Shown piece after piece: positions 1 to 43,037 of a stretch of DNA of 43,037 bases. Positions within the stretch are counted from its first letter, which is position 1, and each line of letters opens with the position of its first letter. The stretch is from IMG/VR virus record IMGVR_UViG_3300045988_172905, positions 1 to 43,037 of that record; one strand, 5' to 3'. Below the pieces are notes generated by a model that saw only the letters and a list, made by a program, of their open reading frames with translations, made no database searches and had not been told where the DNA came from. A program made the translations under genes and the position numbers. The stretch is from a virus.

Positions 1-55
1 GACTAATACTCATGGATATTGAAAATTCAAAGCATTTTTAAATGAAAGAGCCGTG
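1..55. repeat. Exact 55-bp terminal duplication (1-55 equals 42983-43037), the overlap of a circularly closed assembly
   Basis: Both ends read gactaatactcatggatattgaaaattcaaagcatttttaaatgaaagagccgtg. Unique length is therefore 42,982 bp. Confidence 0.95.
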
Positions 56-66
56 TCCACCCCATC

Positions 67-96
67 AATCCGCAAAAAATTTTGCGGATTTTTTTT
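67..96 (+). terminator. Hairpin plus T-run, intrinsic-terminator-like (cassette-junction repeat, copy 3)
   Basis: AATCCGCAA 67-75 pairs with TTGCGGATT 82-90, followed by a T-run to 96. It lies downstream, across the circular junction, of CDS 42266-42832. Confidence 0.6.
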
Positions 97-117
97 GGAG
101 GTTCCAAATAAGTGCTA

Positions 118-125
118 TATCTTTG
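118..125 (+). promoter_or_regulatory. Bacteroidota-type -7 promoter box TATCTTTG (TAnnTTTG consensus)
   Basis: Exact match to TAnnTTTG, directly after the terminator hairpin and 231 nt upstream of ATG 356. Confidence 0.6.
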
Positions 126-130
126 CAATA

Positions 131-351
131 GCTAAACTCAATGAAGATATTAAGTTCTTCCCGTCGGGCATCGGATATTGCTCACAACTTTACATTGCGG
201 TGGGCATTTTTTATTGCCCAATAACAGCCTCGGAATATACACATATACGGCTGCCTTATCCATAAAGATTTATGCTCCTCGGGGTATCTTCTTTGAGTTT
301 AGCGACGGGATAATGGCAGCCGTTTTTCTGCCTATTTGCTAAACTCAAAGA
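131..351 (+). promoter_or_regulatory. Structured 5' leader with three copies of a GCTAAACTCAA element (two direct, one inverted)
   Basis: 131-149 is complementary to 285-303 (18 of 19). 290-303 is perfectly complementary to 338-351, which ends 5 nt before ATG 356. Nested hairpins lie at 201-220, 225-253 and 315-332. Confidence 0.45.
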
Positions 352-355
352 TACA

Positions 356-613
356 ATGAACACAATTTCATTGACCCCGACGACACGAGTTGCCCCTGAT
401 GTGGGGCTGGCAAATGCGCTTGCCAGAAAAGCGCTTGAGTGTGTGACCTCGATGGGCTTCAACATTGCCCTGGGCATTGTGGCGATGGCCTGCGCCCTGC
501 CTTGGCTCGCCACTGGCGAGTATGCCGCCGTGATGGTGGCTGCCGTGGCGGCGTGGGGCATTCATCTATCGGTGTGGATGACCCTTGAAATAGCGAAAGG
601 AGGTGAACTATGA
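356..613 (+). CDS. Small membrane protein, two hydrophobic helices
   Basis: 85-aa ORF with the stretches FNIALGIVAMACALPWLA and AAVMVAAVAAWGIHLSVWMTL. Its stop overlaps the next start (ATGA at 610-613). Confidence 0.55.
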   Translation: MNTISLTPTTRVAPDVGLANALARKALECVTSMGFNIALGIVAMACALPWLATGEYAAVMVAAVAAWGIHLSVWMTLEIAKGGEL

Positions 614-915
614 ACAGCAAAGAATATCTCGAAAATCTGGAAGGCTTTATCCACGAACCCGAAGCTGTGGGCTTTGGCGACAACATTATCCCTGTGGCGA
701 TGTGGCTGCGCAACTTTATGCCGGGCGATGATGACAACGGCGCATTCAACAAGTCATCTGCAACCATCCGTGCAGCTCTGTGCGACATCGTGGACGTGAG
801 CCTTAACGACATCTCGCGCCTGATGGTGCTCAACGGCTACTCCCTGGGCGGTAGCAATCAGACCTACCCCGAGTGGCTCATGCAACCCATCGGAGACGAA
901 GATGACGATCAATAA
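610..915 (+). CDS. Hypothetical acidic protein
   Basis: 101-aa ORF with AGGAGG 8 nt upstream, translationally coupled to 356-613 and followed by a hairpin at 935-967. Confidence 0.6.
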   Translation: MNSKEYLENLEGFIHEPEAVGFGDNIIPVAMWLRNFMPGDDDNGAFNKSSATIRAALCDIVDVSLNDISRLMVLNGYSLGGSNQTYPEWLMQPIGDEDDDQ

Positions 916-934
916 TCAAATCTGACTATTCACT

Positions 935-967
935 GGGTGCCTCGTGGTGACACTTGGCACCCTTTAT
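935..967 (+). terminator. Candidate intrinsic terminator
   Basis: GGGTGCC 935-941 pairs with GGCACCC 956-962, followed by TTTAT. The T-run is weak. Confidence 0.4.
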
Positions 968-1013
968 GGTCAATTTTAACCAACATATTATTTTTGGTTT
1001 CGTTAATATATTA

Positions 1014-1021
1014 TATCTTTG
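1014..1021 (+). promoter_or_regulatory. -7 promoter box TATCTTTG
   Basis: Exact TAnnTTTG match 22 nt upstream of ATG 1043. Confidence 0.55.
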
Positions 1022-1042
1022 TAATCATAAAATCCCTTTATT

Positions 1043-1219
1043 ATGAGCATAATATTGAAGATATTGATTGGGCTGGTGCTGCTTCTCGTCCTTGTTGCGG
1101 TCGTTATCGCCACATCCGTGTTTGTTGCTGTGCTGTCGCATGAGCGACGTTGGCGCAAGTGTCTCAGTGATGACTATAAAATGTACAGCGATGCCAGGAG
1201 GCTCAAAAACGATGGTTGA
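1043..1219 (+). CDS. Small single-pass membrane protein (58 aa, below the ORF-track cutoff)
   Basis: Hand translation gives MSIILKILIGLVLLLVLVAVVIATSVFVAVLSHERRWRKCLSDDYKMYSDARRLKNDG. It has its own -7 box and its stop overlaps ATG 1212. Confidence 0.45.
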   Translation: MSIILKILIGLVLLLVLVAVVIATSVFVAVLSHERRWRKCLSDDYKMYSDARRLKNDG

Positions 1220-1571
1220 ACTGTCTAACCTACGACCATCTGCCGCAACAGACTTAGAGCCGGGAGAGTGGGTGAAAGTTCCGCCTCGAAGTGCTGAAAG
1301 AGCTCGTCTAACTTCAGCCATTGACGGCTATCTCCTATCAGCGGGATTATACGCCACAAATCTGGACATGCGACAAAAGATGGCAGGATGGTTGCTGCAA
1401 TGCGTTTGTATATTCCTCGCTGATAGTCTGGTGAGGATAACAGGTCAAGGTTTTGCGATATATAATCCCGAAGATGGTCAGCGCATAGTTGTCCGCTTGT
1501 CAGTTGATCCAGATATTCGCGGACCGAGGGGGCATATTGGCGTGGTAAAGGATTATTCTCACACCAAATGA
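1212..1571 (+). CDS. Hypothetical protein (119 aa)
   Basis: This is the in-frame ATG of ORF 1068-1571 that overlaps the stop of 1043-1219 (ATGGTTGA). In the first ~36 codons that I sampled, codon position 1 is G/purine rich on the plus frame, favouring it over the antisense ORF 1225-1713. Confidence 0.45.
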   Translation: MVELSNLRPSAATDLEPGEWVKVPPRSAERARLTSAIDGYLLSAGLYATNLDMRQKMAGWLLQCVCIFLADSLVRITGQGFAIYNPEDGQRIVVRLSVDPDIRGPRGHIGVVKDYSHTK

Positions 1572-1670
1572 CAAAATGATGAATACAATAAATGGAGCAC
1601 AGCTCACACAATGTTTCCTCAACGCGAGGCTCAATTAAAGACCCTCGAAGACAGCATTCACTACTACGAG

Positions 1671-1693
1671 GACGGCTATTAATCCGTCTTTTT
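1671..1693 (+). terminator. Intrinsic terminator
   Basis: GACGG 1671-1675 pairs with CCGTC 1684-1688, followed by TTTTT 1689-1693. Confidence 0.55.
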
Positions 1694-1712
1694 ATCATAA
1701 CGAGCAACCCCA

Positions 1713-1720
1713 TAACTTTG
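1713..1720 (+). promoter_or_regulatory. -7 promoter box TAACTTTG; near-leaderless start for 1725
   Basis: Exact TAnnTTTG match ending 4 nt before ATG 1725. Confidence 0.5.
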
Positions 1721-1724
1721 CGCT

Positions 1725-2744
1725 ATGATTAATTTCGCAGACATAGGCAGCTGGCACTTCGTGACTGAGCTTGACGTGATAGAGGTCACGTCGACTAGCG
1801 ATGTGTCATTCACCATCGTCGACAGCGGTGGCACTATTCTCAATGGCACCTACACTCCGGTGACCGGCACGGTGCGCATCTATCACCTGGCACGCTTGTT
1901 GCGCCCGTTGATCGATGGCGTGACAGCCGTGTTCACCTTCACCGCTGGCAGCACAAGCAAGACAGTGCATGTGGTGCAGAGTGGCGTGACGGTGAGCGAG
2001 AGCGCCGCAACTTTCCTACCGAGCTTCTTCCTCAGTGCGGTGATGACCGAGCGCGACACCTCGCTGGAGCGCAAGGAACTCCTGACGCTGCTTCCCATTG
2101 AGCAGTCACTGCCTACCGTGCAAGCGGTGTGCAGCTACTGGGATGGCGATGCTGTGATGACCGCCAACAAACCTGTCACAACCACTGGCATGACAGCTAA
2201 CACACCATTTGAGATTGATGTGAGCGCAGCGCAGTTTGTTGATACGACCATTGGCACGCTCGTAGCGTACAGCATCGTTGCCGGTGAGCGCACTATGCGC
2301 TTCCGCGTGACCTCGCTACCGACGGCTGAATATGCTATGCTCTTCCGCAACACCTTTGGCGCATGGGAGCCTATATACTTCGCTGGCATGACCGAGGACT
2401 CTCCCGAATACACCCGTGAGACCTCTATGGTCAATGGCGCATTGAAACTCTACAACCTCGAGGAGACTGCATCGTTCAAGTCGTGGACTGGTCCTCTGCG
2501 CCCTAGTGGCGTGGCTCTCGCCCGAGACCTTGCCCGATGCATCACTACCGTTTGCCTGTTGGAGCGTGGCATGGCAGCCGACGTTGTGGTCATCTCGGAT
2601 GTTGATGTGAAGCATACCAGCGCCGACAACGATATTGCAGACTTTACATTTACATGGCGACGCTCGGCAATGTGGAGCGTGATGCTCAAGACCGTTCGCC
2701 CGCCTAAACTATTTGACGAGACTTTCGATGAGACCTACAACTAA
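1725..2744 (+). CDS. Virion structural protein, function unknown
   Basis: 339-aa ORF with high GC3 like the core genes. It is the first gene of the structural block after the accessory island. Confidence 0.7.
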   Translation: MINFADIGSWHFVTELDVIEVTSTSDVSFTIVDSGGTILNGTYTPVTGTVRIYHLARLLRPLIDGVTAVFTFTAGSTSKTVHVVQSGVTVSESAATFLPSFFLSAVMTERDTSLERKELLTLLPIEQSLPTVQAVCSYWDGDAVMTANKPVTTTGMTANTPFEIDVSAAQFVDTTIGTLVAYSIVAGERTMRFRVTSLPTAEYAMLFRNTFGAWEPIYFAGMTEDSPEYTRETSMVNGALKLYNLEETASFKSWTGPLRPSGVALARDLARCITTVCLLERGMAADVVVISDVDVKHTSADNDIADFTFTWRRSAMWSVMLKTVRPPKLFDETFDETYN

Positions 2745-2976
2745 AGGCGTGATCCACATCAAGGATGCCATCACGCTGCTTGAAGCCGGCTATCCTTGCG
2801 ACCTGCGCGTGTGGAAACTGAGCACAGGCGACATCCTTGAATACAAGGGCGTGACCTGCATCGGTGGCCACTGGCGCAAAGGCACGCACCGCATACGCCT
2901 CCCGGAGAGCCAACTGGTGCGTGAGTTCCGCGACGTGACACTATTTGAGATTAACAACATGACGATATACCGATGA
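2728..2976 (+). CDS. Hypothetical small protein
   Basis: First ATG of ORF 2713-2976 (the track start is TTG). Its stop overlaps ATG 2973. Confidence 0.55.
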   Translation: MRPTTKGVIHIKDAITLLEAGYPCDLRVWKLSTGDILEYKGVTCIGGHWRKGTHRIRLPESQLVREFRDVTLFEINNMTIYR

Positions 2977-4364
2977 GAAAAGATGATTTTACTTTGCCCA
3001 AGGGCGAGATATTCGAGGTCGGGAAGAGCAAGGTGGCCGCGCTGATGAGCGAGGTGAACAGCAGTGCCGACATCTTTGATGAGGACGGGCTGCCCTCAGT
3101 GAGTAACGTGCCAGGCTACGGCGGCAAGTACCAGTACGTGCCGTTTGGCTTGGATGACCAGCTGCCGTTTGAGATGATCCGGCTGATTGGTGAGGACGAA
3201 ATCATGTCACAGAACAAACTGTTCAATGTCCTCACCTGCTACGGCAACGGTTTGCGCTACAACGACACAAATACTGGCGCACCGACCACCGACGCAGAAA
3301 TTAGCCGATGGATGTTCCAAAACTCGCTGCCGGAGTTTTTCCTGGAGCAAGCCACCGACATGAAGTATTTCTTCTTTGCCGTGGCAGTGATTATCATGAG
3401 CCGCGACGGCAAGAAGATTGTGCAGGTGCGACACAAAGAGGCGTGCTACTGCCGCTTTGAAAAGGCAGACAGCCGTGGCCGCATCAACCATGTATTCTAT
3501 GCCAACTGGCGAGGGCTGCGTGGGATTGCGGCTAAAGACATCGAGGTGATTCAGCTTCTCGACGAGAAAGACCCTCTCGGGCACCTCGAGGTGCTGATGG
3601 GTCGTGCCCCTGGTTGGGATGGCATAACCAAGGAGCGCACCAAGAACAGAAAGTTTGCCGTGCTGATGCGCTTCCCGACACCTGGGCTTCAGTACTACCC
3701 TGTGCCGTACTACACCGCCATCTTCCGTGGCGATTGGTTTGACATCAAGAAACTAATCGGTACCGGCAAGAAAGCGAAGTTGCGCAACCACGCCTCGGTG
3801 AAGTATCAGGTGGAAGTACACCGCGACTACTGGTATAACATCTGCGACGAGGAGAACATCACCGACCCGCTGAAGCAAGCCGAGCGAATCAAGAAGGAGA
3901 AGGAGAATATCAAGAACTTCGTGGCTGGCATCGAGAACAGCGGCAAGGTGTGGATTACGGGGTACTATATCGACCCCAACGGCAAAGAAAACCGCATGGT
4001 GCGCATCAACGTGATTGACGCGAGCAAGGAAGGCGGCGACTGGAGCGAAGACATTCAAGAAGCCGCCAACATGACATGCTATGGCGACAACATCCACCCG
4101 AACCTCGTGGGCGCGACACCAGGCAAGAGTCAAAGCAACAACAGCGGCAGCGATAAGCGTGAGTTGTTCACCTTGAAGCAGTCGCTCGAGAAGTCGTGGC
4201 ATGATATCATGATGAAGATTCACCAGGTGGTTATCTTCTACAACGGCTGGCAAGACAAGGTTGTCCCTGATGTGCCACTCATCATGCTCACCACTCTCGA
4301 CCAGAAGACTGATGCCAAAGAGATTTCGTTGAACCAAGATAACAATAATGACAATGACGCGTGA
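2973..4364 (+). CDS. Putative portal protein
   Basis: 463 aa, one of only two portal-sized or larger unassigned ORFs in the genome (the other is 12741-14801), with ATGA coupling to neighbours and a polar, Asn/Asp-rich C-terminal tail. The assignment rests on size, context and recollection of Bacteroidota phage portals and is unverified. Confidence 0.55.
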   Translation: MRKDDFTLPKGEIFEVGKSKVAALMSEVNSSADIFDEDGLPSVSNVPGYGGKYQYVPFGLDDQLPFEMIRLIGEDEIMSQNKLFNVLTCYGNGLRYNDTNTGAPTTDAEISRWMFQNSLPEFFLEQATDMKYFFFAVAVIIMSRDGKKIVQVRHKEACYCRFEKADSRGRINHVFYANWRGLRGIAAKDIEVIQLLDEKDPLGHLEVLMGRAPGWDGITKERTKNRKFAVLMRFPTPGLQYYPVPYYTAIFRGDWFDIKKLIGTGKKAKLRNHASVKYQVEVHRDYWYNICDEENITDPLKQAERIKKEKENIKNFVAGIENSGKVWITGYYIDPNGKENRMVRINVIDASKEGGDWSEDIQEAANMTCYGDNIHPNLVGATPGKSQSNNSGSDKRELFTLKQSLEKSWHDIMMKIHQVVIFYNGWQDKVVPDVPLIMLTTLDQKTDAKEISLNQDNNNDNDA

Positions 4365-5160
4365 AAATTTTGAATACTATGTGCCGAGTGCAGTGATGCC
4401 AACCGAAGACTTGTTTGAGCGCATAGCGGAGTACTTTGAGGAGGCTGAGGGAGACGTTAAGAGTCTGCTCGGTAGTGACCTTTACGATGCTCGTGACCAA
4501 GACTTGACATTGCTTAACCTGTGCAAGCGGACGGTGTGCCTTGTCGCCTACAAGATGGCGGTTCCACACCTTGACCTGGTGCTTACAGATAATGGTTTCG
4601 GCGTGGTGAGCAATCAGAACGTGGCTCCAGCAAGCGCAGAGCGTGTGAACCGCTTGCGCCAGCAGGTGCAGTTCTCGCTTGATGACACCATCGATGAACT
4701 TCTGGACTACCTGCGTGGTAATGCAAAATGGGTGGACACCTACACGGCTCGAGGCGTGTTCCGCTCGCTGGCGTGGAACGGACGGCAGCAGCTGGTGTAC
4801 TTCGCCATGCCTAACGGACACAGATCGTCGCTGGACGAACTGCGTCCGAAGATATCGGCAGCCGAAGAAAAGGTGAAGCACTGCATTTCACCTGAGTTCT
4901 TTGATGAACTGTGCGATGCCGTGCGTCTGCGTACCGCCACAGCGGAGCAGAACACAGCCATCCACAAGATACTGATGACGATTGGTGCAGACGTTACCGA
5001 TGACAAAGCGATGGCACACTTCCACGTGAAGAAACTCGTGGAGTGGCTTGACGGAAACATCCGCACCTTCCCGACCTACGCCAACTCTACCGCCTACGCA
5101 GCCAACACTTTTGAACCCTACAAGAACGAAAAAGATGATCCGTGCTACTTTTTCGGATGA
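4348..5160 (+). CDS. Hypothetical structural protein (connector region)
   Basis: 270-aa ORF overlapping the portal stop, with core-like codon usage. Confidence 0.6.
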   Translation: MTMTRENFEYYVPSAVMPTEDLFERIAEYFEEAEGDVKSLLGSDLYDARDQDLTLLNLCKRTVCLVAYKMAVPHLDLVLTDNGFGVVSNQNVAPASAERVNRLRQQVQFSLDDTIDELLDYLRGNAKWVDTYTARGVFRSLAWNGRQQLVYFAMPNGHRSSLDELRPKISAAEEKVKHCISPEFFDELCDAVRLRTATAEQNTAIHKILMTIGADVTDDKAMAHFHVKKLVEWLDGNIRTFPTYANSTAYAANTFEPYKNEKDDPCYFFG

Positions 5161-5893
5161 GCGCAACGCCATCAACTTTAACCTGCCAAAAGGATGGGAT
5201 GAGTTGTGCCAAAACGAACTTTGCATGGTGATGCGCTGCAAGGCTCGGCAAGAAGAACCACACCAGGCTAAATTCGCCGTATTGCTCCACCTAACTGGGT
5301 TGAAGGTGCTGCGCCGTGAAGGTGAGATGTGGGTGTGCAGCGTGCCGACTGGCGAGAAGAATCCAAAACGCTTTCTTCTCGATCCTGAACTTCTGCCAGG
5401 TCTGCTTGATGGCTTGAACTGGATGGATGATCCAGGGGAGATGCCCGTGCGACTTGACACCCTGCATGGCGCTGAAGCCCTACCAGTGAGGCTGCATGGC
5501 GTGCCGTTCACCAACTACCTGCAATGCGAGAACTGCTACCAAGGCATCTTGCAGAGTCAGAAAGAAGAAGCCGTGCAGCACCTTGCTACGCTACTTTATC
5601 CTGGACTGCAAAAAACACTTGCCGTATGGGAGCAGCTGCTGGTCATCCAATGGTGGGCGCAATTGAAAGCAATGTTTGCCGCATTATTCCCCCATCTATT
5701 CAAACCCAGCGGAGCGACTGTTGGCACGCCCGACATGATGGAGGTGATGAACAACCAAATTCGCGCATTGACGGGCGGCGATGTGACCAAAGAAGAAGAA
5801 ATACTCAAAATCGATACTTGGCGTGCCTTGACCGAGCTTGACGCAAAAGCCAAGGAAGCCGACGAGTTCAACCAAAAGATGAAGAAAAAATGA
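5135..5893 (+). CDS. Hypothetical structural protein
   Basis: Start taken at the internal ATG MIRATF. The upstream part of ORF 5048-5893 is Pro/Thr-rich junk overlapping the previous gene. Confidence 0.6.
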   Translation: MIRATFSDERNAINFNLPKGWDELCQNELCMVMRCKARQEEPHQAKFAVLLHLTGLKVLRREGEMWVCSVPTGEKNPKRFLLDPELLPGLLDGLNWMDDPGEMPVRLDTLHGAEALPVRLHGVPFTNYLQCENCYQGILQSQKEEAVQHLATLLYPGLQKTLAVWEQLLVIQWWAQLKAMFAALFPHLFKPSGATVGTPDMMEVMNNQIRALTGGDVTKEEEILKIDTWRALTELDAKAKEADEFNQKMKKK

Positions 5894-6393
5894 ATGCGAA
5901 ACAACTCTTTGACTACATAGGTTACTTCGAGGACCTGTGGCAGAGCAACAGACTGGCGCAGGCCGAGAACTTCAAGTTCTGCACCTGCTCGGGCATCGAG
6001 ACCCTGCAGGGGCCGCTGCAGCAGTTCCGCACCGCAAACGCATTCTTCTGCGTGGATGACACCAACGATGGTGCCACTTTCAGAGGCCGCAATGGTGGGT
6101 GGTTCAAGAAACGCACGGTGACGGTGTTTCTTATGCACCGCTACAACATCAAATCGATGGACACCTACACGGCAGCCCTTGATAAATGCCGCACGCTGTT
6201 TCGTCAGCTGCTGACGCGCATGATCATTGACGAAGATGCGCTGAGCAATGATATGGTGTACCTGCGCACGGAGAGCGTGCTGAGCCGCGAGCTTGGACAA
6301 TACTTCCTTAATGGCTGCACTGGTCTCTACTTCATGGTAGAGGTCGCCGAGCCAATTGACCTAACCTTTGACACAACGGAATGGCAGAGCTGA
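5890..6393 (+). CDS. Hypothetical structural protein
   Basis: 167-aa ORF with ATGA overlap to the previous gene. Confidence 0.65.
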   Translation: MNAKQLFDYIGYFEDLWQSNRLAQAENFKFCTCSGIETLQGPLQQFRTANAFFCVDDTNDGATFRGRNGGWFKKRTVTVFLMHRYNIKSMDTYTAALDKCRTLFRQLLTRMIIDEDALSNDMVYLRTESVLSRELGQYFLNGCTGLYFMVEVAEPIDLTFDTTEWQS

Positions 6394-6929
6394 ACCGACA
6401 GGAGATAGAACGCCAGCAGCAACTGTGGGTTGACAACTGGGCGAAGATGATGGCGCAGATATGGCAAGACAAACTGAAATTCTGGGCTATAAAGGACACG
6501 GGGGCGCTGATGAAGTCGTTCACCGAGAGCGTGACCCACGATGGACTGAGCGCAAACATCGTAATGCGCTTCCTTGCCTACGGTATCTATCAAGCCTATG
6601 GCGTGGGCAACGGCTACAGCCACAACAACGGCGGCGATCTGCCGTTCCTGGGTGCGGCCTACCGCAAGGAGCACGGTTTAAAAGAACCCCGCCTTGCCGG
6701 TGGTAAAAAGCCAGATGGAGACATACCTACCAGTGGTCAGCCACGTAAAAAAGGTTATGGCTATTTAAGCAGCGGTGAGCCCCGTGAAAGGCGTGACTGG
6801 TTCAACCCCAAACTCTACGCGTCACTGATGCGCATGAAAGAGACCATGGCGCACATGGTGGGCGAGGATGCAGCTGCATTGATCTGCGAAGCCCTCGAGG
6901 ATGCCCGCAAAGCCGTAGGTCGCCGTTAG
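6381..6929 (+). CDS. Hypothetical structural protein
   Basis: 182-aa ORF overlapping the previous stop by 13 nt. Confidence 0.65.
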   Translation: MAELNRQEIERQQQLWVDNWAKMMAQIWQDKLKFWAIKDTGALMKSFTESVTHDGLSANIVMRFLAYGIYQAYGVGNGYSHNNGGDLPFLGAAYRKEHGLKEPRLAGGKKPDGDIPTSGQPRKKGYGYLSSGEPRERRDWFNPKLYASLMRMKETMAHMVGEDAAALICEALEDARKAVGRR

Positions 6930-6960
6930 TGTTGTCTTTTTGGTTGTGCAGACGGAGTGA

Positions 6961-6968
6961 TATATTTG
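6961..6968 (+). promoter_or_regulatory. -7 promoter box TATATTTG
   Basis: Exact TAnnTTTG match 32 nt upstream of ATG 7000. Confidence 0.55.
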
Positions 6969-6999
6969 CAGTGTTTTTAATCACTAAAATCATCATGTA

Positions 7000-7950
7000 A
7001 TGAGTAAACTAAACAACCTCTTGCAACAAGCCGCCGTGATTCGTGACGCTACTGAAGAGCACGAGAATACGGCTGTGAGAGTGGGCACGATGTTTGTGGA
7101 CTTCATCCAGAGTTGTATGGACGTGTTGCCCAAAGAGATAGTGGATGCCACCGGTATTTCTACGAGCGCCAGCGAGACCAACTTTGTGGTGAGGTATCGC
7201 ACCATTGACGATACAGGCTCGAGTGTGAGCAAAAGCATCACCATCCCTGCCGCGTCGAGTGACAACGCCGGCTTGCTATCGACGTCGCTTCTGGCTGAAA
7301 TTAACCAAGCCGTGTCATCAGTGGTAAACGCTGTGAGCGAGCTTGCCACGGTGCGAGGTATTGCCGAGACCGCCCAAACAACCTCTACCCGTGCCGAGGG
7401 CAAGGCAGACACCGCACAAGCGGCCGCCGCTGCCGCCAAAAGCACCGCCGACGGTGTGGCCGCCACTGTGGAGGCGATGAAGAAATACGGCTACAAGTTC
7501 ATTGGCGTGGCCACGCCGACCACGGACCCCGGCACACCGAGCGAGAACGTGTTCTACCTCGCCACCACAGAGGGCGACTACACCAACTTCCCGACTAACG
7601 AGTTAAGCGAAGAAGGTCCAATCCATTTCCACCTCGGAGCCGACGAGGTTGCCATCTTGCGCTACACCAATCCGACCGACGACACGCCAATCATCACCAA
7701 CTGGAGCAAGGTGACGCTGAACCTTACCAAAGGTACTGCGATAACCGAAATAAGAACCACCATTGAGGAGAAACAAGACAAGCTTGTGAGCGGCACTAAC
7801 ATCAAAACTGTTAACGGGCAGTCGATGCTCGGCCAAGGAGATGTGGCAATCACGTCTGGAGGCGGAGGAGGCGCAAACATCAATGTTGTTGACAAGGTGC
7901 CTGACGCACTTGAGCCAGGCACAATTTACCTAATTAAATCAGAGGATTAA
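7000..7950 (+). CDS. Tail fibre protein
   Basis: Ala/Thr-rich coiled-coil segment, the fibre-type motif GTNIKTVNGQSMLGQGDV, and a Gly5 linker near the C-terminus. Confidence 0.6.
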   Translation: MSKLNNLLQQAAVIRDATEEHENTAVRVGTMFVDFIQSCMDVLPKEIVDATGISTSASETNFVVRYRTIDDTGSSVSKSITIPAASSDNAGLLSTSLLAEINQAVSSVVNAVSELATVRGIAETAQTTSTRAEGKADTAQAAAAAAKSTADGVAATVEAMKKYGYKFIGVATPTTDPGTPSENVFYLATTEGDYTNFPTNELSEEGPIHFHLGADEVAILRYTNPTDDTPIITNWSKVTLNLTKGTAITEIRTTIEEKQDKLVSGTNIKTVNGQSMLGQGDVAITSGGGGGANINVVDKVPDALEPGTIYLIKSED

Positions 7951-7953
7951 GAT

Positions 7954-8187
7954 ATGAGCAAAATCAAACAAATCAACGTGGACGGCACCACCTACGACCT
8001 TGGCATCAAGGAGGTGGTTCAGATAGCTGATGATGGGTTTTATCTGACTGACATCAACGACAATGTTGCGCTCAAATATGATGGCAACGGGCTTGATGCG
8101 GCAAAAGTGAGTGAACATCTTAAATCTCTGCTGATGAGCAGTGGAGAAAATCCAGGTATTAACTATGATATAGTAAGCGAAATATAA
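7954..8187 (+). CDS. Small hypothetical protein in the fibre cassette
   Basis: 77-aa ORF tightly packed between fibre genes. Confidence 0.5.
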   Translation: MSKIKQINVDGTTYDLGIKEVVQIADDGFYLTDINDNVALKYDGNGLDAAKVSEHLKSLLMSSGENPGINYDIVSEI

Positions 8188-8189
8188 TT

Positions 8190-9386
8190 ATGGCAGGATT
8201 AGCAATTATAAACAAGGATGCTGATTTTTCGGCAATCAATCTCGGCAAGGTGACACGTGGAGCATTTGTAGACTATATCACCATCGACCAGTCTTATACT
8301 GACGGAGATGTGGTAAAGATAACAGGTGACTTCAACGGTAAGGCCTATCAAGCCATACGTGCGCTGACGCATCGTTACATGGGCAAGCGAACTGCTGATG
8401 GTGTTGAAACAATCATACAACTTGATGATACAAATTCAGCAAAGTTTCTTGATGGTTCAGAAGCACCAACATCACAAAACGATGTGTTTGTCAAATTGCC
8501 TGTTTTTTACTATCATTCTGAAGAGACAAACCCTAATGTGTGGAAGATTGGGTTAAGTATGTCACAGATTGGTCCAGATTGGATTAAGTTCGACGGGGAC
8601 AAGCGTCTCATCGGTGCTTTCTTTACTAGCAATCAAGTAGTGAGCAGGAGCGGAGTATCAACTAGAACATCTTTCCCACGAAATGAATTAGCTCAAAAGT
8701 TTGCTGCTCGTGGCACAGGTTTCGGTGGCATGGCTCTCACGTGGGCAAATGTGCTCAAGATGTTGTGCTTATTTGCCTATGGCAAGCATCATTTTCAATC
8801 TGCAATAGGATATGCAACTAACTATCAAAATCACAACATGACAGGAGACACACTATCACTTGGTATGTCAGATTCTGCAGCTGATGCAAATGGTGCTCAA
8901 AATTTTATGGGAGTAGAAGGCATGACAACGCCAACATATGTTACTGATACGCTTAATGAGACAGCATCTAACAATCTATACACTAACAGAGACCTCGATG
9001 GCAGTGTTAAGACTTTTATCTATCCAACTTCAACATACCTAAATGACAAGGAAGCGCCAATTAAAAGGCTATTGATTGGTCATGACGTCAATTTCACGCC
9101 AAGCGAAATTGACGATATGATAATAGTTGACGATGGATCATTCGCAAAATACTGGCAGCAAAGTACAGGTGTGTATCAAACAGGAGGAGCTTATGCTACG
9201 TCACAGTGGTGTTATCGAACAGGCATGTTAAACACAACAGAACAGTTCGCAAGAAGTGGAGCATTCCAAGTGACTGGTAATCTATATAACTCGTCTACAT
9301 CTTATGTAGGCACTCGGCTTACATTCTACGGCAAAATAAACATTATTAACAGCGTTGATGATTTCAACGCATTAAATGAGATATAA
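8190..9386 (+). CDS. Putative receptor-binding or tail protein
   Basis: 398-aa ORF in the low-GC block following the tail fibre. No motif recognised. Confidence 0.5.
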   Translation: MAGLAIINKDADFSAINLGKVTRGAFVDYITIDQSYTDGDVVKITGDFNGKAYQAIRALTHRYMGKRTADGVETIIQLDDTNSAKFLDGSEAPTSQNDVFVKLPVFYYHSEETNPNVWKIGLSMSQIGPDWIKFDGDKRLIGAFFTSNQVVSRSGVSTRTSFPRNELAQKFAARGTGFGGMALTWANVLKMLCLFAYGKHHFQSAIGYATNYQNHNMTGDTLSLGMSDSAADANGAQNFMGVEGMTTPTYVTDTLNETASNNLYTNRDLDGSVKTFIYPTSTYLNDKEAPIKRLLIGHDVNFTPSEIDDMIIVDDGSFAKYWQQSTGVYQTGGAYATSQWCYRTGMLNTTEQFARSGAFQVTGNLYNSSTSYVGTRLTFYGKINIINSVDDFNALNEI

Positions 9387-9387
9387 T

Positions 9388-10947
9388 ATGGCAAATATAA
9401 TTAGGCTAAAAGACAACGATGGTAAGGAGGCCTATCCGGTTGGCGTGCATCTTGGCAGCAATTATAATGGCAATGTCAACGGAGTATGGAGGGAACTTGC
9501 TCTGCTACCTGTCATTAACGGAGTGGTCAATCCAATTACTAGTCACTTCGTGTTTCAAGACAACGCACCTGCTTGCAGCGATGTGATGATAATCCCAGAA
9601 TACCCAATTACATTGCACGTTAAGTTGCCAGACAATCTTCGCATGAATATGTATAGCGGCTATAGAGTTAACCTTCCTAATGATACAGATTCTTATTCTT
9701 GCGAAAATGTTACTCAAGGTATCGCTAATGGCGCTTCTTTTACATTCCCTGAATCTCAAGGGCAACCATGTATGTACAGGGCTGAATTTTATTATAGTGA
9801 CGGCACTTATCCAAGGTTTGATGATATTGAAAATTTGATAAAAAATGGTGAAATCAAGATAACATATTTCTCAAAGTCAGACGATGTGTTATCGCGTAAC
9901 TACGAGCAGGAAAAGCTCATACGTGGAATATCAATGAAGTCCACATCGTCTACTTCGTCAACACGTCGGCATATCTTTGCTCATGCAAGTGACTTCCATG
10001 GCGATGTTTACCGACTGCGCAACTTCCTCGATTTTTGCAGTGCATTTAATGGATATATAACACCAATTATCACTGGAGATACAGTTGCACAGATAACGCA
10101 CGATGGTTTTGATTGGGCTTTTAATGAGCTATATAATTATGTTGGAAAATGGGCGCTGACTACAGGTAATCATGATGTGTGCTATGGTGGCGATTTTAGA
10201 AGTTTTCAAACAAATTTAAATGATTGGCTCAAAAGAATAGGGGTTACTTTACCTTCCAGTATAGTTGGAAATTCAGCTTCATATTATAGCATCACAATCG
10301 ACAATACTGTTATTATATGTATTGACCAGTACGACAACCTTACACGTTCGGGATATAACATCAGCCAAACGCAGGCGCAGTGGATTATTGACACACTTAA
10401 AAATGTGCCGTCTGGTAATAACATCCTGATTGCGATGCATCAAATGGAAGTGCCAATTGACCAGATTACAGGGAACACTGAGTTCTTTGAGCAAACGATG
10501 AAGTATGACGACAGTGCTAAAACAGAGAATCTGCAAACTGGCGACTTGCTTACAAAGCTCATTGACGCATTTATAGGCCGTACCACTACAGGTAGCATCA
10601 GCGTGACTAACAGGAATGGTAGCAGCTACACCATATCCGCTGACTTTTCAACCGCGAAGGGCACATTTGTAGCTTTTATGAGTGGCCACACGCATCGTGA
10701 CCGCATTGGATATAACACAGGCACTACACACAAGCAACTGCACATGAATATCTCATGCGCTGTTGCTGGTTATGTATACCAACGCGACCTTCCAACAAAC
10801 GGAGGTGTCGGAGCATCGCAAGACGTGTTCAATGTGTTTGCGATTAACAATGACACTAACGAGGTTGAAATAGTGCGTGTAGGGGCAACGTACAATGTTG
10901 GCAACACACGTCACCCATTCCTCATGAAAGTTAAATTCAAGGATTAA
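9388..10947 (+). CDS. Tail-associated protein with a C-terminal calcineurin-like metallophosphoesterase domain
   Basis: Ordered motifs HASDFHGD, ITGDTV, TGNHD, MHQ and GHTHRD. The start is taken at the ATG 2 nt after the previous stop. Confidence 0.7.
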   Translation: MANIIRLKDNDGKEAYPVGVHLGSNYNGNVNGVWRELALLPVINGVVNPITSHFVFQDNAPACSDVMIIPEYPITLHVKLPDNLRMNMYSGYRVNLPNDTDSYSCENVTQGIANGASFTFPESQGQPCMYRAEFYYSDGTYPRFDDIENLIKNGEIKITYFSKSDDVLSRNYEQEKLIRGISMKSTSSTSSTRRHIFAHASDFHGDVYRLRNFLDFCSAFNGYITPIITGDTVAQITHDGFDWAFNELYNYVGKWALTTGNHDVCYGGDFRSFQTNLNDWLKRIGVTLPSSIVGNSASYYSITIDNTVIICIDQYDNLTRSGYNISQTQAQWIIDTLKNVPSGNNILIAMHQMEVPIDQITGNTEFFEQTMKYDDSAKTENLQTGDLLTKLIDAFIGRTTTGSISVTNRNGSSYTISADFSTAKGTFVAFMSGHTHRDRIGYNTGTTHKQLHMNISCAVAGYVYQRDLPTNGGVGASQDVFNVFAINNDTNEVEIVRVGATYNVGNTRHPFLMKVKFKD

Positions 10948-11028
10948 GAGACTAAATGAATATTGAAAACATAAGACGCGCATATTTTTATAGCACGACT
11001 ATGAATCAACAACTAACACTATCCGACT

Positions 11029-11541
11029 ATGACAGACTTTGTTAATTTTTGGAAAGCCGCCTGTGTGTGCGTTGGCGGTTGGATTGGCTGGCTGATAGGC
11101 GAGTTCCACCCGACGTTACCTATCATCATTGTGGCAATCATCTTCATTGTGTACGATGCTTATACCGCTTTCACGCTCGACAAGCGAGTAAAGAAGAAGT
11201 ATCCCGACAAGACCACGCGTGAGAAAGCCAAATTCACGAGCTTCGCCTTTGGAAAGGTGGTGACGCAGACAATCCCAAAGCGTTTGTCGCTCATTCTGCT
11301 GGCGTTCCTCGTCGAGCACTGGGTGTTCATCCATGTGGTAATACCCTTATCGTACATCGTTACCGGTGTAATCTGCTTCGAGCAGGCATGGTCAATCATG
11401 GAGAACGAGAGTAGTTGCCGAGATGAGGCTGACAGCAAGTTTTGGCGTGGGTTGCAGAAAATCATGGTGGACAAAACCGCCAGACACTTCGATATTGATT
11501 TAACCGAACTTAAAAAAGAAGACAATCATGAAAATAATTAA
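11029..11541 (+). CDS. Holin
   Basis: 170 aa with several hydrophobic helices and a charged C-terminal tail, immediately upstream of and overlapping the endolysin. Confidence 0.7.
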   Translation: MTDFVNFWKAACVCVGGWIGWLIGEFHPTLPIIIVAIIFIVYDAYTAFTLDKRVKKKYPDKTTREKAKFTSFAFGKVVTQTIPKRLSLILLAFLVEHWVFIHVVIPLSYIVTGVICFEQAWSIMENESSCRDEADSKFWRGLQKIMVDKTARHFDIDLTELKKEDNHENN

Positions 11542-12325
11542 AAAAGGCTCGAAGGGTGATGCCGTAAAAACCCTACAACGAGCTTTGAATATCACCATTG
11601 ATGGCGACTTTGGTTTAAAGACAGAGGCGGCAGTTAAGGAATTTCAAAAGGCACATAACCTCATTGCAGATGGGATAGTTGGTCCAAATACTTGGAAGGT
11701 ACTTGGTATCATCGATGATAGATGCGTTGACACGGCTGTTATTTATTCGCCACTGTCTAAATGCTTAACTAAATCGCCCGGTAGATCTATTAAGTATCTT
11801 GCCATACACTACACTGCAGGTTCAAGTTCTGCACCTGGTAGAGCTTTATCGATGAAAAAGTATTGGGAGCAAGCAATGCGAGCTTCTGCAGACTTCGGCG
11901 TTGATGACCGCGACATCTATCAATTTAACCCTGATTTGCTAAATTACAAATGTTGGAGTGTAGGTGATAAAAAGAATCCGTATAGTGGTGGTGGTTCATT
12001 ATATGGTGTTGCTAACAATAGTAATACTATTTCTATTGAGATTTGCTCTAATATTCAATCAGGTGCAAGTAAAGAAGCACCCAATCATGATGGCTGGTAT
12101 TTTACTGATGAGGCTTTAAATAACGCCGTTAAGCTCGCAAAAATTCTGATGCGTAAGTTTAATATTCCTATTGAGCGTGTTGTGCGACACTATGACATAT
12201 CGGGTAAGATATGCCCTGGTGTCATTGGGTGGAACAACTATTTTTGCTACGACAAGAATGGTAAACGCACAAGAAAAAAGAACGATAGCGCAGCTTGGCT
12301 GGCTTTCAAAAAGAGATTGTTATGA
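11528..12325 (+). CDS. Endolysin: peptidoglycan-binding domain plus N-acetylmuramoyl-L-alanine amidase
   Basis: N-terminal PG_binding_1-like repeat (DGDFGLKTEAAVKEFQKAHNLIADGIVGPNTW). Amidase_2-like IHYTAG and RHYDISGKICPG. Confidence 0.9.
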   Translation: MKIIKKGSKGDAVKTLQRALNITIDGDFGLKTEAAVKEFQKAHNLIADGIVGPNTWKVLGIIDDRCVDTAVIYSPLSKCLTKSPGRSIKYLAIHYTAGSSSAPGRALSMKKYWEQAMRASADFGVDDRDIYQFNPDLLNYKCWSVGDKKNPYSGGGSLYGVANNSNTISIEICSNIQSGASKEAPNHDGWYFTDEALNNAVKLAKILMRKFNIPIERVVRHYDISGKICPGVIGWNNYFCYDKNGKRTRKKNDSAAWLAFKKRLL

Positions 12326-12744
12326 ACAAGATATTACCTATTCTCTGCCTGGTTCTGTTGTGCGGCTGCCATGGCACAAAGACCATAACCAAGAGGGTCG
12401 AGGTGCCGGTGGTCGTCACCCAGGAGCACACGATTGAAAGCGTGCGCATCGACCATGTGCGTGACACGCTGGTGCAGCGCGATAGCATCTACCACTATGT
12501 GCAGGGAGACACGGTGCGCATCGAACGATGGCACTATCTGCAAGGCACTACCAATGTGGTGAGAGTTGACACCGTACACGTCACCGACAGCGTGCAGGTG
12601 CCAGTGGTCACCACGCAGACAATAGAAAGACAGGTGGAGGTTCCGCGCCCTTTATCATGGGCGCAGAAGACGCTGATGATCTTCGGCGGTGTATTGATGA
12701 TAGCGGTGCTTCTGCTCATAGCTTACAAAACCATAAAGCGATGA
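12322..12744 (+). CDS. Unimolecular spanin candidate (lipoprotein with a C-terminal TM anchor)
   Basis: Signal peptide and lipobox MNKILPILCLVLLCGC, C-terminal TM TLMIFGGVLMIAVLLLIAY, and ATGA overlap with the endolysin stop. Confidence 0.6.
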   Translation: MNKILPILCLVLLCGCHGTKTITKRVEVPVVVTQEHTIESVRIDHVRDTLVQRDSIYHYVQGDTVRIERWHYLQGTTNVVRVDTVHVTDSVQVPVVTTQTIERQVEVPRPLSWAQKTLMIFGGVLMIAVLLLIAYKTIKR

Positions 12745-14801
12745 TTGAACTTTTCCTTGACAACAAACCCGCTGTGCTACGTGAGAATGTGGCCATCAAA
12801 CTCACGCGTGAGAACGTCTATTTCAACAAGACGGGCAGCTACACCTACGACATTGAGTTACCGATGCAGTGCGCCGAGAACCGTGCCATTTTCGGCAGCA
12901 TCAACAGGGTTGACACAGTGACCGAATACCGTGAGTTGCACGCCGTGCTGCGTGTTGATAACAAGGTGCTACTTGACGGCAAGGCTGTCATCAACCAAGT
13001 GACCGACTCATCGGTCAAAGTGCAGTTGCTTGGAGGAAACAGCGAGATGAACTTCTACACTAAAGGTGCAGAGCTATACGTTGATGAACTTGACCTCGGT
13101 GACTGGATGCACGAGCTGTCATATCAGCCCGAGCCACAACCATCAGAGAAAGGCACGGCTTTCTATCGCGCCGTTCTCGACTGGATGGAGTGTGTTGACA
13201 TTCGCTTCCTCAACAAGCCGGAAAGCCAAAACAAGACTAAAGCACAAGAGGCTTACGAATGGTGGAGAAAAAGATGGTGGGTTTATGATCATTCACAAGG
13301 TTATGATGCATACGATAACCGAGGTGTGGCATTCCCGGTTATCAACGTGAATAGCAAGTGGAACAGCTACTGCGACAGCGGACTGCTTTGCAACGAGATT
13401 GTGATGCGTATGCATGGGCGCGACGGCAATGGGAACGGATATTATTTCCCGGAATACCGTCTTGAATGGGAAAACCAGGTCGAGAAGTCAGATGGTACAC
13501 CGCAAGTGTGCCCGTCATACATGCCTATGCTATGCCGCACAATCCGAAAAGTTCTGTCCGCTGTCGGCTACGATATAGACCTTGAAGGACTAAGGAGGTT
13601 ATACACTGACAACACTTTATTCAGGCGCATTTTCATCGTCACGGCCAACAACCGTGTGGACATCGCAAAGGCTTTGCCTCACTGGACGGTGAACGAGTTT
13701 CTGACACAAGTCGAGAGATTCCTGGGCATCGTTGTTGAGGTTGACGAGATAACCAAGTCCTGCACGCTGGTGAACCACCAGACATGGTGGACCGACACCC
13801 CGCTTCCCATCGAAGATATTGTTGATGAATACACGTCAGAAGTGGAGAAAGAAGACACCAAAGATGTGAGCAACGGTAACATCGGGTTTAGCATGGAGGA
13901 CAGCGAATATCACCTTTCGGAAGACATCCTTGGGGCTGCCACTATAGATAATCGCTTCACAACTTTCGAACAGATGCAGGCATTTCTGCGCAGTGGTGCT
14001 TCGGCGGACGACAAAAACAAGCTGTTCAATGTTCAAGGGCACCAGTTTATTCTTGCTACTATTAAAGATGCGAATGGCGATGTCACCGAATACTACTTCA
14101 AAGAGGTGAATCAGTTTGGTGCCCTCATGAGGCAACCCGACAAAAAAGACATTGATGTCGAGTTGAAAATTGTACCAGCTACAACTACACTGCAGAATGT
14201 TCCATTCGTAATCACATCAACATACACTGAAAATGGCAAGACCTACTATATTGAACAAAAGGCGGCAGAAGTGCCAATGCCGATACTAACTATCGAAGGT
14301 CCTTCTGATGTTGGTGAAAAGATGTTAGTTCGTGCTGCCGATAGTGTGAAGACAGATCTTGAATCGCTCATATCGGGTGAGACTTCTGTCGACAGCGCAT
14401 CAGAAGTCGATAAAATGTATGTGGCATACGTGCCTGAATCAATGACTGCCATTGCCAACGAAGACATGAGCTGCGTCGGTGAATACCCGGTGGTACAGCC
14501 ATGTTCAGCATACGAGGTTAAGAGTAGCGGCTATGGCAATAAGCATAACAGCGCACAGAATTTCTTGACACTGCAGCAACTGCAAGACAAAGAGACAATC
14601 GGCAACACGAGTTTTGCTGATGGAACCGTCATCGATACAACCGTGAAATATTGCATCAAGTTTATTTCAAATGAGGTACTGAAACCTACTAGAGCATTTC
14701 TCATTCATGGGCAAAGGTTCGCCTGTGAGAAACTGGAATACAACATCACGGCCAAAGGTGTGTCACCTCTTGTTACGGGCTATTTTTATAAGCTGGATTA
14801 A
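12741..14801 (+). CDS. Large hypothetical protein, possibly virion or tail-tip associated
   Basis: 686 aa from the ATG overlapping the spanin stop. The track extension from 12657 lies inside the spanin gene. No motif recognised. Confidence 0.6.
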   Translation: MIELFLDNKPAVLRENVAIKLTRENVYFNKTGSYTYDIELPMQCAENRAIFGSINRVDTVTEYRELHAVLRVDNKVLLDGKAVINQVTDSSVKVQLLGGNSEMNFYTKGAELYVDELDLGDWMHELSYQPEPQPSEKGTAFYRAVLDWMECVDIRFLNKPESQNKTKAQEAYEWWRKRWWVYDHSQGYDAYDNRGVAFPVINVNSKWNSYCDSGLLCNEIVMRMHGRDGNGNGYYFPEYRLEWENQVEKSDGTPQVCPSYMPMLCRTIRKVLSAVGYDIDLEGLRRLYTDNTLFRRIFIVTANNRVDIAKALPHWTVNEFLTQVERFLGIVVEVDEITKSCTLVNHQTWWTDTPLPIEDIVDEYTSEVEKEDTKDVSNGNIGFSMEDSEYHLSEDILGAATIDNRFTTFEQMQAFLRSGASADDKNKLFNVQGHQFILATIKDANGDVTEYYFKEVNQFGALMRQPDKKDIDVELKIVPATTTLQNVPFVITSTYTENGKTYYIEQKAAEVPMPILTIEGPSDVGEKMLVRAADSVKTDLESLISGETSVDSASEVDKMYVAYVPESMTAIANEDMSCVGEYPVVQPCSAYEVKSSGYGNKHNSAQNFLTLQQLQDKETIGNTSFADGTVIDTTVKYCIKFISNEVLKPTRAFLIHGQRFACEKLEYNITAKGVSPLVTGYFYKLD

Positions 14802-15955
14802 AGATTTCCTTTGAAGTGCTTGGTCTCCTCATGCACGGCTGCATCGCGACCTTGCAGGTACTTGTTTGTGGTGCTTACATCGCTGTGCCGTGCCTGGTCT
14901 CTTGCTATGACTATGCCCTCACTATTGGCGAGGTCACGGAGACCACTATCCTTAAGGCTGTAGAACTGGTAGCAGTCACCCCAGCCGAGCCCTTTGCGCA
15001 CCAACGTATTCCACTTGCGTCGGAACATTTCGCTGTCGCTGCGTGTCGCTGATGGGCGCGTTACCTTTGGCCCAAACAAATAATAATCGTTGGGATGCTG
15101 GAACACGCCCAAGTCAATCATGAACTTTATGATTTTATCATTGAGGCCAACCTTGCCGTCACGCTTATTTTTTGAAACTGTTGCATTGATGAATACTGAC
15201 TGCTCCTTGATGCTGATGTCTTCGAGCTTTATATGGCTCAATTCCTCCGGCCTGATGAAAGTGTAATATTCCATCATGCAAGCGAGGTAGAAATATGGAT
15301 GCGCCTCTCGAAGATGTGACTCCAGCTGCTTCAACATGGCAGCACTCAACGGCTGCCGCTTCTTGCCGACTTCGGCTATATCCTTGATGACTTCCACAGG
15401 GTTGCTTTTCATATATTGCTTCTCGATGAAGAATGCCGCCAACGACTGGCACCACTGCCTATAGTTGTTCCTGGTTCTCGGATTGACTTCTCTATCCAAA
15501 TAAATATAGTCGAGAAAGTCGCTGACAAATGCCGTGTCGAACTGGTATACATAGCGGATTGGCAGCAACCGCTGAGCGTTGTACTTGCGCAGGATGTTCA
15601 ATCGTGATGTGTAGGACTTGCGGGTCTTGTATTTCGGCATTCTTTCGACGAATGCCTCATATTTATTTAAGGCTTCCTCTAACAAAGTGTAGGCTCGGTT
15701 GCTGTCGGCATCAATCCATGGCGACCAGCCCTCACGTAAAAGTTTGGTCAGCGACTCAATCAGCTCATTGGCTCGCTTGCGTCGCTCTTTGATTTTTTCG
15801 ATGTTGTCAAGGTGATATTTCTTGCGGCGCATCTTGCCTTCGGCAGGATCGTAGGCATAGAAATCGACATACCACTTGCCGCCAGTATGAAGTTTTGGAT
15901 AGGTGAACTTCAAAACCTCGCTGAGAGAGTTTAATTTCTTCCGTGCTGCGCACAT
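14798..15955 (-). CDS. int: Tyrosine site-specific integrase
   Basis: 385 aa with an N-terminal arm-type domain and a C-terminal catalytic region ending ARHSDVSTTNKYLQ (His/Arg and Tyr nucleophile context), typical of Bacteroidota phage integrases. Confidence 0.93.
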   Translation of the reverse strand: MCAARKKLNSLSEVLKFTYPKLHTGGKWYVDFYAYDPAEGKMRRKKYHLDNIEKIKERRKRANELIESLTKLLREGWSPWIDADSNRAYTLLEEALNKYEAFVERMPKYKTRKSYTSRLNILRKYNAQRLLPIRYVYQFDTAFVSDFLDYIYLDREVNPRTRNNYRQWCQSLAAFFIEKQYMKSNPVEVIKDIAEVGKKRQPLSAAMLKQLESHLREAHPYFYLACMMEYYTFIRPEELSHIKLEDISIKEQSVFINATVSKNKRDGKVGLNDKIIKFMIDLGVFQHPNDYYLFGPKVTRPSATRSDSEMFRRKWNTLVRKGLGWGDCYQFYSLKDSGLRDLANSEGIVIARDQARHSDVSTTNKYLQGRDAAVHEETKHFKGNL

Positions 15956-16001
15956 TTTTTTACATTCTTTGGTGTGAAGAATGCAAATGGTTAAACTTCT
16001 A

Positions 16002-16021
16002 TCGTCTATACTGCGTCTATG
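16002..16021 (+). repeat. Direct repeat TCGTCTATAnnnCGTCTATG, copy 1 (candidate integrase arm or regulator site)
   Basis: tcgtctatactgcgtctatg; the second copy is at 16174-16193. Confidence 0.6.
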
Positions 16022-16032
16022 ACTTTTTAATT

Positions 16033-16075
16033 AATAAAGGGTAACTCGTTGCAATACAACTTGTTACCCTTTATT
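16033..16075. other. Perfect 13-bp stem hairpin in the int-repressor intergenic region
   Basis: aataaagggtaac 16033-16045 pairs with gttaccctttatt 16063-16075, with a 17-nt loop. Confidence 0.6.
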
Positions 16076-16173
16076 TAGCGGAGAGGACAAGAATAAATTT
16101 TAGTATTCGTCATTATTCCATTGGTTAGCCATCAACCACTTGCACACTTCTTGATAACAAATTTTCGAGCCTT

Positions 16174-16193
16174 TCGTCTATAACACGTCTATG
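16174..16193 (+). repeat. Direct repeat TCGTCTATAnnnCGTCTATG, copy 2
   Basis: tcgtctataacacgtctatg, overlapping the stop codon of the repressor gene. Confidence 0.6.
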
Positions 16194-16551
16194 GATTTTG
16201 TTGCCTTTTTAGCAGTTCAACCATCTCCTCCAGTAGAGCAATGCGCTTATCCTTTTCCTCTATAATTTGTTCTAAAGATTTAGCCTTTCCACGCAATTCG
16301 CCAATGGTTATGTTGGCTACATTATTAGAATTGCCCACCACATTGTAACCGTAACTCTTGCTGCGCTGAAACAGCGCATCAATCGGCACGTCAAAGAAAT
16401 CTGCGATTTTCTCTAGTCGTTCTGCTGTGGGATTGCCACGCACGAGTGAAGATATTGAGCCATTGGTTTGGAGATGAAGATGCTCCAATAAATCTTTGGC
16501 TTTCATTCCACGCTCTTTTAGCAACACACTGATAACTTTACCGTTGTACAT
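16189..16551 (-). CDS. cI-like XRE-family HTH repressor
   Basis: HTH segment KAKDLLEHLHLQTNGSISSLVRGNPTAERLEKIADFF and a C-terminal coiled coil. First ATG used (the track start is TTG). Divergent from a Cro-like gene. Confidence 0.8.
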   Translation of the reverse strand: MYNGKVISVLLKERGMKAKDLLEHLHLQTNGSISSLVRGNPTAERLEKIADFFDVPIDALFQRSKSYGYNVVGNSNNVANITIGELRGKAKSLEQIIEEKDKRIALLEEMVELLKRQQNP

Positions 16552-16586
16552 AGAAACCAATAATTTTAATATAATTTAACTTTAAG

Positions 16587-16610
16587 AAACCAAGAATATT
16601 TTGTTGGTTT
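16587..16610. promoter_or_regulatory. Inverted-repeat operator candidate AAACCAA-N10-TTGGTTT
   Basis: 7-bp arms at 16587-16593 and 16604-16610, between the divergent repressor and Cro-like genes. Confidence 0.5.
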
Positions 16611-16613
16611 TCG

Positions 16614-16621
16614 CAAATCTA
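16614..16621 (-). promoter_or_regulatory. -7 box TAGATTTG on the minus strand (repressor promoter candidate)
   Basis: The plus strand reads CAAATCTA. The predicted start falls inside the operator inverted repeat. Confidence 0.45.
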
Positions 16622-16623
16622 TT

Positions 16624-16631
16624 TAAATTTG
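16624..16631 (+). promoter_or_regulatory. -7 box TAAATTTG (rightward early promoter candidate)
   Basis: Exact TAnnTTTG match 61 nt upstream of ATG 16692. Confidence 0.5.
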
Positions 16632-16636
16632 TACTC

Positions 16637-16644
16637 CAAAATTA
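16637..16644 (-). promoter_or_regulatory. -7 box TAATTTTG on the minus strand (second leftward promoter candidate)
   Basis: The plus strand reads CAAAATTA, back-to-back with the rightward box. Confidence 0.4.
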
Positions 16645-16691
16645 ATTCTATTTTTTAGAGCGACCAAATTTTTATTAACAAAAATACGATT

Positions 16692-16886
16692 ATGGTTATT
16701 ATTGACTACTACAACAAACTTGACCAAAAAGCCAAGAGTCAATTCATTAAAGATGTGATTGACATTACTGGCATCGCTTACTCCACCTTTTTCCAAAAGA
16801 TGAAGAATAACACCTTCAAGAAATTGGAAGAAGAAGCCATCATGAACTATATACAAAAATGCCAAGAAGATGATAGAGAAGATTGA
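16692..16886 (+). CDS. Cro- or excisionase-like small HTH protein
   Basis: 64 aa, divergent from the repressor, with the HTH-like segment ITGIAYSTFFQKMK. Confidence 0.5.
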   Translation: MVIIDYYNKLDQKAKSQFIKDVIDITGIAYSTFFQKMKNNTFKKLEEEAIMNYIQKCQEDDRED

Positions 16887-17418
16887 ATTTTACAACACAC
16901 CCGACGGATCGGTGTGTTGCAAGCCCGAGGGCAAACCGATGTTTATACTCGATGAGTCATGCAGACCGCTCATCGAGGAAATGATAGTTACCATCAAAGA
17001 GCTCTACCCAGATGCTTTCAAAGCTCTGAGTGAACTCTACTCCACCAGCGAGCGAAACCGCTCATTCTACGAATACCGCATTGTGCACCGCTTCATTCGC
17101 TGTAACTTTGGCGAATACGATGCGCTGCACGCCGATGTCGATGCCATGGGCGGTTTACACATTGAGGAAGTGAAATGCCCCATGCGTGGCGAATGCCGGC
17201 TGGAGGGCTGCGTATGCCGCCCCCGACTACAGTCCACACTCTCGCCTCGCGAGCAACAAGTGGCACTGCTGCTCGGCAAAGGCTACGATAAACCCGAAGT
17301 AGCCAATGAGCTTATGATTTCGGTTTACACCGTATCACGCCATGTGGCCAACATCAAGGCTCGACTGCATTTTAAACATACCAACCAGATTATCGCTCAC
17401 TTTAAAGACAAAGACTAA
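16870..17418 (+). CDS. LuxR/GerE-type HTH transcription regulator with a Cys-rich middle segment
   Basis: C-terminal LSPREQQVALLLGKGYDKPEVANELMISVYTVSRHVANIKARL. Cys cluster CPMRGECRLEGCVC. Confidence 0.75.
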   Translation: MIEKIEFYNTPDGSVCCKPEGKPMFILDESCRPLIEEMIVTIKELYPDAFKALSELYSTSERNRSFYEYRIVHRFIRCNFGEYDALHADVDAMGGLHIEEVKCPMRGECRLEGCVCRPRLQSTLSPREQQVALLLGKGYDKPEVANELMISVYTVSRHVANIKARLHFKHTNQIIAHFKDKD

Positions 17419-17419
17419 C

Positions 17420-17677
17420 ATGAGTTATATCGGACATAAAATTTCTGATTGGGAAAAAGCCATCAGAAGACGAGATGATATTGAATTTGAAGAAATCTAC
17501 CTCGAGGACGGTTGGGTGAGCGTTGTCATTGGTACTATTCTGCAACCCACCAAGCATAAGGTGCGTGGCGAGTACCGTAAGCGCAAGCGCCGTGTGAGAT
17601 GGAACTGCTTCGGTGTGTGCATGAACGCCAACGGCACGTCCAACGGCGATTTGTATAACTTTAATATCAGTCTATGA
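17420..17677 (+). CDS. Small basic hypothetical protein
   Basis: Internal ATG 2 nt after the LuxR stop; 85 aa. Confidence 0.5.
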   Translation: MSYIGHKISDWEKAIRRRDDIEFEEIYLEDGWVSVVIGTILQPTKHKVRGEYRKRKRRVRWNCFGVCMNANGTSNGDLYNFNISL

Positions 17678-17681
17678 GTCC

Positions 17682-20600
17682 ATGATCAGCGAGAGAGATA
17701 TAGAAAAAGTTCTGAACCGGGCCGACATTGTTGATGTCGTAGAAAGATGCATGGGTTCATTGGGTCGGGGCAATAAGGCTTGTTGCCCGTTCCACAACGA
17801 GCGCACGCCATCGTTCCATGTCAACCCGCGCACTCAAACATGGCATTGCTTCGGGGGGTGCCCCCAGGGGGACAACGGTGGCGACGTGATTAACTTCGTG
17901 ATGAAGTATAAACACCTCACCTTCCCCGAGGCAGTTAAAGACCTTGCACAGCTCTACGGGATCAAAATAGAAGATACACGCGACATTCGCACTGCAGAAG
18001 AAATACAGGCACAGCAAAAGCGAGAAGCTATGCTTGCCATCAATCAATGGGCTGGCCAATTCTACGTCAAAGCCATTACAGCAGACAACGACAAGGCGAA
18101 GTTTGCACTGAACTATGCAGTCGAAAGTCGCGGCTGGGGCGCTGAATATGTTGCAGAGAACGGTATTGGCTTCGCTGACGGGACACGTGACTCGCTTTAC
18201 CAGGCAGCGAAACCGGCTGGGCAGCCCATTGAGTTGATGATAGAACTTGGCTTGCTTCGCAGAGGTGAACACGGTGACATCTATGATTTCTACCGTGACC
18301 GGCTTATGATTCCAATTCGTGACAGATTCAGGCGCATCATCGGCTTTACCGCTCGCGCACTGGGTGAGAGCAAGGCTAAATATATCAACAGTCCTACAAG
18401 CGCAGTCTATGAGAAGAAAGAAACTATCTTCGGCATAGACAACGGTATCACAACAGCACGCAAAGAGGATAGATTCTACCTCGTGGAAGGTGCACCAGAT
18501 GTCATCAAGCTGCAAAGCATCGGCATAACCAACACGGTAGCCTCGCTGGGCGGTGCATGGAGTGCCGCACACTTCGAGCAGCTGCACAAACACGCCAACC
18601 GGGTCTGCTTCATCCCTGACGCTGACCCACCAAAGCACGGCGAGAAGATGGGTGCAGGGAAGAAGTTCGTGTGCGCCAATGGCATGATAGCACTGAAAGC
18701 CGGCTTGGGTGTCACCGTCAAAGAAATCCCAGAGGATCCTGACGAGAAACGTGACCCCGACAGCTATATAACTAGCGGTGCCGTGCTCGCTGCCATCGAG
18801 GAGAAAGACTTCATAGTGTGGTATGCCGAAATTCTCTTTGAACCTTGCGAGACGGTCGAAGCCAAGAGTGCCGTGGTGAATGAGCTGACAAACCTATTGG
18901 CCATCATTCATGATGATGTCAAGGTGCAGATGCTTTTGAAGCAACTGCAGAAGCTATACCCCGACAAAGCTTTGTGGAAGTCTGCACTGAATGCAGCTCG
19001 CAAGGCGAACAAAGAGGAGAAAGTTTCGGCTGACAAAGTACAACTTCTCAACAAAGAGCTGCTGGCTAAATATGGGTTTTACGAGAGTGGCCACTGCTAC
19101 TGGTCTATCGGCAAGGATGGAGAGTGCCAATGGAGCAACTTTGTAATGGAGCCGATGTTTCACATCAAAGACCCATTACTGCCTAAACGACTCTACCGCA
19201 TCACAAACTATCGAGGCATATCTGAAATTATAGAACTCAAACAAGATGAGTTATCATCACTCGGTAAGTTCAGGCAGAAAATTGAGGGTCTTGGCAACTT
19301 CATCTGGTTGGCTAAAGAAGAACACCTCACTAAATTGAAAATGTTCCTCTATGAAAAGACTGAAACAGCCATTGAGATAACACAATTAGGTTGGCAAAGC
19401 AAAGGCTTTTTTGCTTATGGCAATGGCTGCTTCTACAATGGCAACTGGCATACCACAGATGATTATGGCATTGTCCGCCTTGGTGATGAATTGGGCAACT
19501 TCTATCTGCCATCAAACAGCCTTATCTATCGTGACAACCAAAAGTATTTCGCCTTTGAACGGCAGTTTGTTCACCTGGCTCTGAATGGCATATCACTTAG
19601 AGACTATGCCGTCAAACTCATAGATGTTTTTGGAGACAATGCCAAAGTCGGCATCTGCTTCTTGCTGGCAACTTTGTTTCGTGATGTTGTTGCTGGGTTC
19701 ACAAAAGCTTTCCCTATCCTCAACCTATTCGGCCCTGTCGGCTCAGGTAAGAGCGAGCTGGGTCACTCGCTGATGTCATTCTTTATCATCGATAACACAC
19801 CGCCAAACATTCAGAACTCTACAGTGCCAGCAATGGGTGAGATTGTTGCCCAATGCGCCAATGCCCTTGTACATATTGATGAATACAAGAACGGAATCGA
19901 CTACCTAAAGATTGAATTCTTGAAAGGTCTATGGGATGGCAGCGGTAGAAGCCGCATGAATTGGGAGGAAAAGAAACGTGAGATAACTTCCGTTGACTGT
20001 GGTGTTATCCTTAGCGGTCAGGAAATGCCGACCGCTGATATCGCATTGTTCACCCGTGTGATATTCCTCACATTCAACAAAAGTGTGTTCAGCGATGAAG
20101 CAAAGCAAAAATTCGAGGAACTAAAAGAAATCCGAAAGCGTGGCTTATCGCATATCACTTTGCAGATCCTCAAACATCGCGCGAAGTTTGAGGCTGAATT
20201 TGTCGGCAACTATAACACTGCGTTCAGTGATATAGTTGAAAACACTCGACATGAGGATGTGCAAGACCGCATCTTGCGGAACTGGTGTGTACCACTGGCA
20301 GCCTTCCGCACGCTCAGCGGAGTGCTTGACCTGCCTCTTGAATACAACGACCTGCTTAAGATATGCGTTGACCATGTGCTGATGCAAAATAGCGAGTGCA
20401 AGTCAAGTAATGAACTGTCAAACTTTTGGAATGTGGTGGCATATCTTATGCAAGACGGTCAGATATTCAAGGACAGCGACTTCAAAATTAGGTATGTCTC
20501 ACGCTTCAAATGTGACACGACCAATGTTATTGAGTGGTCCAGGGCACGACCGGTGTTGCTGCTACGCAAAAACAGGTTGTTCATGCTATACAAACGCAAC

Positions 20601-20918
20601 GGCAAGCAAGTTGGTGATACAACTTTGCCAGCCGAAACACTGGCATACTACCTTGAGAACTCGAAAGAGTATATAGGGTTGAAACGCTCTGTGAGGTTCA
20701 AAAACATCATCGACGGGCGGCACGAAACTACCGTTGAAAAAGACGAATGGGGCAACGATAAACTGAAGACCACTGACAGCGTTGACCGTGCATATTGCTT
20801 CGACTATGAAATGGTTCGTGACAATTATGGCATCAACCTGGAAGTGGTTGCCAGTGGTGTGGAAGATGACCTCGAAGAACCACGCCCAGAGCCAAAACAG
20901 CAGATCATTCCTTACTAA
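17682..20918 (+). CDS. DNA primase (CHC2 zinc finger plus Toprim) fused to a P-loop helicase/NTPase
   Basis: CCPFHNERTPSFHV...HCFGGC zinc finger, Toprim YLVEGAPDV...IPDADPPKHGEKMG, and Walker A GPVGSGKS. Confidence 0.9.
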   Translation: MISERDIEKVLNRADIVDVVERCMGSLGRGNKACCPFHNERTPSFHVNPRTQTWHCFGGCPQGDNGGDVINFVMKYKHLTFPEAVKDLAQLYGIKIEDTRDIRTAEEIQAQQKREAMLAINQWAGQFYVKAITADNDKAKFALNYAVESRGWGAEYVAENGIGFADGTRDSLYQAAKPAGQPIELMIELGLLRRGEHGDIYDFYRDRLMIPIRDRFRRIIGFTARALGESKAKYINSPTSAVYEKKETIFGIDNGITTARKEDRFYLVEGAPDVIKLQSIGITNTVASLGGAWSAAHFEQLHKHANRVCFIPDADPPKHGEKMGAGKKFVCANGMIALKAGLGVTVKEIPEDPDEKRDPDSYITSGAVLAAIEEKDFIVWYAEILFEPCETVEAKSAVVNELTNLLAIIHDDVKVQMLLKQLQKLYPDKALWKSALNAARKANKEEKVSADKVQLLNKELLAKYGFYESGHCYWSIGKDGECQWSNFVMEPMFHIKDPLLPKRLYRITNYRGISEIIELKQDELSSLGKFRQKIEGLGNFIWLAKEEHLTKLKMFLYEKTETAIEITQLGWQSKGFFAYGNGCFYNGNWHTTDDYGIVRLGDELGNFYLPSNSLIYRDNQKYFAFERQFVHLALNGISLRDYAVKLIDVFGDNAKVGICFLLATLFRDVVAGFTKAFPILNLFGPVGSGKSELGHSLMSFFIIDNTPPNIQNSTVPAMGEIVAQCANALVHIDEYKNGIDYLKIEFLKGLWDGSGRSRMNWEEKKREITSVDCGVILSGQEMPTADIALFTRVIFLTFNKSVFSDEAKQKFEELKEIRKRGLSHITLQILKHRAKFEAEFVGNYNTAFSDIVENTRHEDVQDRILRNWCVPLAAFRTLSGVLDLPLEYNDLLKICVDHVLMQNSECKSSNELSNFWNVVAYLMQDGQIFKDSDFKIRYVSRFKCDTTNVIEWSRARPVLLLRKNRLFMLYKRNGKQVGDTTLPAETLAYYLENSKEYIGLKRSVRFKNIIDGRHETTVEKDEWGNDKLKTTDSVDRAYCFDYEMVRDNYGINLEVVASGVEDDLEEPRPEPKQQIIPY

Positions 20919-20970
20919 AACTTGATTGTCGAGAGAAAAAAAGCACTTTTCTTGAAAAAATGTATAATAA

Positions 20971-21002
20971 TTTTGTTATATCACGTTTTTGTTATATCTT
21001 TA
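20971..21002 (+). promoter_or_regulatory. hicAB promoter/operator candidate: two TTTTGTTATATC direct repeats overlapping the -7-like box TATCTTTA
   Basis: Repeats at 20971-20982 and 20987-20998, box at 20995-21002, 28 nt upstream of ATG 21030. Confidence 0.45.
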
Positions 21003-21029
21003 CATTGTCAAATCAAACGAACGACTAAT

Positions 21030-21212
21030 ATGAAATGGTCAGAACTTAAGAAAATCGCCGTTGAACATGGCTTCGAGTTTAAGAAGCACGGCAAGAAACA
21101 TGATGAGTACGTCAACCCGACGACAGGTGTAAAAATCCAAATTGAGCGACACTGGAGCCAAGAGGTCAGACCAGGATTGATGAAGCGACTGAAACAAGTC
21201 ATCGGGTTCTAA
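21030..21212 (+). CDS. hicA: HicA-family mRNA interferase toxin
   Basis: 60 aa: MKWSELKKIAVEHGFEFKKHGKKHDEYVNPTTGVKIQIERHWSQEVRPGLMKRLKQVIGF, matching the HicA length and pattern. The track extension upstream is promoter sequence. Confidence 0.8.
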   Translation: MKWSELKKIAVEHGFEFKKHGKKHDEYVNPTTGVKIQIERHWSQEVRPGLMKRLKQVIGF

Positions 21213-21278
21213 AAGAAAGGGGGAGCAACCCTCCCCCCCCCTCATTAAATAGATTATTAACGATTAAACGATACTCTT

Positions 21279-21677
21279 ATGAAAGTTCAAATTGAGAAAC
21301 AAAGCGACGGCACATATATCGCCTACAACACGACGGGTGACATGGTGCAGCTCATCGGCACCGGTGACACTGTTGCCGAAGCCAAGAGCGACTTCATGAA
21401 TTCCATCGAGGAAATCATTGAGTCCTATAAAGAGGATGCTCAACCTGTACCCGTTGAACTGACCGAAGAACCAGAGTTCTACTTTGACGTGAGCTCTCTC
21501 TTTGAATACTACAGTGTAATCAATGTAAGTGCCTTCGCCAAGATGGTAGGCATCAACGACAGCCTTTTGCGCCAATACAAGCGCGGGGGCACATACATCA
21601 GCGATGCACAACTTTGCAAAATAGAGGCTGGCATTCACCAACTGGGTAGAGAATTTTCAAGTCTGCGTCTCGTTTGA
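21279..21677 (+). CDS. hicB: HicB-family antitoxin with a C-terminal HTH
   Basis: N-terminal HicB-like MKVQIEKQSDGTYIAY...AEAKSDFMNSIEEIIESY and the C-terminal HTH segment FAKMVGINDSLLRQYKRG. Confidence 0.8.
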   Translation: MKVQIEKQSDGTYIAYNTTGDMVQLIGTGDTVAEAKSDFMNSIEEIIESYKEDAQPVPVELTEEPEFYFDVSSLFEYYSVINVSAFAKMVGINDSLLRQYKRGGTYISDAQLCKIEAGIHQLGREFSSLRLV

Positions 21678-21719
21678 TTTGACACACTTACGACCATTTG
21701 CAGACTTGCGCCCCACGGT

Positions 21720-21741
21720 CCCCACGGCCGTGGGGCTTTTT
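21720..21741 (+). terminator. Intrinsic terminator
   Basis: CCCCAC 21720-21725 pairs with GTGGGG 21730-21735 (loop GGCC), followed by CTTTTT. Confidence 0.7.
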
Positions 21742-21788
21742 GTCTGCCGTGAGCAAAACACATTATTTTTTTGAGGTGGTTTTGTCTG

Positions 21789-22013
21789 CTACATAAGCTA
21801 CAGAGGCTACAATGCAGGAAAACAACGATTTAAGCAAACTACACACCGACTACAATGCGCTACAACGCGCTACATTTTACTACATATTATAGACTTTTAC
21901 TACATATCATATACAAATACTACAAATGTAGCACTCTCCAATTATATTGTAGTTTTTATATTTTACTCTTTTTCAATGCTTTATGGTTTTGTTGGCGATT
22001 GTAGCGCATGTAG
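21789..22013. repeat. Iteron array: 10 direct CTACA-core repeats plus 4 inverted TGTAG copies (replication origin candidate)
   Basis: CTACA at 21789, 21798, 21807, 21839, 21850, 21860, 21870, 21880, 21900 and 21920. TGTAG at 21927, 21948, 22000 and 22009. Spacings are mostly 9-11 or 20 nt. Confidence 0.65.
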
Positions 22014-22083
22014 CTCTGAAGATATGTTCGCCAAAAATATTTTTTTGTTTTCGTCAAGATGATGTCGAATCCAATAAAATTAG

Positions 22084-22091
22084 TACCTTTG
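22084..22091 (+). promoter_or_regulatory. -7 promoter box TACCTTTG
   Basis: Exact TAnnTTTG match ending 8 nt before ATG 22100. Confidence 0.5.
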
Positions 22092-22099
22092 CGGTGTCT

Positions 22100-22588
22100 A
22101 TGAGCCAATTCATCATCTATATAAAGCTGGAAAAGTATCTCAGCGAGTGGTTAACACACTCGCTGGGCTGCCCTGTTCGGTTCCCTAACGGTTCAAATGA
22201 GAACGCAGTGATCCGCGCCTTCATCCAGCAGACACCAGAGGGCGAAAAGCCTGAAACTGCTGCCGAAGGTATGACACCAATATATATTCCCGACAGCAAA
22301 GCCAAGCCTCCAGTGAGCTACAACTATATGACCGATAGCGGCAAGAAAGCCGTGCGTGAAGCTATCATGGACCTGTTCACGCGCAATCTGTGGAACGAGC
22401 TTCGTCCTATTGACTCCATCAACATTGGTGTGAACACACGCATCGCAGCCTGGTGCGAAATGCACGGCATCGGTCTCGATCGTGTGGAGACGGTCAGGCA
22501 GAAATACTACCGCATCCGCGAGGCTTACAAAAAAAGGGGCATCAATCTGCAAAATTTCACCCGAAATAATTCAGACAAAGACCCTTGA
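22100..22588 (+). CDS. Hypothetical protein
   Basis: 162 aa from the internal ATG MSQFIIY. The track extension from 21983 runs through the iteron region and promoter. Confidence 0.6.
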   Translation: MSQFIIYIKLEKYLSEWLTHSLGCPVRFPNGSNENAVIRAFIQQTPEGEKPETAAEGMTPIYIPDSKAKPPVSYNYMTDSGKKAVREAIMDLFTRNLWNELRPIDSINIGVNTRIAAWCEMHGIGLDRVETVRQKYYRIREAYKKRGINLQNFTRNNSDKDP

Positions 22589-22600
22589 TTTTCGGAAACG

Positions 22601-22650
22601 TGAACAACCTTGCACAACCTTGCACAACTCTGCACAAACTTAAACAATAT
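22601..22650 (+). repeat. Five tandem 10-bp units (consensus TGCACAACCT), decaying 3'-ward
   Basis: tgaacaacct tgcacaacct tgcacaactc tgcacaaact taaacaatat. The last unit overlaps ATG 22649. Confidence 0.7.
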
Positions 22651-23065
22651 GACACAACTATTACAGAACATCTACCGAGTCGAGTTCATTGAGACTCGTT
22701 ATCTGAGCAACATGGTGCTGCTTGGCAATAATGGGGCCGCTCTAAAATACTGGCGCAACTTTATCGAATTGTGCCTGGTTGGGCTTGCAGATGTGGTAGT
22801 GAGTCAAACAGTTGACAATGGCAGCCGTTTGACTACTGTCAAGCTTACAGCTCGCACAACTAGCGACTTTGCTGTTGACAACCGAAGACTGGCATGGCGC
22901 ATTACTACCGTCACCGGCGATCAATACCTTATCGGCACAACCGAGCAACCATTCCCGGTTACAACTGTTGCTAATGACTTCCCCGACAAAGCAACATCGC
23001 AAAGCGGAAAGAAGATCACTGTATCGTGGCAAACACCACTGAATATCCTTAAAATTAAGGCTTGA
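22649..23065 (+). CDS. Hypothetical protein, first gene of the head block
   Basis: 138 aa from the ATG MTQLLQN. The track start at 22610 lies in the tandem repeats. Confidence 0.6.
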   Translation: MTQLLQNIYRVEFIETRYLSNMVLLGNNGAALKYWRNFIELCLVGLADVVVSQTVDNGSRLTTVKLTARTTSDFAVDNRRLAWRITTVTGDQYLIGTTEQPFPVTTVANDFPDKATSQSGKKITVSWQTPLNILKIKA

Positions 23066-23095
23066 TCAGTATTTTTGCACTTTTGTTAACCCATT

Positions 23096-23103
23096 TATCT
23101 TTG
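23096..23103 (+). promoter_or_regulatory. -7 promoter box TATCTTTG, with TTTG motifs about 20-25 nt upstream
   Basis: Exact TAnnTTTG match 18 nt upstream of ATG 23121. TTTG at 23074 and 23083 are candidate -33 elements. Confidence 0.6.
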
Positions 23104-23120
23104 CAACAAATTATCTTACA

Positions 23121-24158
23121 ATGGACTACCAACTTATTATTGACGATTACATCGGCGGCTGGTGGGGCAATAGCAAAAGACAGATTCGAAACCGCCTGTC
23201 GGAGTACGCCGACCAGCACGTTGACGTGAAGATATCTTCACTCGGTGGCTCACTGGACGACGGACTAGACATCCGCCAACAATTCATCGACCACGGCGAC
23301 GTGACCGCCTACCTGCATGGTTTCGTGGCAAGTGCTGCCACGATCATCGCCATGGGTGCCAAGCACATTGTTATGGGCAAATATGCGCTGTTCCTGGTGC
23401 ATCAATGCTCCAACGAGGTGTTTGTGTGGGAACAGATGAATGCCTCAGACCTGGAGGCGCTCATAGACCAGCTGAAAAAGAACATGGAGGAAAACGCTAA
23501 AATCGACACTGTGCTTGCCGCCATGTACGCTTCGCGCTGTAAGAACCACTCGCGAGATGAACTTCTCGATCTGCTCAAAGAGAGCAAGTGGCTCACCGCA
23601 CAAGAGGCTCTTGACTGGGGGTTCATTGACGAGATTCTTGAAGAAGATGACGAAGCTCCAGAACTGACCAACGCACTCGCCAAAAAAATCAATGCTGCGG
23701 GGCTGCCACTGACCGGGTTGGAAATCCAACCCGACCGTGGCGGTATGCTGCAGCCCATCTTTGACTCCTTGAAGACGATCAAGGACATGATTACTCCCAA
23801 AGATAAACTCGCTGCGTGTGAAGACACCAGCTCAAATCAATTGTATATGGACAAAGAATTCAAAACCGTGGCGAGCGTGCTCAAGGTTGACTCTCTCGCC
23901 AGCAAAGACGGCTCAGTGACTCTCACTGCCGAACAGATGCAGGCGATTGAAGACCGCCTGAATGAGCTCGAGTCGCAACACTCTGACGATGCCAACGCCA
24001 TCGCCGAGCGCGACAACACTATCAACAATTTGGAGCAGCAAGTCAAGAACCTGCAAGAGGCTCCAGCTGATGAGACCAACAAGGTAGATGAGGCTGACAC
24101 AGACAACCAGCCTCGCACCAGCAAAGACATGTTTAACTCTATCAAAGACCTGATTTAA
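23121..24158 (+). CDS. ClpP-like (S14) prohead protease fused to a coiled-coil scaffold domain
   Basis: ISSLGGSLDDGLDIRQQF, GFVASAATIIAMGA and LVHQCSN resemble the ClpP Ser/His regions. The C-terminal 120 aa is an acidic coiled coil. It lies directly upstream of the capsid gene. Confidence 0.85.
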   Translation: MDYQLIIDDYIGGWWGNSKRQIRNRLSEYADQHVDVKISSLGGSLDDGLDIRQQFIDHGDVTAYLHGFVASAATIIAMGAKHIVMGKYALFLVHQCSNEVFVWEQMNASDLEALIDQLKKNMEENAKIDTVLAAMYASRCKNHSRDELLDLLKESKWLTAQEALDWGFIDEILEEDDEAPELTNALAKKINAAGLPLTGLEIQPDRGGMLQPIFDSLKTIKDMITPKDKLAACEDTSSNQLYMDKEFKTVASVLKVDSLASKDGSVTLTAEQMQAIEDRLNELESQHSDDANAIAERDNTINNLEQQVKNLQEAPADETNKVDEADTDNQPRTSKDMFNSIKDLI

Positions 24159-24159
24159 T

Positions 24160-25128
24160 ATGGGACAAATGACAATCACTCCTGAAGCTCTTGCTCTGAG
24201 CGGCCACAAATTCCGCAAAGAACTGCTTCAAATGCCTGTGCACGCCATGCAGGAGACCGTGCAGCACATGACCGTGCGCCGTGGCATCCGCTATGCGGAG
24301 ACTGTGGGCGAACTCACCGGTAACATCGACCTGGGCCCCTACAGCGAGACCCGCATCGACAACGATGGCATGAACATCAATGGACGCACGCTCTACACCT
24401 TCCTGGGTAGCGTGGTGAAGAAGTTCTCGCCTAACAGCGTGGTCAAGTCTATCTATGACAGCGCAGTCACCAAAGGTGAGAATCTGAAAAGTGTGGATAT
24501 CGCCCTGCGCGTGCTCTCTTATCTGACCGCCAAACTCGGTGGCAACTTGCAGTCGCACATCTGGGATGCTAAACGTAACGACAGCGGCACTACAAGTGCT
24601 GACCTTTTCAATGGTTTCGACACCATTACTACTGCCGAGATTGGTGCTACCACACCAACCATCTCCACTTCTATTGGCAACCTCTATGAGTTCAGCGAAG
24701 CAATCACTGCAAGCAATGCAGTCGACATGATCAAGGCATTCTGTGAGGCTGCCAGCGAGCTGCTCGTGGATGCCGGTCAGCAAGTGAAGCTGTTCTGCTC
24801 ACCCGCCATCTACCGTGCTTACCTCAAAGACTATCAGGCTACCGTGGGTGCTATCCCCTACAACACCGAGTACAAGAAGGCTGTGGTTGAGGGTTTTGAG
24901 AATGTGAGCTTCGTGCCTCTGTACAACAAGGCCAACTCGCCTTACATCCATCTCACCACACAAGGGAACATGCTCGTGGGCGTGAACCAGGAGGGCGAAG
25001 AAGAGGACATCACCATCGAGAAGCATGAGGCTTTCGTACTGCAGTACATCGCCACCATGTTTTTCGGCGTGCAGTTTGAGAGTATCAACAAGGAACGCCT
25101 ACTTGTGGGCAAACTATATAATGGTTAA
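24160..25128 (+). CDS. Major capsid protein
   Basis: 322 aa, starting 2 nt after the protease/scaffold stop, with high expression-type codon usage. Assigned by position and size. Confidence 0.7.
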   Translation: MGQMTITPEALALSGHKFRKELLQMPVHAMQETVQHMTVRRGIRYAETVGELTGNIDLGPYSETRIDNDGMNINGRTLYTFLGSVVKKFSPNSVVKSIYDSAVTKGENLKSVDIALRVLSYLTAKLGGNLQSHIWDAKRNDSGTTSADLFNGFDTITTAEIGATTPTISTSIGNLYEFSEAITASNAVDMIKAFCEAASELLVDAGQQVKLFCSPAIYRAYLKDYQATVGAIPYNTEYKKAVVEGFENVSFVPLYNKANSPYIHLTTQGNMLVGVNQEGEEEDITIEKHEAFVLQYIATMFFGVQFESINKERLLVGKLYNG

Positions 25129-25144
25129 GAAAGGAGACTGAATT

Positions 25145-25753
25145 ATGGCAAACACTAATACTTGCGCATCGACTGCGCTTTATGAGTCGCTTGTTCATTG
25201 TAAGGGTGCTACTGTGCTTCCCGGTCTGAGGCCTCATGTGTACTACATCCCCAAGCGTGACATCGTGACCTTCCCCACACCGCCTAACACCGTTGAGAGT
25301 GGAGGCCACATGGGAGACCTTGCCACTATCAGCACCGACTTCGTGCTTGCCGCTGATGCCAAGTGGCGAAAGATTGACATCGTGAGCAATGCCAGCAATG
25401 TGAACAGCGAGAGCCAGGGCGAAGCACCGAGCAAGACGTTCAACAACACTGGCGTGTTTAAGTACCCGGGCAACAATGCCGAAGCTGCCGCTTTCTGCCG
25501 ACAGGCTAATGCAGACGATATCGTGTATCTGTGGCCACAGCGTGATGGTCAGTACCGCGTGCTTGGCAACCCGATGTTCGAGACTAACACCACTCCCTCA
25601 CAGGAGAGCGGCAGCGCCGAGACGGATGCCAGCGGTACAACCATCAACGTGGCTGTGACCGACATCATGCCTTCGCCTTTCTACACCGGCAAGATTGAGA
25701 CCGAAGACGGTAATATCAGCGGTGCTAATGGCTCGCCTATCGCAGGTGGATAA
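25145..25753 (+). CDS. Virion structural protein (decoration or tail-tube candidate)
   Basis: 202 aa directly after the capsid gene, followed by a terminator. Confidence 0.6.
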   Translation: MANTNTCASTALYESLVHCKGATVLPGLRPHVYYIPKRDIVTFPTPPNTVESGGHMGDLATISTDFVLAADAKWRKIDIVSNASNVNSESQGEAPSKTFNNTGVFKYPGNNAEAAAFCRQANADDIVYLWPQRDGQYRVLGNPMFETNTTPSQESGSAETDASGTTINVAVTDIMPSPFYTGKIETEDGNISGANGSPIAGG

Positions 25754-25800
25754 CTTATTGCGTTCAGCATACGTAGCCTAGGATAGACCCCTTCCCAGGT

Positions 25801-25845
25801 CGGGCACCAGTCGCTAACAGTGGCCTGAACTGCCCGAACTTTTTA
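25801..25845 (+). terminator. Intrinsic terminator
   Basis: CGGGCA 25801-25806 pairs with TGCCCG 25831-25836, followed by AACTTTTTAATTTT. Confidence 0.55.
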
Positions 25846-25858
25846 ATTTTCTCACATT

Positions 25859-26659
25859 ATGGACAACAAAATAACTGAACAACTCACTGATTGGCTTAAC
25901 ACGCCACGAGAGAACCGCGACATCCCGACTGGCGCGATGCTGCTGCTGCGGTTGAACAACAACCGCTTCCTCTATGCCAACATCCTGCGTCGGCCTGATA
26001 AGTTCGCCGACAAACTGGAGTACGAGCTGCGGAAACACTTGCGCATCCGTCTCGATGGACTTACCCGTGCGGACGTCATCAAGCTGGAGGCACAAGTGAT
26101 TCCTGCAGCAAAGAAAACGCTTGCCACACCTCCGGCAGTCATCTCTACCGACGATGAACTGCCCGAGGCTAAGGTGGCGACAGGGCGACGTGCCGACCAC
26201 GACTTGCTGCCACCTGAAGTGCAAGCGTTATGGGACAACAACCTTCAACTGTACAAAACCATCAAGAATGTGTTTGAACAGCTAAAGACGATGGAGAAGG
26301 CACAACCGTGCGACAGGTATGAGTATCTGAAGATACTGGATGATGCCGACCGTCGGTACCGCGCCAATCTTGAGCAGTATGACAGCTTCGTGGCTTCGGG
26401 TGAGCCTGTGGCTGCCGCCACAGACAACACCAACAGCGATGAAGCGCAGCGCAAGATTAACGCGGCACGGAAAACGCTCACCAAGTATAAGAAAATTCTT
26501 GCCAAGGCAGGCGAAGGCACTGAGCGTGCCGAGACTGCTCGACAGAAAATCATCGCTTGTATCGAAGTGATACGAGAGAACGGCGGCGTGGTGGGCGCTG
26601 CGGTTACTGCCGATTTGAAGAAGCTTGGCATAGTCATTGATGACAATGCCGAAGCGTGA
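25859..26659 (+). CDS. Hypothetical protein with coiled-coil regions
   Basis: 266-aa ORF with core-like codon usage. Confidence 0.6.
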   Translation: MDNKITEQLTDWLNTPRENRDIPTGAMLLLRLNNNRFLYANILRRPDKFADKLEYELRKHLRIRLDGLTRADVIKLEAQVIPAAKKTLATPPAVISTDDELPEAKVATGRRADHDLLPPEVQALWDNNLQLYKTIKNVFEQLKTMEKAQPCDRYEYLKILDDADRRYRANLEQYDSFVASGEPVAAATDNTNSDEAQRKINAARKTLTKYKKILAKAGEGTERAETARQKIIACIEVIRENGGVVGAAVTADLKKLGIVIDDNAEA

Positions 26660-27131
26660 GGTCAATCACCTGAAACCATTGTCAACAACGCCCTGCCAGG
26701 CTTATTTTGACAACCGTTTACAGCTCGCAGACGTGATTGCCCAGGTGTTACAACAAATCGGACCAGCGGCACTCACCATCTCCACCTTCTCTACGAGCGA
26801 TGGTTTCTTGCGCCGATTGCACCGCTTGAAGAATAACGGTTTGGTGACTTCGTGCTCACTCTATGTTGACCTGAAAGCAAGCCGAAAGACTACTCTTATC
26901 GCTGGCTTTATCAAGTCGGTCTGCGATAATGTCTATCTCTGCGAGAACCACAGCAAAGTGGTGCTGCTTCACAATGATCATAATAATGTGACCATTGTGA
27001 CCTCGCAGAATCAGACACAAGGCAACCGCACCGAATGCGGCATCATTACTACTGATTTAGAGATTTATCAATATATCGCTAATGGATTCCTACAACTCAA
27101 AGCTTCTGCACTACCTCTCGACAGGCTTTGA
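26637..27131 (+). CDS. PLD-superfamily (HKD-like) domain protein
   Basis: CENHSKVVLLHNDHNNVTIVTSQNQTQGNRTECGIIT resembles the HxK...D...GS.N...N.E pattern of PLD-type nucleases. The exact start is ambiguous (26637, 26640 or 26646). Confidence 0.55.
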   Translation: MMTMPKREVNHLKPLSTTPCQAYFDNRLQLADVIAQVLQQIGPAALTISTFSTSDGFLRRLHRLKNNGLVTSCSLYVDLKASRKTTLIAGFIKSVCDNVYLCENHSKVVLLHNDHNNVTIVTSQNQTQGNRTECGIITTDLEIYQYIANGFLQLKASALPLDRL

Positions 27132-27138
27132 CCAAGAT

Positions 27139-27402
27139 ATGCTTGGCCGCATCGCTGAACTGGCTGCCGCTCTAACGCCCATCAGCGAGATAGCCGCCCT
27201 GCTTGACATCGATGAGGACATGCTGCGGCTCGCCATCAACGACAAGTCTTCACCGGTGCGAAAGGTGTATTTCAAGGCTAAGGCCGAGACTGCCCACAAA
27301 CTGCGTAAGCAGGAGATTGAACTGGCTGAGGTGGGCTCGCCACTGGCGGTGCAGCTCACCAGTGCTTACCTGCGCGATATGCAAGCTGACGAAGATCTAT
27401 GA
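27139..27402 (+). CDS. Small HTH-like protein, possible small terminase subunit
   Basis: ATG 8 nt after the previous stop (the track start 27082 overlaps by 50 nt). Segment ISEIAALLDIDEDMLRLAI. Sits upstream of TerL. Confidence 0.45.
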   Translation: MLGRIAELAAALTPISEIAALLDIDEDMLRLAINDKSSPVRKVYFKAKAETAHKLRKQEIELAEVGSPLAVQLTSAYLRDMQADEDL

Positions 27403-28019
27403 TACCAGCTATCCTCGATACAGCCAAAGACTACCTTTTTGCTGATGTCAGCAAAATGGAGGCTGCCGGTCTGCCAGCAGTCACGCAACGCCATCTGATC
27501 CGGCTGCGTGACATCTACAACTATTGGCTGAAGTTTCCGCTCACCAAAGACCGTGACTTGGTGGCATACATCCAGCAGGTGTATGAGCTGCAAGCGACGC
27601 AAGCCTACGCCGACCTGCGGTTGGTGAAGGCTCTGTTGGGTGACTTGCAGAAGTCCACCAAGGAATATCACCGCTACCGATTCATCGAGATGGTTAGTGC
27701 TGCCTATGAGATGGCACGCATCAACCGTGATGCTAAGAGTATGGTGGCAGCTGCCGATAAGTATGCCAAATACACCCAGCTCGACAAAGAAGACCTCGTT
27801 GACCGTGGCTTCGATAAGATAATGATCCAGCCGTTTAAGCCGACGGATGACCCGTCGGTGGCTGGCTTCAAACCGGTGCCTAACATCCGCGAGAAGATTC
27901 AGAAGAAGATTGCCTCGTACTGGAACGAGGAAATCGAAGAGGTGGAGTTTGAGGCTGTTGAGTTCAATGAGGATGATATATTCAAACCAAATCCGAAACA
28001 GGATGAAGCAGCCGATTGA
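27399..28019 (+). CDS. Hypothetical protein
   Basis: 206 aa, with ATGA overlap upstream and a 17-nt overlap with the TerL start. Confidence 0.6.
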   Translation: MIPAILDTAKDYLFADVSKMEAAGLPAVTQRHLIRLRDIYNYWLKFPLTKDRDLVAYIQQVYELQATQAYADLRLVKALLGDLQKSTKEYHRYRFIEMVSAAYEMARINRDAKSMVAAADKYAKYTQLDKEDLVDRGFDKIMIQPFKPTDDPSVAGFKPVPNIREKIQKKIASYWNEEIEEVEFEAVEFNEDDIFKPNPKQDEAAD

Positions 28020-29631
28020 ACCACAGCCGTTCTACTTGAACGACATTCAGAACGAGGTTATCTATACCGGCGCAAAGGATACCATCCTCTGCGCCGGACG
28101 TGCATTGGGCAAGGGTGTGGTGCATGCCATGTGGAACTTGCGCAATATGCAGCGCATGCCTGGCAGCATCACCGGCATCGTTTCTCCCAACTGCAAGCGT
28201 GCGCTCACCAACACGCTGCCGTCGATGTTGGTGCATTGGGAGAAATTGGGCTACCTGCGCAACGTGCATTGGTGTATTGGCATCAAGCCTCCTAAAGCTT
28301 GGCATTGGCCCGAGCCTATCTTCCGTCCTGAGAACTATGAGAATGTGCTGTCATTCTACAACGGCAGCATTGGCTTTATCATATCACAGGACCGAAGCGG
28401 CACATCGAACTCTCAGTCTTACGACGCACTCGACATCGACGAAGCTAAGTTCATCGACTTCGAGCAGCTGAAAGACGAGACGTTGCCAGCCAACCGAGGC
28501 AACCGTCAATACTTCGGCAAGCACTACTTCCACCACGGCATGCTGATTACCAGTGATATGCCTGTGACCAAGAAGGGCTCGTGGTTCCTGGAGTATGAAC
28601 ACAAGTGCGACCCTGAACTTATCCAGCTTATTCAAGCCACGGTCTATGAGGTGTGGCGTGTGGAGCAGAAGATTAAAGCCATGATTGCTCAAGGCAAGAC
28701 TATCCCTGCTTGGCTGCGCTCACAACTGCGCACGCTCAATCGTGACCTGTGCCGAATGCGCTCGGTGGCCACCTACTACCGTGAGGCATCGACTATCTAC
28801 AATATGCAGGTGCTGGGAGAGGCATTCATCAACCAGCTGAAGCGTGACCTGCCGCCCTTGACATTCCAGACCTCGGTGCTCTGCAAACGCATCGGCATTG
28901 CTCGTGATGGCTTCTATTCCTCGATGACAGAGAGCAACAAGTACAGTGCCACCAACTTCTCGTACCTCGATAACCTGGAATATCAGTTCGATAAGATCAA
29001 GGAGCCTTCTTCTCTTGCCGATGCTGATGTGGACTTCAACCAGCCGTTGTGTATCGCTTTTGACTACAACGCCAATATCAACTGGCTTGTGGTGGGGCAA
29101 CCTCGCAAGGCGCAACTGCTTATCCTCAAATCTTTCTTTGTGAAGTTCGAGCGCAAACTGCCCGAACTGATTGATGACTTCTGCAAGTACTATCGACTCC
29201 ACAAGCGTCGTGAGGTCGTGTTCTATTATGACAGCACGGCTCTCGGCTCGAACTATGCGGTGAACCGTGAGGATTTCCGTTGGGTCATCATCAACGAGTT
29301 CAAAACTCGCGGCTGGCGGGTGCGTGATGTGTATATAGGTAGACCTATGCACCACATCGAGAAGCAGCTGCTCATCAACCGCATGATGGCTGGCCATGCT
29401 CGCTTGCGCCCGATGTTCAACCGTGAGAACAATGAGGACTTGCTTGTGAGCGTACAGACCGCTGGCGTGTACAATGGCAACAAGGATAAGCGTGGCGAGA
29501 AGCTTGCCGAGACCGAGGAAGACAAACTGGAGGCTCGCACCGATGGAAGCGATGCCTTTGACACGCTATGTATCGGGTGCGAGAAGATGCCGCAGTCCTC
29601 GCACTCGGTGCAGGTGACTTCTTCATTCTGA
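28003..29631 (+). CDS. terL: Terminase large subunit
   Basis: Walker A-like CAGRALGKG, Walker B ALDIDEA, and nuclease-domain acidic motifs IAFDYN and TDGSDAFD. The start is taken at MKQPIEP; the track extension overlaps the previous gene. Confidence 0.9.
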   Translation: MKQPIEPQPFYLNDIQNEVIYTGAKDTILCAGRALGKGVVHAMWNLRNMQRMPGSITGIVSPNCKRALTNTLPSMLVHWEKLGYLRNVHWCIGIKPPKAWHWPEPIFRPENYENVLSFYNGSIGFIISQDRSGTSNSQSYDALDIDEAKFIDFEQLKDETLPANRGNRQYFGKHYFHHGMLITSDMPVTKKGSWFLEYEHKCDPELIQLIQATVYEVWRVEQKIKAMIAQGKTIPAWLRSQLRTLNRDLCRMRSVATYYREASTIYNMQVLGEAFINQLKRDLPPLTFQTSVLCKRIGIARDGFYSSMTESNKYSATNFSYLDNLEYQFDKIKEPSSLADADVDFNQPLCIAFDYNANINWLVVGQPRKAQLLILKSFFVKFERKLPELIDDFCKYYRLHKRREVVFYYDSTALGSNYAVNREDFRWVIINEFKTRGWRVRDVYIGRPMHHIEKQLLINRMMAGHARLRPMFNRENNEDLLVSVQTAGVYNGNKDKRGEKLAETEEDKLEARTDGSDAFDTLCIGCEKMPQSSHSVQVTSSF

Positions 29632-29986
29632 TTGGGGTGGTAATTGACTCACCACGGCACACCGAAAACGCCCATGGGCGCACGGCGAGCGACCGCTGGC
29701 ATATTCCGCCGAACTTAAGGCGGTAAGCGGCTCGGTGGCGTAGGGCAGTGGGGGCAGAACTTTCGTTCTGACCGCAAGTTTGCGGTCAAATTGCGCTCGC
29801 AACACCCTATTTGTTAAGGGTTTTGCTCGCTTGAGTAGCGAAAAGGTTCGCTTTCACCCATCGTGGGTCGCATCTAAAATAGGGTAATACCCTATCCCAG
29901 AAACTTCTACGACCCACGAGATAAACCATTTTCGTGACTCGAAAATGAGAGCGGTGGTAGTCTTTTTATAGACTTCCGCATTGGTT
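29632..29986. ncRNA. GC-rich, hairpin-dense non-coding block between terL and the tape measure gene (candidate structured RNA or cis element)
   Basis: No plus-strand ORF. At least 10 perfect 5-10 bp helices, e.g. 29706-10/29719-23, 29755-60/29765-70, 29770-76/29781-87, 29838-42/29847-51, 29861-70/29910-19 enclosing 29879-84/29890-95, and 29928-34/29940-46. Confidence 0.3.
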
Positions 29987-29994
29987 TAACTTTA
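29987..29994 (+). promoter_or_regulatory. -7-like box TAACTTTA
   Basis: One mismatch to TAnnTTTG, 18 nt upstream of ATG 30012. Confidence 0.4.
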
Positions 29995-30011
29995 CACAAA
30001 AAGCAACGATT

Positions 30012-33000
30012 ATGCCTGATATATCTACAAAAGCAACAGTCGGCATTGAGCTGAACACACAACCTGTGGGGCGCAAGATTGCCGAACTGGAAACGAAACT
30101 CGACAAACTGAACGAAAAAAAACGTCAGTTCGAGGCGGCTGGAGACCAGAAAGGTCTTGTGAAAATCCAAAAGGAGATTAACAAGTTCTCTCGCCAACTT
30201 GACAACGCTCGCACCGCTTCGGAGCGGTGCAAGGCTGCTTTGGCGAAGCTCAACGAGGCATCGCCAAAGGAACTGCGGCACACCCTCAAGCAACTGAAAG
30301 CAGACTTGGACCACATGGAACGTGGTTCATCGGCGTGGAAGGCTCATGTCGAAGCCATCAAGCGTGTGAAAGCCGAAATCAAGAATGTCGATGCCGAGCT
30401 TCGGGAACATGAGGGTCTGCTATCACGACTTAACAGAAAGGTTAATGAGTGGGGCATGAGCATCGCCAGTGCTGCCGCTGCTTTCACCGGCTTGGTGTTC
30501 ACTGCACGCCAAGCGGTGCAAGCCTATGCCGACATGGAGGCCGAGATGGCAAATGTTCGCAAGTTCACCGGCATGACAGAAGAGGATGTCGAAAAACTAA
30601 ACGAGTCGTTCAAGAAGATGGACACTCGCACCAGCCGTGAGGACTTGAACAAACTGGCGCAAGAGGCTGGGCGTTTGGGCTTGCAGAGCCAGGAGGATGT
30701 GCTGGGCTTCGTGACAGCCGCCAACCAAATCAATGTGGCGCTCGATGACTTGGGCGAGGGTGCCACGCTGACGCTCTCGAAACTGACCGACATCTTCGGC
30801 GATAAAGACCGCCTCGGTGTGGAGCAGTCACTGCTCGCCGTGGGCTCGGTCATCAATGAGCTGTCGCAGAACTGTACTGCTTCGGCTCCATACCTCGCAC
30901 AATTCGCTCAGCGTCTCGCCGGTGTGGGCAAGCAGGCGAACATGACAATCCCTGAGATAATGGGCTTCGCTGCCGTGCTCGACTCGCAAGGCCAAGCGGT
31001 GGAGATGAGTGCCACGGCTCTCTCGCAACTTATTATGAAGCTGTTCCAGGATCCTGCCAAAATCGCCAAGGCTACCGGCATGGACCTGCAGGCTTTCAAC
31101 AAGGTGCTGAAAGAGGACACCAACGAGGCTCTGTTGATGCTCCTTCAGCGACTGAATGAGCTTGGCGACATCAGCGCGTTGGCTCCTGTTTTCGATTCGA
31201 TGGGCACCGATGGCGCACGAGCCTCGCAGGTTATTGCCGCTCTCGCTGGCAATGTGGAAATGGTGAAGAAACAGCAGCAAGCCGCCAATGTCGCTTTCAA
31301 ACAGGGTACTTCGGTCACGAAAGAGTACAACGTGCAGAACAACACCGTGCAAGCCGGGCTTGACAAAGCCAAGAAGGGCTTCCACGAGATGGCGGTGGAG
31401 TTGGGGCAGAAACTGGCTCCGGCCATGAAGTACGCCATCACAGGCACAAGTGCTATGATGCATGTGCTGTCGGGGGTCATCTCGTTCATCAGCGACTACG
31501 CTGGTACTATTATCTCTACCGCAATCGCCATCGGTGGTTATACTGTGGCTGTAAACGCAGCCGTTATTGCTGACCAACTGAAAGTGTTCTGGAATAACGT
31601 GCTCATTGGTAGTTTCAAGAAACTATGGGCGGTTATTGCCGCTAATCCCTATGGTGCTCTTGCAGCTGCTATAGGCGTGGTTATCGGTTTGGTCATAGAC
31701 CATAATAGAGGCCTTACTGAGGCTAAAGCCGCTGAGGAGGCTCTTAATGGTGTCCGTGAGCAAGCCCGTAAAAAAATTGTTGACGAACAGACTGAACTTG
31801 AAATCCTCATTGCGGCTGCCAATGACGCCACTCAATCATATAAGAATCAGAAAGCGGCTGTTGACAAACTGAACAAAACCATACCGGGCTTCAACGGTAA
31901 AATTGATGCAACTACCCGCGCCTTCAGCTATTCAAAACGGGCTCTTGATGAATATATCAATAGCCTTATTCGTCTCTATGAAGTGGAGGGTGCCAAGGAA
32001 AAATTCAAGGAACTTGGTAAGGAGCGTGCTGGCTATGTGATTGAGAAAAAACAGTTTGAGAAAGAAATCGCTGATGAGAAGCAACGCCAACGGGAAGAAT
32101 ATTCTCGAATGGCTGGTAATCCTAATTATTCCACATCACAAGGCGGCAGCATGCCAGCTGTTGCCAGTATCTCGATGAGCAATGATGCAACCTTGCGCGG
32201 CCTTGAGGCACGTCTTGATCGCATCAACAACAAACTAAAATACACCGATGCTTCTATGCAAGCCCTCAAAGATGAGTATGGCAAAGACTGGTATGCTCAA
32301 GACCAAGGCAAACCGATAACTCCTACAAGCGATATCCATCCTACTGGCGACCCTGGTGGCGGCCGTGGCAACTCTGACTTCACTCCTTCTGATGAAAAGG
32401 CTGAGCGTAAGGCTGAGGCAGATCGCAAGAAAAAAGAGCGTGAGGCACGTGCAGCGCAGCGCAAAAAAGAGCAAGACGCTGCTAAAGTTAAACGCCTTGC
32501 GGATCGTGTGACTAAACAAGAATACGAGCAAGCTCTTAAAGACACTGTTGAAGACCGCGCAAAGGCAGAAACAGAAGCTTTGCAACTTTACAAAGCCGGT
32601 GAGCTCGGCTACTATGAATATCTCGACCGCATGGCTAATATCGAGGAGGAGTTTTGGAACTCTCGACTCGATACCTATGAGGCTTTTGGCAAGGCTGAAA
32701 GTGATGACTATGCCAAAGATGCTAAAAAACTCGAGGAGGCTAAGACAAAGCATGAGCAGCAGATGACTCAAATCCAAATCACCGCTGCCCAACAACGCCG
32801 TGACCAAGCAAAGCTTGATGCTGAAATGGAGTTTTACAACCCCGATAACAAAGAGGCTTTTCACAACCAACAATGGCTCAACGACCGTCGCGCTAAACTT
32901 GAACTCGACTATCTGCAAGAGGTTATGAAAATCCATAAAGAGGGTTCTAAAGAATGGCTCGACGCAGAAAAGGCCCTTGACAAAGCTGCCAAAGAGGAAG

Positions 33001-34313
33001 AATTGCGCCAACGCAAGCAGATGGAGCAAAACATGTCTGCTTGGCTATACATCTATTCGCAGCAAGGCGCAAAGACTCGGATGGATGCGGAACTGCGCGT
33101 TGCAAAGCAACTCTACGACCAAAAACTGCTCAAAGATGAGGAATATCAGGAAGCTCGTGCTGCAATCGAGAAAAAGTATCGTGACGAGGTGAACTCTAAG
33201 ACCGGCACAAAAGCCAAGAATCAAGATTTCGACGATGCCAAAGGTACCTACGAGCAGCAGATGAAAGCCCTCGAGGATGCACGCAAGCAAGGGCTTATCT
33301 CACAAGAGGACTATGAGTCGCGCAAGTTCCAAATCACGCAGAACTACCACAACAAGGTCGTGGAACTCATCAAAGGTCAAGGCTCGGAGTGGTCAACCAT
33401 GGTCACCACGCTCGTCGAGACTTGGAAGGCTGGCTTCGAGAATCTCGGCAGCACCTTGCCTGAGAAACTCAAAAGCATCGCAGATATGGCTTCGGCGGCA
33501 TTCGCTATAATGAACGAGGGCGTGAAGTCTTACACGGCCTATGCCAACGCCAGCCGTGACCTCGAACTTGCTAAAGTTGAAAAGAATTACAAAGCGCAGA
33601 TTGACGCTGCTGGCAACAATGACAAGAAGAGAAAACAACTTGAAGAACAGAAAGAGAAGGAGATCGCTAAGATTAAGACCAAGTATGATAAACGTGCTAT
33701 GGTCATCGAGATGGCGCAAGCCGTGGCATCGACAGCAATGGCTGCGATTAATGCTTATGCTAGCGCAGCGCAAGTGCCGATGATTGGTTACCTTCTTGCC
33801 CCGATTGCTGCCAGTATGGCTCTCGCGGCTGGTGCCTTGCAAATCGCCACCATCAAGAAGTCGCACCAAGCGCAGCAGATGGGCTACTACGAGGGTGGTT
33901 TCACGAGCCGTGACACCAACAACCGCCGTGAGGCTGGCGTGGTGCATGCCAATGAGTTTGTGGCGAACCATAACGCTGTGTCGAATCCTCAGTTGCTTCC
34001 TGTGCTTCGTCTGATAGACCAAGCGCAGCGCAACAACACAGTGGGTTCGCTCACTCGAGAAGATGTGAGCCGTGCCATCGGGCAAGGTGCTATACTCGGC
34101 GACATGACTGCCAGCCAGCAGCGCACCGCCGAACAGCACGACACGTCGATGGTGATGGTGGCGGCCTCCATGGAGAGGCAGACCGATGCCATCAACGAGC
34201 TTAACGCCCGCCTTGCCGACGGCATTGAGTCGTTCATGGTGATGGACGGTGAGCGTGGCTTCGACCGCTCATGGCAGCACTACCAGCGCATGAAGAACAA
34301 TCCAAAGCGATAG
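30012..34313 (+). CDS. Tail tape measure protein
   Basis: 1433 aa with a TP901-type TMP core (NVRKFTGMTEEDVEKL...LAQEAGRLGLQSQEDVLGFV...LSKLTDIFG), central hydrophobic segments and long Lys/Glu/Ala coiled coils. Confidence 0.9.
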   Translation: MPDISTKATVGIELNTQPVGRKIAELETKLDKLNEKKRQFEAAGDQKGLVKIQKEINKFSRQLDNARTASERCKAALAKLNEASPKELRHTLKQLKADLDHMERGSSAWKAHVEAIKRVKAEIKNVDAELREHEGLLSRLNRKVNEWGMSIASAAAAFTGLVFTARQAVQAYADMEAEMANVRKFTGMTEEDVEKLNESFKKMDTRTSREDLNKLAQEAGRLGLQSQEDVLGFVTAANQINVALDDLGEGATLTLSKLTDIFGDKDRLGVEQSLLAVGSVINELSQNCTASAPYLAQFAQRLAGVGKQANMTIPEIMGFAAVLDSQGQAVEMSATALSQLIMKLFQDPAKIAKATGMDLQAFNKVLKEDTNEALLMLLQRLNELGDISALAPVFDSMGTDGARASQVIAALAGNVEMVKKQQQAANVAFKQGTSVTKEYNVQNNTVQAGLDKAKKGFHEMAVELGQKLAPAMKYAITGTSAMMHVLSGVISFISDYAGTIISTAIAIGGYTVAVNAAVIADQLKVFWNNVLIGSFKKLWAVIAANPYGALAAAIGVVIGLVIDHNRGLTEAKAAEEALNGVREQARKKIVDEQTELEILIAAANDATQSYKNQKAAVDKLNKTIPGFNGKIDATTRAFSYSKRALDEYINSLIRLYEVEGAKEKFKELGKERAGYVIEKKQFEKEIADEKQRQREEYSRMAGNPNYSTSQGGSMPAVASISMSNDATLRGLEARLDRINNKLKYTDASMQALKDEYGKDWYAQDQGKPITPTSDIHPTGDPGGGRGNSDFTPSDEKAERKAEADRKKKEREARAAQRKKEQDAAKVKRLADRVTKQEYEQALKDTVEDRAKAETEALQLYKAGELGYYEYLDRMANIEEEFWNSRLDTYEAFGKAESDDYAKDAKKLEEAKTKHEQQMTQIQITAAQQRRDQAKLDAEMEFYNPDNKEAFHNQQWLNDRRAKLELDYLQEVMKIHKEGSKEWLDAEKALDKAAKEEELRQRKQMEQNMSAWLYIYSQQGAKTRMDAELRVAKQLYDQKLLKDEEYQEARAAIEKKYRDEVNSKTGTKAKNQDFDDAKGTYEQQMKALEDARKQGLISQEDYESRKFQITQNYHNKVVELIKGQGSEWSTMVTTLVETWKAGFENLGSTLPEKLKSIADMASAAFAIMNEGVKSYTAYANASRDLELAKVEKNYKAQIDAAGNNDKKRKQLEEQKEKEIAKIKTKYDKRAMVIEMAQAVASTAMAAINAYASAAQVPMIGYLLAPIAASMALAAGALQIATIKKSHQAQQMGYYEGGFTSRDTNNRREAGVVHANEFVANHNAVSNPQLLPVLRLIDQAQRNNTVGSLTREDVSRAIGQGAILGDMTASQQRTAEQHDTSMVMVAASMERQTDAINELNARLADGIESFMVMDGERGFDRSWQHYQRMKNNPKR

Positions 34314-34368
34314 TTAGGCAATAGTTAAGCAATCCAATATTTTAATTTCATATTTATATAGTAACTTG

Positions 34369-34407
34369 AAGGTGGCGGTGCCAGTGATGGTATCGCCACC
34401 TTTGTTT
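34369..34407 (+). terminator. Intrinsic terminator of the tape measure gene
   Basis: AAGGTGGCG 34369-34377 pairs with CGCCACCTT 34394-34402, followed by TGTTT. Confidence 0.65.
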
Positions 34408-34960
34408 CGCAAAAGCCTCTCGGTGGCTGGTGGGGCATTGTTCGGCTACGGTGGCGGTGAGTGCCGCATACCACCAGCCCATTTCCTCGTTTCAACCATC
34501 GTGCCTCTTACCCTTGTCACATCGTCATAATCATCTTGCAACCGTCAAATGGCGGTTGAACGGACTTGCATCTTAGGACTTGCTCCCCTCTCGCGCTCAC
34601 CCCTTCGACCTTGGCTTGTGGGCTCCCATCAGCGTCACCACCTCTTGGCGATGGCTCGGCACGGTTCTTTCCACTTGCAGTCATCCAAAGGGTTTCGGGT
34701 CGGGCATTCGTCGGTGACGGCACCCGCTGGGCTTGCCGGTTGTCGCCAGAATCGGCACACTGCGTGCCCCTGCTCCTTGCCGCCTGGAGGGGATGGTGCT
34801 GCGGGCTGCCAGATGTGGCATTGTTCAGCGTCGTGTGTGAGTGTGCCATAACAAATTTTGAGAGTAATTTTTTCTTTTACACCGCAAAGTTACGGCTTGG
34901 CTCGATATGCAAGGTCAGGCGCTGTTTCAGTCGAAATCTCCAGCCCTGCGGGTAGTATTT
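34405..34960. ncRNA. GC-rich ~550-bp non-coding island (candidate large structured RNA; strand unresolved, minus favoured by the promoter box)
   Basis: About 61% GC over 34561-34860 by hand count. ORFs are open in three frames but all are protein-unlike. Helices include 34425-33/34471-79, 34539-44/34553-58, 34584-90/34787-93, 34633-39/34713-19, 34754-58/34764-68 and 34807-11/34816-20. Confidence 0.35.
34885..34892 (-). promoter_or_regulatory. -7 box TAACTTTG on the minus strand, pointing into the GC-rich island
   Basis: The plus strand reads CAAAGTTA, so the reverse complement is an exact TAnnTTTG match. An A-rich stretch follows on the minus strand. Confidence 0.45.
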
Positions 34961-35050
34961 AGCCTTGGAAAACCTTGCTGGCAATCTCACTCTTTGCTCG
35001 TCACGAAGCAGTGTAAATAAAAAATTATTCACTCTTAAAATTTCTATGTT

Positions 35051-35623
35051 ATGGTACACATTTCAAACACTTCCGATTTCGAGAACAGTAACAACATCTT
35101 CATGGCTGCTCGCTACACGTACATCCCTACCACCGTTAAGGCTGATGGCAAGGCTTGGGGCATCCGCAAAAAAGTGTGGAAATTCAAAGACGGCGACACC
35201 GCCATCTCATCAGAGGTCGCCCGGTGGGTTAGCACAACACTCGACGAGTCTATGCCTGACCTCGAAAACTGTACCTTCGTCTGCATACCTGCAAGCAGCG
35301 AGGAGAGAACACAGATGCGATACGAACAATTCGCTCAAGAGGTGTGCAAGGCAACGCAGATGGCTAACGCCTACAAGCATATTAAGGTCGAGGGTGAACG
35401 CCTCGCTATCCACGAGCACAAGGTGTGCAAGTCTATCTCTAAGGTGCAGGTCTTGAAGTTCGACCGCCGTTTCTTCAACGGACGCAAGGTGATTATCTTC
35501 GACGATGTGATTACCAAGGGCAAGAGTTTCGCCACCATGGTTGAGTATCTCGAGGAGATGGGCGCAGTGGTGGTGGGCGGCATCTTCCTCGCCGCTACCG
35601 CTTTCCAGCACAACAATGCCTAA
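35051..35623 (+). CDS. ComF-like phosphoribosyltransferase-fold protein
   Basis: PRPP-binding-type motif RKVIIFDDVITKGKSFATMVEYLEEMGA, upstream FVCIPASSEERTQMRYEQFA as in ComF/GntX-type PRTases, and no N-terminal zinc finger. Confidence 0.75.
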   Translation: MVHISNTSDFENSNNIFMAARYTYIPTTVKADGKAWGIRKKVWKFKDGDTAISSEVARWVSTTLDESMPDLENCTFVCIPASSEERTQMRYEQFAQEVCKATQMANAYKHIKVEGERLAIHEHKVCKSISKVQVLKFDRRFFNGRKVIIFDDVITKGKSFATMVEYLEEMGAVVVGGIFLAATAFQHNNA

Positions 35624-35629
35624 CCCACC

Positions 35630-35655
35630 AGCCTCTCACACCGAGAGGCTTTTTT
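35630..35655 (+). terminator. Strong intrinsic terminator
   Basis: AGCCTCTC 35630-35637 pairs with GAGAGGCT 35643-35650, followed by TTTTT. Confidence 0.8.
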
Positions 35656-35718
35656 ATGCTCAATGTTAATAAATTGTTGAAATCTAAAATATCTTGTTGG
35701 TAAATGAAATATATTGCT

Positions 35719-35726
35719 TACCTTTG
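35719..35726 (+). promoter_or_regulatory. -7 promoter box TACCTTTG with no ORF directly downstream
   Basis: Exact match, and the flank tgcttacctttgcag is shared with the box at 39943. A weak hairpin plus TTTTT lies at about 35763-35799. Confidence 0.45.
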
Positions 35727-35832
35727 CAGCGTACCAAAGTACATAGATCTAACCATCAGGAGGGCTGTCTGGCTGTGAAGCTTGGCAGCCTAAATTTTTG
35801 GCACAGAATTTGCTTACTCTAAAAAATAGAGT

Positions 35833-35840
35833 TATATTTG
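35833..35840 (+). promoter_or_regulatory. -7 promoter box TATATTTG
   Basis: Exact match 23 nt upstream of ATG 35863. Confidence 0.55.
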
Positions 35841-35862
35841 CACCATCAAAATCGTTATTTCT

Positions 35863-36411
35863 ATGTACAGACTCATCGTTAATATATTATTGGTCGCGTG
35901 TTTCGCCCTGCCGTCGTGGGGCAAATATGCCGGTCTTGCCTATGTGGGCGAGATAGAGTGGGATAAGAGACACCAGACTGCCGTTAAACTGATTTGTGAT
36001 ACCACGGCGACTGACACGGTGTGGTCACTCGAGATGCAGGGCGCGGTGGAGCATTATGACACGCTGCTGCTCAAAACGGGCGACGGCAAGGTGTTGGTAC
36101 TGGTTCCATACGACGAGAAGTTTAACCATGTTACCGACAGCATGGGGCACAGCTCAGTCACGGGTGAACTGATGGAGTTCTATCACTACGAGACGGTGAT
36201 ATACTTCCACATCACCACCACAGCCTTAAACCACATCGCTGAACATGGCATTGCCAAACTTCGCTACGGCCACAACGACTTCTATAGAGATAAGGTTTAC
36301 AAGCGCAACGAGTTCGGCAAAGACCTTGCTGAAGCCTACCATAAGGTCCTCGAGCAGATGTCTCCCGACTATGTGCCACCACAGAAACCTTCCATCCGGG
36401 ACGGCTTCTGA
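35863..36411 (+). CDS. Secreted hypothetical protein
   Basis: Signal-peptide-like MYRLIVNILLVACFALPSWG. 182 aa, ending in PSIRDGF. Confidence 0.65.
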   Translation: MYRLIVNILLVACFALPSWGKYAGLAYVGEIEWDKRHQTAVKLICDTTATDTVWSLEMQGAVEHYDTLLLKTGDGKVLVLVPYDEKFNHVTDSMGHSSVTGELMEFYHYETVIYFHITTTALNHIAEHGIAKLRYGHNDFYRDKVYKRNEFGKDLAEAYHKVLEQMSPDYVPPQKPSIRDGF

Positions 36412-36480
36412 AAATTATGTTTAAAAGCATAAAGTGCAAATTTTACAAGATTATAAGATACAGCGTAAGATATTTTTATT

Positions 36481-36488
36481 TACCTTTG
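36481..36488 (+). promoter_or_regulatory. -7 promoter box TACCTTTG
   Basis: Exact match 21 nt upstream of ATG 36509. Confidence 0.55.
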
Positions 36489-36492
36489 CATG

Positions 36493-36504
36493 GCGAAATT
36501 TCGC
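36493..36504. promoter_or_regulatory. Perfect 12-bp palindrome GCGAAATTTCGC between the promoter box and the methyltransferase start
   Basis: Read directly from the sequence. It sits 5 nt after the -7 box and 5 nt before the ATG. Confidence 0.45.
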
Positions 36505-36508
36505 AATT

Positions 36509-38854
36509 ATGAAACACCGATATGATATGGAAACTAAAATCACAAGCAATGTTGGATGGGCCGCAAGAACAGGTCTCTTACCAATACATCTCGTTCCTTC
36601 TGAGGAAGTGAGTCGTTTTATTATGCTTGATGGCGGTGTTTATGACTTCTGTTTGGATTTTTCTCGCCAAAAGGAAAATTTTGAGTTTTACAAATCTCTA
36701 TCTTGGTCGGCAAATACTAAGAATTATATTTGTGTTAACCATGATAAAATTATTGTATATAATTGGTTGAAGCCAAAAGGTGACGTTTTACCTGCCACAA
36801 CGGTAGAGCACAAATTTGACCAATTTATCAACATCTTAAATGCTAGTAGTGTCCGCACATCTTCTGATGTAATGCCGTTTGTGATAAATCTTTTCAGAAG
36901 TTTGCGAAATGAAACCATTGAGAGGAAAGAGCCTATTGAAGCCCTCAATCTCCTCTATAGGCTCTTGATATCATTAGAAGAAGACAATTTTAGCGAAGAC
37001 GTTTGCCGTAAGTGGAATATACGTGCCGACATTGCCATTCCTTCAACTTTTGATAATATAGTTGATCTTATGAGAAAGGGTTCACTTGGGATCAAACCTA
37101 ATCTGGATCTTATACTAAGACATGGTTCGGGAATGATATTTCAAGAAGCTCACAGAATAGCGCAAAACTTCTCCAAGCAACTCTCTATATTCGGTGGATA
37201 TTCATCAAATATTGATTTCAAAAGTAAGAATTTGTACTCGAGCACCCACTATACCCCTCAATATCTGGCACGGTCTATTGTTGAAAATTGCATACAGAGA
37301 GTGGATCTCTCAAAACAGACGTTACGAATCTTGGATCCTGCATGTGGCTCGGGGTCATTCCTCATCGAAGCGTTAAAGCAGTTGAAAGAGAAGAATTATT
37401 GCGGCCAAGTTATAATAGAAGGGCTGGATAGTTCTGTCTGTGCGGTAAGTACAACACAGTTTCTTTTAAACTACGAGAAGCGAGCTGTTTGGTCTGAGGA
37501 GAATTTGGAAGTAAAAATCAAGCAAGTCTCTGATTCGTTGCAAGAAGACTGGGATGGTGGATATGATATAATTTTAATGAATCCGCCATTTGTCTCTATG
37601 GAGCTACTCAAGGATCCAGCAGAAAAGGATGCGGTACGACAAGTGCTTGCAGAATTGTCTATGTCTCACCGCCCCAACCAAGCTGCTGCTTTCTTGTATA
37701 AGGCTATAAAGGCGTTGGCTCCTGATGGATGTCTAGGTGCCGTATTGCCATATTCTATCTTGCTCTTTGACCAATATGAACGACTTCGGGAGGCTATACA
37801 TTCGATGTCATCGCTTCAAGTTGTGGCTCACCTGGGTAACTTTGTGTTTGAGAATGCCCTTACAGACGTGAGCTTCATGATCTTCACTAAAAAAGCTGAT
37901 CAAGAATCTCCTAAAGTAATCTGGTGTAGGAATAAGGAAAATGTAGCTTGTGCAGTCACAAAAGCTTGGCGTAAGATGTCATATAATGGAGAAATATCTG
38001 TTGATGACTATGATTACAACATCTACACTCCCGGGCAATTTCCGCTTGTTCGTCATTCGTGGAAAGTTATTCAGCAAAGGGATGAGGAATTCATGCGTAA
38101 CCTCAAAGCATATATGGAACAAGGTCTTCTAAAACCATTATCGTCAGTGCTTGATGTTAAGCAAGGCTTGCTTAGAGGAAACAAATATGCCTTTATTTTA
38201 AATAAAGACGAATACGAAAACATACCCCAAAACGAAAGAATGTATTTTCGCCCCCTGGCTTCTTCAGATACCATTAAGAATGGGCATGTTGTCAGGGTAA
38301 AATATATTTGGTATCCCTACGATGAAGACGGTTTGATGATTAAGTCAGAGGAAGAGTTGAAATCACTTGATTTTTCTTACGGTTGGTTAAGTCAATGGAG
38401 AGCAACTTTGGAAAACCGAAAAGGTGTTAGCCCATGGTGGTCTCTTACTCGCCCACGAAAATTTCAGTACTCCCCAAATTCACATCTTATTTCCAAACGA
38501 TTTGGTAATTCTTCATCCTTTGCCATCACTGCTGGGGATGAAGTGGTCGAAGAAGGTAACGCACTGTTGCTGAAATCTCGTTTGGTCAAAGATGACATGT
38601 ATTTCTATTTGTCTGTTTTATCTAGTGGCGTTTTTGATAGACTGCTGTCAATCTATGCCAAGCCACTGCTTTCAGGCTATGATTTAGGTGGAGTGCATAT
38701 TAAAGATATTCCAGTGCCAGATGTGAGGATGATTTGCGGTTCGACACTTTATCAAAAATTGGTTGAAACAGGCCAAATATATCATGATGGCGACACTGCC
38801 ATATTGGTTGTTATTGACGATATTGTCAAACATCTTTATCCTCAGGTATGGTAA
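36509..38854 (+). CDS. Eco57I/TaqI-C-type N6-adenine DNA methyltransferase, possibly a Type IIG restriction-modification enzyme
   Basis: Motif X HYTPQYLARSIVE, motif I ILDPACGSGSFLIEA, motif IV ILMNPPFVS, and a C-terminal specificity-type region with WWSLTRPR. A ~290-aa N-terminal domain is of unknown function. Confidence 0.85.
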   Translation: MKHRYDMETKITSNVGWAARTGLLPIHLVPSEEVSRFIMLDGGVYDFCLDFSRQKENFEFYKSLSWSANTKNYICVNHDKIIVYNWLKPKGDVLPATTVEHKFDQFINILNASSVRTSSDVMPFVINLFRSLRNETIERKEPIEALNLLYRLLISLEEDNFSEDVCRKWNIRADIAIPSTFDNIVDLMRKGSLGIKPNLDLILRHGSGMIFQEAHRIAQNFSKQLSIFGGYSSNIDFKSKNLYSSTHYTPQYLARSIVENCIQRVDLSKQTLRILDPACGSGSFLIEALKQLKEKNYCGQVIIEGLDSSVCAVSTTQFLLNYEKRAVWSEENLEVKIKQVSDSLQEDWDGGYDIILMNPPFVSMELLKDPAEKDAVRQVLAELSMSHRPNQAAAFLYKAIKALAPDGCLGAVLPYSILLFDQYERLREAIHSMSSLQVVAHLGNFVFENALTDVSFMIFTKKADQESPKVIWCRNKENVACAVTKAWRKMSYNGEISVDDYDYNIYTPGQFPLVRHSWKVIQQRDEEFMRNLKAYMEQGLLKPLSSVLDVKQGLLRGNKYAFILNKDEYENIPQNERMYFRPLASSDTIKNGHVVRVKYIWYPYDEDGLMIKSEEELKSLDFSYGWLSQWRATLENRKGVSPWWSLTRPRKFQYSPNSHLISKRFGNSSSFAITAGDEVVEEGNALLLKSRLVKDDMYFYLSVLSSGVFDRLLSIYAKPLLSGYDLGGVHIKDIPVPDVRMICGSTLYQKLVETGQIYHDGDTAILVVIDDIVKHLYPQVW

Positions 38855-39486
38855 TAGACTCACTTTTGAAATCCTTAAGCAAAAGATTCAGAACCTTCTC
38901 TGGAAATGGGTTGTATTTTCAGAAGAAAACGACTTTGGTAATTGAGAGCCAAGGTCAAGAGGATGTGACTATTAACGGCTATAGAACTAAGGCGACTCCA
39001 TGGTTCGACAATATCTATTTGAATATAAAAATAGTTTTAAAATACTGTGATAACCACAACGATTTTGAACCCTATGTTTCAGTAGTATTCTTCAAAAAAG
39101 TAGATTCCAATCTACAACCACTTTTCCGTGCCGAATGGGACAGCTATACTGCTATAGAGGGATATAATCACCCTCAACCACATTGGCATATAGTAGTACG
39201 TGAACCAAAAAAGGTAGACACATTTGACAGTTTTGAACAAGATAATGAGGACGCAGGTGACTTTGCAGAATTGTTTGCTCAATCAGAAGATGTAGAGGCT
39301 GATATCTACAAAATGCATTTTGCCATGGCTGGTGATTGGGTACATAATGGCAATATGATAACAGAACTAAAAAATGAAGATTCATTGGTTGAATGGATTT
39401 ATTATTTACTGACACATGTCCGCAAGGAATTTGAATATGTGAAAAACAAATCCTACTCTCCCCTTCAACACGGCTCTTTCATTTAA
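38848..39486 (+). CDS. Hypothetical protein coupled to the methyltransferase; native C-terminus replaced by the IS end
   Basis: Overlaps the methyltransferase stop by 7 nt. 212 aa with a His-rich HPQPHWH segment. The last 6 codons (cac ggc tct ttc att taa) are the IS terminal inverted repeat. Confidence 0.6.
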   Translation: MVIDSLLKSLSKRFRTFSGNGLYFQKKTTLVIESQGQEDVTINGYRTKATPWFDNIYLNIKIVLKYCDNHNDFEPYVSVVFFKKVDSNLQPLFRAEWDSYTAIEGYNHPQPHWHIVVREPKKVDTFDSFEQDNEDAGDFAELFAQSEDVEADIYKMHFAMAGDWVHNGNMITELKNEDSLVEWIYYLLTHVRKEFEYVKNKSYSPLQHGSFI

Positions 39487-39851
39487 GATAAAAGTAGAGA
39501 CATAGTATCCCTTACCCGGTTCATTACGAATCGGGGTGACTTGACAATGCTCTATATCAGAAAGTTGCTATTCTGTCAAAAATCTAAAATTCATTATTTT
39601 TGGTATAGGAAACGCAAAAGTCTGGTAAAACTCATAGATACATATCTCATAAGTTCAGCCATGCCCTTTTTCTTGTCAGACCTTTTTTTCCGAAGTCTTT
39701 TCCATATCGAGAACACGGAATGGACTATTCTTTGTATGGAGTCAAGATTGCGGACAGCTTTTGCCGACTTGCGTTTTATCCGGTCTTGCAGCAAATTGAA
39801 ATCCAGTGCCCAATGCATGCTTTCTATCGACCAATGGTTTCGCACCAATGA
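39469..39851 (-). mobile_element. Truncated IS element (one end plus the transposase 3' part)
   Basis: Begins with CACGGCTCTTTCATTTAA, identical to both MITE termini. It encodes only the C-terminal ~85 aa of an ISAs1/IS4-like transposase. Confidence 0.7.
39594..39851 (-). pseudogene. Transposase fragment (C-terminal region only), ISAs1/IS4-like
   Basis: VRNHWSIESMHWALDFNLLQDRIKRKSAKAVRNLDSIQRIV matches the HW.IE..HW.LD...ED pattern of the ISAs1-type DDE transposase C-terminus. There is no N-terminal or catalytic part. Confidence 0.7.
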
Positions 39852-39942
39852 GCCATCAATTCGTGATGGTTTCTGAAACATGTTGCACAACACTAAATGC
39901 AAAATATTATTAAAATTCTTTGGTTGATTGATTGATAGTGCT

Positions 39943-39950
39943 TACCTTTG
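39943..39950 (+). promoter_or_regulatory. -7 promoter box TACCTTTG
   Basis: Exact match 73 nt upstream of ATG 40023. Confidence 0.55.
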
Positions 39951-40022
39951 CAGACTGAAACGAGGATCCTGACAAGGTGAACCTCCGATAACAACATCAA
40001 TAATTTTGTTAAAGAACTGATT

Positions 40023-40751
40023 ATGGCAAAACTTGAACATGCACCTTTGTTGGAAGTCATCATGGAATTGACTTGGCAATCTGCTTCTCAAGCTGAGCTT
40101 GAGAAATTTCAGATTGCAGTGGGGGCATTATGTTCAAGTCTTAAAGAGACTTATAATACTCCAATATTCTTGCTTCCGGACGCAAACATGCCGATAATGC
40201 TGGCTTTAGGTAAACCCGTTTATCGCTGTTTGCACAAGGATAACCCTAATCAGATGTTCCAATTTGGTCCCGGACTATTGTCCGTGAATTTCGTTGGCAG
40301 CAATTATGAATGGAGTAACTTTCTTGCGGAGGTGATAAAAGTTGTTAATGCTTTTATGTCTGTTTATCAATTCAACGATGAAAAGCAATTGGGTCTCAAC
40401 TTAAAATATGTAGACTTCTTCCCGTACAATTTTGCGGCTCGAGGTGACATCTTGCAGTTCTTGAGCGATAAGTTTCATGTCGATATCAAAGTTGATTTCC
40501 TGAAAGACCTTAAGGAATTAGGTCTTCGGACGGGTTTAATCACTCCTGCAGGTATTTTCAGGTTGGTTCTTAACACTGCTCAACTGACTAAAACCAAAGA
40601 CATTGGTTTTATTATTGAGAGTCAAATCAACAATCTTGTTCCAGTAAACAACAACGAAGTCTTCAAAGCTATTATTTGCAATGCGCATGAACACTTGAGT
40701 GCGTTCTTCAAGAAGATGACTTCTGGTGATTTGTATGAATCTTTCAAGTAA
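40023..40751 (+). CDS. Hypothetical protein, tentatively TIGR04255-like
   Basis: 242 aa. The N-terminus LEHAPLLEVIMELTW resembles the PL.E..FE.RF start I recall for that family. Unverified. Confidence 0.55.
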   Translation: MAKLEHAPLLEVIMELTWQSASQAELEKFQIAVGALCSSLKETYNTPIFLLPDANMPIMLALGKPVYRCLHKDNPNQMFQFGPGLLSVNFVGSNYEWSNFLAEVIKVVNAFMSVYQFNDEKQLGLNLKYVDFFPYNFAARGDILQFLSDKFHVDIKVDFLKDLKELGLRTGLITPAGIFRLVLNTAQLTKTKDIGFIIESQINNLVPVNNNEVFKAIICNAHEHLSAFFKKMTSGDLYESFK

Positions 40752-40761
40752 CATTGCTATT

Positions 40762-41106
40762 ATGGAAAAGACTGCTGTTAAAACATGGGTTTTCACGTCA
40801 CTGTTAATCACAATGCCTGGAATGTTTGAAACGCAATCGCCGACCAATCTCAGCGCTTCCGTTACAACCATGGCTCAGACCGAGCTATCTACTTCCGAAT
40901 TAATAAACATTTCCAAACGGAATACAAAAAGGAAGATAAAAGTAAGGTCGCGTCGCATAGAACACAATGATGCGGTATTGGCACAACTGCTGAATGAGAC
41001 TATTGAATCTCAATCACAAACAATCCGTACGGAAAACATTGACTTGCGCTCATTGCTTCGTGCGACGTCTGGTCATACCATAAAACCGATGGAGAAATGG
41101 CTTTAA
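40762..41106 (+). CDS. Hypothetical protein, possible antitoxin partner
   Basis: ATG 10 nt after the previous stop; 114 aa. Overlaps the start of the MazF-like gene by 10 nt. Confidence 0.5.
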   Translation: MEKTAVKTWVFTSLLITMPGMFETQSPTNLSASVTTMAQTELSTSELINISKRNTKRKIKVRSRRIEHNDAVLAQLLNETIESQSQTIRTENIDLRSLLRATSGHTIKPMEKWL

Positions 41107-41471
41107 GTAGTAGAGTAAATCAGAGACAGATTGTATTTGTTAACTGGAAATTTCCAGAAGAACCTGGTTTACTACCTCACCCCGCAATAGTAATATCAAC
41201 CAGTGATCTTTTTGACGCAGAACCAATGTTCTATGCGGTCTTAATATCCTCGGCTAACTTTCACCCGGAATATACAGTAGAAATCAGCAACTCTGATTTG
41301 AAAGGTTCTGATAAACTTGATCATGATAGTTATGTTGTGACGCACTTTATCTCATATTTTGAACTTAATGATACTAATATACAGCCGTTGAATGCTTTTG
41401 TAACAAAAGACAAATTTGAGGAAATTCAAAATAAGATTATAAAAAGCGTGATGGGGCTTGATGTTGAATAA
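41097..41471 (+). CDS. MazF/PemK-like toxin-fold protein
   Basis: RQIVFVNWKFPEEPGLLPHPAIVIS aligns by eye with the MazF segment GDLIWVDFDPTKGSEQAGHRPAVVLS. Length (124 aa) and the C-terminal helix pattern also fit. Confidence 0.6.
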   Translation: MALSSRVNQRQIVFVNWKFPEEPGLLPHPAIVISTSDLFDAEPMFYAVLISSANFHPEYTVEISNSDLKGSDKLDHDSYVVTHFISYFELNDTNIQPLNAFVTKDKFEEIQNKIIKSVMGLDVE

Positions 41472-41503
41472 CTCACCCCATCAAAATATGCTCCACCCCA
41501 TCA

Positions 41504-41538
41504 ATCCGCATAAATCCGAAAAAATGCGGATATTTTTT
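41504..41538 (+). terminator. Intrinsic terminator (cassette-junction repeat, copy 1)
   Basis: ATCCGCAT 41504-41511 pairs with ATGCGGAT 41524-41531, followed by ATTTTTT. Confidence 0.7.
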
Positions 41539-41539
41539 G

Positions 41540-41547
41540 TACCTTTG
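41540..41547 (+). promoter_or_regulatory. -7 promoter box TACCTTTG
   Basis: Exact match 23 nt upstream of ATG 41570. Confidence 0.55.
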
Positions 41548-41569
41548 TCGCATATCAAAGGTTATTTCT

Positions 41570-42148
41570 ATGGGAGCTATTCTTATTATATTGATCTTCA
41601 TATTTATAGGTCTTATCATCAAAGTGGCTATTGATTCTTTTGATAAAGCCTCAAAAGACAAAGCGACTATTAAGGATTTGCCAAAGCAAGATCCTATAGT
41701 TGCCACCGTGGACAATGATGGTAAATACTGGTTAGAACTGCGCGATAATCTAATTAAGCAACACAGCCATGAGCGTAGTGTGACATTCTATGTCGTTGGT
41801 GGTATATATAGGTCTCAAGCAGCTCAAGAAGAATATACACTTATTCGTGAGGGCTATGACATCTCATTGCGTATAGAACCTGAAAACACACATGATAAAT
41901 ATGCTGTCAAGGTAATCAGCGACCGCAAACACATTGGCTATGTTGAAAGAGAAGATAGCAAAAGGGTATTCCAGGTTGTCTCGCAAAAATGTGTTTCAAT
42001 GTGTATTGTCATAGATAACCACTATGCCTATACTAGTATAGACCCTGATTTGATGGAAGTACAGTTGTTCATAAAACCTCAATTTGTGGATAAATGGAGA
42101 GTGGGCGGTTACTATGACGCTGATGAACCAGTCGAAACATCTAAATAA
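41570..42148 (+). CDS. Membrane-anchored HIRAN-domain protein
   Basis: N-terminal TM MGAILIILIFIFIGLIIKVAI. HIRAN-like core YVVGGIYRSQAAQEEYTLIREGYDISLRIEPENTHDKYAVKVISDRKHIGYVERED. Confidence 0.7.
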   Translation: MGAILIILIFIFIGLIIKVAIDSFDKASKDKATIKDLPKQDPIVATVDNDGKYWLELRDNLIKQHSHERSVTFYVVGGIYRSQAAQEEYTLIREGYDISLRIEPENTHDKYAVKVISDRKHIGYVEREDSKRVFQVVSQKCVSMCIVIDNHYAYTSIDPDLMEVQLFIKPQFVDKWRVGGYYDADEPVETSK

Positions 42149-42164
42149 TATGTTCTACAACATT

Positions 42165-42195
42165 AATCCGAAAAAAATTCTGCAGATTTTTTTTT
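42165..42195 (+). terminator. Degenerate terminator (cassette-junction repeat, copy 2)
   Basis: Imperfect AATCCG / CTGCAGATT pairing followed by T9. Homologous by eye to copies 1 and 3. Confidence 0.4.
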
Positions 42196-42228
42196 GCACA
42201 TTCCAAAACTTTGCCGCACCATTTTTTG

Positions 42229-42236
42229 TATCTTTG
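42229..42236 (+). promoter_or_regulatory. -7 promoter box TATCTTTG
   Basis: Exact match 30 nt upstream of ATG 42266. Confidence 0.55.
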
Positions 42237-42265
42237 CACAATGTTAGATTCTAAAAGCTAATGTT

Positions 42266-42832
42266 ATGGTATTTTGGTTGCTTATTCTATTCGTCGCATT
42301 CTTAGCTTTTGTGATGGGGCTTATTGCTAAGAGTGATAAAAATTATACCAAAAAGGATAGCCCACAAGAAGTTTTTAAAAATCCAGAAGCTTTAGAGCTG
42401 AAAATGCCTAAAAAGTTAAAGGAGTCTTTAGATGGTGACGATGTTAATATAAAAGTCACTATTAAGACTGATAAGACTCTCGCATACGCAAGACACCCAC
42501 AATTAAAAGAAGCGGAAGCTTTAAAATATAATGAGCCTGAAAAGGCTCTTGAGGTGCTGTTGCCTCTATGCGATGAAGAAAAAGGTATCTATGTTAAACA
42601 CGTTTGCCTTTTCTGTTACAGGAAACTTAAAGACCCCGAATCAGAAAAGAAGATGATTTATCGCATATTTGATAAAATCGAGACTATAAAAGAAGATGAG
42701 TGCGATGAAATTGAATATGAATATATTAAAAACTGCAGACCTGTTTATGAGTCTAGGCTGAGATGGGTAGAAACTTTAATTGAGAGAAAGCGCAAAAAAG
42801 AAGCACTGCTCGCAGAGAAAAAGAAATCATAA
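42266..42832 (+). CDS. N-terminally membrane-anchored hypothetical protein
   Basis: TM MVFWLLILFVAFLAFVMGLIA followed by a Lys/Glu-rich soluble part; 188 aa. Confidence 0.6.
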   Translation: MVFWLLILFVAFLAFVMGLIAKSDKNYTKKDSPQEVFKNPEALELKMPKKLKESLDGDDVNIKVTIKTDKTLAYARHPQLKEAEALKYNEPEKALEVLLPLCDEEKGIYVKHVCLFCYRKLKDPESEKKMIYRIFDKIETIKEDECDEIEYEYIKNCRPVYESRLRWVETLIERKRKKEALLAEKKKS

Positions 42833-42856
42833 GGCTCAAACACATGCTCCACCCCA

Positions 42857-43037
42857 CACGGCTCTTTCATTTAACTTTGGTGTTGTTTAGCAACTGCTTG
42901 AATAAGTAGCATTTACCCAAGTCTAATCTGTGGAATATATAAAAACAGTTTTGTTGGGTGTTATTGAGAGTTGCTTCTAACCGACTAATACTCATGGATA
43001 TTGAAAATTCAAAGCATTTTTAAATGAAAGAGCCGTG
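42857..43037. mobile_element. 181-bp MITE: 18-bp perfect terminal inverted repeats flanked by a 9-bp target-site duplication
   Basis: Left end CACGGCTCTTTCATTTAA at 42857-42874. Right end TTAAATGAAAGAGCCGTG at 43020-43037 (= 38-55). The flanking TCCACCCCA lies at 42848-42856 and 56-64. No ORF inside. Confidence 0.75.

Follow-up and report, generated by a model that had tools for sequence, protein, structure and literature searches.

A GC-rich island next to the tape-measure gene

The window analysed here (the whole stretch of 43,037 nucleotides of IMG/VR record IMGVR_UViG_3300045988_172905, to which all positions refer) is that of a tailed temperate double-stranded-DNA phage, and carries integrase, primase, Clp protease and tape-measure genes. 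The gap under study is flanked on its 5' side by the tape-measure gene, assigned by a PHROGs match and ending with a stop codon at 34313, and on its 3' side by a gene that begins at 35051 and encodes a protein of phosphoribosyltransferase (PRTase) fold; the ORF listing and the PHROGs matches placed the gap as an earlier sequence-only reading had described it. Within this gap, the interval 34405-34960 forms an island of 56% G+C that reaches 61% at 34561-34860 (183 of 300 positions on recounting, the same figure as before), compared with 47% for the window, 52% for the tape-measure and PRTase genes, and 39% for everything located 3' of the PRTase gene. The three overlapping open frames noticed earlier (34549-34851 and 34566-34955 on the plus strand, 34517-34849 on the minus strand) were all present in the ORF list, and the view that none of them is a protein was upheld. 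Pfam gave no match for any of the three, and relatives 92% identical to the island disrupted its frames by indels of 1-2 nt; the frame was kept neither for the minus-strand ORF nor for the plus-strand ORFs, and the ORF starting at a conserved ATG ranged from 13 to 111 aa among relatives. The island is, then, non-coding. Searches for tRNA and tmRNA genes found none, and neither the near nor the distant mode of blastn turned up a match among GenBank phages. A DGR template repeat was ruled out, as no direct copy of the island was found elsewhere in the window.

The sequence-only reading had proposed the island as a candidate large structured RNA, pointing to the GOLLD and ROOL RNAs of phages. A self-standing RNA gene of this kind, HEARO included, would agree with a region that is non-coding, GC-rich, conserved in relatives and provided with a promoter. 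The short recurring motifs that it pointed out were all recovered in place, and six of the seven helices that it listed are perfect, the one at 34641-48/34685-92 being imperfect. Nevertheless, the richness in helices that had been taken as a sign of structure did not exceed chance (8 inverted perfect 7-mers vs. 5.1 ± 3.1 in shuffled sequences), and there was no excess folding energy when the island was folded alone, either on the plus strand (-156 vs. -168 ± 7 kcal/mol for dinucleotide shuffles, z +1.68) or on the minus strand (z +0.69 against dinucleotide shuffles). No Rfam family, whether GOLLD, ROOL, HEARO/omega, raiA, retron msr-msd, group I/II introns or any other, gave a covariance-model match, with 0 matches at gathering score in the whole window and three trivial sub-threshold ones at E ≤ 10 in 34250-35100. 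Moreover, the pairing partner, the whole PRTase gene 200 nt downstream, lies outside the interval, and complementarity to the neighbouring gene explains the conservation. An autonomous ornate RNA within 34405-34960 is consequently given next to no chance of being the correct explanation.

What was found is that the island belongs, as its left arm, to a self-contained imperfect palindromic cassette of ~1.25 kb, extending from 34368 to about 35660, in which a terminator is followed by a mirror of the ORF and of its leader, a hairpin core with a promoter, and finally the leader and the PRTase gene (Table 1). The terminator after the tape-measure gene, already suspected from the sequence, is real. 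Its 16-bp hairpin (34368-34403) reached -28.7 kcal/mol on the plus strand (z -5.9) vs. -18.4 kcal/mol on the minus strand, and its G:U pairs exist on the plus strand only. The hairpin, with its CAGTGATG apex, is kept in 14 out of 14 PRTase loci, even where the upstream gene is a different one, and a plus-strand terminator adjoins the left arm in many other modules too. A sigma-70 promoter/terminator scan, with a consensus unsuited to a Bacteroidota host, overlooked this boundary terminator.

Table 1. Parts of the palindromic cassette, in positions of the window.
Feature	Position	Strand	Description
Intrinsic terminator, left boundary of the cassette	34368-34410	+	16-bp hairpin with GUGA tetraloop, followed by UUUGUUU
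Mirror arm	34434-34849		Condensed non-coding inverted copy of the PRTase ORF; bulk of the island
Near-invariant block CTTGCTCCCCTCTCGCGCTCACCCC	34575-34603		Most conserved part of the mirror arm in 14 related loci
Mirror of the PRTase 5' leader	34850-34884		Pairs with 35008-35050 in the predicted fold
-7 box TAACTTTG	34885-34892	-	Bacteroidota consensus TAnnTTTG; family consensus TA(C/A)CTTTGC
Conserved apical hairpin, ~70 nt	34909-34978	-	Covariation in 34 diverse sequences
Right arm: outer stem and A/U-rich PRTase leader	34979-35050	+	Pairing in the predicted fold
PRTase cargo gene	35051-35623	+	190-aa phosphoribosyltransferase-fold protein resembling ShosT

An inverted copy of the PRTase gene

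The island proved to be derived from the PRTase gene, which it repeats in inverted and frameshifted form, a frameshifted known gene being precisely what the sequence-only reading had named as contrary to its own proposal. In blastn comparisons, the island matched its own gene on the opposite strand with E values of 1e-18 to 1e-21, the multiple alignment of islands and genes was collinear from the ATG through the stop codon, and the global alignment score was 106, compared with 2.3 ± 1.2 for shuffled sequences. Aligned columns were ~83% identical and were interrupted by 39 deletions, mostly of 4-5 nt, and 4 insertions, the gene contributing 216 unpaired bases and the island 62. The resulting one-sided bulges of 4-5 nt occur once per ~14 nt of arm, and many of the deletion positions are common to several lineages. 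A true divergent PRTase paralogue on the minus strand was ruled out, tblastn similarity being limited to 22 aa.

When islands were matched to genes by lineage, the gene of the same lineage was always the best. At the 124 columns that vary among genes, the agreement of islands with their own lineage was 69.7 vs. 56.7 for other lineages, and the assignment of each island to its own gene was the best of 120 permutations. Lineage-specific changes were also matched in both arms between the leader and its mirror. Islands of different lineages were only 66-77% identical to each other, and arm length was nearly constant in all five lineages. The sequence of the island is constrained by base pairing, and the mirror arm is a copy kept for complementarity rather than an ordinary decaying pseudogene. 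The block at 34575-34603, whose predicted pairing comprises 34593-34602/35392-35401 and 34577-34583/35427-35433, is more conserved than pairing alone explains.

The palindrome could also be regarded as a relic of a head-to-head duplication of a toxic gene, perhaps by fold-back priming at the hairpin promoter, in which one of the copies died and a functionless arm was maintained by gene conversion only. The clear derivation of the island from the PRTase gene and its frameshifts in every lineage would agree with this, and conversion alone can give concerted evolution of inverted repeats. Yet a relic would not be expected to keep a near-constant arm length in five lineages with such divergent islands, nor its fold-back energy where BLAST similarity is nearly gone, and the one-sided indels (39 vs. 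4), with their ~14-nt spacing and shared positions, form a pattern that decay should not produce and conversion should erase. We consider a relic quite improbable, and retain the reading of the arm as a copy kept for complementarity.

Regarding the cargo, the 190-aa protein matched the PADLOC profiles of ShosT (E 1.6e-14), PsyrT (4e-5) and the PRTase of retron III-A (0.011), with weaker PRTase matches to Pfam Pribosyltran (8.5e-4), NCBIfam ComF (3e-6) and, only at E of about 0.04, PDB PRTases. The two genes downstream of the PRTase gave no match to ShosA, the DprA-like partner, and no reverse transcriptase was found among the ORFs screened. A retron context, type III-A included, was rejected in view of the weak profile match (0.011) and the lack of a reverse transcriptase in the screened ORFs. 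Pfam and PHROGs gave no match for several window proteins, for a 79-aa second cargo or for the gene upstream of the cassette in locus L009. Since upstream genes differ in five of the loci (L009-L013), and homology to the other 13 loci stops, in the more distant ones, within about 100 nt past the PRTase stop codon, the cassette moves as a unit; no recombinase gene travelling with it was found.

The hairpin core and its embedded promoter

The apex of the palindrome is a hairpin composed of P1 (GCAAGGT/ACCTTGC), a variable P2, P3 (AAAT/ATTT) and an apical stem (CCC/GGG). In the alignment of 34 diverse sequences, the cells corresponding to its 22 pairs were paired in 92.8% of cases, vs. 82.2% in shuffled and 36-56% in slid alignments, and two-sided changes were counted in 84 cells vs. 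26, a value of 84 being reached by none of 500 shuffles. One T:G pair of the core is invariant on the minus strand, its plus-strand equivalent being an A:C mismatch.

The minus-strand -7 box pointed out in the sequence-only reading is indeed there (CAAAGTTA at 34885-34892, which reads TAACTTTG on the minus strand), and it proved to be a genuine conserved promoter motif: of 152 unique core matches, 100 have an exact TAnnTTTG at a distance of 16-23 nt from CCTTGC. CCTTGC, the reverse complement of the left half of P1, represents the -33-like element, and on the minus strand the layout CCTTGC-N16-TAACTTTG contributes to P1 and to the outer stem. The same -7 motif is found in forward orientation in the ordinary promoters of the phage (TTACCTTTGCAG at 35715-29 and 39939-53). 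To judge by its sequence, the core stem carries a complete Bacteroidota -33/-7 promoter, which in duplex DNA points away from the PRTase gene and reads leftward into the mirror arm, a stretch devoid of anything to express. The 58 unique viral modules had no substantial ORF downstream of this promoter, and between the terminator and the PRTase gene there was neither a forward TAnnTTTG box nor any recognisable promoter facing the gene.

A consensus promoter lying between inverted repeats and facing away from the sole gene might indicate an invertible promoter of the Bacteroides type, flipped by recombination of the arms between an OFF state (towards the mirror) and an ON state (towards the PRTase gene); phase-variable promoters are common in Bacteroidales. 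However, a single orientation was seen in 14 of 14 PRTase loci, and a real ORF lay downstream of the promoter in 0 of the 58 viral modules. Furthermore, bulges interrupt the long, imperfect repeats, in which most identity tracts are shorter than 15 bp, no recombinase gene accompanies the cassette, and an inverton does not require the covariation seen from P2 to the apical stem. Such a switch is therefore very hard to credit.

Because a consensus promoter should fire leftwards in duplex DNA, a leftward non-coding RNA, expected to begin near 34878, probably exists, and it could be the real product of the cassette. Such an RNA, of about 450-500 nt, might act as an mRNA-like decoy or as an RNA antitoxin, binding or titrating the PRTase protein or a factor that acts on the mRNA. 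The mirror retains the leader and the ATG of the PRTase mRNA, the consensus-matching promoter faces the island, and the near-invariant block of about 25 nt (34575-34603) exceeds the conservation expected from pairing; besides, toxins of the ShosT type normally need an antitoxin, and there is no ShosA in the next two genes. On the other hand, the RNA by itself shows no excess of structure (z +0.69), a search for a terminator on the minus strand found none (there the boundary hairpin is less stable and has no U tail), and its existence would leave unexplained both the covariation of the core hairpin upstream of the promoter and the conservation of arm complementarity rather than of arm sequence. 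In sum, a decoy or antitoxin RNA seems unlikely. Since the leftward RNA has mRNA sense, it cannot act as an antisense; a type I toxin-antitoxin arrangement was likewise rejected, as the RNA from the only recognisable promoter has the sense of the mRNA, and the complementary (plus) strand of the island has a terminator on its upstream side and no promoter to transcribe it.

Searches with nhmmer and pattern scans detected the core in at least 120 species of Bacteroidota and over 100 viral contigs. The genes that it precedes in the genomes and plasmids of Bacteroidota include ArdA, ArdC-N and SSB as cargo, with PcfK, PcfJ and a primase downstream on the same strand, and in a Parabacteroides plasmid the element adjoins ParA and DUF3408 genes. 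These contexts agree with those published for Frpo (PMC11541004). A search of a limited set of literature returned nothing relevant on a single-strand promoter of Bacteroidota or on a promoter described with PcfK/PcfJ.

Predicted fold-back of the whole gene and a candidate single-strand promoter

Island and gene are predicted to form a hairpin of 1.2 kb, about 110-150 kcal/mol more stable than controls. The minimum free energy of the fold-back was -563 with RNA parameters, vs. -397 to -417 with the island shuffled, and -301 with DNA parameters, vs. -183 to -192. Out of about 440 predicted pairs, 332-356 join the island to the gene, and the helices are collinear over the whole ORF, from 34434-42/35612-20 through 34846-53/35047-54; from the latter they continue into the leader and its mirror (34854-59/35037-42, 34861-65/35031-35, 34866-73/35019-26 and 34876-85/35008-17). 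Identity tracts are mostly shorter than 15 bp. The excess in stability was present in all five lineages, even where BLAST similarity was nearly gone.

With respect to the strand, the central 231 nt folded better than expected on both (z -5.8 for the minus and -6.4 for the plus strand), and in the window it was the plus strand that was slightly stronger (-43.8 vs. -40.1 kcal/mol), a result that goes against a minus-strand reading. Across the family, the minus strand was the stabler folder in 84 of 93 modules. After correction for composition, with z-scores computed on a subsample of 60 modules, the minus strand was preferred in 40 of the 60 (p 2.5e-4), a modest bias of 1.75 kcal/mol, and wobble-type mismatches in the long arms showed no preference for either strand. 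When the minus strands of 104 modules were folded computationally, the stretch from +7 to +26, counted from the start of the -7 box, was paired with the opposite arm in 79-97% of modules at every position but one (50%), and the upstream half of the -7 box was paired in only 36-62%. The predicted stem thus takes in the box together with roughly the first 20 transcribed positions. A survey of arm complementarity across modules, based on Smith-Waterman alignment and shuffles, indicated that most other modules have arms much shorter than those of the PRTase clade, and hence that a whole-gene arm is not required for basic function.

A plus-strand transcript spanning island and gene could fold just as well (-563.5 kcal/mol, 332 cross pairs), and would constitute a bulged hairpin RNA in which the start codon and the coding region remain hidden until processing, in the manner of a cis-antisense leader; start codon and leader are paired in this fold, and the ~14-bp spacing of the bulges would blunt RNase III. 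Against such a transcript, a strong plus-strand terminator that travels with the cassette lies just upstream of the island, no forward TAnnTTTG box exists from the terminator to the gene, the minus strand is the better folder family-wide, and the invariant minus-strand T:G pair corresponds to an A:C mismatch on the plus strand. A hairpin mRNA of this kind is accordingly judged very unlikely.

The reading that we prefer, and to which we would give an even chance, is that the cassette acts as a single-strand-DNA promoter similar to Frpo, a function that we infer from sequence geometry and genomic context. Under this proposal, the minus strand, which is the template of the gene, would fold back on itself once single-stranded, and the left-arm non-template strand of the promoter (CCTTGC-N16-TAACTTTG) would pair with the right arm, so that the rebuilt promoter would point down the stem into the PRTase gene. 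Transcription might start near 35010, which would leave a leader of about 40 nt, and the mirror arm, by prolonging the fold-back along the full length of the gene, would provide a surrogate non-template strand, allowing the quasi-duplex template to be transcribed and the mRNA to be released. This role of the whole-gene arm is the most speculative step. With a bulge roughly every 14 nt, neither recombination nor palindrome cleavage would find identity tracts long enough to act on, and the boundary terminator would block read-through from upstream genes. In this way, a potentially toxic or anti-defence enzyme would be made only while the element is single-stranded, a state that could arise during conjugative entry and, in a phage, perhaps during replication or nuclease resection. 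We know of no obligatory single-stranded stage in tailed temperate double-stranded-DNA phages, and this counts against reading the cassette as a single-strand promoter.

In its broadest form, the proposal would be that conjugative transposons, plasmids and tailed phages of Bacteroidota share so far undescribed, phylum-wide promoters that work on single strands only, with the ~70-nt hairpin and its -33/-7 elements as their core, and that one phage clade extended them into a 1.2-kb whole-gene fold-back, in which the mirror serves as surrogate non-template strand and a ShosT-like enzyme is produced from the single-stranded form alone. We hold this wider view tentatively, as somewhat more apt to be wrong than right. 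To our knowledge, single-strand promoters are known almost only from enterobacterial plasmids, and, if the proposal is true, they would be extended to the dominant phylum of the gut microbiota. The core hairpin with its reversed TAnnTTTG box would then be a searchable signature, able to flag candidate early establishment or anti-defence genes in conjugative transposons and phages, and one would have to ask at what point the DNA of a tailed double-stranded-DNA phage is single-stranded and exposed for long enough for such a promoter to be used. The mirror arm would represent a new way of silencing a potentially toxic gene in duplex DNA while leaving it expressible on demand, as well as a case in which short identity tracts and one-sided bulges make a long palindrome stable genetically. 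Whatever its function, the locus illustrates that an intergenic island that is GC-rich, stop-poor and rich in helices can be the mirror of a neighbouring gene and not an RNA gene.

Relation to known systems

As in GOLLD, ROOL and HEARO, a long, non-coding, GC-rich and conserved stretch is found here in a phage, but in contrast to those RNAs the island has neither a covariance-model match nor autonomous structure, and its pairing partner is a protein-coding gene. A parallel in mechanism is offered by the minus-strand origin of f1/M13, in whose single-stranded DNA a promoter-like hairpin is recognised by RNA polymerase; there too, a hairpin of single-stranded DNA mimics a duplex promoter for the host RNA polymerase. 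That origin, however, belongs to a single-stranded-DNA phage, produces a short primer for the complementary strand and no mRNA, and bears no sequence relation to the cassette.

The nearest counterparts are the Frpo/ssi single-strand DNA promoters of F and IncI plasmids, reportedly described by Masai and Arai in 1997 and surveyed in PMC11541004. They are the promoters from which ssb, ardA and psiB are expressed in the leading regions of plasmids of enterobacteria. Like them, the present element would be a long imperfect hairpin formed from the template strand of the downstream gene, as seen in the predicted folds; its stem contains, at the level of sequence, host promoter elements that would face the gene only when folded; it directly precedes ssb, ardA and further genes for establishment or anti-defence in conjugative elements, all on one strand; and in duplex form such an element is silent or misdirected. 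Several differences should be pointed out. The promoters of Frpo/ssi have sigma-70 -35/-10 elements, whereas those found here are the -33 TTG and -7 TAnnTTTG of Bacteroidota, and only an analogy is claimed because the promoter consensus differs. In addition, the apical core of ~70 nt is conserved in sequence across the phylum, the duplex promoter is intact but reversed, the element is also present in tailed phages, and in the PRTase clade the fold-back spans the entire 573-nt gene. Finally, the cargo resembles the PRTase-fold toxins of ShosTA and PsyrTA, matching the PADLOC profiles of both ShosT and PsyrT, yet the cassette differs from those systems in having no DprA-like ShosA or other protein partner, and the PRTase appears to be controlled by the geometry of DNA or RNA rather than by a protein antitoxin.

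Island, cargo and cassette

The GC-rich island (about 34405-34960) occupies most of the 737-nt gap ahead of the gene at 35051. G+C amounted to 183 of 300 positions in 34561-34860, three overlapping ORFs were present, and the repeated short motifs were all found. Six of the seven helices listed by the sequence-only reading were perfect, yet the significance implied for them was not borne out (8 inverted 7-mers vs. 5.1 ± 3.1 in shuffles). That reading had proposed a self-standing structured RNA; the island alone did not fold better than dinucleotide shuffles (z of +1.68 and +0.69 for the two strands) and no Rfam family was matched, even at E-values up to 10, leaving an autonomous RNA gene as the least supported of all readings.

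The product of the gene after the island has 190 aa and a phosphoribosyltransferase (PRTase) fold; its best profile match was the PADLOC ShosT toxin (E 1.6e-14), with further matches to PsyrT (4e-5) and, weakly, to Pribosyltran and ComF. Related proteins, 76-96% identical to it, were encoded in 13 IMG/VR contigs, and the island was upstream in 13 of 13. Across these relatives, the minus-strand ORF starting at a conserved ATG (34849) varied from 13 to 111 aa and its frame was disrupted by 1-2-nt indels, even between loci 92% identical; in line with the earlier judgment of the ORFs, the island is thus not a gene for a protein. The gene upstream of the cassette differed in the related loci L009-L013, and in the more remote loci homology with the window extended no more than ~100 nt past the PRTase stop codon, so that terminator, island, spacer and PRTase gene move as one cassette.

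An exact 55-nt direct repeat at both window ends indicates that the contig is circular or terminally redundant and represents a complete phage; the phage is tailed and temperate, and codes for an integrase, a DnaG-type primase and a Clp protease. Shortly 3' of the cassette lies a gene for an 806-aa N6-adenine methyltransferase or type IIG-like protein, a further gene class typical of anti-restriction islands. The forward motif TGCTTACCTTTGCAG, located upstream of plus-strand genes, shows what the ordinary duplex promoters of this phage look like, and a three-copy terminator-like repeat is composed, in order, of TCCACCCCATCAATCCGC, an A/T loop, GCGGAT and a T run.

Positions of the cassette and of other features in the window
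Feature	Position (strand)	Description
Terminal direct repeat	1-55; 42983-43037	exact, 55 nt
Terminator-like repeat	56-96; 41492-41532; 42154-42194	three copies
Tape-measure protein gene	30012-34313	
Upstream terminator of the cassette	34368-34410	
Mirror arm	34434-34849	inverted copy of the PRTase gene
Near-invariant block	34575-34603	CTTGCTCCCCTCTCGCGCTCACCCC, 25 nt
Core	about 34883-35005	between the arms
Promoter box	34885-34892 (-)	TAACTTTG
Apical hairpin	34909-34978	~70 nt; stems P1, P2, P3, apical
P1		GCAAGGT/ACCTTGC
P2		sequence variable
P3		AAAT/ATTT, alternating with AATT/AATT
Apical stem		CCC/GGG
PRTase gene	35051-35623 (+)	
Forward promoter motif	35715-35729; 39939-39953	TGCTTACCTTTGCAG
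Methyltransferase or type IIG-like gene	36434-38854	806 aa

Mirror arm and fold-back

The first clue was a reverse-strand match of an island to the PRTase coding sequence. Islands of the window and of the related loci L001-L005 matched their own genes on the opposite strand (E 1e-14 to 1e-21), and a joint alignment of 14 genes and 14 reverse-complemented islands was collinear from start codon to stop codon, with 34849 as the mirror of 35051. In the window, the mirror was 436 nt long vs. 573 nt for the gene, with 83% identity over aligned columns and an alignment score of 106 vs. 2.3 ± 1.2 in shuffles. By these alignments the island is an inverted copy of the adjoining gene, in which likeness at the protein level is nearly gone (best match 22 aa). 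Indels between mirror and gene were strongly one-sided (39 deletions, 4 insertions); the deletions were mostly of 4-5 nt, recurred every ~13-15 nt, many of them at identical gene positions across lineages, and leave the bulges one-sided, on the gene strand (unpaired: 216 nt on the gene side, 62 nt on the island side). The block CTTGCTCCCCTCTCGCGCTCACCCC hardly varied among the 14 related loci, with the remaining mirror arm divergent; this degree of conservation exceeds what pairing with the gene accounts for, and the block may be a binding site.

When 34405-35623 was folded as a single strand, with shuffled islands as controls, island-gene links made up 332-356 of about 440 predicted pairs, and the MFE was -563 kcal/mol vs. 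-397 to -417 with shuffled island (RNA parameters) or -301 vs. -183 to -192 (DNA parameters). The predicted helices, typically of 4-11 bp, were collinear from 34434-42/35612-20 to 34846-53/35047-54 and extended beyond through the mirrored leader. The fold-back was kept in five of five lineages, also where BLAST similarity was slight: per lineage, 282-364 of 450 arm bases were predicted to pair with the gene, and the fold was 40-150 kcal/mol more stable than controls.

The island-by-gene score matrix was block-diagonal by lineage. Over 124 gene-variable columns, island matches amounted to 69.7 with the gene of the same lineage vs. 56.7 with those of other lineages, and self-assignment ranked first when one representative per lineage was run through all 120 permutations (338 vs. 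≤301 for derangements). The two arms thus co-evolve, a pattern inconsistent with a pseudogene left to decay. A palindrome persisting as a relic homogenized by conversion would agree with the origin of the mirror, but is at odds with the conserved deletion pattern and with an arm kept in all lineages.

Core hairpin, promoter and gene context

The core was much more widespread than the PRTase gene, being found by pattern scan and nhmmer in >100 viral contigs. Matches came from at least 120 species of Bacteroidota (Bacteroidia, Flavobacteriia, Sphingobacteriia and Cytophagia among the matches listed), and the core was present on Bacteroidales plasmids as well. Pairing in the hairpin held in 92.8% of cells (34 diverse sequences), vs. 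82.2% in shuffled sequences and 36-56% in slid registers, and two-sided changes affected 84 cells vs. 26 expected, a value reached by 0 of 500 shuffles; one T:G pair of the minus strand was invariant. The arms beyond P1 still paired in most modules, i.e. cores with their flanking arms (Smith-Waterman z about 5-10; 9-77 in the PRTase clade), with direct-orientation controls at background level. An inverton is disfavored by the single orientation in which the core was ever observed.

Other arrangements of the core were also seen. A second PRTase-like cargo clade (186 aa, motif WDFKDGK; L014, L024, L027, L030 and related viral loci) has the same core upstream and an inverted repeat of merely ~80 nt, so that the whole-gene mirror is particular to the clade of the window. 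Immediately 3' of the PRTase cassette, L009 (3320-4194) and likewise L011 carry another cassette built in the same way, with a terminator of shared CAGTGATG apex and T run and a GC-rich, stop-poor left arm; in L009 its core (3773-3871) precedes a 79-aa cargo lacking a family match, relatives of which also follow cores in bacterial genomes. Tandem cores of like orientation, separated by ~350 nt, occurred in L144, L150, L184, L219, L236 and L238 (genomes including Algoriphagus, Fontibacter and a Bacteroidales MAG), and every two-core locus had both cores in one orientation.

The minus-strand box noticed in the sequence-only reading is present and, on that strand, 100 of 152 unique matches had an exact TAnnTTTG 16-23 nt beyond the P1 half CCTTGC (box consensus TA(C/A)CTTTGC). 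The Bacteroidota -33 consensus is TTTG; CCTTGC and the box form a -33/-7 promoter of this phylum, with CCTTGC as a -33-like element. Ordinary promoters of the phage have the same box in forward orientation. As a duplex, the core promoter is directed away from the gene downstream, and no substantial ORF followed it in 58 unique viral modules. A leftward RNA probably exists, since the duplex promoter should fire; as the functional product, however, it would have the same sense as the PRTase mRNA, lack structure of its own and give no reason for the hairpin that covaries upstream of the promoter.

Of the two strands, the minus strand, template for the cargo, gave the more stable fold in 84 of 93 unique modules and was still favored after composition correction (40 of 60, p 2.5e-4); in its predicted folds the stem took in the box together with ~20 nt after it, the upstream half of the box being less often paired. 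A plus-strand hairpin RNA leader is contradicted by this strand bias, by the terminator upstream of the island and by the missing forward promoter. Cargo to the right of the core included ArdA, an ArdC-N-like protein, SSB, small membrane proteins and the two PRTase clades; the commonest neighbors in bacterial genomes were PcfK, PcfJ and a primase-like protein, each encoded on the cargo's strand, and in a Parabacteroides plasmid the core adjoins ParA-family and DUF3408 genes. The same gene repertoire has been described from plasmid leading regions with Frpo single-strand promoters (PMC11541004).

A putative single-strand promoter

The comparisons above show the anatomy, sequence conservation and covariation of the cassette, the joint evolution of its arms and its gene context; from these we infer that the cassette is active when single-stranded. 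The minus strand presents, from 5' to 3', the reverse-complemented cargo, right arm, apex, CCTTGC-N-TAACTTTG and left arm; once single-stranded it would fold, the left arm becoming the non-template strand of the promoter, with right arm, leader and gene in one continuous stretch as its template. The promoter so rebuilt would direct transcription along the stem into the PRTase gene from an expected start near 35010, and the upstream terminator would shield the cassette against transcription entering from upstream. The mirror arm may be a surrogate non-template strand that lengthens the duplex across the whole gene, its periodic one-sided bulges keeping identity tracts short. Replication intermediates or nuclease resection might supply the single-stranded state in the phage, both being guesses; we know of no obligatory single-stranded stage in tailed double-stranded-DNA phages, which is the main weakness of the mechanism.

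In the literature searched, we found neither the present core nor any single-strand promoter of Bacteroidota described, which does not prove them undescribed. Frpo of conjugative plasmids has been described as working by this fold-back geometry, and on that ground we propose the cassette as its Bacteroidota analogue. The likeness lies in the rebuilt-promoter fold-back mechanism, read here from sequence geometry, whereas a mirror arm spanning the whole gene, an unusual elaboration, sets the present cassette apart from Frpo.
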